Assembly (NCBI RefSeq): GCF_006345805.1
Contig: NC_043013.1
Span: 30,070,001 to 30,134,000 of the forward strand
Reading direction: 5' to 3'
DNA: 64,000 bases
DNA from: Octopus sinensis
Taxonomy: Eukaryota
Part shown: positions 1-64,000 of the stretch, piece after piece
How the letters are laid out: each line of letters begins with the position of its first letter
Numbering within the stretch: position 1 is the first letter of the stretch
The notes under the pieces: generated by a model
Database searches by the model: none
What the model was told of the DNA's origin: nothing
The model's input: the letters and a program-made list of their open reading frames with translations, nothing else
Translations under genes and position numbers: made by a program

Positions 1-1196
1 CCTATATTTTTGAACACCACGCTGGCATACTTGTTTATATATATATATATTTCCAATTACTTTGGCAATCAATTTCTTCACAAATCGTCAATATTAAGAT
101 GTTCTCTATTATATTTGATTTTAGATTTACATTTATGGTAAACCATTCCACCATTTTTTTTTCGTTCAGAGATCTAGTAGACAATTTTCATAGCGTACTT
201 CATTCTATGCATTTTTCTCTTTGTTAGTTAATCCTTGCTCATATTTCTTCTGTAAAATACTTTCCTCATATTTCTTTTGTGAAATGCCATTGGTTGTTGA
301 TGGAAATCATTAAAATACTTTACAGCATATCTCTTCAATCATCCTAACGTAATCTCGTTTCTTTAAATTAGGTGCTTCTGTTCTTCTAAACAATGTTGGA
401 AACAATATTGGCACCTGCGTTAGATAAAAATCTATGAAAGTCGGACAGATACGTTATTGAATTATAAGGAAGGGTAAGTGTAGTATTTTTTTCTTTTACC
501 TTTCCTTTGATAATCACTGGATTTTATAATGATGAATTATTCGTATATGTTTATTTCAAACTTAGAATAGATTTTAAACTTATTGATTTTATGCTAAGCA
601 TCGGAAATTGCATTAGTAAATAAACTAATGGGTCTAGTAAATGTTCTATAGTCTAGCCATGTGTATCATGTATTTTCCTGTATGTGTAGCATGCCAGTAT
701 ATGTGCGAGAAAATATATTGATCAGCGAATTCATGAGTGTTTAGTAAACATTTTAAGATTTTCTTCGAAGATTGTATGTTGTTTTCTTTTCTTAGGAATG
801 AAAGATTAGTAAATGATACAATTGTTCAATACTTTTTGTTTTTCTGGAGAGGGGGAGGTGTCAGGTATGGAAGAAGAGTCCGTTATCATTAAAAGTGCAG
901 TAAATCTATAACGACAACCGCTGTGGTTACGATGATATTGGCGGTCTTCCAGCCGTCATTCAAGCATTTGGCCACTTTCAAACGCACCACCATGTCTCCG
1001 CAACGATACTTATCTCATTTTATATCTGAACCCATACGAACCAATTTCAGATGGGAAAGAATAATAATCCCCTAGTGGGTCTGTTGTTAATCATTCTGTA
1101 TCTAAAACTGATTGCTATAATGTCTACTATCAATTTAAAGAATGTCCTAACCGCTGAGCGATAAGATATTTCAAGGTCATAGCTTGTTGCAAATAT

Positions 1197-1557
1197 CGTG
1201 GCACTCCGTCGATTACGACGAGGAGGGTTCCAGCTGATCCGATCAATGGAACAGCTTGCTCGTGAAATTAACATGCAAGTGGCTGAGCACTTCACAGACA
1301 CTTGTACACTTAATGTAGTTCTCGGGGAGATTCAGCATGACACAGCGTGTAACAAGGCTGACCCTTTGAAATACGGATACAACAGAAACAGGAAAAAAGG
1401 GTGAGAGAAACCTGTGGTGAAAGAATACAACAGGGTTCGCAACCACACCATGCCGGAGCCTCGTGGTGCTTTAGGTGTCTTCGCTCAATAAACACTCACA
1501 ACGTCCTGTCTGAGAATCGAAACCGCGATACTATGAACGCAAGTCCGCTGCTCTAAC
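1197..1557 (-). mobile_element. tRNA-derived SINE family B, slightly 5'-truncated
   Basis: Reverse complement matches the head and body at 1943 and 20484. 10-bp TSD ttgcaaatat at 1187-1196 and 1558-1567. Confidence 0.8.
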
Positions 1558-1566
1558 TTGCAAATA

Positions 1567-1707
1567 TAAGGTTGTCCCAAAAGTTCGTAGAAAGTCTTGG
1601 AAAATAATGGTCTTTATTTTGAGGAATAATTTTTGTTGTTTTTGTTAGTACTTGGCGAGTAAAAATTCAATTTTCGCAAGTGTTTACGAACTTTTGGAAC
1701 AACCTAA
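1567..1707. mobile_element. Tc1/mariner-type MITE
   Basis: Imperfect TIRs taaggttgtcccaaaagttcgta and tacgaacttttggaacaacctaa, flanked by TA. Confidence 0.75.
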
Positions 1708-1942
1708 TATATAAAGAATTTCTAGCACTAAATCATATGCCTTGAAACTTGATCTCCATTCGTACAAACATTAAACATGCTGACGTTGCTGTTCAAGTCA
1801 GATTATATGTAGATTCTTTCTTCACTAAACCCTTTAGTGTCATATTGAATATGAAATATTAAGAGAAAATTTCAAAATTCTTTATTTGCTGTTTTATTGC
1901 ATACTGAGTTGTAAACATAATAGACATAGTAAGTTGTACCCT

Positions 1943-2266
1943 GTGGAGGCGCAATGGCCCAGTGGTTAGGTCAGTGGACTCGCGGTCGGAGGATCGCCGT
2001 TTCGATTCCCAGACCGGACGTTGTGTGTGTTTATTGAGCGAAAACAGCTAAAAGCTCCACGAGCCTCCGGCAGGGGGTGGTGGCGAGCCCTGTTGTACTC
2101 TTTCACCACAACTTTCTCTCACTTTCTCCCCCTGTTCCTTGAGTAACTCTGCGATGGACTAGTGTCCCGTCCAGCTGGGGAGGGGGCACATACGCCACAG
2201 AAACCGGGAAACTGGGCCCATGAGCTTGGCTAGGCTTGAAAAGGGCGAAAAAGAAAAAAAGAAAGA
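1943..2266 (+). mobile_element. tRNA-derived SINE family B, full length
   Basis: A box tggcccagtgg, B box gtttcgattcc, A-rich tail. 12-bp TSD aagttgtaccct at 1931-1942 and 2267-2278. Confidence 0.9.
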
Positions 2267-2460
2267 AAGTTGTACCCTATTACAAACGAAGTGCAGTACT
2301 TCTATTAGATCTGGATAATATGCATACACACACACACACATGTATCTGTGTGTGAGTGTGTGGTGTGTATGTATAAATATATATATATACATGGCAACAA
2401 CATCAACCACGATGATACATATATATGTATATGTGTGTGTGTGAGTATATATATATATAT

Positions 2461-2950
2461 ATTATATAAAAGGGCTTAGTAAAATAAATTACTTTGCCGC
2501 ATACTGAACTCGTTAGAAATAGCAGCTAAAAAAACTATTTCTAACACTTAAAGAAACCTCACTCATATAGTGCTTGCTCAATTCAACCCAAGAAAGTATG
2601 AGGGTAGAGACATTAAAAATCAATGCAAAGGTTTTTGAGTACGTACGTTTCAAGATTAATCTTGAAACGTACGTACTCAAATAACCTTTGCATTTGATTT
2701 TTAATGTCTCTACCCTCATACTTTCTTGGGTTGAATTGAGCAAGCACTATATGAGTGAGGTTTTCTTTAAGTGTTAGAAATAGTTTTTTTAGCTGCTATT
2801 TCTAACGAGTTCAGTATGCGGCAAAGTAATTTATTTTACTAAGCCCTTTTATATAATGTAATAATTTGAATTTGCCTTAATGGTCCCTTTGCATACTGAA
2901 TACTTGGTGAAATTGATTAATTAATTAATTAATTTTACCCTCAATTGTTG

Positions 2951-2955
<5 letters not shown>
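2461..2955. repeat. Spacerless ~397-bp palindrome (2461-2857, centre 2657/2658) plus ~95-bp unique tail, between (TA)n tracts; probable non-autonomous PLE derivative
   Basis: Arms are reverse complements apart from about 3 single-base indels; centre caagattaatcttg. Confidence 0.8.
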
Positions 2956-2990
<35 letters not shown>

Positions 2991-3603
2991 TTAATGGTGA
3001 AGGGCAGTTTATAGGGTTACCCTGGGTTTACCCTCATAAAGGGTACCTTTATGGCATATCTTCAGAGTCTAAGACCTATTGGCCTATGGCCTCTTAAAAA
3101 ATGAGGTAGGGGAACGATACGGGTATAAACAATGGGGATTATCTCCCTTTGGTACAGGTCATTGGCTTCAGCTGTATCGTCCACCTTCATTCACGTCACC
3201 TGTCGGCTATGAGTGTAAAAGGTAAGTGGTTATCCCCTACTCTCATCAACAATCAATCCCCAGCTAATATCGCTATCGATATGTAACATTGCAATTATGC
3301 GGTTCCCAAAACGCTAACAGGAATCACCTGAAATGCAAGCATGTCCGAAAATCTCCGTTGTGGAGTTCAGTATGATCTCTGGTACGCGCGAATATCATGC
3401 ATTCGGCTACTTATAGCATTTAGCGTCTCGTTCCATTTATGTACGGACCCGGACGGTGGAGGATTTTCCATGATATCGAGTATAGAATTCCATTTTCTTT
3501 CAGTTGCAAAGTATGGCTAGCCAGCGGAGACCCTGAAAGAGTATCTATGGTTGGAAAGACGTTTCTTAAAGGAAGTTCCCGCGCATCCAATGTATTTCTT
3601 TGG

Positions 3604-4800
3604 ATGCATGGTGTCGGTGTTGTGTCTATTACTGCTGCTGTTGTTGCCGTTCTTGCTGCTGTTGTTATTGCTGTTGCTGTTGTTGCTGCTGTTGTTATTG
3701 CTGTTGCTGTTGTTGCTGCTGCTAGTGCTGCCGATGATGGTGCTAGAGCTGGGGATGTTGGTGGTGGTGCCACTGGTAGTGTTACTGCCTCTGCATGTGT
3801 TGCCGCTGGTGTATGTGTTGGTGTTATTGAGACTGCCGAGGTTGATGTTGCTGCCGCTGTTGCTGCTGCTGCTGCTGCCGCTGCTGCAGGCGCTGTTGCT
3901 GCTGCCGCTGATGACGCTGCTGCTACTGCTGCTGTTATTGTTGCTGGTGGTGTCGACGATGCTGCCGTTATGGTCGACGAATATGTTGCTGCTCTAGTTG
4001 TTGATGGTGCTGTCGTCAAGGATGTTGCTGGGGCCACTTGTGATGGTGAAGGTGGGTGTGGTGGCGGTGTTGGTAATGTTATTGCCGAATGTGGAGGGGG
4101 CGCTATCGATGTTATCACAGTAGCCGCAGGTATTACCATAAATGTTATTATTGCTATTATTGTCATCTTCCCCGGTGGTGGACGTATCGTTCTCTTTGAC
4201 AGGGCTACCATTATTCTCGCCCATGCCGGTGCCTCTACTTGGGACGCTGCTGCTGCTTCTGCTGTTGGTATTGCGGCCGATATAGTTTGGTCTGTTACTG
4301 CTGCTATGAGAGCAGGCGAGCTGGCAGAAACGTTAGCACGCCGGGCGAAAGGCATAGCGGTATTTCGTCTGGCTTTACATTCTGAGTTCAAATTCCGCCG
4401 AGGTCGACTTTGCCTTTCATCCTTTCGGGGTCGATAAATTAAGTACCAGTTACGCACTGGGGTCGATGTAATCGACTTAATACCTATGTCTGTCCTTGTT
4501 TGTCTCCTCTGTGTTTAGCCCGTTGTGTGTAATAAAGAAATAGGTATGCTGTCGTGCCTGCTATTTGTAAGGCTGGCGTTGGAGGCAACGTCACTGTGGT
4601 CAATGTTAATGATGGTGGTGGTGTAGTCAGGGGTGAAGTCGGCACTGTCGGTGTTGGTGTTGTTGACGTTCGTAAGGCGGTTCGATGCGGTAATGGTGGT
4701 GGTGGTGGTGGTGGCGGTGTTGCTGGCTCAGTTGATGGTTCTGCACCCGTGTCTACGGTTGCTATGATTGCTATGGTTCCTGCCGGTGGAATTGGTTGGA
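3604..4800 (-). repeat. Low-complexity trinucleotide region (gct/gtt/ggt) inside the PLE endonuclease
   Basis: Reads Asn/Ser/Thr/Gly-rich in the frame of the YIG motif. It produces the overlapping Ala-, Val- and Leu-rich ORFs in the track. Confidence 0.8.
4312..4544 (+). mobile_element. tRNA-derived SINE family A (tail type 1) inserted in the PLE
   Basis: ggcgagctggcagaaacgttagcacgccgggcgaaa head, B box gagttcaaattcc, body gcctttcatcctttcggggtcgataa, tail taaagaaatag. Confidence 0.9.
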
Positions 4801-5479
4801 TTTGCCCGCACCTCAACTTGAAAGACGACGCCTTTGGTTGCGCAGCGGCTTTCTACTGGGTAAATGTCGCGGATCCTGCATGAACAACCCATCTCTTCAC
4901 GTTGCTTAGGGGCGCTAACTAAGATACTCTTAGTGCTAGGGGCACAGCTAAACGAGACACTAAAGTTGTGCCTGAATGAGGGTATACCTATGGGAGTTAC
5001 TAAAGTGTTTGTCTATTAAATTTAGGAAAAGTCTACCTACAGGCGTTATAGTATTAAGGGAGAAGGGGAAAAACCAAATTGTAATTCTGTGGTGTTTCCT
5101 TCTGCAGATGTTGAGTTCCGGCATATAGGAGATGCGGTCCTTGAACCCGCTGGCGGCTAGGGCCTCGTTATGTTATGGGGCTGCTGCGTCGAAGGCCTCT
5201 TGGTTAGAGGAAAGGCTTGAAATCCTCATAATGAAACCATTTACCAGATGGTTGAAGAATACTGGAATAGAATTTCCCCAAGAGCTCCTACAGAAACTTT
5301 GTCTCTGAGGGATAGCAAGGAGGGTTCAAGCACTTTGGAGGGAAACTATTGGATACCTAAGGTTAGAGGTAGTAAACCGCAACCCACATAAATCCTACTT
5401 GGAATATCACCGAACCTGAACGAAACTAAAATAATAATAATAATATTTCTAATTCTCTTTAAAAAGATAACTGTTAATA

Positions 5480-6060
5480 ATAATCATTTCTATGAAAAGC
5501 ACAAGACCTGAAATGTACGGGAAGGGGACTTGTAGATTACACCAGTGGTACTTATTTGATCGATCCCAGTGTTTCACCGCTACTTATTTCATCGGCCCCG
5601 AAAGAATAAAAGGCAAAGTCGACCTCGGCGGAATTTGAACTCAGAACGTAAAGACGGACGAAATATCACGAAGCATTTCGCCTGGCGTGCTAACGACTCT
5701 GCCAGCTCGCCGCCTTAATAATAATAATAGTCATAATAATAATCCTTTCTTATTTATTTATTGCCCTGAACGGGCTAAACGTAAAAGGGACAAACAATGA
5801 CAAAGTGATTAACTCGATTACATCGACCCCAGTGCGTAACTGGTACTTTATTTATCGAGCCCGAAAGGATGAAAGGCAAAGTCAACGTCGGCGGAATTTG
5901 AACTCAAAACGTAATAGCACGCGAAATTCAGCTAAGCATTTCGCCCGGCGCGCTAACGTTTCTGCCAGCTCGCCGCCTTAATAATAATAATAGTCATAAT
6001 GATAATCCTTTCTGCTATAAACACAAGGCCTGCATTTTGTGGGAGTGGGTGAGTGGATTA
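5480..6060 (-). mobile_element. Cluster of SINE family A copies (two near-full copies plus a tail fragment)
   Basis: Two reverse-complement heads gccagctcgccgcctta at about 5701-5717 and 5964-5980; shared body. Confidence 0.85.
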
Positions 6061-6134
6061 CACCGCCTCCTGATAATGGTGATGTTGATGAGGAGGATGA
6101 TAATGATGATCATGATAATCATGATGATCTAAAA

Positions 6135-6260
6135 TGAATTGGAATTCAAACTCGCATTGTTGACCTGGAGAAACGTACCATCATATATTCTGCAAGAATC
6201 TTGGGAATGTCGCTTGAAACTTGAGGAGATATATTGTCACCAAGATTCTCGATAAACTAA
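6135..6260 (+). mobile_element. 3' fragment of an RLE (Dong/R4-like) LINE
   Basis: Translates as IQTRIVDLEKRTIIYSARILGMSLET*, resembling the C-terminus of the 16443 element (IQKIVLMGTAHILRKIL); flanked by GAT/AAT repeats. Confidence 0.45.
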
Positions 6261-6916
6261 GTAATTTGCATGCGCGTGCGAAATAATGATGATTATAATG
6301 CTACTGCTACTGCTGCTGCTGCTGCTGATGATGATGATGATAATGATGATATGAAGAAAATAATTGTAAATCCTCGTTGCTTATAAAAGTCAATAAAACG
6401 TGAAGACCGATATATAATCAGTGTTATTCTGCTTGAAGGAACCATTGAACTGATTAAAGTTGCACTAATTCAATCAGAAATCTTGTGTGCAGATTCCCCT
6501 TCAAGAATATTCAATTAGGAAGAAAACCTATATTTGATGTGTTAGATAATATGAAATAAATACCTTTGATGGTAATTTTCTATTTGATGTTTTAGTACAC
6601 TCTACATTACTTCAACCTAATCTTCATTTAGACATGCTTAAAAAAGGACAAAATCATATAAACTAGCTGTAAAGCAGTGAGCTGATTAAATCGTCATTCA
6701 CACGTACTCAAAAGTTAATTAGATCCCATTATACGATCAGGGAGTCGTAGGTCCATGAGTTAGTGGATACAGGCATTCTACAAACACCATGAAATAAGTA
6801 TTCTAATGTTTTACCCGGTGAACTATACTCTATATGTGCAACACTCCTGCTTCAAATATCACTTAACGAACACCGTCCGACTGTCTTTGAAAATGATCCG
6901 TTCGATAATTTAAGAG

Positions 6917-7055
6917 AACGTGCTGAAAAGTTCCTGCTACTGGGTAAAAGAATATACTGGAAGATCAGTTAATTATGATTTTATTCAACATATTCCCCTC
7001 TCAGATACACACACTTATTGCAGTAGTACTCCAGTTTTTCTAAGCTCTGTAAAAC
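6917..7055 (-). mobile_element. mariner 3'-end fragment
   Basis: Reverse complement encodes LRGEYVE* followed by a TIR-like end (gtgctgaaaagttcc on the + strand). Confidence 0.5.
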
Positions 7056-7197
7056 GAATTCGTATTTATACAAAACCTCAAAAGATTTGATGGTCAGAGC
7101 TGTAAATTCTTAATATATTTTCATAATTTTGTGACATTACTCTAGGTTAAATTGCAACAATAACAATAAATATTCGTATAATACCATCAACACCTTT

Positions 7198-7400
7198 CAG
7201 GTGGCAGAACGGTTAGCACGTCGGCCAAAATGCTTAATGACATTTCGTCCTTTTTTATATTGTGAGTACAAATTTCGCCGAGGTCAGCTTCACCTTTCAT
7301 CCTTTCAGATTCGATTAAATAACTACCAGTTGAGCATTGAGGTCGATGTAATTGATGAGCCCTCTCCAACAAACTTTCGTGCTTGGTGTATATAGCAGAA
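7198..7400 (+). mobile_element. Degenerate SINE family A
   Basis: Diverged head and body motifs. Confidence 0.7.
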
Positions 7401-8194
7401 AAGACACTCCCAAGAACGCATACGAAAAGAAGCACTGTGATCTTAATTTCCTGGAGCTCAAAAGAATAAGTTTCAATAAAGATAGACAATTTGCTAATGA
7501 ATTAGTGTGCTAATTAATGAAATTCTTACATATTGCTAAAATGTTCAGGTGAGACGAACTTGTTTCCTGTAATCTTTGCCCATCTTGATTATATATAAAA
7601 GATTAAAGAAGAAAATTATTTTCGCGAGAAGTCATACCTTAGCTTACAGGAAAACGCAGCATATCGATTCTTTTTTTACACAGGTGTAAAACCGAGAACA
7701 TACAGAGGTGCTGATTTTTTTCTTAGCCCAATATCAACTATATCATCGTTTGTCAGCGTTTTGCAATCAGCGATTCAATGCACTTTTGTTTACAAGGTGA
7801 AACATAAACACATGCATAGATACAAACATACAAACATACACACAAACATACTTGCCTACTTACCGACTAAACTTTCTCCCTACCGACCTACATGCATTTA
7901 TATACATATATACATACACAGAAATATGTTTACACATAATTACATTTGCATGTCTGTATCTGTGCATAAAATCACACACACACACACACATACACGCACA
8001 GACACACACGCACATATATATATATAAATGACAACCGATCAAAAGATACGAACTCACATTTGTTAGATTACAGAAATGTCTTTTATGACGAACTGTGAAT
8101 TCAGAAGGGATTCCTTTATAGAATAATGTTCCTAAGAAATAGACATGTGGAATTACATATATGCATACGTTTACAGAGGTACAAACTACTGAAA

Positions 8195-8238
<44 letters not shown>

Positions 8239-8344
8239 TATATATATATATGTGTGTGTGTGCGTGTGTGTGTGTGTGTGGGGGGTGCATATGTATGCGC
8301 GTGTTTTTGTGTGCGTGTGTGTAACTGTATAATAATATATATTC

Positions 8345-8760
8345 TCCGATTTGAAGTGACGATTTTTGTGGGAAGTTGAATGGAGGCAAAACGTCGCCAT
8401 TACCAGTGATCATTCAAAACACCATGATTTTGACTGGATGTTTGATTTTTATCATTCTCGGTACATGTTTTGGGGACACGGCAACCCAACGCTTGTTCTG
8501 TGCGTTCACCATCTGATCCCGGCAGAAATATTTCTCGTCTGAGAAAAACCAAGGTAGGTTCGGTTGGAAGGGATGCTTGAGTTTTTGAAAAACTTCGCAG
8601 CGCAGTCTTTCCTCGTGTCCTTAATGGCTTAGGATAAAATTTGGCCCTTTCTCATCGTGTATCAGGAATACTGAATGCCATTATATGCACTACCTGCCTT
8701 AGAAGAAACTCAGACACTCCCATGTCCCTGGTGATGGGCCTGATAGACTTGGGAGGCGAC
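8345..8760 (-). pseudogene. Tc1/mariner (DD37D/maT-like) transposase fragment
   Basis: Minus-strand translation LKHPFQPNLPWFFSDEKYFCRDQMVNAQNKRW...KHPVKIMVF*MITGNGDVLPP. Confidence 0.7.
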
Positions 8761-8784
8761 AATTTACCTATTGCACCCTGTATA

Positions 8785-8950
8785 TAACGATGGGACGCTT
8801 TCAGTTTCCGTTCACGAAATCCGTTCACAATGTTTCGGTCCGCCCACGCTAGAATAGAAGACATTCGCCTGAGATGATATGCAGTAGGACTGAACCCGAC
8901 ACCATGTGGTTGAGAAACAAGCTTTTATCACACAGCAACACCTGCGCCTA
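8785..8950 (-). mobile_element. tRNA-derived SINE family C, 5' part
   Basis: Reverse complement of the ggcgcagg-tggctgtgtg head and body, as at 19400-19550. Confidence 0.75.
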
Positions 8951-9132
8951 TATATAATCCAAATTATAGAATAGTTTGAACATTTACATTAAAAAAGATA
9001 ATAAATTTAACTTTAAGATAATATGAATGATATTGTCAGGAAAAAAGATGTTTTAGTCACTGTAGCTATGTATGTTTTCTTGTTCACACGTATTGTATGC
9101 TATATGTATGGTTATATGTGTTTGTGTGTGCG

Positions 9133-9171
<39 letters not shown>

Positions 9172-9185
9172 ATACATACATAGGA

Positions 9186-9258
<73 letters not shown>

Positions 9259-10619
9259 TACGTATGTATGTATATGTATATGTATGCATGCATGTATGTA
9301 TGTGTGTGTCTGGATATTAATTTTAGAATTAACATAAGGCAAATTGTAGAATAATTTTTGTGTTTACATTCAAAACGATCTTAAACTTTCGGATTTTAAG
9401 CTTTGTATTTCTATAACTTGTCACAGGCACTTTATTAACTTATACTGAATGTCATTTAATCCAGAAAAAAAAATACAAATACAGAAAAAATTCAACATCC
9501 CGTTAAATCGAAGGATGTAATCAGTTGAAGAAATATTTTAGTTATAGCAGCGTGAGTTTGAGATGGATTACTATAATTAAGTAGCGTAATCCAATTAATC
9601 TCACACTATCCATAAAGTCAATGGTTCATGAAGGGAAGAAAAGACGATGAATTATACTTTTTGTTGAAATATTTCAATAGCTACTGTGGGTAAAGTTATT
9701 ATTTCACTGAAAATGAAAAAAAAAAAAAAAAGAAAGAAATAATACGTTGAAATTTTATAAAATAATCTTATCTTTTCTTTTTGTTGTTATTTTGTTTATG
9801 AATTTTTAAACATTAATTCGAAAATTTTTCATTTGTTTATTGAATTTTATTGTTTTGATTTCAGGAAATTTATCGATTTTTTTTCTCACAAAATTGATTT
9901 TTTTCTGGAAAAATTGAATCGAAATTTATGATAATATTTGGTAACGAGTTTTTATTATCTTGGAATATCTCATGTGTTTATAGAATTATCAACAGCATAT
10001 GGGAATTGCTATTGCATGGGAAATAAGGGATATGAGATTATAGAAAAGAAAATAAGAACATGATAATCAATAATATTCTATGCTTCATATACCATTTTTT
10101 ACATTATGAGTATTACAAATCTTTAAGATGTAAAATATATTTCAAGTTTGCAGAGTGTTAAGTCAAAATCATTCCATTAGTCACAACATTTAAATAATGT
10201 TACTTGAAAGCAAATCGAAACTCCATTAGATCTAAATACATACTTCTCCATGATTGCCCGACGAGTATTCTTTGTTCAGCTGAATAACACACAAACACAC
10301 ACGCACATACATACACATATTTATAAAGGTCAAAGCCTATGTAAAGATAGTATCCTTCGTTGGTTGATGCATAATATATGGTCACTCCTCAAATACTGGT
10401 TCTTGCACGCTTTGGTGTTTAGTCATATTAAGTAAAAGACCTAAGCCTCTAATTAAGGAACAAGACTGCCCAGGCTAAGCCCTTCTGGGGGAGAGCATTT
10501 CCTAATAATTTTAGTGGATGTAGAGGGGCAAAGTCCCTAAAAACCTGAATAAGTAGGTGAAGAAATATGGTCTCAACGGCTGAAATAGCGGAAGAGTGCA
10601 ATGTCACACAGATTAGGTA

Positions 10620-10950
10620 CGAATGCCATGCGTTCCTTATTGTGGCCCAGGGAAGATCTTCAATCACCTCCATGAAGTTAGCCACCAGCTCGGTCTTGAA
10701 GTTGGAGGCAGAGTGGTTGGCGTCCTTCTCAACTGCGCTCATAGTAATCAATGGAAATAAAAACGGGGGAATTAGGAGGCGAGAAATTGGGGCCAGTGAA
10801 GACGTAAAGATTCTCGGCCCACCATTTCTGACCCATTCCAGAAGTCTGACAAGGATCCGAATCCTGCTACTACACATATGGCCTTCCAGCAGTAAACCTG
10901 GCCTTCTAGCGAGAATTGGATCGCGAAGTACATGTAAAACCATAACTAAT
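10620..10950 (-). pseudogene. DD37D-like transposase C-terminal fragment
   Basis: GRPYV*QQDSDPCQTSGMGQKWWAENFYVFTGPNFSPPNSP, then AVEKDAN...TIRNAW. Confidence 0.7.
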
Positions 10951-11089
10951 AAAAAGTAACTATTGAGCTGGAAACCGTTTTGAATTCAGAGAATCGAAGG
11001 CTGTTCTCGACATTTTTCAATCCAAAAGTTTTGATTTGCTTTCAGGTAAAATGTACTTTGAGATCCACTTCCTACCGTGAAGCATTGAG

Positions 11090-11490
11090 GTGGTTCTGGA
11101 TGAGTTGGGTAGCCATTTGACAGGAACTTTTGTAGCAGAGTTAATGCCAAGTAGTATCTAGGTATTTCGGCTGATCATATTTATCCTCTCTTACAAGCAT
11201 TGATTCCTGGTAATAACACACTCTTCCAGGCTGACGTTGCGCCGACTCAGCTGACGTGATTCAGAAGTGATACAGATACCACACAATTGAAGTACTCTAC
11301 TTACGAAATTTACGGTGCAGTTTGAAGTAGCTATTGAATTGCTGTTTTCCTCCCCCAACTTCGGTGAAAAGCTAAAGCAGGCACAACTTGAAGAACGGAT
11401 CAAAATTCTTTAAACAAGATTGAACCATCTTCAGGAGTTCATGATTCAGCGTATTAAACAGGTGATTGATGTAAAAGATGCACAAATTCC
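11090..11490 (+). pseudogene. Degenerate Tc1-like transposase fragment
   Basis: RVNAK*YLGISADHIYPLLQALIPGNNTLFQADVAP resembles the Tc1 FQDDNAP region. Confidence 0.5.
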
Positions 11491-11695
11491 CTATACAATA
11501 TATTTCATTTAACAATAGCTCTCCATTATTCTGTTCAACTTTCGTATGTTTAAATGTATGTACATATATTTATCTTTATATGTACACACAGAGAGGCATA
11601 CACACACAAACACACATATACACACACAATAACACACACAGAATTACAATATTTACATATATGCAAACATACATATTATGATAAATATGTATATG

Positions 11696-14518
11696 ACCTC
11701 ACACCCCAGGTCCTTTTGTCATACTCAAACTCGGTGTGTGACACACTAATTGTACACATAAGGCAACTTGATGTAGTTGTGTGTGCTACATATCGCCCTC
11801 CAGATGCCCCAAGTCATATGGGCAAGTTTGAGGACTGCCTTTTAAAAATAGAAGAAGTTCTAACCACATTAGAACAACACATAAGTGTACTTCTCATGGG
11901 AGACTTCAATCTACCGAATGTCAGATGGCCCGAGGGCCTTTCTCTCCCAGGAATGACAAGATGTGAACGAGGACAGGCGAGGTCCCTCCTGTACATGGAG
12001 CAAGTAATACTCCAACCAACCAGAGCGGGTAACACACTGGATCTCTGCTTCACAAATAATATGGATCTTATTCATAATGTGAAAGTGACACCGACACTAC
12101 TCTCGGATCACAACATGGTAGAGCTGACCATGTACGGGCCAAAAGAGAGCACGGACATGCAGCCTACAAGAAACCCTCAGAATCTTTCCAGCTTGAACTT
12201 CAATAAGGCAAACTGGAAACAAATTGAGAAAGAGATCCTCAAACAAAACTGGCCTGAATGTCTCTCCTCGCCGGACATCGACATGATACTTCAACAATTC
12301 ATGTCCGTAATGCAAGCCATATGCTACAAATGTGTCCCAGAGAGAAAGGCCACTGTACACTGTACACAAGAACAAAATCCCCAGAGAGAGAAAAATTTTA
12401 ATGAGACGGCGCACAAAAATCTCAAATCGCCTAAACAAACAAATTGAAAGCAGTGAAAAGTCCCGCCTGAAAATAAAGCTGTTGGAAATTGAAAATTGTC
12501 TGCAACTCTCCCATGAGAAGGAAAGAGCAGACAAAGAAGCCTGGGCTATAGACAACATAAAAACTAACCCCAGAGCTTTCTACAGGTATGCCAAAGAAAT
12601 AGCTACGGTGCACTGTAGGATAGGGCCACTCCTTGAAAAGGATGGCACACTCACAGGAAAACCAATGAGGGTAAGTGAAATACTGAATGAACAATTCAAG
12701 AGTGTTTTCACTCCACCCCTTGGGCATTTCCAAATCAGCAATCCAACTGACTTTTTTTTACCACTGCAGATATAGAATCAGAGGCGGCGACGTTAAATTA
12801 CATCGATATAAAGGAAGACGATGTAATAAAGGCTATAGATGAAATGAAAATAGACTCAGCTATTGGCCCCGATGGATTCCCGGCAATCCTCCTAAAAGTA
12901 TGTAAGAGAGTCTTAGCAAGACCACTGCAGTTCCTCTTTCAGAGCTTCCTTGCAGCTGGCAAACTTCCAAGAAAACTGAAGGAAGGTAAAATATGCCCTA
13001 TTCATAAAGGAGGTAGCAGAGCGGAGGCCAAGAACTACAGACCTATCTCTCTGACCTCACACATCAGCAAGGTCATGGAACGAATAGTCAGAAGGAAACT
13101 AATCACCTTCCTTGAAGAAAATGACTTGCTGCCTGACACCCAACATGGTTTCCGACCAGGAAGAAGCTGCTTAACTCAGCTCCTGCAGCACTATGACTGG
13201 GTGCTGAAACAACTGCTCAACCACTCAAATGTGGAAGTCATATATCTCGACTTCGCAAAGGCCTTCGATAAAGTCGATCATGGAATGATATGTCACAAAC
13301 TGCGTGATCTTGGCATAGTTGGAAAACTAGGAGAATGGCTTCACGACTTTCTGAAGAATAGAAGTCAGGTGGTAGTAGCCAATGGGGCAACTTCCATTAG
13401 CACGCAAATAGTGAGCGGTGTTCCACAGGGCACTGTTTTGGGACCACTACTGTTCATAATGGCCCTCTCAGACATGCCCTCAGCCACGCGGAGAGCCACG
13501 ATCACAAGTTATGCAGATGATACAAAAGTTTCACTGGCAATACAGAACCCTGAAGACCCTAGGCCCCTGCAATATGAGCTGGACGAAATATACAAGTGGG
13601 CTGAAAAGAATAGCATGCAGTTCAATGCTGAACAGTTTCAAGCTTTATACTATCAGCATGCAAAACTGAATGCAATACCCAAGGAATACACTGGACCCGG
13701 AGGGATTGCAATCCCAGAGGCACAATCAGTGCGTGACCTGGGTATTCACATGAGTGATGACGCGACCTTTCATGTACATGTTGCTAAACTGACAATGAAA
13801 CGCAGACGGCTGGCTGGATGGATTCTTAGAACCTTTAGAACAAGAGAACAAGAAACCATGATGGTCCTCTGGAAGACACTTGTCCTAAGTCACTTTGACT
13901 ATTGCTCTCAGCTATGGTCACCATCCAGTGTCAAGTTGATCACAGAACTTGAGGCGATCCAACGAAGCTACACGAAGAAGATAGCCTCTATGCAGAATGT
14001 AAGCTACTGGGAAAGACTCAAGAGATTAAAATTATATTCCCTGGAGCGTAGGCGGGAAAGATATGCCATAATATACATCTGGAAGATCCTGGAGGGAAGT
14101 GTCCTGAACTTTGGCATCGAGAGTTACGCAAATGCCAGAACTGGGCGCCACTGCGTGGTGCCTAGGACTCCAAACTTGCCATCAAGATGTAGGACAAGAT
14201 TCTGTGATAGCCTGGGCTTCCGAGGCCCACAGCTCTTCAATATCCTCCCGATGAACCTGAGAGACCTGCATGGGGTGGATACAGATGTCTTTAAAATGGA
14301 GCTGGATCTCTTCCTGTCAGGTGTCCCAGATGAACCAACTTCACGGCAGGAGGGGCAGATGAGGGCAGCTGCATCGAACTCTCTCATGCACCAAATAGCA
14401 GTTGCTAGAAAGCCTCCATGAAGTGAAACCAAGTAGCAACACCAAATGGCGGTGCCCCAGCATGGCCGCAGCTCATAAGCTGAAACTAGAATCAATCAAT
14501 CAATCAATCAATCAATCA
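11696..14518 (+). mobile_element. 5'-truncated CR1-clade-like LINE: APE endonuclease plus reverse transcriptase ORF2 with two frameshifts and an (AATC)n tail
   Basis: APE motifs YRPP, MGDFN, PTR.GNTLDLCF and SDH. RT motifs NYRPISL, QHGFR, YLDFAKAFD, GVPQG and YADD. 3' tandem aatc repeats at about 14490-14518. Confidence 0.92.
12844..14421 (+). CDS. Uninterrupted reverse transcriptase portion of LINE ORF2 (525 aa)
   Basis: ORF track; all RT motifs including YADD. Confidence 0.85.
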   Translation: MKIDSAIGPDGFPAILLKVCKRVLARPLQFLFQSFLAAGKLPRKLKEGKICPIHKGGSRAEAKNYRPISLTSHISKVMERIVRRKLITFLEENDLLPDTQHGFRPGRSCLTQLLQHYDWVLKQLLNHSNVEVIYLDFAKAFDKVDHGMICHKLRDLGIVGKLGEWLHDFLKNRSQVVVANGATSISTQIVSGVPQGTVLGPLLFIMALSDMPSATRRATITSYADDTKVSLAIQNPEDPRPLQYELDEIYKWAEKNSMQFNAEQFQALYYQHAKLNAIPKEYTGPGGIAIPEAQSVRDLGIHMSDDATFHVHVAKLTMKRRRLAGWILRTFRTREQETMMVLWKTLVLSHFDYCSQLWSPSSVKLITELEAIQRSYTKKIASMQNVSYWERLKRLKLYSLERRRERYAIIYIWKILEGSVLNFGIESYANARTGRHCVVPRTPNLPSRCRTRFCDSLGFRGPQLFNILPMNLRDLHGVDTDVFKMELDLFLSGVPDEPTSRQEGQMRAAASNSLMHQIAVARKPP

Positions 14519-14548
14519 TATATATATATATACACACACACATATGCA

Positions 14549-14620
<72 letters not shown>

Positions 14621-15309
14621 TACACTGTCAAAATTAGGAAACAAGAGCGCCAGAGTGTGTAAAATCTACCAATGTCTAGACATAAGAAAATGCTGTCGTT
14701 ATAAAATGTTAAACACCTTTCAGGGAAAAACGTCTGAAAGTCGATATAAATTTAGGAAGAAATGAATGAATTAAAATCAATAAATGAATTTGTTGTCAAG
14801 ATTATTGTCTCGCATCTGTATATTAGAAAAAGAGCATTATTTTTTCCTTAAGTATTGTTAAAGTCATTTGTATTTCAAGTTTTCTCTTTTGTTTTCCTTG
14901 TTAATGAATCATCTCTCGCAGCTCCGTGCACTTTGAATTTGTACGTTCACTTGATTCCGCTCGAATTATTCGCACAATGAGGAATTTTATTCTGCCCAAC
15001 ATATCTTGGATTATTTCACGACATATACTATTTATATTTACGCATTCTGAATGTGAAAATTTTTTCGGCAAGATAGTGAAATTAGTAACTCTTACCTCAT
15101 TTCTAAATGAAATATTCAGAGTTAAAGCCTTTAGACATTAATCTATTGGATGCAAGGGTGATATTGAATTTAGTGGTTAAATTGTAACTTGGAAATTTTC
15201 CTATATCATCAAATACATGTGCATATTTAACGATCTTTTAAAATATAAAACAAAAATAAACTTATAGACGTACACACACTTGTGATCGTGTGTTTACGTA
15301 CCCACAACA

Positions 15310-15450
15310 ACGGATATCGATAAAATAAGTACTAGGTTTAAAAGAGAACTGTGGTCGAGTTATTCGGCTAAAAATTCTTCAAGGCGGGGCCTCAGCATGG
15401 CCGCAGTGTAATGACTTAGGAAAACAGGTATATGATAAAAAATAAAAGAC
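15310..15450 (+). mobile_element. SINE family C 3' fragment
   Basis: aaggcggggcctcagcatggccgcagtgtaatgac tail motif. Confidence 0.6.
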
Positions 15451-15471
15451 TTGTAAAATCCCTCAGCTCTA

Positions 15472-15687
15472 GGGCGGCGACCTGGCACAAACGTTATCAC
15501 GCGCGGCGAAATGCCTAGCGGTATTTCGTCTGTCTTTATGTTCTGAGTTCAAATTCCGCTGAGGTCGACTTTGCCTCTCATTCTTTCATGGTCGATAAAT
15601 TAAGTACCAGTTGCATACTAGGGTGGATCTAATCGACTTACCCCTTCTCCGAAAATTTCGGAGCGTCTACCTAGAGTAGAAAAGAAT
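15472..15687 (+). mobile_element. SINE family A (tail type 2), full length
   Basis: 14-bp TSD atccctcagctcta at 15458-15471 and 15688-15701. Confidence 0.9.
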
Positions 15688-15954
15688 ATCCCTCAGCTCT
15701 AAGACACCTAATGAAGCAAGATTTTTACTGAACGCCCCTTTGATATTTTAATTGTTTCAGTCTCATGCCGGCGGCCATACCGTAGTACCACCTTAAAGAC
15801 GTTGGTCAAACGTATTTGATCAAAATTCTTGTTTTGGATCTGCTTCTTATTGTCTCTTTCTCTTTTAGCAAATCTCTTATTTACGGAGACGTAGATAAAC
15901 CAAAATTAGTCGTCAAAAATTCAACTGAATTATCATATACATTATTTACATTTT

Positions 15955-16000
15955 AACACAACGTTTCAGTTGATATACCCTCCAGCCTTCATCAGGTGTC
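15955..16000 (-). ncRNA. Minimal type I hammerhead ribozyme motif
   Basis: Reverse complement reads gacac CTGATGA a ggctg gagggtatat caact GAAA cg tt gtgtt: stem I gacac/gtgtt, canonical core, minimal palindromic stem III. Confidence 0.75.
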
Positions 16001-16097
16001 TTAGGGAAATTTCGAACGTGGGTTTTCATTCCTAAGGTATTTTTCGATGTTGTTATTATTATTACTATTATTATTGCTGTTATTGTTGTTGTTGTTG

Positions 16098-16167
<70 letters not shown>

Positions 16168-16272
16168 CATCATCATCATCGTTATTATTATTATTCAGGT
16201 CACAACCTGGAATCGGACTCGGAATCTTGGGGCTAGTAGCTCGAGCTCTTAACCACTGCGCCCATGGACATA

Positions 16273-16327
16273 TGGCGTAGTGGTTAAGAGTGCGGGCCAC
16301 TAACCCCAAGATTCCGAGTTCGATTCC
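16273..16327 (+). promoter_or_regulatory. Pol III internal promoter (A and B boxes); mirrored copy on the minus strand at about 16208-16262
   Basis: A box tggcgtagtgg at 16273-16283; B box gagttcgattcc at 16316-16327. Confidence 0.75.
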
Positions 16328-16342
16328 AGGCAGAGAATAATG

Positions 16343-16410
<68 letters not shown>

Positions 16411-16442
16411 TAATAATAATAATAATAATAAAATAATAATAA

Positions 16443-18083
<1,641 letters not shown>

Positions 18084-18137
18084 TAACAACATCGAAAAAT
18101 ACCTTAGGAATAAGAACCCAGGTTCGAAATTTCCCCA

Positions 18138-18185
18138 AGACCCCTGATGAAGCCTGGAGAGTATATCAGTCGAAACGTTGTGTTA
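18138..18185 (+). ncRNA. Minimal type I hammerhead ribozyme motif (second arm)
   Basis: CTGATGA at 18144-18150, GAAA at 18172-18175, then cgttgtgtt; stems I and II carry mismatches. Confidence 0.65.
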
Positions 18186-18466
18186 ACGACAAACAAGATG
18201 AGAACAAATATCCGTCAAATGTAAATAATGTAAATAGTGTACATAATTTCTCATCTCTTAAATATAGAACTGAATTATCATATATCACTAAATATTATGT
18301 GCCATTTCAAAAATACTTTCTGATGAAAATACAAATGTGCGTAGTGTTACATAGTGTTGCAATTAGTCAGAGGCGGAAATATATAATATACCCGTTTTCT
18401 AAGTTAAGGATAATAACGCCACGGAAACGAGTGTGGTAATACACAAATGCACATTAGTTTTTCGCT

Positions 18467-18502
<36 letters not shown>

Positions 18503-18789
18503 CACCACCACTAAAACCACCACCACCACCATCAGCACCACCATCACCGCTAGTAGTAGTAGTATTAGTATATATGTGTGTGTGTATACAGATATTTATA
18601 TAGGTTTGACTTTGCGTGTCAGTGTGCATATATTTGTATGCGTGCATGTGTGTGCCCCTGTGTGGTTATGCGTGTGTGTCTATTTGATTATGTTTCTTTT
18701 CTTTATTCTCTAACGGGTATTCCTTGTAAATGTGTATTCCTTGTAAATGCACGATATGAATCTAGCTGTATTTATCTGCCTTTCTACCT

Positions 18790-18960
18790 CCCACCTTCCT
18801 CTCCGTTTTTTTAAATTCATCTCTCCATCTGTTTTGTCACCCCGTTCCTTTCTGTAGAAGAGCATAGGCTCGAAATGTCAGAGACTCATCCATTCTTTTC
18901 TGAGCATCAAACTAATATACCTTCTTTCTTTTGTTCCCTCACCTAACTCTGTCTTTATTT
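18790..18960 (+). repeat. PLE-type short repeat with a variant hammerhead-like motif (second copy at about 57500-57650)
   Basis: cttt ctgtaga a gagc atag gctc gaaa tgtc, followed by gagc-tcaaactaata as in the 57527 copy. Confidence 0.55.
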
Positions 18961-19150
18961 TTTAAAACAGTTTTGAAACATTAAGATATTTATTATTACT
19001 ATGAAATCAATTGTGCCCTTAATACAGGAATAAAGAAATTCTATCCACGAATGCGGTATTGGGGCACTCATTCTTGTCGACATTTACAAACACACTCACA
19101 CATACATACATACATACATATATACATACATACATACATACATACATACA

Positions 19151-19183
<33 letters not shown>

Positions 19184-19199
19184 TATTCTTTCTTTCCTT

Positions 19200-19346
19200 T
19201 TTCTTTATTCTTTTACATGTTTCAATCAATTGACTGCGACACCAGGTCTTATTCTTTGTAAGCCTAGTACTTATTTTACCGGGGACGTAAACACACCAGC
19301 ATCGGTTGTCAAACACACACACATACACACACACACACACACACAT

Positions 19347-19378
<32 letters not shown>

Positions 19379-19549
19379 TATATATATATATATATACATA
19401 TATACGACGGGCTTTTTTCCACTCACAAGGCTTTAGTCGGCCCGAGGCTATACTAGAAAACACTTGCTCAAGGTGCCACGCAGTGGGACTGAAACCGGAA
19501 CCATGTGGTTGGTAAGCAAGCCACTTACCACACAGCCACTCCTGCGCCT

Positions 19550-19550
<1 letters not shown>
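19200..19550 (-). mobile_element. SINE family C with internal (CA)n/(TA)n
   Basis: Head (+ strand cacagccactcctgcgcc) at about 19530-19548; body ggttccggtttcagtcccactgcgtggcacc on the minus strand. Confidence 0.85.
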
Positions 19551-19716
<166 letters not shown>

Positions 19717-20483
19717 GACTGTGACTTTTCTTATAAATTAACGTCACCTCTAATTTTAGCTCATCTACAATATTTCAATTACTTAGCAGTGTTAGACAGT
19801 CATTAGCTACTTTCAAAGTATTCTGAATGTGTATTAACCCGCATTCATCTTCAAGTGGAACATCTTTCAACATTTAAATTTTGTACATGTATTTCAAAGC
19901 CAACCTCAATAGTTTTTCGATTTAGAAAGAAATACATTAGTAAGAGATATATTCACTTCACTCGATTTTTGCTTCTCTATTTTCCTCTACAACCCAACCT
20001 TATAGATCCAAGACCACCCTCTAAAACCGCTGATGCACGCAGTTAGCGTCTAGTGTGTTTCTTTGATGGTATGGTCATTTCTCTGATAATTCTTCTGTGG
20101 CTGAATGACAGACTTCACTTTCGTGACCATTTGAATAGCGGAGTTCACCTTTGATAATATTTGTATATCTCGGGATGGTCATTCTTTTAGCCAAATAAAC
20201 ACACGCACCATATATTCGTTCTTCACCTTAGACTTATTTTTGTCCTTATTTTATGCTCATTATCTGGATATTTTTGTCATTCATCCTATTAACTTTTCAC
20301 CGACTCGCCAACCCATATGTGTTTATTTTGCAAAAAAAAAAAAATAATAATAATGATAAATAAAAAAAAATATAATGACCTTCCCGAAATATCACAATTA
20401 CTGCTTCAACATATGATTTCATAGCAGGCTTCTTGCAAAACAAATATATAAACGTAAAAATCACTTGATGATATATTTCAGTC

Positions 20484-21095
20484 GGAAGCGCCGACTGTGA
20501 AGGCACAATGGCCCGGTGGTTAGGGCAGCGGACTCGCGGTCATAGGAGCGCGATTTCGATCCCCAGACTGGGCGTTGTGAGTGTTTATTGAGCGAAAACA
20601 CCTAAAGTTCCACGAAGCTCCGGCAGGGGATACTGGTGAACCCTGCTGTACTCGACGAGCTGTCAGAAACGTTCGCACGCCGGACGAAATGCTTAGCGGA
20701 GTTTCGTCTGTCTTTACGTTCTGAGTTCAAATTCCACCGAGATCGACTTTGCCTTTCACGTTTCGGGGTCGATAAATTAAGTACCAGTTACGCACTGAGG
20801 TCGATGTAATCGACTTAATCCTTTTGTCTGTCTTTATTTGTCCCCCTCAATGTTTAGCCCCTTGTGGGCAATAAAGAAATAAGATCCTGCTGACCACAAC
20901 TTTCTCTCACTCTTACTTCCTGTTTCTGTTGTGCCTGTAATTCAAAGGGCCAGCCTTGTTACACCCGAGAATTACGTTAAGCATACACGTGTCTGTGGAG
21001 TGCTCAGCCACTTGCAGGTTAACTTCACGAGCAGACTGTTCCGTTGATCGGATCAACTGAAACCCTCATCGTCGTAAGCGACGGTGTGCCAAAAA
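20484..21095 (+). mobile_element. SINE family B containing a nested SINE family A copy (about 20654-20885)
   Basis: 11-bp TSD atatttcagtc at 20473-20483 and 21096-21106; A and B boxes; the A copy interrupts the body. Confidence 0.85.
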
Positions 21096-21545
21096 ATATT
21101 TCAGTCTAAAATGATAAAATACGTCCCATCTTCATCATTAAAGAGCATCTGCGTTTTGTGAATTGAAAATTAAATGATGATATACTAACTTGTCTTGTTC
21201 TTCATTATTTGATTAAATCTCATTGAATAATTTTTACCAAGTTTTTATTCCACTAGTGTTTTCCTATCCTGTTATAGCTGTTGTACTACGTACAGTTGTG
21301 TGAATTACTACTTCTATATTGCCTTCTAATTATATAACTTTATTCGGAAAATTGTTTTCATACACACAGGAATCGGGTATTTCTGACAATCACTTATATT
21401 GAGATACATAGAAAATCATATGCGGAAACAGGCGCGCACACTCGCAAGCAAACAGAAAGCAAACAGAAACAAACACACAGACGCATATACAATGATTTAT
21501 TTGTGTGTGTATATATATAATATATGTATATATATATATATATAT

Positions 21546-21609
<64 letters not shown>

Positions 21610-22481
21610 TCATAGGCACCTACATACATTCAGGTGTGCACATAGTTTTAAATATATGCATACATGATATATACTCATATATATATATATATATATATAT
21701 ACATAACTTTGTGTATACATATTTATATACAAATACAAACACATATGTGTATGTGAATATGTATCTGTATAAGTATATTCATAACACAGCCTCACATCCT
21801 GACACATACTCACATAGACGGACATTCATATGTGACATTTTGTGGTATAATAAGTCACATATTGCAATTGTGTGAAAATTATTGAAGCGGTATATTGTGT
21901 TAATACAGGTGTCTTTAACAATTTTCCGCCTTTATTATCGAAGAATTATACGTTGATAGCCAGACACTCTGGAGACCAAAATCTAAGAAATGAAATATGA
22001 ACCGAAAAGAATAAGTGAAAAAATGTTAATGACATATAAAATATTGTTTTGTAGCTTTACCATTATTGCGTATACGTTGGAAAAATATTTACGTATATAG
22101 CGTTCATCCTAGCACCTGACTAGAATTTTATTTCAGCAACCCTAGAGAGATGACAAAAGTTGAGCATAGCGGCATTTAAGAACATAAATAGGCAATTATA
22201 TTGCAGTGCTAATGTCCAACATATTATCGCTGTCCTGCTTATCAGTTATGTTGATTAGTAACATTGGCACAAGACCAAACAAAAATACTGGCAGTGTTTT
22301 TATTCATTAAAGTGATAGCTGTACTTAACTCGTATTTTTTATCGATCCCGGAAAGAAAGAAAAAAAAAGCCACAATTAATTCAGGTAGAATTTTAATTCG
22401 GAAGCGAAAATACCGTATACATACAACAAAGATTTTCCTCAGATGTTTATTTGTTTCCGCCAATCCACTATCAATGACTCT

Positions 22482-24913
22482 CTTACTTGTTTCAGTCATT
22501 TGACTGCGGCCATGCTGGAGCACCGCCTTTAGCCGAGCAAATCGACCCTAGGACTTATTCTTTGTAAGCCTAGTAATTATTCTATCGGTCTCTTATGCCG
22601 AACCGCAAAGTTACGAGGACATAAACACACCAGCATCAGTTGTCAAGCGATGTTGGTGGGGGGATAAACACAGACACACAAACACCAACACACATATACA
22701 TATACATATATACGACGGGTTTCTTTCAGTTTCCCTCTACCAAATCCACTCACAAGGTTTTGGTCGCCCCGAGGCTATAGTAGAAGACACTTGCCCAAGC
22801 TACCCCACAGTGGGACTGAACCCGGAACCATGTAGTTTGTAAGCAAGCTACTTTATTTCATAAATTTGTCATATGGATAGTACAAAGAGCTTTGCGGGCT
22901 GGACAAATACATTAATGAATGAAAATGAAATTTAATGAATAAATGAGAGACACCCACCGATTGGATTTTTCTCGAAAACATATTTTCCTTTTTTTTTAAA
23001 AATCAATGAGTTTTCGAATCTCTTACAGGGAGGAGGCACTAAAACCTCTTACTTAACATGTTTTCTTTTTTTCTTTCTTAAACCACAAAATTGAGGTTAT
23101 AAACCACTACAAAATAATCCGATAAGATGAGGTTTCAAACCCTGTAACGAGGGTCTTTCACCTCCTAATCTTCGATATATCCATCGATATATTTATCATT
23201 ATCTTCAATGCCGCTTGAGTTCCTGTATCCCGCCATTTCTCATGCCTCACTCATGTAGGACTTGTAAGTCGTGTAAGGGCCACCCGGCCATATGCGACAC
23301 TGCTCCCCAAATTCTTTAAGCCTTTCCCACAAGGGAAACCTTATGACCTCGACAGCTATCTGCGGAGGCCATTCGGGATCCCGTGTGAAGGGCATATCTA
23401 CTGTTTCTTTATGTTCTTCTACTATTTTTTCCACCTCCCCGCCCTTGTAGAAAAATATAATTAATTGATCATCTTTAAGAGTTGGGTGGTTTCTTCCACC
23501 GTGGGTGGCACAACCTCGGGACATGCAGTCGGCACATCATCTCCCCGCTGAGATGACCCGTTCTTCTTCCTTTTTTTTATTTTCTTCCTGGCTTCGGGAG
23601 AGTGGAGCTCTTCCGCTTTGTCCGGAGACTCTCCCCCGCCTTCCGAAGCCTTAGGTTCCTTCTTCCCTTTTAATCCTTTTTGAGTTGAGGAGGCTGAAGC
23701 CTCCTCGATGACATTCACTTCTCCCTTTGACCAGGTAGGGGAGGTGGCATCTAGTGACTGTTCCAGGACCTTACCATGGTCCTGGGGGCAGTTCCTTTTA
23801 ATGTGGCCTGGCTGCAGGCACGAGTGACACTTTGGGGGACGTCCCTCAAGTATCACCGGATACCTGCAGCCAGCCATTTTCAAGAAATCTGGAAAAATCA
23901 GTTCTGTTGCGGCCGATGGGGTCCACAGGGTCAAAATCGCTTTTTACCCTTCCCAATCGACCGCCGGCAATATTCCTACATTTAAGAGCCTGGGCCCGCC
24001 ATCTCCCAGTCCCCGTCGGATAGCATCTTCAATCCAACCCGCTTCGGTGCCCGGGGGGAGCCCACATACCCAGGCTCGTATTAATTTTCTTCTACAATAT
24101 GACGGGAGAAACAGAATTTCCTTGCCTTCTAAAGGCTGACTCGCAAACTGGCGAGCCTTTTACCCGTTGTCAAACAGCAACCATACGGTTGCATGTTTGA
24201 CACCACGGGATATATATTTTACAGATGACAAATGTTCTTTAAGTTCATTTTTTATGACTTGTTTTGGGAAGACAGTGATGGAATTAAGAACTTTAGAATA
24301 CGTTCTAAGTACCAGCGTCTTCTCCTCCATATCTTTTAACCATTGCTTAGGCGGGTTAATTTCCCACTCTAAGACAGAGTTTTTCTTTTTAAGTTCCTTC
24401 TCTGCCATGTCAAAAAGCAGTTCAAAAGTAGTTCGAAAGACAGTCTGCCAAAAAATTAAACCGAATAAAAATAAAACAAAATAAAAGAGGAGGGGAAGAA
24501 ACTGAAATTAAAGTAGTGAAAAGACTGAACCAAAATTTAGAAAGAAAGAAAAATAGAAGAAGGAAAAAGTAAAGGAAAACCTCACAAATAGTACAGACAG
24601 GGAATCCTTTGTATAATACTCCAAAAAGGTAATCCAAAAGGTAATCCAAATGGCTTATTCTTATTTGTCTGGCGAGATACGCCCACTAGAATTCACAAGA
24701 AGAATTTTCAAAAAAAATTCTCAATTCACCGTTACGGTGATGAGAAACCAGTATTTTGCTCACTATAGCAAGCCATAATTGACAATATTTCTTTTGTTCT
24801 TTTTTTCTATTCGCGGAGCCGAAACTCACATCTGCTCACTGTAACAGTCCAGACCAACTAGTGTTGCATTCTGGGTAAGCAAGCTACTTACCTCACAGCC
24901 ACTCCTGCGCCTA
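22482..24913 (-). mobile_element. SINE family C split by a 2-kb insertion
   Basis: Body and tail at 22482-22853 and head at 24875-24913 rejoin across the duplicated gtaagcaagctactt. Confidence 0.85.
22854..24874 (-). mobile_element. ORF1-only L1/Tx1-like non-LTR element (HAL-like) with disrupted ORF1 at about 24408-23240
   Basis: 15-bp TSD gtaagcaagctactt at 22839-22853 and 24875-24889. ORF1 has two in-frame stops and one frameshift, and a CCHC knuckle CHSCLQPGHIKRNC. No EN/RT motifs seen between the ORF1 end and the TSD. Confidence 0.8.
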
Positions 24914-24971
24914 TGTGGATAATATTCCAACTTGGCTATAGGTTTACATTTTTAAAATTGTTTTGTCAATA

Positions 24972-25297
24972 TAGACGCAGGCGTGGCTATGTAGTAAGAA
25001 ATGTGCTTCTCAACCATGTGGTACCGGGTTCAGTCACACGGCGTCGCACTTTGACCGACCAAAGCCTTGTGAGTGTATTTGGTAGAGGGAATCTGAAAGA
25101 AGCACGTTGTATATAGCCGGTGTTGGTGTATTTACGTCTCCCTAATCTAGTGGCTCGGCAAAAAGAAACCGATTGTATAAGTACTAGGCTTAAATAATAT
25201 AATTTCTGGGGTCAATTTGTTTGACTAAAACTCTTCAAGGCGGTGCTCTAGCATGGCCGCAGTCTAATGACTGACACAAAGAAAAGAATAAAAGAAT
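24972..25297 (+). mobile_element. SINE family C, degenerate full length
   Basis: Head gacgcaggcgtggctatgtagtaag; tail ggcggtgctctagcatggccgcagtc. Confidence 0.8.
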
Positions 25298-26249
25298 TAC
25301 ATAACTCGTATTTTTCTTTTAGAGCCCATACTGATGAAGAGCGACTTTGACATCAGTAAGATTTGAACTTAATATCACAAAATTTTCCCTTGTGAAATTT
25401 AGTTGCGTTTATTTCGAAAGCGTTTATTTCAAAAACAGAATACAGTTATACCCAGAATTCCACACAAAAACACTGACGCATCCTAAATATTTAGAAGACC
25501 TTTGTTTTCAGAACATCTCAATCAATAAATTCCAGATAGTTTAGTAGTTGATGGACCACATCTGAATGTGAAATAAGTTGTAAGAATGGCCAATTTAATG
25601 TGGATTTGGAAGCGCCCAAAACCTATTTATATTCTTGCCGACAAAACGAAACATTGTATGAGCTTATGTATTCACAAGACAATGCTCACTAATCTCAAAG
25701 ACATATTGGTTTCAGATGAAAGATATCAATTAGAACATGTCACATCTCTTCGTATAATTCCTTAAACATTGAATGTTAAGGATTTCAATACCGTGACGTA
25801 GATGTTTTCTTTGGCCTCTCCAGTCTCCGTGCGATATGAGAATGATGTTACTCCTATAAGTTTTTACTGCCTGACATTTTTCTACGAATATCTGAATTAA
25901 TTTCAAACGTTAAAGTATATCAAGAACAAATTATATATTATTTTTGACAATATTTCAAAGCGAAATATAATTATTTTCACATTTATTTGATCAGGTGTTT
26001 TTAATTTATATGCATAGATTATATGCATAAATTATATGCAATTAAATTATAAAATATAAGTAATGTGATGAGCTCTAGCATATGGCATGACACTGTTGTA
26101 AACACTTTGGGAAAAAAATCATTTTGTAATGCTTTATATTTTCTTAGAGAAAATCTGCTTTCTAATTATTGAATATTCTCTCTTCTTTTTCATTCCAAAT
26201 TACCTTATCTGGAACATTAGGAATTAGTTCTCTTTTTGTAATGACGAAA

Positions 26250-26480
26250 GTGGCTTAGTGGGTAGTGCGTTTGACTCATTATCGTCAGATTGTGGTTTCG
26301 ATCCCTAGAGCGGACGACGCGTTGTGTTCTTGAGCAAACCATTTCATTTCACGCTGCTCCTGTCCACTCAGCTGGCAAAAATTAGTAACCCGGCGACGAA
26401 CCGGCGTCCTGTCCAGGTACGGAATTTATACACCACAGAAACAGGTAAACTGGCCCTCATTAGTCAGCATGACTCAAATA
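26250..26480 (+). mobile_element. Older family-B-related SINE
   Basis: tggcttagtgg A box, ggtttcgatcc B box; tail caccacagaaacaggtaaactggccc like the 1943 copy. Confidence 0.65.
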
Positions 26481-26708
26481 GATAACCTTACCTTTACCTC
26501 TCTCTTTGTACATTGTTAATATTTGTCTTCCATAGCATAGTATAAACGAATAAGTGAGGAAAAAACCCCAATCAACTAAGAGATGACAGCATTTTACACA
26601 TATGGATGAATGAATATATATATATATATATATATATGAAAGAACAAAGTGTACGTACGCCGCTATACATACATATATATATATATATATATAATATATA
26701 TATATATA

Positions 26709-27003
26709 TTTATATATAAAAGTCAAGTTGTGTGTCTGTCGCCTACGATTTAGATTCCTAACTACTCCCACATTTTGCGGTGCAGTTTAACCAAAACCGG
26801 GTATCTTATAGTCGTGATTCATATCGAGCCCTTCTGGGTATTAGCGCGCGTCTACGATGAGTCTACGATTTAAAAAATAATTACCATAATTTTTTTCCAT
26901 TTTAATGCATTTTTTCGCTATTATATAAGGGAAGTAACTCTCTAAAAATGCTTATATAGTTATTTCCCTTACAAACACGAGCAACGCCGGACTATATCGC
27001 TAG
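26709..27003 (+). mobile_element. Non-autonomous Helitron (short)
   Basis: 5' tatatataaaag; 3' GC-rich cgagcaacgccgg followed by CTAG|T; 3' end shared with 62490-62517. Confidence 0.65.
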
Positions 27004-29759
27004 TATATATATATATATATATATATATATTGAGATTGCGCCAAGACATCTAATGGTCTTAGCTTAGTTTTTCCTTGGGGCTGGCCAGATTGGAGCAATC
27101 TCAAGATTAATCAGCCGAAATTGTGAGAATAATCCGGTTCTTCACTGAAGATTAAAGGCTTCGAATAATCCGCCTGGGTTTTTTTTATATCGTCTTATGG
27201 ATGTTTTGCGTTCTTGTCCTATTTTGTATTATTTTATATATATATATATAGCGGCGTACGTACACTTTGTTCTCTTATATGTAAGTACACATTTCACAAA
27301 ACTTTGTACGACTTCTACAACACTCTCTCTCCCCCCTCTTTCACATTACTTTGCCTTTCTTACTTTTCACTTCACTTTGTCCCTGTCTCTCCCTTTTTCT
27401 CGCCACTCCCTGATTATTCCGTCTACACACTCTCTCGATCTCTCTTCTCCCCCTCCTTAATTCCTTTGTTCCTCTGAATTTGCAGCAAATCCCCACGTAT
27501 CTAGAGGTAGTTAGAAAAAGCATTATCTCTGGCACATAGGTTACTGGCTTTTTCTACGCCAGGATCTCTATTTTATAAATCGGAGAACTGTGAGTGGATG
27601 GATTTTTAGCTGCTATTTTTGTAGATTTAACCGCTCCAGAGACCTATCTCACTAGCTCGAAATTCATGATTGCAGCTTATATAAGTTGAGTTTGTATAAA
27701 AAGTTACTTTTAACAAGATAAATATGTATTCTTATTTAAATCCTCCATTAGTCTTTCAAACATTTATTGGCATAGTTTATTAGAGATTTAATAAAAACCT
27801 TCATTTTCTTAGTACAAATTATAGAGACAATAAGTGTATTTTAGTGAATGCTAAAACTTAATTGTCATTGGAATTTCTTAGAATTAATGCTATTCTTTAA
27901 ATATTTTATATAATTTTCTTTTGCTTTTCCACATAATAATATACTCTATCAATTTGCTAAATATCGACTTTATGATGTTTAGTTTCTTAATGGTCGTAAG
28001 CACATTTTGGTTGAAATTAGACATTTAATTCACTCTTCCAGTACATTAAGTTTCGATCTGTTGAATAAACAAATATTTAATTTCCATACAAAAATATCTT
28101 TCAAAATATCTATTGTGGAGCAACAATTGCCTATTTAATTATTCTGCACAGAAGACTGCATAATATAACATATTAGCAAAATAATAGAAAATGCATTGCT
28201 TAAGCTTGGTAGTTGAGCGGAACTTCTAACGGTGTTTTGCTTGAAACAGTTATATTCTGAGTTCAAAACCTATCGAGATGGACTTCTTATTTTTCATTCC
28301 TCGGTCGCGGAAAACCGGTACCTACCAAGTTTAGCTTGCCTATTTAAGCAGGTAGCTATTTGCTTGAGGAATCCATCACGCTTTATAAAATGTTCTAATT
28401 TTATTAACTCTCGAACGTTACCTCTTAGAATGCAAGAGAAAAATGGATTATAGTTTTGATACTCTAAGGAAAGGTAAAATTGACCTTTCGTGATTGCCTA
28501 GATAACTAAACACAATTAATTTGGTAATATAAATTAAATCAACGTTTCTCACCTCCTCATATGTAAAGTCTTTTTCTTACATTAGAAGTAAATAACAGTA
28601 AATATATGCATAATGCCATCGACATGGCCAAACAAGGAATGTAGAATAATATAAGATTTGTAGCACAAAAGGATGAAATTGATTAATAAACCATGATCAC
28701 AATCCAAATTCTGTTCTCGGCTGAGGTAACTTCAGTTCTCTCACCGTTTCAGAAACATGTGAAAACCTAGATATTAACAGCCGTTTCCCAATCCATAGTT
28801 TTAATAAGACATTATTATTACATTGAGAATCAAGAGGACGAGCTGACAATCGTAGACATGCCGGACAAAAGGCATAACGGTATTTATTTCTGTTTCTTAT
28901 GTTCGTAGTTAAAAATCCACTGACGTAAACTTTACCATTTATCTTATTGAGATCGATAAATTAAATATGAATTGAGCACTGGGGCCGTTGAAATCAACGT
29001 ATCCCGTCCAAAATTTCTGGCCTTGCGCCTATAGTAGAAAGCATTGTAATATATAAAATGAGATGAGGTCTGCATATAAACACTTCTCTGAGATAATCGA
29101 TTGATTCTGATGCACAGCTTTGATTCGCACTTGTTCCCTATCAAAATTATACAAAACAAGTATTTGGAAAAGGAATGAATGATACGTTATTAGAATTTAT
29201 CTCGTCTGAACCATACAGTTCTGTGTGCAATAAAAACCTCCTCCATTGCAGTCTACTTGTAATGATATCTACGTAAAATTTGATTTCTGCCGAAAACGAA
29301 AGTCATTCCGTTTGGGGAATCGATATCGACAATGAAATCGACTGCATGATATGTATAGTACTTATAATTATCGCATCAAGAAGAATGAAGTGCAATTCTC
29401 AACGATCACCAGACGGGATTAATATGAGCCAATGCTTATTTTGACTCGATGCCAATATTACTGTTGCCTTGTATTTCCCAGTTCGGGTCTTCTCAAGTAT
29501 ATAGAAGGTCTATGTGGCTCTAGACATGAATCACACACTCTTGGATTCAAACTTTTGATATCCACGATGACATTCTTTAATTTGTTCTGCCTTTCAATGA
29601 AACGGTAGATATTGATTTGCAGATTTCACAGCTATTTCTAGAATGTGAACCAGTTACGTAGAAGCTATTAATTGGCTACTATTACCACTGTGGTGAAATG
29701 AATCCACTACATTTTATGTATTATACTTATTCTCATGAACCTAGAATACAAATTCAACG

Positions 29760-30120
29760 CTAGTGGTTACGTGCATATTAATGTAATTGGGTGTTAGTAG
29801 TTAAACCCTTCACATTTCGAGGACAAGTTTTATTGAAGTATCCCTTCCATTATTTCAAACTCCTTTACCAAGCTCCACCGCAATAACTATGGAGTAATAT
29901 CCATTTTTCTGATCTCAACTCTGTCGTTGCGTTCCTTTTCGCTTCATCTTCATTTTCGAAACGAACGTCTACCGTAGCGTATTATCTATCTCTATTGTAG
30001 AAGGTAGTTCTTCCTTTTATTTCATGCAGACATTTTTCAATCTCTTCCACTTCTGCTACTTCTATTCTTTTTGGAGGATTTTGAGAGTGCATTTTTCGAT
30101 CAGCTGTGCGTAGTTCCGCC
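29760..30120 (-). pseudogene. Ancient relic of an ORF1 homologous to that at 22854-24874
   Basis: YATVDVRFENEDEAKRNATTELRSEKWILLHSYC aligns without gaps to HATVWLLFDNG*KARQFASQPLEGKEILFLPSYC. Confidence 0.5.
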
Positions 30121-30324
30121 AAACCTATGATTAGAGAAATTCCAGTTATGACCGTGCTATAATTTTTTTTTTTTGAATGATTATCATTTTTTTAATTGAA
30201 TTTTTGGAATGATTATTCAAGCTATTTTTGAGGACGGTTTTGATTCGAGAGAGATTTGTAAATCCAGGAAACACGGAAGTCATGCATTTGGATTGGACCA
30301 CTGTTGCTATTCGCGTTATATAAT

Positions 30325-30790
30325 GGTTTCAAATTTTCAAACAAGGCCACTAATTACTGGGGAAGGTTAAGCTGATTACACTTAATCCCAATAGTCAACT
30401 GGTACTTATTTTATAGATCCCGGTAGGATGAAAAGCAAAGTCGACAGCGGCAGAATTTGAACTCAGAACATAAAAACGGACAATATACCTATTTCTTTAT
30501 TACCCACAAGGGGCTAAACACAGAGGGGACAAACAAGGACGGACGAACGGATTAAGTCGATTACATCGACCCCAGTGCGTAACTGGTACTTATTTAATCG
30601 ACTCCGAAAGGATGAAAGGCAAAGTCGACCTCGGCGGAATTTGAGCTCAGAACGTAGCAGCAGACGAAATGAACTAAGCATTTCGCCCGGCGCGGTAAAA
30701 ATTCTGCCAGCTCGCCGCCTTATATGACGGACAATATACCGCGAAGCATTTTGTCCGGCATGCTAACGAATTTGCCAAATCGCTGCTTTA
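30325..30790 (-). mobile_element. SINE A (tail 1) nested in an older SINE A (tail 2)
   Basis: Duplicated acggacaatatacc at about 30477-30489 and 30727-30740 flanks the young copy. Confidence 0.85.
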
Positions 30791-31466
30791 GATTTGAATC
30801 CTATATTGAACGGAAACCTATTTTGACAGTGATAATTGAGTTAAATCTATTCACGACCTAAATACAGTGAAATTGCTCTAGTCACGAATCGAAAACCAGC
30901 ATTTGCTCACTTTACTCTTGCTTTTACGGTCTGCGTCTAATAGTGGGTGGGAAACGTGCCGTAATCTACATCCAAGTTTCAATACATTGTTCTGAGTTAG
31001 AATTGTAAACTGCTTCCAAGCTTTGAATGTTAGATAATTGAGACTTTCACAATAAAATATATATATTCATTAGTTGAAATATGGCTGTTGGCTTCGAGGC
31101 ATATTTTTCTGACGTCTTTCGGATAATAACGTCAAAGAAATGCTAGTATTTTATGGCTTCATTATTTTCGTTTCTAAGCTACAGAAAATGAAATGGAGGA
31201 AGTAATCATTGTCAAACAAAATATGATATTGGAGTATTTTTCTTTTGTTTATCTATAGTAATCCCAGAAAATATCATTTTTCGTATATAATATAATATGA
31301 TAATTAAACAGTGTTTATAATATCGGGAATAATCCTGTATACTTGTTCTTCTTATGCATAAGATTTCTTTATATTTTAGTGTGGGAGAATTGGATTACAT
31401 TTTATTTATGCCTACTTCAAGGATATTAGTAGAGTAAGCAAAATGCTAAAATTGAAGGTTTCCTTA

Positions 31467-31501
<35 letters not shown>

Positions 31502-33239
31502 AGGAGGATTGTCATTAAGGAAGAAAGGTCTAACATTTACATCACTACCACTATATTCTACATTATACTCGGATCACACACCCACGACAAGTAAGCATCA
31601 AAAGCAATCCAAAACAATCTATAAAAAATATCTTATAGCTACTAGAGCTTTTGCACAAATCCGGTAAATACGAAAACCTATTCATAGAAAAAATAGCAGC
31701 AATATCACTAGTCTGTTTACTGGGATTTATAACTGGTGTATGCATCTGTGGATTATACGTTGATGTTCAGTCTAGTACACATCGGCCATATATTTCCCCT
31801 ATGAAAGCTAACAGGTAGATACACAAACCACTTCAATAAAACCAAATGAAGTTGGGTCAACCGGAATCAAAAGTACGCCAAGGTCTTTAATGCGTTCGAT
31901 CATTCTCTGAGATATTACTTTGCGTCTCAGCTGATCGCAGATCAACTGTCATTAAGCAGACCTATGACCTAAAGAGTTGTAGCTGTAACCATTCTGTTAA
32001 TTTATATGTAAATACTAACATTACTAAATCTGTTTTTTTTTTTTTTTGTTTTAAAGCATCAACATATAATTTAAAGATATGTAGCTGCTATTTGGTATAG
32101 ATCAAATAACAGCGTAGAAGCTCATTCACTGGCTGGATGTAAATTTTCCTCCTTAATGGAGCTTCCTTGCATCATATTTATGCTAAAAAAAGAATCCTCA
32201 ACGTCATAGCTTTGTATTCATTTTCTTTCAATATTTTCGTTTACTTTAAGGCGGTGAACTGTTAGAATCGTAAGCACGCCGGACAAAAGGTTTTCGTTTT
32301 TATGTGTTCTGAGTTAATATTTTGCTGGGTTCGAATTTTTCATTCCTCATATCAAAATCAATAAAATAAGTACCAGTTGAGCTAACTAGTCATGTAATCG
32401 ATGTACCCTTACACCCGAAATTACAGATTCTGTGCCAAACTTTGAACCCAATATCTTTGTTTACTTTGTACCTAAATTAAAAATTACGAAATTACTATCT
32501 TTAATGAATTTACAGACGCATTATAGGACTTTGGATCGAATTCACGTCAGTTTTAGATCTAATGAGAAACATATACATATTACAACTGCACTTCTCTTCC
32601 TCTTCGGTATAACATGTTCTTCACTTATATATATATATATATATACATATATATGTGTGTTTGTGTGTGTGTGTATATATATATATAATGCATGTGTGTG
32701 TGTTGTATGTGTGGTGTAATTAAAAGTACAATTTTGAGCATTTATCTTGCCCTATTTTACTCGCTTTAACGAGCATTGATTTATAATGATCCAATCAACG
32801 ATATCATTAAGTTATGATTAGTTTCTCATTGATTATTTTTTATTTGATCATATTCGTTGTACGACAATTTTCCCTTTTAGGTCACTAAAATATATTTTCT
32901 CGTTTGAGTTTTTCTTTACTCTTTATGTTATATCTTTTACTATTAATGTAGTAGAGCGAGATCGAACATCTAGGCCAACAAAAGCAGCAACATTGTTTCA
33001 CTATCCAGTCAAAGCAGCTTAACATTCCATATGTTTACTTGGGAACGAGAACAAAGTCAGTTTTTGTACTGTAAAAAACTGCGTATATTAAATTGAATTA
33101 AAAACTGCGTATATTAAATCGAATAATATTTTGTCTAATGGATAATAAGCTATTTCTCCCAGTACCTTGTAGCATTGCTCCACAACCTTCGTGTAGGGAT
33201 GAACTACCGCTTCATGACGGACTCCACAATCCAGGCTTT

Positions 33240-33660
33240 GACTACTATACTGATCAACAGGACGCATATCGCTGAAATGTTCTACCATCATCAGTGCCTC
33301 AACATTGCCTCAGAAGAAATGCATGTGTCTTTCAACGGTGTCAAAACTGCATTTGATCGCTTTAATCTGACAATCAAAATGTAAAAAAAAAAAAATGATA
33401 ATAATTGCAGGACCTTCTCTTCACTCAATCTTTCCAGATTTCAAGATTACTGTCTACACAGACCAATAGTACAAGAAGACCAATTCCCATATTTAATGAA
33501 AGACGTTGCGAACAGATTCCGAGCTGTGCATGTCGCTTTTGAAAATGTTTTTCATTGAATCTCGGGAAACAAGAACCGAAATCTACCAAACTTGTGGTAT
33601 ATCAAAACGTAGTTATTCCCACCTTACTCTGAGGTTGTGAAACCTGAACCATGCACTGCA
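33240..33660 (+). pseudogene. Highly degenerate RTE-like RT fragment
   Basis: HIAEMFY..QCLNIASEEMH..TAFDRFNLTIKM resembles the RTE region after YADD. Confidence 0.4.
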
Positions 33661-34559
33661 TATATAATATGTATGTCTGCACTATATTAAACATTTCTAT
33701 CCATACGTATACTCGAGAATGCATGTATGCAAGGTCCCAAAAGTGTGAAATGACATATCCTTGTGGTTGCGAATATGCAAATTCACACAACCCATCTAGC
33801 AAATAACAGTTTGCACTCAGCTTTTGTTATATAGAACTCAAACAAGTTTGCATAATATAAATTACAATATATAATACATTATGTAATTTATAGTTTTCAT
33901 TTATTGTCATAAATGAAAACTATATTTTACATGTAAATTACATGTAAAACTATGTGTAGTCGAACACGTCGCGTCTTCCATTGGGCTAGCTTGGTAAATT
34001 CGGTAATTTAAATGGCTGTAAAATTGTGACATGCTAATTTTATGTCACCTTATATGTGTGATTGAAATTAATGCATAAAACATGGGTACTGTGAGTCTAG
34101 CTTTATGAGCTAAAGTAAGTTACGACAATAATGGTCGGTTTATGTCGGGATTTATTGTGTAGTTTGTCTATCAAAGTTGTCTGGAAGTCAACCGTTGTAG
34201 CATATCAGTAATAAGTAGAAACTAGCTCGTAAATAGTTTTGTGCATGAATTGTTATAGATGTTAGATTGGTATATAATACTATGTGTATATGGTTTGTTC
34301 TTGGGTTTGCATGTCTTGAGATGGATGGTGGTTTGGTGGCGGTAGGGATGTGGATTAGGAAACGATCCGAGTTAGCCGGGATGGGTTAGTAGTTCAGTTG
34401 TAGATAGAAATATACTTGACGCTTTGTAGTTTAAATTGGTTTATGTGAACTTATGTGGATATTTCTTCCTTTTAGCCAAGTATATTCAGTGGTTAAGTTC
34501 AGTATATTTAAGTTCCCTGTTAAAAAGATGTTGGATCTGCTGCCTTGTTTATTATATCT

Positions 34560-34930
34560 TGTTTTACTTGTTTCACTCATTCGACTGTGACCGTGCTGGG
34601 GTACAGCCTTGAAGTGTTTAGTCGAACAAAGTGACTTCGTTGGTTATTCTGTTTCGGTTTCATACTCTTTCTGTCTTAATTATCAGGTCGCTGTGTTACG
34701 CGGATATGGACAAACCGACACGAGTTGTGAAGCTGTAGGACCACAAACACAAAGACACACACACACACAAATACATACGTACGACAGGCTTTCACACAGT
34801 TTACATTTACCAAATTCACTGACAAGGTTTTAGTCGGCCCGGGGCTATAACAGAAAATGGCTGCCCAAGGTGCTGTGGGATTGAACTTTAAATTACGGGA
34901 TTGGAAAGCGGGCTTCTTAATCACTCTACT
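34560..34930 (-). mobile_element. Degenerate SINE family C
   Basis: Tail cttgtttcactcattcgactgtgaccgtgctgg; body caaggttttagtcggcccggggctata. Confidence 0.7.
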
Positions 34931-36255
34931 ATACTTAGCTTTTGTGGCAAGACTCCAGCTTATGCGTCGACTGACTGCGGACCGTTTTTTAAAAGCTATA
35001 CAAACACTCTACACATTTCAGATATGATTAAAAACGAGATCAAGCAAACAAAATTAGCTCATCTTTTACAAAGATGTCTGTCAACAATGGCATAAATATG
35101 AATTACATATTTCTGTTAATGCGTAGATTTTATTTCTGTTAACATGTGGTAACAATTGTTCGATGCCCGCAACATGACTTATTGTGTTAGCGTTAAGTCG
35201 ATTCTGATAAGAATATAGGGATGTGGGTTTGCGATTTTATGCATAACTCCGTCTTTCTTTACTTACCTTATAGAGAATAAGACTTTCTGAAGTATATGTA
35301 TTTCCCTTGTAAACGTTTGCACATACATAAAATATGATCATTGTGCGCACTACAAAAAATGAAATGAAGTAAAAAAAATAACAAATCTTAACCTCTTGTA
35401 CTACGATGCTTACCGCCAATTATATAAGTATGAATAATATGTTTTCCACAGTGTGTCTGTTTTTATTTCTATGATATAAAGAGAGAAAATGTATGCTTAC
35501 ATGTTATTCAATTCTATTATGCTCTAAACGAGTCAAAATGATAAATATCAGGCAAGCAGAACTCTATGTATTGATAGCATATTATGCGGTTGTCAGTCGA
35601 TTATTAAAGTTATATTTGTTTCACAAACGATAAAGATGCCATGCGTAATGTATATTACTGACAGATTTGTTATTTGTTAAACTCAACAGACACGGAAAAA
35701 GAATAGAAAAAAAAAAGATTACTTATTCTGCAAATATGAGAGCCAATATCAAGTTAAGAGGCAAAAAAAGTTATTGAGAAGAAATTTTATACAACTTTGT
35801 TATTTCATGCTGTTAAATAACAATCAGATAAATGTTCACTGAAGCAGTATGCTTCTGCAGAATATAAAAAAACTCTACTCTTAAATTTACCTTAAAAAGC
35901 AGAATTATTTCCATATAAACAAAAGCAAGAAAAGCCAAAAGTCTATAAAATATTCTGATGTATTGTATTCATTGATATTAACGGTTTATTGTCTGGTAGA
36001 TAATAGAACAATAGAGATTTCTATAGAGTAGAGTTAAGCAATATGGCGTGTATATTCTAGATGCTAGGTTTGATTCTTGAATGTAAGCAATCCAGTTCAC
36101 TTCTGCTGCGAACAGGCTTGAGGTAGATTTAAAAAATACCACACGCTCTTTTCCCAAACCTCCAATTTTAATATACTGATTCTGTTTAAGAAATCAATAC
36201 TGCTCAACAATGAATCGGTGAGAGGCAGGTAAACTTTACTCTAGTGCGCAATATA

Positions 36256-37376
36256 TTGGGTTGGCAACTAAGTTCCCTCTGCGTTTTTAAATTTTGAAAT
36301 GTACTTTTTTTCGAGAATCCTATTTTTGAATCATTTTGGAATCTTTTTTTTTCTTCTAGTTAATTTTTTTTTTTCAGATCATTAAAATGGAATGTCAAGT
36401 TAAGAAGAACGAGCATTTTCGACACCTCCTTTTTGCATTTAATCAAGGTTCTAATGCCGCAAAAACTGATCGTGGCATTTGTGCTGTTTATGGAGAGAGG
36501 TGCCATTACCTGAAAGAACCGCTCACGATTGGTATGCCAAGTTCAAAAATGAAAATTTCGACCTCAAAGACGCACCTCGTTCTGGCCGTCCAGCTGAGTT
36601 CGATGAAGAACGATTACACCAACTTTTGCACAAAAATTCTCGTCAAACTGTTATAGAGAAGCATTTTCACTTGATGGGAAAGGTTCAGAAGTATGGAGCA
36701 TGAGTTCCGCATGCTTTAAGTGACAACAACAAAAATCAACAAGGCACAATCTCTCGCTGGTTTCCTTGCTTGTCACCGCTAACTCATGGACACAAGCAGT
36801 GCTTTCTTTACCTAATCGTTACTGGTGACGAAAAATGGTGTCTGTATATCAATATGAAGCAGCGTAAGGAATGGCTTAGTCTCGGTAAACAAGTAATACC
36901 GCGCGTGAAACAAGATCTTCATCCGCGAAAAACGATGTTGTGTGTATTCAACAGATGGAATGACTCAACACGACTATTCAAGAGAAAAATCGGCAACATG
37001 GAGTTCTTCTGCTGCACGACAACGCCCGCTCCCATATCGCCAATATGACCAAGGAAGCCATTCAAACTGAGAAGTGCTGCCACACCCACCCTACTCTCCT
37101 GATTTGGCACCAATGGATTTCCACCTCTTTCGGTCTCTGCTATGCGCAGAGTTTCGTTCAATACCGATGCAGAATTGAGATCTTGGTTGGATCAATTTTT
37201 CGAGTCGAAATCGGGTGATTTCTACCAACAAGGTAGTGAAAATCTTGTTGAACGTTGGGAAGAAGTTGTAAACAACAAGGGTGAATACATTATTGATTAA
37301 TTAGTTGATATTTTTTATTAAACCTTTTAAACAAATTTAATTTAAAACAACAACGGGAACTTAGTTGCCATCCTAA
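36256..37376 (+). mobile_element. mariner (DD34D) transposon with disrupted transposase
   Basis: TIRs ttgggttggcaactaagttccc and gggaacttagttgccatcctaa with TA TSD; motifs DAPRSGRP, IVTGDEKW, LHDNARSH and HPPYSPDLAPMDFHLF. Confidence 0.92.
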
Positions 37377-37559
37377 TACATCTAAAAAAATGAAGGCTAA
37401 TTGTAATAGACTGCGTATATGATTTAAGGATATAAGCTCGTGGCATAAGTTCGATTCTTGTTTAATTCTATTATTATCATGCTTAGCATGTGATCAGAAA
37501 TTAGAATAACTTGTAGCATACTCGTTAAAGAAGAATACTCTGGTACTGATATAATGGCT

Positions 37560-38650
37560 ACAGTTACCTAGTGCTAAACTAGTACTTATTTACCGACCCT
37601 CACATGTAAAATTGATGTCAGCGGAATTTGATATCAGAAAGTCAAGTGTTGGAAGAAATGCTTTAAGCATTTTGTCCGACGTGCTAAGGTTTCTGCCACC
37701 TCACCACGTTAATAATCCTTTCTACTATAGGCACAAAGTCTGAAATTTTGGAGAGAGGCTTGTCGATAACGTAGAAGCGGGTGTGCATAGTTGTTATTTT
37801 CTTCATTGACCCTGAAAGCATGAAAGACAACGTCGACCTCGGCGGAATTTGAATTCAGAACGTTTTTTTCTTGGGATAATCATTTGGCCAATATTTGATT
37901 TTCTACTCTAGGCACAAAGCCCAAAACATTGGTGGGATGGGGGCCAGTCGATTTGATCGACTCAGTACGCAACTGGTACTTAATTTATCGACCACGAAAG
38001 GATGAAAGGTAAAGTCGACCTCGGCGGAATTGGAACTCAGAACATAAAGACGTACGAAATACCTATTTCTTTACTAAACACAGATAGGACAAACAAGGAC
38101 AGACAAACGGATTAAGTTGATTATATCGACCCCATTGCGTAACTGGTACTTATTTAATCGACCCCGAAAGGATGAAAGGCAAAGTCGACCTCGGCGGAAT
38201 TTGCACTCAGAACGTAGAGGCAGGCGAAATAACTATTTCTTTATTGACCACAAGGGGCTAAACATAGAGGGGACAAACAAGAACAGACAAACGGATTAAG
38301 TCGGTTATATTGACCCCAGTGCGTAACTGGTTCTTATTTAATCGACCCTGAAAGGATGAAAGGCAAAGTCGACCTCGGCGAAATTTGAACCCAGAACGTA
38401 ACGGCAGACGAAATACCTATTTCTATATAGCCCACAAGGGGCTAATCACAAAGGGGACAAACAAGGACAGACAAACGGATTAAGTCGATTATATCGACCC
38501 CAGTGCGTAACTGGTCCTTAATTTATCTACCCCGAAAGAATGAAAGGCAAAGTCGACCTCGGCGGAATTTGAACTCAGAACGTAGCGGCAGACGAAATAC
38601 CGCTAAGCACTTCGCCGGGTGTGCTAACGTTTCTGCCAGCTCGCTGCCTT
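37560..38650 (-). mobile_element. SINE family A cluster including a head-to-tail array of headless ~185-bp units
   Basis: Repeated junction cgaaata(c/a)|ctatttc at about 38060, 38232 and 38417; single head at about 38600-38650. Confidence 0.9.
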
Positions 38651-41600
38651 AATCACTGTACCAATATTAAACACAGACGGCCCGGTCCAACGTCATTACT
38701 TTATTATTATTCAATTGGTTAAATATCTATAAAACGAAGTAATCGATTATTTGTCTAACTTATTGATTAAACAGCCAATCGATTTTGATTTGTTCGTCAT
38801 TGACCTTTCGTTGCTATTCACAAGCTTTTCAGTGACAATCTCTCTCACTTCGCTACAGAGGCCGTTTTGGCTGAACCTGAAAGAGGTCAGCAAGGCCTCC
38901 GCATATAAGCTCATTTACAAACACACATCAAGAGATCATATGGGCAGTGGGGTAACACACACAACCATGCATAGATATATGCTCACATGCACACAGGAGC
39001 ATTTTGGTCATCCTCACCCTTACCACTTCTCCTAAACTACAAACACACACACGCATACTTACAAACACACACACGCGCACTTACAAACACACACACACAC
39101 AAATGCACATACACACACGTATGCGTGCAAAAACACACACACACGCACACACACTCACACACTCACGCGCGCACACACACAGACACACACACACACACAC
39201 ACACGCACATACACACACAAACACACACAAGCAAAGTGTCAGGTCGGAAGAGATGGCCTCCGTAGCGAAGTGGGAAAGATAGTCATTGAAAAGTTTGCGA
39301 ATAATGACAAAAGAAATTTGAAGAAAAACCCCAAACCCCCAAATAACGATTGAGTGTTTTACAAGTTAAACAAACGATAGATTAGTTAGTTAGATATAGA
39401 TTCATGGAATTGAAAGGAGTGGCATTGAACCGGTGCATGCGTGGTTATTATTGGCGAATGTCTCTCCCAAGGGACGACAAAATTAGTTTCATCATAGGAA
39501 TTCACATAAAAGAATCTTGCAAACCAAAAACGAAGTAGAATAAGAATAATAATCACATGGAAGGAATGACATCAATTTTATCTACTTTAATAACATAATA
39601 CTCCATCTAGATTCCGAATAGTAATCTTTTGAATTCTAATCTTTGTTTTTTTTTTAGATATTCATTTCAAATTTAAGCTTAAAATACTGTTACATGTGAA
39701 TCAACATTTATTCATATACAACTAATTTTTATAACGTCGTATTTAAAGTGTCACTCACAACCTTAATCAAACTGTTAGTTTGTCTCAGTGCACCACATCT
39801 AATTAACCTCAATCATAAGAAAAAATTGTTTTATCTTTTCTTCTTGGAGAAAACCTATGGGATGCCTTCGTGACGCCGTTCTTCCTGTTATCATCAAACA
39901 TGAATATATTCAAGCTGAACACCTGCAGCAATCTCACAAATCTTCTTTGAAAGGTCAAGTCTACTGCACCTTACCTCCTACAAGAGAAGTGATCGTATAT
40001 AAAATCTTTATTTATGCATCTTTATATAGAGACTTATTTGTAAATGCGATAATTATGCACTTACAATCTTTTGAGAAATTATTACAAAAACAATAGAAAT
40101 CTATTTCGTAAATTAATATTTTCTTAGTTCAAATAACTACTTGTTACAAGATATATGTTTATGATTATGAATATTCTGTTCGATGTAAAGAATTGCCAGG
40201 AGTACAGATAACTGAAACATTAGCAGTCATATACATACGAGATACTGAATTGACTTATATCATTGAAAAGGAGGCGGACAAACAACAAGTAGAGTGTTTC
40301 AAGATATCGCTTTTATATTTGTTACTTGTCTCATATGAATAAAGTTTCATATTTATTCTAATATATAAACTGATCCTTACGTCTTGTGTATATTTGCTTC
40401 CTTAGCAGAATACAATATTAGGCACTGTCACGGGATATAGACAGGCGTACACCAACATGCATATAAATCTATGCACCATATTATGAGCGATATATATATA
40501 TAACTTCTCTAACCCATAACGTATACATATGATGCGTTTTGAAAACCCAAAGGTGGAAAGTTCGCGAACAGTTACAGTCATACATATTTCCGTCCTGTCT
40601 ATTTAAAACGATTTTAGACTGAAAATACATATATATTCGCCAAGACTCTCTGTTTAGCTTTCGCTGATAAAATCTGCACTAATCGAAGCGTTTATTACTA
40701 AGGCATAGTAAGAGAAGTAAACTTTGCATACACAACCAATTGTATGGCTTCTAATTTTGGTGGAAGGATACTAATAAATTATTCTGAAAGGCCAGGCTTG
40801 TATGCTTATTTCTGGTATTCTACCACTCTCAATAATATTGGTGACTTTAAACTTGACGCACGATCAGGTATTACATGAGAGAGAGGTATACTCGATTGTA
40901 TGACACCAATAAAAGACTGATACTTATTTTAGAATTCTTGAAATCATATAAATGCAAAGATAATCCTGATGAGATTCAAACTCACAATGGTATTAAATAT
41001 GCTATTCATATAATTAGAAGAGAAAATATAATTTTGAATATTGGATCATATTCTGTCTTAGATTGTATATACACACCATTCTTACGCGAATTCATAATTA
41101 AATACAATGTATATAAATTAATCATATATAATTAATTACTTATTAAAATGGCTTCACTTTCAATTTCTAAATGGAAATTCTATTTGTGGAGAATATATTA
41201 AGTATCATAATTCAAAAGAACTGAAATATAAGAAAATGATGGATATTTGCGGAGTATACCTAACACCTAGTAGATTATCCTTAACGAATAGATCTCACTT
41301 AATTGTTATTCTAATTAATTGAATGCAAAAAAGTTTTTAATGCTAAATGAATGATTTCTGATACAGGAGTCTTTCAAATTCCATATGAATTTATAAATAC
41401 CTGTATTCTATTGTAACAAATCATTGATGGCTGCTTCTTTCTGATTACGTGTGCGTTCAAAGTTCACTTTAAAGTTTATATATTGCATGCATATCTTTCA
41501 CTTCCATTTACTTCACGAAAATATATTAAGATAAAAGTTTAGATGAGTCCAAAGAAAGAAAAGAATACTTTAATTTTTTCAGAAGGCAATATTTGTGCTT

Positions 41601-41676
41601 ATTACCATTGCAAGCTCTCCGTGTTTCAGGTCTCAACAGGCTAAGACGACCCCCGTAGTGAGGTGGGAGCTATAGT

Positions 41677-42088
41677 GGATCTTTTCGGTTTGAACGGCAG
41701 TTTTTTAAAAATAATTTCCACGTAACTAAACACTTTTAAACTTCGTATACTGGTAAAATGTGTTTAAAAAACATCTTTTTCTCTTGGCTTTATTGAGAAA
41801 ATTATATAGTTTGTAAGATATTTGTTGTTCTTTTTCTTCAATTTCTGCAATTTCAACCAATCAATGACGTCTATTTGAGGTGAAAACATTCTGTGCCGTA
41901 TGAATATGTCCCTCGTTTAAGAAACAGATTGGGTTTATTTACATTTCTGAAGAAAAAGATACCCTTCCCCCCACCCCTAACCCTAAAACAGATTGAAATG
42001 CAATAGATCGATACTAGGGTCAAAATTATGGGTGACAATTTCATATGACACCGCTAGAAAAAATCTGCCGTTCAAACCGAAAAGATCC
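41677..42088. mobile_element. MITE, Merlin-like
   Basis: 24-bp perfect TIR ggatcttttcggtttgaacggcag beginning with GG; 8-bp TSD gctatagt/ggtatagt with one mismatch. Confidence 0.8.
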
Positions 42089-43267
42089 GGTATAGTCACT
42101 GAAAAGGTTGCGACGTATATGTTCCTCTTTCAATGTTTCAAGTCGATGCTTGTTCAAAACATGGAATATGTGCAATTTGTGTGACTTACAGACTCTTGGA
42201 AAGAAGGACTGGGCGTAGTGGTAAGTGAGGGTGGAGTGGAGACTATGTGCGATGAGGAGCAGATGAATGAAGAATGAATACTTCGTGAAGTTTGTAGATA
42301 TCCAGTCAAAATCCAGGAGATGACTATTGCAGAAGTCAAAATGGAAGAGTGTAAGAAGAGCAACACAGCATCGGGTAAGAGAAGAGGAAAATAGTAATTC
42401 ACACGATGAAATGATAGTATAGATACCACTTGATCATGCAGGCATCAACAGTATCATAAAATGCAACAAAACAGGTCTAGATGTCATTTTTCTGTTAACA
42501 CTGATTTATAGAAATAAAATAGATTATTTTAAAAGTAATTGATGACAGTTCGATCTTGTTGTGCTTCGCTAGGTTTGAAGAAAGAGTAGAACTTGAATAG
42601 TAAAAGGGACGAGAGGGAGATAAGCAGGATTTGTGTCCATATTCAAATTTACTTAAAGATTGCATATCCACTTAATGTCATTATCTCTGATTAATGCATT
42701 CCATAGCTACGTTATGAATCCTGCTATCGGCAATATTTAGTGTGTATCTGAACAAATTCATAAGGCTTTGTCATTCGATTAGCTTATCTTGAGAAATTTG
42801 GTTGAAATAAAAATTGTTACAATTGTATTTCGCTAAATGATATAGTCAAAAGAGAGAAGGTGATTAAGTTACATTGAATAGATAAGAATTATTGTTTTTC
42901 ATAATGTTTTTTGAATTTTGTAAAAATTAAAATTCTCATTATTTGTTCAAAAGAATTAGGCAACTTGTCACTGGATCTGCTAGAGATCGCAGCCGCCCAA
43001 TCGCTTTTAAAATAGGTGAGGATAACACATTGGATAATGCACGTCTGTAAATATATAGTATATGTGTAAATATAAGAAAACAGCCGGCGATCATTGGTCA
43101 GCTCAAACAGCGCGTGCCTTGGTTGTAGAAGAATAATAAAAACGACTACAGAAGCAGTATTTGCGTGAATAGATTCATTGATCACATTTTAAATAATCAT
43201 CCACCCATAAAATTTCGAACTCTATCAGAATTACCGTGGCTGTTTGTTAATTTAAATCAAAAAGTTA

Positions 43268-43480
43268 AGGCGGCGAGCTGGTAGAATCGTTAGCACGCCA
43301 GGCAAAATGTTTAGCAGCGTTTCGTCCCATTTTACGTTCTGAATTAAAAATCCACTGAGGTCGACTTCGCCTGTCATCCTCTCGGGGTCAATAAAGTAAG
43401 TATCAGAACACTGGGATCAATATAATCAACTCAGCCCCTTCCACCAAAGCCTGGTGTTCTTGTATCAAATTTTGAAACCA
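43268..43480 (+). mobile_element. SINE family A
   Basis: ggcggcgagctggtagaatcgttagcacgcc head and body. Confidence 0.8.
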
Positions 43481-44776
43481 ATTTATAAAAAAAGGGTTTA
43501 GAAAGTGTTTCTGAAGTGCTAGATAGAGTATCCAAATATTTTAGAGTTCATGTCAAGCTTAGTAGTACAATTCTTAGAGCTAATGTACTATATTCACAGA
43601 AATCTATATGCGACAAACATTGCTGAAAGAATCAAGCTTCTACTTGTTGAACTTGCTCAAAATAACGACAGAATATCCCTCAAAACACTTTCCACAATGG
43701 AGTCTATGATTGATTAAATGTACATGATTGTCAGAATGAATTTTATTCTAGAATGGGTTTACTGAAACAGGTTTGACAACTGAAGAAATTACTTAGGTAT
43801 ACCAATTTTTTTTTTAATATGGTGAAAAGTATAAATCACCGAACTCATTTCATTTCCATTTGTATTCGTGAAAAGTGTGGCGTTATTATTGTTGTTGTTG
43901 CTATTGCTATGCCTAATGTTAGCACCAGTTTATCATATCTCTGGCGAAAACAGGCCACATTACGCATCATTTGTTATTTCCTTCACAACTAGATTATCCA
44001 CGGTCCTTCAATTTCAAGAGTTTGGGATTTATTCTACGCGAAATTTGACTATCATTTTCTTTTAATTCTTATAGGATCATTGTAAAGTTACAATATATGA
44101 GGATAGGAGACTGCAAATTTGCATATTTGAAGTATGGCCAATGTGAAGTGTAGGATAGACAACCTAGATATAGAAAACCAAGTAAGAAAAATTCCGGATC
44201 AGTGATCTGGGAAACGATTACCGATTGAGGGTACGAAACAGTAGACAGTTTTATGCCTGTGCGTGTGTGTCTGTGTGTGTGTGTATGTTAGAGAGAGAGG
44301 GTGTGTGAAGAGAGAGAGAGAGAGAGAAGGAGAAAGAGAGAGAGAGAGAGAAGGAGAAAGAGAGAGAGAGAGAGAAAGAGAGAGTTGAAATGGCTTACAT
44401 TTTAGAAACATTTTAAGCTATAATGAAAGGATCAACTTAGAACGTTAAAACTAAGAACAAAATAACCAATGAATATATTTGAAATATCAGTTCTCAAATC
44501 ATCATTAATACATCATTCCAGATGAAAGTCAAATAAAAGAAACATTAATGTTAGTCATTTACTTAATATATCATTTTGTGAAAAACAGCGTCGTTAGTCA
44601 CAAATATCCAATAATTCAGTCACTAATTTGCTAAATCTCTGACCGCGATATCAACAAAAGAGTGACTGTAAATGATATGAGAACAAAAAATACCTATCTT
44701 AACATTCCTTTATATTCATTCATACGTTCATACATATATATTTTATGTGTTTGAAAATATAAAAGTGTATATATGC

Positions 44777-44816
<40 letters not shown>

Positions 44817-44817
44817 T

Positions 44818-44871
<54 letters not shown>

Positions 44872-44909
44872 ATTTATGTATATACATATATATATATATA
44901 TATATATAC

Positions 44910-44952
<43 letters not shown>

Positions 44953-45025
44953 AATATATATATATATATATATACACATAAATATATATATATATATATA
45001 TATAATATATGTATATATATTAGTG

Positions 45026-45060
<35 letters not shown>

Positions 45061-45780
45061 GTATATACATATATATATATATAGTTATATATACATATAT
45101 ATGTATATAATTATAACAATAAGGGTTTAGCAAAATGTATGTATATTTATATATATATATATATATAACCACATGAAGGCAATTCTTGTCCATTTTACAA
45201 CTTGACAGATTAAATTTAGAGATCCTTGATTGTTAATTAGATACGTTCAAATAACCGTGTTACCTTTAACTTTTGGCACAAAAAATATTGTCACATTACG
45301 TTAAGGTACGGACATAGCAGGGACCATAGAAAATTTCTTTGTCTAATCACGTGATCAATCTCTGCCAATCATATTGGTACTAATTTGCGACATATTCTCG
45401 CCATAAAAGCAATAGAAGTTTTCGAACTACAGCCAGAATCAAGATGGTTTCGGTATAATCCCACGTCTTTCTAACTCGCTGACATTTGAAAATCATAAAC
45501 ATCTGTGAAACCGGTTAAGCCTTTATAAAACCATCTAAAATACTACCATTCTGCATTCAGCTTCTTACACACATACATATAAACACACACACATAGACAC
45601 ATATGTACAATCGCTACTGTTGAGTTTACAGCTCCGCGTAGATGATTATCATTCATTCTGCTACCAATGCAATGGTTTCGTTACTACTATACTTAGTAGT
45701 ATAACTAGATATTATATACAGAGTACATGCATGCAGAGAACAAATGATGTAAAGTTGTTTTTATCATGCTTTCTCTTATA

Positions 45781-45946
45781 CAGTAATCCCTCGCCATATC
45801 GCGGTTCACCTATCGCAGTTTATTATTTAAGCTTACGTCGATTCCTCGGTGGTGTTGTTTTGCGTTTGTAAAAATAATTAAAAAAATATACAACACTCTT
45901 TGTACTTCGCAGACTTTCGCCTATCGCGATAGTCGAGGGATTACTG
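45781..45946. mobile_element. pogo/Tigger-type MITE
   Basis: TIR cagtaatccctcg and cgagggattactg with TA TSD. Confidence 0.85.
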
Positions 45947-46752
45947 TATACATATATAGGTTGGTATATATATGCACATATACAGATGTAGCTGGAGTGT
46001 CTATATTCGAGAGACGTTTTTTCTGAATATGCCATGTCAACAAAAAAAAAAGCGAAAAAAATCTGAGAACTATTTTATTTGTCTTGAGAGTAACTTAGGG
46101 TTATATTGATGGCGATAAATACATCTCTAACTTCGAACGGACATGAAACTTTATTTCCGACGGTTTTATTTTGTTGATGTCACTGGTACTTTACTTTATA
46201 AAGGATGAATGTTTAACCTCGGTGGTATTTGACTTCAAATCGCAGAAAGAAAGACAAAATAATTGAAGGTACGCTGACTGATACTCTTGCGGATCTATTT
46301 ATTTGCCACATCTAAATTATGTAAAATACTCCACTTAAAATACTTATGTTGTAACGTATTCTCTTTGTGTATCAACTGTTTCCCACAATATTGATGGATG
46401 CTTAAATATATTTAACTTTTCCAAAATCTAACAATGATTTAGAAATACCTAAATCTCAGAATATTACCATTATCGCCCCAGCTATTTACTTAGCTACTAC
46501 TACCAAAACAATGTAGTATACGAAATATTAATATATTTTACAACTCGTACTTTTATCGCAGACTTCATGCAAATAAGATCAATAAACAATATGTTTTCGA
46601 AAGATAGTTGTATCAAAAATGGAATCATTTTCAATAAAATTATCGAAATATACGCATAGATATTATTATAGTTCTCGTATAAATGTTAGGTTTTAGAAGC
46701 ATTTCTTTCCAATTTTTATCGTGATATAAGATGTATATGCATACACACACAC

Positions 46753-46804
<52 letters not shown>

Positions 46805-47685
46805 ATACGCATATATATGTACAGTCATATATATGAAACTTCTCGGCAGACGAATACAATGATAAAATATACATTTTGTGAAATATTAGATTCAATAGCA
46901 TAGTTCTTACAGGAAATATTTAAATAAATCAAAAATGACTTTCAATGTAATAAAATATGTATGTATTTATCTAGTGCTTATATTCATGTGAATATTTGAA
47001 GATATGTCTTCTAAATCAATGAAATATATTGTGAACATTACGTTAAATTGTATATCACTGATACAACGATAGCACACACACACACGCACACACACACACA
47101 CATTATATAACTACTCAGTGATAAACAGATTGAAGAAATCTAAATATGAAAAGGCGTTTAAAGATATATTATTAAAAGAGTATATGGAAGAAAAAAACAT
47201 TTATAAAGCGACGGTGTTTTTTTGAAAAAGTAATGTTATTTTGAGACTAATTAACGTACTGTTCCATAATATAGGTTCCGATTGCTGTATTTCATTACAT
47301 ACAAATAGAAATTTGAAATTAAAAACCATCATTCATATATTAGGTATTAAAATATTTAATTCAAAAAGTAATAGGCAATTTCTTTAAATAAAGTAATAAA
47401 AGCATATACCCAATTTAATACGGGAGCGATATTGGATTATATTCCTTGTTTAGATATATAAAAATAAGAATTCTTAACAAATTAAACTGGAAAATATTAA
47501 AAGAATGTTTAACTAGAAATGTGTAAAAAAAAAGAAATAATGAAATAATGGATGGTTTTCTCATTCTGAGCACGTATTCCAATTTCACTTCCGTTTTTCA
47601 AAAGCTGATTCGATTTTTTGAAGTATATCTTTCAAATTACATCAAAACTTAAAATTCCATTTTCAAAGAAAACAATGTGAAAATG

Positions 47686-47822
47686 AATCGATGCTATTCT
47701 GATGTATGCTTATATCGAAAAATAAGTGATTAGAATTAATCTATTTATCATAGTGGCAATAATCAGAAGAATCGCGGAAGCCATATAACCATTTAACCAT
47801 CAATCAATAGGCTGCAGTAATA
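47686..47822 (+). repeat. ~135-bp direct repeat; second copy at about 54174-54302
   Basis: Shared aatcgatgctatt...ctatttatcatagtggcaataatcagaag...tgcagtaat. Confidence 0.8.
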
Positions 47823-47981
47823 TTAAAGTCGAATACATTTTGTAGGTTGCCAAATAAATTAAATTACATTTAATTTAATTTCGCTTTTTTTTGGAAAGGC
47901 ACTGAGTGGATTGAAGTTTCGATTCCAGATAGCGAATATCGAATTTCTTCTACGTCAGATATTCATTAACGTTACACAATA

Positions 47982-48122
47982 TTCAAATTCCGCCGAGATC
48001 AATTTTGTCTTTCATCTTATCGGGGTTGATAAAGTAAGTACCAGTTGTGTACTGGGGTCGATCTAATCGACTGACCACCCCTGCCCCAAAATTTCGGGCC
48101 TTGTGCCTAGAGTAGAAAAGAT
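47982..48122 (+). mobile_element. SINE family A 3' part (tail 2)
   Basis: ttcaaattccgccgag...ccttgtgcctagagtagaaaag. Confidence 0.8.
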
Positions 48123-50559
48123 TAATATAACAAAAGGTCTTTTTCCGTGAGAAGGAACAACCCTTTGGGAATATATAAACATATTTGGCAGGTTGGAAAA
48201 ACCGGAAGTCGCTAACCGAAACTCTGCACCCAGGCGACTTGAGTGTGAAGGTCGTGAGTTTACAGGTGAATAGCAATTTTCCAAAATTCTGCTCAGATGA
48301 CTGCTAAACAAACCTCTTAAGGAATTTGGAATAATTGCTCAAATCCGGGTACCACCTGTAAATTAATGTAAATTGACCGAAAACATGATTTGTGCTTTTT
48401 TTTATTTCTGTCAGAATACTCGTGAAGTTTAACCTCAAGATGATATGAACTTAAGAAAGAGGAATTGTTATTAAATACTGCTCGACTTCTGCTTCACTAT
48501 CTAATAATTCTGACAAAATAATATCATTAAAACAATGAAAAACAAAAACAACTCTCATCTAAAGGAAGAGTTGAACTTTAAACACTTGCATCTAAATTGT
48601 GTATTGCAATGCAGTTATTCTATAAAAAAAGGCTTTATGAATTCATTTAGCGCCATAGTCCCGAGATGCTAAAATATATATCTGGTCAGTGAAAAAATTT
48701 TAAAACAATTAAAAAATTTCTTAAACTAATTATTGTATATTATCAGGCAGTCTCTTACGTGCATTTCATACTTCCTCTGCTAGAAACAAAACTCCATTCC
48801 ACATATCAAATACTTGAATAATAAAGACTCCATGCAGTAGCAATATATATTAAGTTAGAAACGAATCTTCTTCGAAAGGACAACTTGTTTATTTAACCAA
48901 ATAGTTTTTATAGTGTTTCCTTCAGATTTAAAATACAGAAAATATTTTCATCTGTTAGAAATAGCTTAGCAATATTTTTTGATATCTAATAGGGTTCCGA
49001 ACGAGGAAGACGATCTCATAATCTTATACTTAAACTTATTGATCAAATGTCTTCCTTTTTGTTTATCGTTATACGATTCACAGACAGATTGATAGATTGA
49101 TAGAGTTGGCTCAGTTACATGGAGACGAGGCTTTGAATTCAATTTGTGGATTGGCTACATCAATCGTTTGGAGTCGTAAATATAAATCACATGAAAATAC
49201 AAACGGCCATGACCGAAGACATGCGTGTTTAATAAGTAAGGCGACTCTTTGTTGTCGAAATTCCTAAAAGAATATTGCATTAAAGATATTGCATTTCCGA
49301 TACGCTACCAACAGAAAGATAATTGCCTTGCGATGTTATCGGTGCTTTTATTAATACCAATTCGTTTGGCGATTAGATATATAAAACGTCGTTCATTATA
49401 ACTGAGAAAAAAGGACAAAAAGTAAATGAACGCAGAAATACATGATCAAATGTTCTGATTGTCAAAGAGTAAAAAGAAGAAATAGAATATTGTGCATTGC
49501 AAGACAGCATGGTTACTGTTGCATAATACAACATTTTGTACAAAATGACGCCGGTACCTAAAGGACACAAATATGCAATGAATGCATCAGTTTTCTGATA
49601 TCACAGTATTATAGTACTAGTCGTTTTAATCTTAATAAAATCCATTGTTCAGTTTCTTTGTATTGTAACTTCTAGCCATTTCTTATTGTACTTCATATCA
49701 CCTTATCCTTACGCTATCCACCACCTTTATCTCTCTGTGTCGATGTTTGCCACAGCAATAATGAATAAGAGCATCAATCTCTCAAAGTAATTTCTGTAGG
49801 CGTCAGGTTTATGACTATAATATATAAAGAAATATTCTCATAACTGCACAGCAGTCACATGGCTAACACGGATAATAGATCAGGAAATATGTCTGTGCCT
49901 GTGAGTTCGAATATGCTTTAGTCTTAACGATCTGAGTCTTGATAAGTTACGTAGTTCTACACGGTATTAATTCAACATGTACTATAAAATACACAGGGCC
50001 CTGAAAGTACTTCCTAAATAGTTACTATTGGCTGATCGAGGTCCATATTTGTCATACATGGACCTCGACCAGTTTTATAAATTTTAGTAGAGTCTATAAA
50101 AGAGTTCATAGATGGGAGATCTTTGTTGCCGTTAGAAGTAAGCAATCTAAACTTTTGGACGTTTTTCCACTCTTAAGGGGATTTTCAATAATTTAGTCTC
50201 ATGGAGTAATTAATAAACAATATTAATGATACACATCTCTAGAATTAGATATCCATAAATTCATGCCTGTAAATCACTGATGAGTGTACTAAAAATGTGG
50301 AAGAAACCTTATACAGAGTAGCAGATAATATTCCCAAAAACGAATTTGTACATCAGAGCAGTTAATGTGCCTTAGATGAACAAATACGATGTATAACGAA
50401 ACTTAATTCACATTAAATAAAAACTTTGAGTGTGTTTGGAATGAGTGTCTTTTTCTTCTTTTTTTTTGGTAACTGGTCTCCGATATCAATTTTGAATGCA
50501 ACATCATCCAAGAAATTTAAATTGTCTACGGAATTGCAACTCGGCATTTCTTTTGAATA

Positions 50560-51330
50560 TTTTTAGAACAACGGATGGAGTTCATCAAGGTTGTAATTTC
50601 TCTTTATTGATTTCCACTTTTTGGTGAAAACATAATGCGAAAGACACAGAAAGAAGTTGCACTTCCATTTCTATAACGGACGGTGTTTTGCTGATTATAT
50701 TGACATAAAGGGTGGCAGGGAAACAGACTCTAAGAACTCATGGTGAGAGTTGAAAGAGCGATGTCAGCTGAGCACTGAGTGGCAGTCGAATGGAAGGAGA
50801 AGGGATCAAACTGTATAGACAACTGCATGAGTGGACAACTTTAAACATCTCTCATTTTGAGCAATTTTACACATCAATATCGAACTAAAATGAAAGATTG
50901 GACCTGGTAACAACCGCCGTGAAGAAGCTGTAAAGTTGTACGCCATATGGGAAATGTTGACAGATGAATGCCTTTTATATAAAACCCAAACTATACATGT
51001 CTTTCTTGATTTCAATTTCTTTGCTCAGAGGCGACAGCTGAATATTTGCATAAAATACGGGTAGTAAAGAATCCAGACATTAAGTATCAGAGTTACAAAA
51101 GCTGCCCTGAATCTCGTCTGTAGAGGACATGTGGAAACGATAGAGAGAAGTTGCAAGTCGCCAAATATGCTAGCATGCAGTAACTACTTGCTATAGTGAA
51201 TCGTCAAAAGCTCACCTGGCATGCATCTCTCAAAACTGCCTCTCGAAAACATTCCCTCAATGCTTAATTGAAGGAGAACAACGAACATTTTACAAGTCCT
51301 GTGCGTGTAATGGAGGACAAGGTTAATTAG
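50560..51330 (+). pseudogene. Very degenerate RTE-like LINE relic
   Basis: Remnants resembling the APE end (LIDYIL) and the RTE C-terminus (NRQKLTW..LSKTF..IEG..WRT). Confidence 0.3.
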
Positions 51331-52080
51331 CGGTAAAGCATCAGTTGGCGTGTCTCAAACCAGTGGCTGGTTGCGCAAATCGAAGAAAAAGGAAGACGAA
51401 GATGATGTTAATGATGATGATGATGATGACGACGACAACGACGACGATGACGATGATGATATGACAATAATAATGATGGTAGCTAACTCGGCAGAATGTC
51501 GTGTCACTGTGAATCGTGATATGTAATCCGGATTCGGACGTCCAATCTTCAAATGGTTCAGTCAGTATTTCTGTCAATAGGGTTTTTTTTTTGTAGGACG
51601 TATTCAGGTCTTTATTGGTATACATAGACTCGTAGTTAGAGAATTACAATCATGATCGCGAGAACGTAGTTTCAATCCCTGGATCGGTCGTGCGTTGTGT
51701 TCTTCAGCTAAATCCTTCATCACAATTTGCTATCACCCCAACACCGTGACGTGTGGTACACCTTGCGCCTACTCTGACAACGTTGACTTCATAGAAGGAG
51801 TGAGCAAAGGCACCGCACAAACATTTGATCACTATAAACAAAACATCTGGACAGATTGTTCAGAAAGAAATTGCAGAACCGTCTTTCTCAAACTACGAGA
51901 GACTGCCATCATTCAGCCTGTAGATATGGTGGTATTGTGAGTGATGAATTAGTTATCTTCAAGTGTTACAAACTTATATTTGGTTTATTAAGTTAAGTTG
52001 AAAAATGATAATTCTTGTAAATCATTTTACTAATAGAATGTGAGGTCGTATATATGCTTCTTTGGATATATATATATGTG

Positions 52081-52149
<69 letters not shown>

Positions 52150-52152
<3 letters not shown>

Positions 52153-52384
52153 TTATCTTTTATTAAACTTTTAATACTTTTGATATATATTTAAAATAAT
52201 ATAAATTAAATTAATTTTATGTATGGGCTTATGTTTTTCACTGTTTGATTTGCCTAATAGTGGTTTTATCTCTAATTTAATATAATATAATATAATATAT
52301 TTATACTATAAAAATGGATTTAATCCTAAATCTGATTTTTCCCTGTAAGTTTGGATTTATTCCCTAATATTTTATTATTAATTA

Positions 52385-52385
<1 letters not shown>
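52150..52385. repeat. AT-rich repeat embedded in (TA)n; partial copies at about 57990-58060 and 58570
   Basis: tgatttttccctgtaa-ttggatttattccctaatattttattatta is shared with about 58012-58058. Confidence 0.65.
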
Positions 52386-52455
<70 letters not shown>

Positions 52456-54799
52456 TGTGTGTGTGTGTGCTCGTGCATGTGTGTCCGTGTGTGTATTATA
52501 TATATGGAAAAGAATACCAGACTTTTGCATATAGAATATATACATTTATGTAGGAAATTGGTGGAAGTAGTCCATAGGGGTAAATTGTTGTGGCAGCAAC
52601 ATACCGTTTTCCATGGCTTGATGCCATGCCACAAGACGAACATCTGGAATGTTGTTTTATAGCTTTGTTATTAAAATAATTAATTGGTACTGCGTGGTGT
52701 GGATCTAGCTCTTGCCAATTTACTAATCTCTCTGCATTCTGATAATAGCCCAGTGGAATTTTCCTATTTCTATTTAAAGATTTTTATGTGACCGGGAATG
52801 TGAAGCACAGCTGTCTGGAAAAAAATACTACTTTTTTGCTTTTTAAAAATGAGAAACACTAACCGGCACAAAATGATATCCGATGTAATTTAAATTCATC
52901 GAGTCTGGAATTTCAAGGTTGCAAGCAGTGGCGTACTGGTTATATCACTTGTGGAACTGAGGCATAGATTTTCAAGATCTTCATTGATTATTGATGGTTG
53001 AGTCTTCTTAAAGACGTAGTTGATGGACCTTTGACTGTAGAAGTGGGAGATGTAACACACTTGCAATGATGAAATACCTCCGCAGTCGCTTTAGGCGGAA
53101 GGATTTTGTGATTTTAGGCGAGTGAATTTGTGATTTTCTACTTATATGCAAGGATGCATCTGCTGTTGAAGTAACGTACAGATGAAGTTATCGTCTTCAT
53201 TGATCGCGAATTGACGAAACTGTTTCGTTCCTTATATCTTTCCCTCTTCCTTTATATATTTATCTTTGGCAGTTGCAATATCATCGTCGTATTTGACTAA
53301 CGAACTATCATCATATCACTTATCAATTGGCAAATGCATTCTGCTTTGGCAAAAGTACAAAGGCTTCCTACTTATTCCAAAGGATACAATGTTCTTAACA
53401 ATATCATCGGTGGTTTACCCTTATGAAAGCTAATTATATAGACCTTTAATACTGAATGCGAAAATTAGAATTAACCGTCTCTCACGCCTTTCAGCAATCA
53501 GTGTCTATTATTAAGGCACAAAGTAAAAAAAAATGCCGGTTTAAACGTTATATCTGTGTGTGTATGTGTGTGTGTGTGTATGTGTGCGTGCGTTTGCGTG
53601 CGTGTATGTATATGTATATGTATATATATCAATCTATACACATACATACACACACACATATATAATGTTGTTTATGTTATAATGAAAGCAGTCTTACATC
53701 AAACTGAAGGATTACTCAATACATTTGGTACAGAACAAATTAATTGTAGCTTAAGAAGAATAGTATTGACGATAACCACGAGGTTTCTGCCAGCTAAGCC
53801 ATCATACTATAATTTAACTAAGTTTATCTGGGCTTTATATAGTCCCTGTTAGCTTAAAACTTTTCTCGGATAACCTGGGTTCTGGTGAATGATAATCTTG
53901 CTGTGTGGTAGGTTGCGCTGGCCAGATAATTTGTAAACTTTCTATTGATCAAATCTGGGAATGTGCTAATTGTTAAAATTTATTCATGCATATAGACTTT
54001 TGTAATTAGGTTTGTAATTTTAGGAGTGTGATCTGGTCTTTGACGTACACAAAAGATTATAGTTTTGGTTTATGTGTTGGTTTTATTTAGATATTAATGT
54101 TTTGAGAATGTGAAATTAAAAATTAGAGTTCATTCCAGGGTTTTGACCTTTGTATTTAGTCAAACGTGGAAATAAATCGATGCTATTTTGACGTATTCTT
54201 ATATCGAAATAAAAATTACTCTATTTATCATAGTGGCAATAATCAGAAGTATCGCAGAATCCATATAACTGTTTAACCAACGATCAATACGGTGCAGTAA
54301 TTATGCCAAAGATACAATGTTCATTGCAGTCTTTTGACCTTTGGATGTTATTTGATATGTCAGCGGAGTGAACTGGAGCAACGTGAGATGAAGTGTCTTG
54401 CTTAGGATCACAGTTAAACCACAATCCTAAGATCACGAGATCATCGCACTAAACACTAAGCCACCCATCTTCACACACATTTACAAGTATTAGATATCTA
54501 CCAATCTAACTACATACATACATTCATACACAAACACATACAAGCATACATACATATGCATGCATACAACCTGCTGCCGACGAGTAGCAAAGGTTAAGTG
54601 AACAGAATGTCGAGCAAATGATTCAATAATTGAGAAAATGAGGAGTGAAAGAAAATTCTGAGCAACTGCGAGGAAGAGTATAAAATATCAGAGCCGACAT
54701 CGAAAGAGACAATTGGAAAGGAGAGAGGTTGAGAGTGAAATACACTGGCAGGCCGATATTGGATACGGGACTGGAGAACGTCAGACCGAATGTACAACA

Positions 54800-54990
54800 A
54801 CAATGGCCCAGTGGTTAGGGCAGCGGACTCGCGGTCGTAAGAACGCGGTTTCGATTCCCAGACCGGGCATTGTGAGTGTTTATTGAGCAAAAACACCTAA
54901 GCTCCACAAGGCTCTAGCGAGGGATGGTGTTGAATCCCACTGTACTCTTCCATCAAAACTTTCTCTCGCTCTTTCTTCCTGCTTCTGTCC
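54800..54990 (+). mobile_element. SINE family B, 5' part
   Basis: caatggcccagtggttagggcagcggactcgcgg...gtttcgattcccagaccggg. Confidence 0.85.
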
Positions 54991-55876
54991 CAAAGCAGAA
55001 GAACCATGGTGTAACCCATTATGGTGTGATAAACTTTCAGACCCTAGTCTAGATTGCGAATCCTCTGTACCCCAGCATGGTTCAGCTCTTCACCCGTTAA
55101 AAGCCACCGTTTACGGAATGAGGATAACAACGTAGCTTTCGCACCCGTGCAATTGCCAATCTATCGCCTGTGGTGGGTGGATATTCAAGTTGCCACACGC
55201 ATTCTTAGTAGCTTAGAGTTGGCTCGAATTAGAGATTATTCTTTGTGGCTAATGGCGTGAGTCCTGATTGGAAGAAGAAGACTACAGCCGCATTCAGAAA
55301 TTTGTCGAGACGATGCGTAAGTTTATGGTTCTCCACTCACTGTAATGAGGATGGAGATAAGAATGTCGTGGAAAGAAAGCCATTATAATTACACAGATAC
55401 ATGCGTACGTACATCCGTACATATATGACTTTATAATTTTACTTGATAGACTCATTGAACTTCAGGCATACTAGGGTCTGACAGAGACAAACAAACAACC
55501 ACTGTACCTATATTTTTATTCTGGTACTAATTTTATGGGTTTTTTTTTTACCGAAACGACAAATTACAAAAGCATACACAAAGAGTTCGTACCACAAGCA
55601 TCAAAGACGTACACAAAGACACACACACACACACACACAAGCGGGCGTGAACACACACACGCACACACACACACACTCATAGACACAAACATACACTTTT
55701 CTATAATTTAAAACTTTTATCAATATTTGTGTCGGAAATTAATGTATATTAAACCAATATAAATATATATATATATAAATGTGTGTGTGTCTTCTTGCCT
55801 CGTTTTGCGTACATATGTGTGTGAATGTCTATTATTGGCACACTAGTCACTATATATATGTATGTATATATGTATG

Positions 55877-55925
<49 letters not shown>

Positions 55926-56333
55926 GCCTGAAAAAGTTTATTTCTACTTGTAGCATTTGAGATTCTCTTTCATCTGGATATATTAATCTAGAAAATTTCC
56001 GTGTAAATATTGCATACAATTTCAGATGAAAACGACAATAACACGCAACGCGGATAATATAATTTTTCAGATGATTTTCAAATAATTATTCAGAACTCAA
56101 TTTTTTTCTCTTGCATTTATTGATATGAATATAGATTTCTTTTGTTGAGATGTATCGGATCATTCATTAAAAAAGATATAAGCTTTCTAACTTCATTTCT
56201 GGTCCTGTTTTACGATTGTAATGTATACTCAATAAGAGAACAATGATGAATTTTGGCATAAAGTAATTGAAGTAAACAGCATATGTATATAAGTATAACT
56301 ATACATATATGTGTGTACATATATGTCTGTCTG

Positions 56334-56369
<36 letters not shown>

Positions 56370-56380
56370 ACAATCTATCC

Positions 56381-56755
<375 letters not shown>

Positions 56756-56854
56756 TATATATATATTATATATATATAGAGAGAGAGAGAAAGATATAGA
56801 TATATACATATATACGTATAGGTGTGTGTATATATATATATATACATACATACA

Positions 56855-56899
<45 letters not shown>

Positions 56900-57526
56900 C
56901 GTGAGTAGGTAAGTATGGATGTTGGAAAGAAAGAAATAAAAGAGAGAAATGTCCTTTAAAGTCTATTGCGACTTAAACCGAGATAACTTTTGTGTAAGAG
57001 TAAAATAAAATGAATTAATATGGTTCTTTCATTTCTTTATTTATTATAATAAAATAAAAAGTAATTTCTTTTCGTTGCCAACTGTAAATAAAATAGTAGC
57101 GCCAGTAACATCTTTTGATGACTTGTGTCTATATAAATCATATTCAAATTTTATATGAAACTATTTCCATTAATACTCAATAAGATGTTGGAACATCTCA
57201 GTTTTTTTAACATCTTCCTATCTTAATTAGTGACCTGGTTTTATTTAGATGAAAGAGATATTCAACTCTACAACCAGTCATACTACTTCAAATGCAATAG
57301 AATGTACTAGCAGATTTCATGACACGATCGCAAAAAATGTAGTCTGAACACACACATACACACACACACCTGGGCGGGTGCACACTCGCACACAAACATA
57401 TACATATTTGCATATATACACACACACACACACGTATATATATATATATATATATGTATCGCCATATTGTATCACTGAACGAAACACGTTTTTTCCTTCA
57501 TTATCTTTATTTATTTCCTCTTATTC

Positions 57527-57561
57527 CTTTCTGTTGAAAAGCGTAGGCTCGAAACGTAAAG
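57527..57561 (+). ncRNA. Variant minimal hammerhead-like motif (CUGUUGA core)
   Basis: cttt ctgttga a aagc gtag gctc gaaa cg ta aag. Confidence 0.45.
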
Positions 57562-57653
57562 CCTTTTCCATTTTTTCCGAGCGCCAAACTAATACACTTG
57601 CTTGTTCCTACACCTGGCTTCGCCTTTCATTTCCTATACATTTGAACTATATG

Positions 57654-57709
<56 letters not shown>

Positions 57710-58100
57710 ACATATACATATATATATATAATTTATATATATATACTTACTTCAAAATTACTAAAATCATATTAGGATAAATATAAAAGGTAGGAAAATT
57801 ATAGCATTTTTCTACTAGTGGCCTGGCATGCAGATAATAGTCAATAGCCAATTTATTCATAATAAATTAGTGTACATTTAAATGTTTTTTTCATTCCCTT
57901 CGAAATTAACTCTAACGGTGCTTTGGATTTTGACTGGTCCTCCTAGAATGCTAGGTGTTGTGGCAGGTCAGCGCTTATGTGTTTGAATTCGAGACAAAAC
58001 CACTATATATATGATTTTTCCCTGTAAATTGGATTTATTCCCTAATATTTATTATTATATATATATAATATATATATATATATTATATATATAATATATA

Positions 58101-58133
<33 letters not shown>

Positions 58134-58296
58134 GCATATATAAATACATATATATATTTCAGCAAAACAATTAAGATGCAAATGAATTCAAATGAATATG
58201 GTACTTAACTTAGATGCACCAGAATTCTTTATGGTATTAACTATAAAATTATGTGGGGTGATTATATCCAAGAAAAAAGCAACAAGAATCTTGGTT

Positions 58297-58336
<40 letters not shown>

Positions 58337-58584
58337 CTATACTCTTTTTTTACTCTTTTTTACTTGTTTCAGTCATTTGACTGCGGCCATGCTGGAGCAC
58401 CGCCTTTAGTCGAGCAAATCGACCCCGGGACTGTTTGTCCTTGTTTGTCCCCTCTGTGTTTAGCTCCTTGTGGGTAGTAAAGAAATATATATATATTTAT
58501 ACATGCTATGTGTATGCACAAACACACATACACACGTACGTATATATATAATGCGTTGTAAATAAACAACTAGAGATAAAAACC

Positions 58585-58658
<74 letters not shown>

Positions 58659-59159
58659 CACAGAAGGTCCCTAATTCTTCAGCTGTTATCAACCAGAATG
58701 GCAATGCTCAATTTCGCACCCTTAATGATAAGACTTGGGGGTTTCCCATGTTGATGGTACATGCGAAAGATGCAGAGAATCAGGCCTCAAACAAACAAAA
58801 TGACTCAAATTGAACAAACGAAAGCAAAAGAAATTGTAAGTTAAGACGATAGACAAAGTGGTGGGTAACGCTTAGAAAAACCCTGAACGATATAGACAAC
58901 AGTAAATACCAAGATAGAGAATGTTCTTTTTGTTTTGGATGAACCGCTGGGCAGACAGTGAGAATGAAAAACTGGCCACGCGTCACGAGTCAGCAGCAGG
59001 CAGAGTAGAAAGGGAGAGAGAGCGACTGAGAGAAGATAGAGAGAAAATAAGGGAAGAAAGGAAATTATAAAGGAGAAAGACTACAAATACAGGGGAAAGA
59101 CTACGAATACAGCCTGTTTGTAATATAAAATACTTTGACACACGTAACCATAATGTATT

Positions 59160-59345
59160 TGTCAGGGAGATTCAGCGTGACATAGAATGTGACAAGACTG
59201 GCCCTTTGAAATACCGGCGCTACTCACTTTTGGCAGCTGAGTGAACTGCAACAAAGTGAAATGAAATATCTTACTCAACAAAACAATGCGCCGGCAGCAT
59301 CGAACTGGCGTCCTTACGATCATGAGCCGAATACTTCAACCAATA
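59160..59345 (-). mobile_element. Degenerate family-B-related SINE
   Basis: gattcagcgtgacatagaatgtgacaagactggccctttgaaatac matches about 1330-1375. Confidence 0.6.
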
Positions 59346-60634
59346 AACTATGTATGTATGTATGTATGTATGTATGTATGTATGTATGTATGTATGTATG
59401 TATGTATGTACGTATGTATGTATGGATGGATGGATGGATGGACGGATGCATGCATGCAAGCATGTATGTATGTGGAACAAAAGAGAGGAGTTTTCTTCTA
59501 ATTTATCTAGACAATTCCATTGCTACTCTCAAGCACTTTTCATTTCTTGCTGCAGAAATTTCTTTGCTTTTCAGCAATATACATCTATAAGAAATGCCTT
59601 TTGAAAGCGAATACCGCAGTACCGTTGCTTTCTTTCCATACAGCCACCATCAATAAGACATATATATTGCTGTGTATGTCTACATGCACGCATGTATGTA
59701 TATAGATACATCGCATGCTGTTCCGTTTTGATGTCACCAAAAAAAAAAAAAGCGACCATTCAAGTGAGAAATATATAGCGCAAGGTTTAAATGCGAACTA
59801 CTGTAACTTTCATGTCGGATAATGCAGTAGTGGAACATGCTTATATAGCAGGCCCTGTATTATCTGGCAAACAATCTCTAAATAAGTTTGAATGTTTGTT
59901 TGATAATATATGAAACGTTACACTATTCAAGATCATCTAAATATTATAATACTGGCATCGAAATTTTAGTATCGTGTATATTAAATCACACACACACATG
60001 CGCACTTATACACACACACGCACACTTACACACACACACGCACAGACCCATCGCCTTACCTGAACCTGTATATGAACTATATCTTTTAATATTTCTGTCA
60101 TAATTATAAACTAATTAATTAACAAATTATCCTAATTAATATAGTTAATAAGCAGTAACGATTAATGGCCAAATCGAATTGATTTGTGGCTGACATGTAA
60201 GTTATATTGATTTTTGGTTGAAATGCAAGGATAATTAACCAAACTATATTTATACAGCTTATGTAATTATTTCACAGAAATGACGTATGAAGGATATCTC
60301 TCGACTGTAACTTATGTGAAAGCCATACAACATCAGTTTCGATTTCTTGGTGTTTTTAATATCTCACTGCTTTATAGCTGTGAGAAATCAAATATTGTAA
60401 TGCGAAATATTGTAAATTGATGAGAACATACTTAACATTTCTGCAGATATGATTTGGATCATGATAAGTAGATAACAAAAGAACACACGTGTTAATAACT
60501 ACAAATGAAATACAGTGCGGTATATGTATTTTTTCTCTCTCCCTCTCCTTCTCTCTGTCTCTCTCTTTCTCTGTATATATATTTGTATATATATATACAT
60601 ATGTATATATATATATATATATATATATTATGTG

Positions 60635-60671
<37 letters not shown>

Positions 60672-60682
<11 letters not shown>

Positions 60683-62517
60683 CTGAAGTTGTCTGTGTGT
60701 GTGTGTGTGTATGTGTGTGTGTGGCAGGGTTGGTAGCCTTCAACTAATACTATCTTCTCCGAGACCCTTTGGCGCAAGTTGACCAAAATTGAGAGTATGA
60801 TAGAAGAGAAGGCTTGCTCTTTATTCCGTAGAAGAAAGAATTCAAATGGGACCATGTTAAAACTAAAAATTATTTACATCAAAAAAGTGCTTTTTTTCTA
60901 TGAAAATCTCAGTTTTTAAAGATTTTTTTAACTGCTTTATCACCATTTTTCAGTGTATTTGAACCATAAAAATGTTCACTTTAAGAGAATAACAAGCTAC
61001 ATAATGCAAATTCCAATTCTAAAGGGTCGAAAATAAATTTTTTGTGAAGTCATTGGTTTTGAGCGAACGACGGATCAGCTGATCCAATGCAGAGGAGTAA
61101 TGTTCGCTGCGTGGATGCACTAATTTTCAAGGTCGTCAACTGCTACAGCGTTGAGTACAATTCAGCAATTTCAATCGATTTTTTAAGTGTACGAAAGAAC
61201 ATTTTGCTCAGTCATTTGGACTGCACTGCCTTTGTATGCTGCAACATATTATAGCTGCTGTTAGCTAAAAAAAAATATACCAACGTATCTACGGCTGTCT
61301 AAAAATTTATCTTTTGCACTATACAAGTAATACTATACAAATAATCGGCATAAACTTCGTTTAGACCGAAAGGCTGCAGCTGTACGAGCGCTGCTGAGAA
61401 CGATGTTCAACGTGAACTACGTCTGAGTAGAAACGCTGCCTCTACGGCATTTGCCAGAGCTGCAGAGAACGATGCTCAACGTGAGCTGCGTCTGAGAAGA
61501 GACGCTGCTTCTACTGCATCTGCCAGAGCTGCAGAGACAGCAGATAACAGATCCAATCTACTGGGGGTGTTTCTCAGTACAGGGCCAATAGGCAAGGTAT
61601 TTCGAGAGCAGTAAAGTCACGATGATGTGAAACTTTCTTGAATGACCAACGCTAAATCAGTGTCCTTATAATACTGTACATAAAGTTATTTTGTACATGA
61701 TTAATATTCTCCATCATTGGAGCTGCGGTCTTCTGTTTGGTATCTCGGGCAACAAAAGATGTAACGTTTATGCTTCGTTCATTACTCTGATGATGTTCAC
61801 ACTGAACTTGAAACACTTTCTTAGAGTAGCTCATGCTGAGCATCGTTCCCAGCAGCTCTTGCAGCTCGTGCAGCTGTAGCTTTTCGGTGAAGATGAATTC
61901 TACGCCGATTATTTTTGTTGGTTTAAGTGATTCTTATTTGTGGGTATGGCAGTCGTAGCAGTTGTGCGATCTGCACGCTGTTACTATCTACGATGTTCAA
62001 GTCAAACCTTCAATGGATATATTTTGATTTTACAGATTTCTTTTAGTTATACGTGATGTAAAATAGTCGATTTTATTCATTTTACAGGTACAACCACGAT
62101 TCATGTTGCCCACTCGTTTGGCTTCAAACTAGCATTTTGTTTTGTGTTTTTGTAACCACAAACTGTTCTTATTAAGGTTTTGGAGTTTCCTGTACTTTTT
62201 CTTAATGAATACTGTTACAGTGTTCACTTCTTAACATATTTTCAGTGCAGTTCGAAACTTGAGCTTAATTTTGCTTTAAATCTACGGGTAATGTTTTTCT
62301 CCATAATGTTAATAGAAGGAATATTAACCAACAATACCAACAATTGAAGTCGGCATTACACAGTTGCAGTACATTCAGAGCAAACTCGAGCTTCGCCACA
62401 CTATACTTTTATTCTTAGATTGAAACTATGTCAAAACTTTGTTAACGCGACATCAAAGTCTGCCGTTTTAAGCGCAACTGAAAAACAAACTCGAGCAACG
62501 CCGGTCTGTACTGCTAG
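60672..62517 (+). mobile_element. Non-autonomous Helitron (~1.85 kb) carrying remnants of 23-aa repeats
   Basis: 5' tatatataactgaagttgtctgtgtg resembles 26709; 3' caaactcgagcaacgccgg...CTAG|T; internal 69-nt repeats at 61390-61563. Confidence 0.65.
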
Positions 62518-62691
62518 TAATTAATATAGGCAGTGGTGTGCAATGTGTTACCGAAAATGAAAACTATAATTTTCATTAAATATGACTAAGAGTGTTTAAA
62601 CACCTACATTACTAGAAACAAGAGCTAAAACACCATGATGCTGCAGCCAAAGCACATAATTGTATTCACACACACACACAAGCACACATAC

Positions 62692-62726
<35 letters not shown>

Positions 62727-62751
62727 ATATATATATATATATATTATATAT

Positions 62752-62842
<91 letters not shown>

Positions 62843-62843
<1 letters not shown>

Positions 62844-63500
62844 CAGGTTCGGGCAGATAAATTGAGAACATTTTTACAATGTATAAAACTGGTTACAATA
62901 CTAAAATATTGGTAGTAGACAGATACAATTTTAATGTAACATTGTTTACGACACAAACATTTATCACTCAATATGGCTGCCCCCTTTTGGTCAATTATTC
63001 CCTCCACACAACAACAAAATGTATTTGCAGTTTCCACAGTGATGCAGGTCTTCAAACTGTTGACACTCAAGTGTGGTGAAGCATTGGTCTTTGCTTGAAA
63101 TATTCCACATAAAAAGTAATCAAGAAGGCTAAGATCTGAGTTATTACCAGGCAAGATGTTGCCCCTCACAAAAAATGGCACCTTCTCACCATTGAGGGCC
63201 TGTGTTACTTGTGAGTCATGGCTTGGTGCAGAATCTTGGATAAGCAACACATTGTTAAGTTTAAACTTCTGCTCCATCCAAGGTAACAGAGAGTTCTTCG
63301 GGATGTTCAAATACTCCTTTGCACCGATCTTCAAGCCAGACACAATAAAATATGGACCCATGACACTTCCATCACTTGCCATGGCTCCAAATACCATCAC
63401 AGAGGCAGCATTCTTAGTTTCAAACACGGAACGTCAGAAGGGTTATATGCAATCACTTGAGAATTCCTGCGATTCATCTCAGTGCCCACAGTGAACTTCT
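62843..63500 (-). pseudogene. DD37D (maT) transposon 3' part
   Basis: SVMVFGAMASDG...IQD followed by exactly 37 aa and then D (SDLSLLDY); TIR-like caggttcgggcagataaattg next to TA. Confidence 0.8.
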
Positions 63501-64000
63501 CTGTATCCACAAACGCAAGGAGTTTCCTGCACATTAATGCATGATGAATAATAAAAGCATTGGGCATTTTTCAGCTCTGATTGCTTTGGTCGTAGCTAGT
63601 AGGAGGTGATGGCGTTGGTGTATGCATGTATATATGTACGTTTATGCTTTTTCTCTTATTTAAACCAATAAACATTGAGTGCATTTGGTGAAGAGTAAAA
63701 TATGTAATTGGAAATGAATACAAGGTAATTATATACAGACTACCACTAGTTTCATCTGGACGTATGTAGCCCTTGTAGTGGGTATATGATTAACTTACAT
63801 CCTCTGATCTCACCCAATAAATGCAGAAATACGCCACATGTTTATTTGGTTAAATCTCTTTGGAAATGAGATTTACGAAATGTGTGACGAAGCACGTTTC
63901 ATTAAAGAGATATCTTGTCATACTGCAAATTTATTTTGATTTGATATTGAGCCATATCTGAAGAATATGAAATAGATATAGACCCATCATATCGTTTCGA

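Follow-up and report, generated by a model that had tools for sequence, protein, structure and literature searches.

How do the two signature motifs of a GIY-YIG nuclease, normally separated by a short turn, come to lie more than a kilobase apart in a Penelope-like element of Octopus sinensis? The question is raised by a locus on NC_043013.1 (assembly GCF_006345805.1), of which positions 30,070,001–30,134,000 of the forward strand were analysed; this whole stretch of 64,000 nt is referred to below as the window. An earlier note on this DNA described a zinc motif (CSCR...C), a GIY-equivalent GVVF and, about 1.2 kb further on, a YIG. The motif coordinates (C-S-C 4886–4878, GVVF 4832–4821 and YIG 3594–3586, minus strand) and the distance are correct, with 1229 nt from the F of GVVF to the Y of YIG. 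The zinc motif is also rightly positioned, with the exception that its third Cys is Tyr in the window copy (CSCRIRDIY). The minus strand reads GCSCRIRDIYPVESRCATKGVVFQVEVR at 4889–4806 and KYIGCAGTSFKKRLSNH around the YIG.

The element lies on the minus strand and runs from about 5256, in the RT thumb where it is 5′-truncated, down to 2987, where (TA)16 follows (Table 1). Since the third linker Cys is mutated to Tyr and the C-half of the nuclease carries a frameshift near 3520 as well as stops, the copy is dead; it is a decayed, 5′-truncated Hydra-clade Penelope-like retrotransposon. As described previously, each half of the spacer is in frame with its flanking motif and is interrupted by a single stop. 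The two halves combined consist of 22% Ser, 20% Asn and 15% Thr, and both stops are private, as aligned sister copies have sense codons at these positions. The 230-bp SINE between the halves removed about 5 nt of target at insertion. Its site is empty in five of five aligned sister copies, indicating that the SINE is younger than the spacer, and these copies read on there in one continuous frame, which settles the frame across the SINE that had been left uncertain.

Table 1. Features of the Penelope-like element and its surroundings, in window positions.
Feature	Positions	Strand	Basis
(TA)16 microsatellite at the element 3′ end, usual Hydra-clade target	2955..2986		TRF; TA-rich runs follow the equivalent end point in sister copies (by eye)
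3′ terminal region with hammerhead-like core, CTGAAGA 3065–3059, long stem II	2987..3085	-	By eye
GIY-YIG C-half: YIG 3594–3586, FKKRLSNH, WKILHRPGPYING; frameshift and stops	3290..3594	-	YIG, R, H, CxxC, E, N and CxH conserved in subfamily majority
Asn/Ser/Thr-rich spacer 3′ half, 239 codons, YIG frame, private stop TAG 3996–3994	3595..4311	-	Frame and sister-copy alignment
Secondary 230-bp SINE	4314..4543	-	blast and empty site in sister copies
Spacer 5′ half, 93 codons counted from F, GVVF frame, private stop TGA 4730–4728	4544..4805	-	Frame and sister-copy alignment
Nuclease first beta-strand GVVFQVEVR, GIY-equivalent	4806..4832	-	Predicted strand 40–50 in long-spacer model
CxCX5C-type linker motif (third Cys is Tyr here) and next Cys	4842..4886	-	Motif as in passages of PMC8557442
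RT thumb end and RT-EN linker, 5′ truncation; protein similarity up to ~5310	4887..5256	-	blastn vs sister copies, tblastn

Several other features were observed in the window. The 230-bp SINE has 18 blast hits (at 4314–4543, 5559–5974 and 37946–38644, among others), some of which make up a tandem array of 184-bp units. At 11554–14421 (plus strand), three overlapping ORFs resemble, by eye, the AP-endonuclease and RT of a CR1/L2-like LINE that is frameshifted and little decayed. Fragments like the C-terminal zinc-knuckle region of a non-LTR retrotransposon (16922–17374, plus strand) and like a Tc1/mariner transposase (62744–63433, minus strand) were also recognized by eye, and a 69-bp unit of coding-like sequence is repeated 2.1 times at 61390–61537.

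Penelope-like elements of the Hydra clade are characterized by a CxCX5C linker, CxxC and CxH motifs around the conserved E and N, RWK and DKT (in place of DKG) in the N-terminal part, (TA)n targets and the lack of a CCHH motif (passages of PMC8557442). Based on these motifs, and on a likeness to reference sequences judged by eye, the window element and its relatives are placed in this clade, which bears out the Penelope-like identity proposed in the earlier note; the clade assignment and the graded series of spacers described below are additions to it. A linker motif of the type CSCRIRNSC is found in all ten subfamily majority sequences, and CKLCIAER...LNSRTE...CLHF in most of them, including that of K, the subfamily of the window copy. 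There is no CCHH motif, and no conserved Cys pair was found between the two strands. In line with the single ORF of the clade, in which RT is followed by a C-terminal GIY-YIG, copies L003 (subfamily K) and L122 can be matched to a full-length homologue all the way from residue 1 to the nuclease, and one K copy, like several copies of G and of I, has the RT from its first residues. The motifs MRWK and SDKT occur in L142, L122 and L059; the K copy L003 has decayed KWK and NKT. Pfam GIY-YIG matches weakly in 15 of 90 homologues and is absent in three long-spacer ORFs, as it also is in two short-spacer ORFs.

Elements of the Hydra clade also have a canonical hammerhead ribozyme near their 3′ end. 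In the octopus family, TA-rich runs lie beyond the end in most long-spacer copies with a located end, and a hammerhead-like CTGA[AT]GA...GAAA with a long stem II occurs in several long-spacer subfamilies, both as judged by eye. An Rfam scan of eight loci gave no hammerhead match at E ≤ 1 and only low-score microRNA-type matches, which fall on microsatellites. In the hammerhead-like core of the window copy (3065–3030, minus strand), the GAAA of sister copies reads GTAAA.

The nuclease of Hydra-1_Obim from Octopus bimaculoides (PMC8557442) is, by eye, almost letter for letter like that of a group of O. sinensis copies with a 27-codon spacer. Features that the window's family has in common with Hydra elements are RT with C-terminal GIY-YIG, CxCX5C, RWK, DKT, CxxC, CxH and the (TA)n target. 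The two tyrosines of Hydra-1_Obim are separated by 27 N/S/T-rich residues, compared to about 13–16 in the other Hydra rows shown in the supplementary alignment and 70–350 in the long-spacer copies. Published Hydra elements are mostly shorter than 3 kb, and the passages and supplement parts of PMC8557442 make no mention of a long nuclease loop. A younger Hydra family with a normal 15-codon spacer is present in the O. sinensis genome as well, represented by L235 (2–1108, with a 369-residue open frame) and L198, which are about 2% apart in their flanks.

The extent of the spacer was determined by DNA and protein searches of the O. sinensis genome, which yielded 250 loci (a further 20 matches, mostly loci already in the set, were left out). 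These include 111 distinct copies with both nuclease halves and 34 with the first half only; the analysis rests on the 92 of the 111 that could be placed with a precision of 4 residues. The sample leans to relatives of the queries, with 150 scored of 2,978 and 150 of 15,462 first-look candidates. The spacer measures 210–1229 nt in 76 of the 92 mapped copies and 43–82 nt in the other 16. Copies scattered over many chromosomes have homologous spacers at an identical site, with 67–83% DNA identity, and copies free of the SINE were found. Among 150 short-form database homologues, from a search that favours short forms, both tyrosines could be aligned in 144 and lie 10–30 residues apart, which argues that the spacing in the window is not a matter of chance. 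The short GIY-YIG spacing of the superfamily is thus broken here, at 70–350 codons. The spacer occurs across the family, shares its coding phase with both motifs, and increases in length by degrees along the tree. The papers found by literature search, together with passages of PMC13282606, PMC7943196 and 10.64898/2026.07.22.740005, describe no long insert inside a Penelope-type GIY-YIG core.

The 230-bp SINE and two other SINE types have inserted in many spacers of this family. Four loci (L050, L054, L120 and L155) are near-identical and carry the same secondary insertions, the mark of segmental duplication or assembly redundancy and not of transposition.

A ladder-like tree was obtained from 676 flank columns, rooted on the 15-codon family. 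The 27-codon group is the sister of all long-spacer families, which form a clade with support 0.996. Median spacer length rises from 27 codons in this group to 109–152 in subfamilies A–E, 172 in F, 193 in G, 233 in I, 296 in J and 307 in K, and is correlated with node depth (Spearman 0.90, over 11 non-independent groups). The earlier note had reasoned that normal spacing in other copies of the family would make the insert peculiar to a dead copy; in the tree, none of the short-spacer copies falls within the long-spacer subfamilies, and this refutation fails. Subfamilies A and B (L189, L249, L247, L204) form a separate long-spacer branch, whose spacers have more Thr, Asp, Pro and Arg and do not resemble those of C–K; this branch is possibly an independent expansion.

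The coding character of the spacer was probed in 73 long-spacer copies, after masking of three SINE types and removal of three segmental duplicates. Spacer codons tend to begin with A and end in C, and their strong codon-position bias keeps register with the flank on either side. A codon-phase HMM, with 12 open spacers as its training set, was applied to the 61 other copies, and the phase agrees with the GIY strand in 50 and with YIG in 49 (chance 1/3). Phase shifts occur at 2.5–3.1 per kb in spacers vs 2.0 and 5.0 in the coding flanks. No shift site is common to two copies among the 33 copies of subfamilies A–F; the shift sites common to three G and I copies sit at the spacer end, where the phase is forced by the script.

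Spacer length shows no overall enrichment for multiples of three (29/29/18 of 76 by length modulo 3); lengths are in frame in 16 of 27 spacers of 200–500 nt and in 13 of 49 above 500 nt. Stop-free spacers that are in frame from strand to strand number 13 of 76 and span 70–210 codons. Stop-free stretches are weak evidence by themselves because AAY, AGY and ACY codons resist stops by composition. Frameshifting indels make up 21 of 68 shared and 87 of 193 private indels, a modest difference (Fisher p 0.046). The earlier note proposed to ask whether the insert is present and frame-preserving in the consensus; simple majorities are open with the frame preserved in five of ten groups (A, B, E, F and the 27-codon group) and shifted in the other five (C, D, G, I and, internally, K). 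None of the copies combines a long spacer with an intact full-length ORF; stop-free spacers reach 210 codons at most, and no spacer of the 270–350-codon class is open end to end. A frameshift at the C-run of WFAPPF, seemingly shared by all majorities, proved to be variable homopolymer length among copies, and a programmed frameshift is not claimed.

Database proteins were also searched. A profile search returned 16 proteins, one of them with a long spacer, and word-index searches with the C-half of L205 gave no matches. The predicted O. bimaculoides gene model P0151 contains about 220 residues of subfamily-I-like spacer in frame with a C-half; one database gene model of the family takes its name from the low-complexity part only. 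Because the catalytic residues lie downstream and splicing is not evident, the spacer must presumably have been translated in the copying masters.

Selection on the nuclease was examined by comparison of subfamily majorities, computed for the 5′ flank downstream of the WFAPPF C-run. In the C-half, dN/dS is 0.06–0.21 in eight pairs among C–K and 0.32 for C–A and A–B; in the upstream flank of the same pairs it is 0.10–0.33 among C–K, 0.29 for C–A and 0.43 for A–B. In the control, where copies are compared with their own majority, values are 0.52 for the C-half and 0.68 for the 5′ flank (off-frame stretch included). This pattern of substitution indicates that the nuclease half behind the spacer stayed under purifying selection. 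Subfamilies C, E, F, G, I and K all retain YIG, the helix FKxRLxNH, CxxC, E, LNSRTE and CxH; the majority sequence of D, drawn from 5 copies, has Lys at the catalytic Glu, and the tail of A was not recovered. Together with the dispersed insertions, purifying selection suggests that the nuclease retained nicking activity. The loop itself has dN/dS of 0.28–0.75 between subfamilies, which overlaps the 0.26–0.71 within one subfamily, so no residue-level selection is claimed there; its residues show no constraint beyond composition.

A structure prediction, proposed earlier as a check, returned a confident GIY-YIG core that spans both halves and a loop of low confidence. AlphaFold2 was run on L144, which has a 137-residue spacer and is not of the 300-residue class, with an alignment dominated by short-spacer homologues. 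The model has pLDDT values of about 86–97 in the core and 34–64 in the spacer, with predicted strands at 40–50 and 178–188, compared to 42–52 and 58–68 in a short-spacer control. The arrangement typical of the superfamily, with GIY and YIG on neighbouring strands of a beta-hairpin and conserved Tyr, Arg, Glu and Asn, is predicted to persist. VIA-align superposes L144 on the I-TevI catalytic domain with Z 8.8 and rmsd 2.4 over 90 residues drawn from both halves (model range 40–270), and the control with Z 9.6 and rmsd 2.3 over 89 residues; T4 EndoII and UvrC are next best for L144. The I-TevI domain (PDB 1ln0) totals 92 residues, and the fit of the long-spacer model to it requires about 125 low-confidence residues to be omitted. 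The predicted fold common to long- and short-spacer models is thus that of I-TevI, T4 EndoII and UvrC. As the short-spacer homologues on which it depends imply the hairpin from the outset, the model speaks for compatibility and is not proof. A PDB sequence search did not find GIY-YIG, Foldseek returned Hpy188I and EndoII at E 0.7–9 only, and the ESM Atlas gave short GIY-YIG-type clusters at 0.93–0.94 with a recognition value slightly below threshold, which is a lead only.

The spacer is therefore best read as a tolerated, stepwise-expanded and predicted-disordered loop, likely translated, in a likely functional GIY-YIG nuclease, and on the sequence evidence this reading is considered probable. 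Of the two explanations in the earlier note, the very large disordered loop in the active element is the one that stands, as likely, on the grounds of family distribution, phase, selection and model. Expansion would have started from a short N/S/T-rich hairpin turn such as that of Hydra-1_Obim (27 residues vs about 14) and proceeded by stepwise triplet slippage and internal duplication over many rounds of retrotransposition. Selection would have purged frameshifts, because the catalytic Arg, Glu and Asn sit downstream in the same ORF, and would have affected the loop residues little. The two nuclease strands would still pair, with the loop extruded from the tip of the hairpin.

The simplest view is that this expansion was tolerated and largely neutral. 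An adaptive version, in which a prion-like Asn/Ser domain of up to about 300 residues grew out of the catalytic hairpin because it was useful, e.g., in condensate or RNP assembly (the element has no ORF1/Gag) or in escape from silencing factors, is considered improbable. If it were true, the subfamily ladder would record an adaptive ratchet that could be replayed stepwise in the laboratory.

A different origin for the spacer, namely that template switching captured it from an Asn-rich transcript of the host, at once or in a few steps, and that its length changed later, is judged unlikely to about the same degree. Capture has been proposed as a model for rotifer Penelope inserts (passages of PMC3846280). 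In the octopus sample, spacer length jumps from 27 to about 90–150 codons with nothing between 27 and 70 (the two shortest of the long spacers seem to have arisen by deletion, within G and I), and since this step to about 100 codons is without intermediates, an initial capture event may have taken place; the difference of the A/B spacers from those of C–K points the same way. However, later growth was graded, and 9 of 20 tested spacers contain internal duplications of at least 60 nt, which are absent from all codon shuffles of the same spacers. The turn had also already been lengthened by N, S and T in Hydra-1_Obim and in 3 of the 144 short-form homologues, whose three longest turns (23–30 residues) are N/S/T-rich. 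Capture would bear on the origin alone and leaves room for a translated loop.

Somewhat less probable is a supply of nuclease in trans, whereby the loop was tolerated to about 200 residues and subfamily K, with the longest spacers, had a nuclease that was frameshifted or weak and depended for its copying on that of sister families. In four of six K copies the phase changes inside a span of 4 codons at a single C-rich run, no K copy open end to end was found, and the same genome harbours short-spacer Hydra families (L235, L198 and the 27-codon group). Nevertheless, the four shifted copies differ in local sequence at the C-run, the other two (the window copy and L010) remain in frame there, and a comparable C-run in the RT linker is likewise variable in length among copies. 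Furthermore, the K majority retains all catalytic motifs in the C-half, where its dN/dS is 0.13 vs G and vs I, the same value as for I vs G.

The other explanation in the earlier note, a retained spliceosomal intron removed before translation, is very improbable. Penelope-like elements can retain introns (passages of PMC3846280), and a GT follows GAG or GAA in 59 of the 73 copies, as in the donor-like gag|gtgcgg singled out near 4812. This GT is the conserved Val codon of YxAEV, however, and neither a donor of the GT[AG]AG type nor a T-rich tract with a YAG acceptor is found in any of the 73 copies. T accounts for 16% of spacer nucleotides, and for 11% within the final 45 nt, vs 32% in the window, and the strong codon-position bias, in step with both flanks, also speaks against an intron. 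No spliced retrocopy was found by pattern or in the tree, and the family's first strand lies within 50 codons in none of 43 C-half matches. One of these 43 matches, read by eye, belongs to a different short-spacer family. Four read runs (one presumed RNA, three of unrecorded kind) carry mostly SINE signal with all listed junctions in the SINE, and are uninformative on splicing and expression. The spacer is least of all a microsatellite expansion or insertion that arose after insertion in the window copy alone, an idea whose chances are negligible: simple triplet repeats do occur within the spacer and the copy is decayed, but the long spacer in 76 of 92 copies, its homology across dispersed loci and the younger age of the SINE all contradict it, as the earlier note had surmised in setting post-insertion decay aside.

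The tolerated loop has parallels in other systems. Long Asn-rich low-complexity inserts are tolerated as enzyme loops in Plasmodium proteins; these occur in host genes of an AT-rich parasite, whereas the octopus spacer belongs to a mobile element and is built of A-first, C-ending codons.

A closer likeness is offered by Penelope ORFs of the rotifer Adineta vaga, which, as in the octopus family, contain several hundred in-frame Asn-rich codons: inserts of 460–554 aa between RT core and thumb, and of 1.5 kb between RT and EN, with 25–30% Asn (PMC3846280). These inserts arose where short (AAY)n runs pre-existed and were attributed to capture by template jumping, and the copies that bear them were judged still mobile (PMC3846280). 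The rotifer inserts lie between domains or subdomains in very low-copy families of the Penelope/Poseidon group, whereas the octopus insert lies inside the signature hairpin of the nuclease in an abundant Hydra-clade lineage and comes with a graded series and a test of selection. The passages of PMC3846280 left unsettled the mobility of Penelope-like elements with long Asn-rich inserts and the origin of the inserts. Both questions become directly testable in the octopus, as its genome has a series of 15, 27, 110–150, 190–230 and 300 residues, many copies and a signal of selection.

For the family itself, the biology may be that of neutral drift in an extinct lineage. More broadly, the results suggest that the tip of the GIY-YIG hairpin accepts very large insertions, which matters for the annotation of these nucleases.
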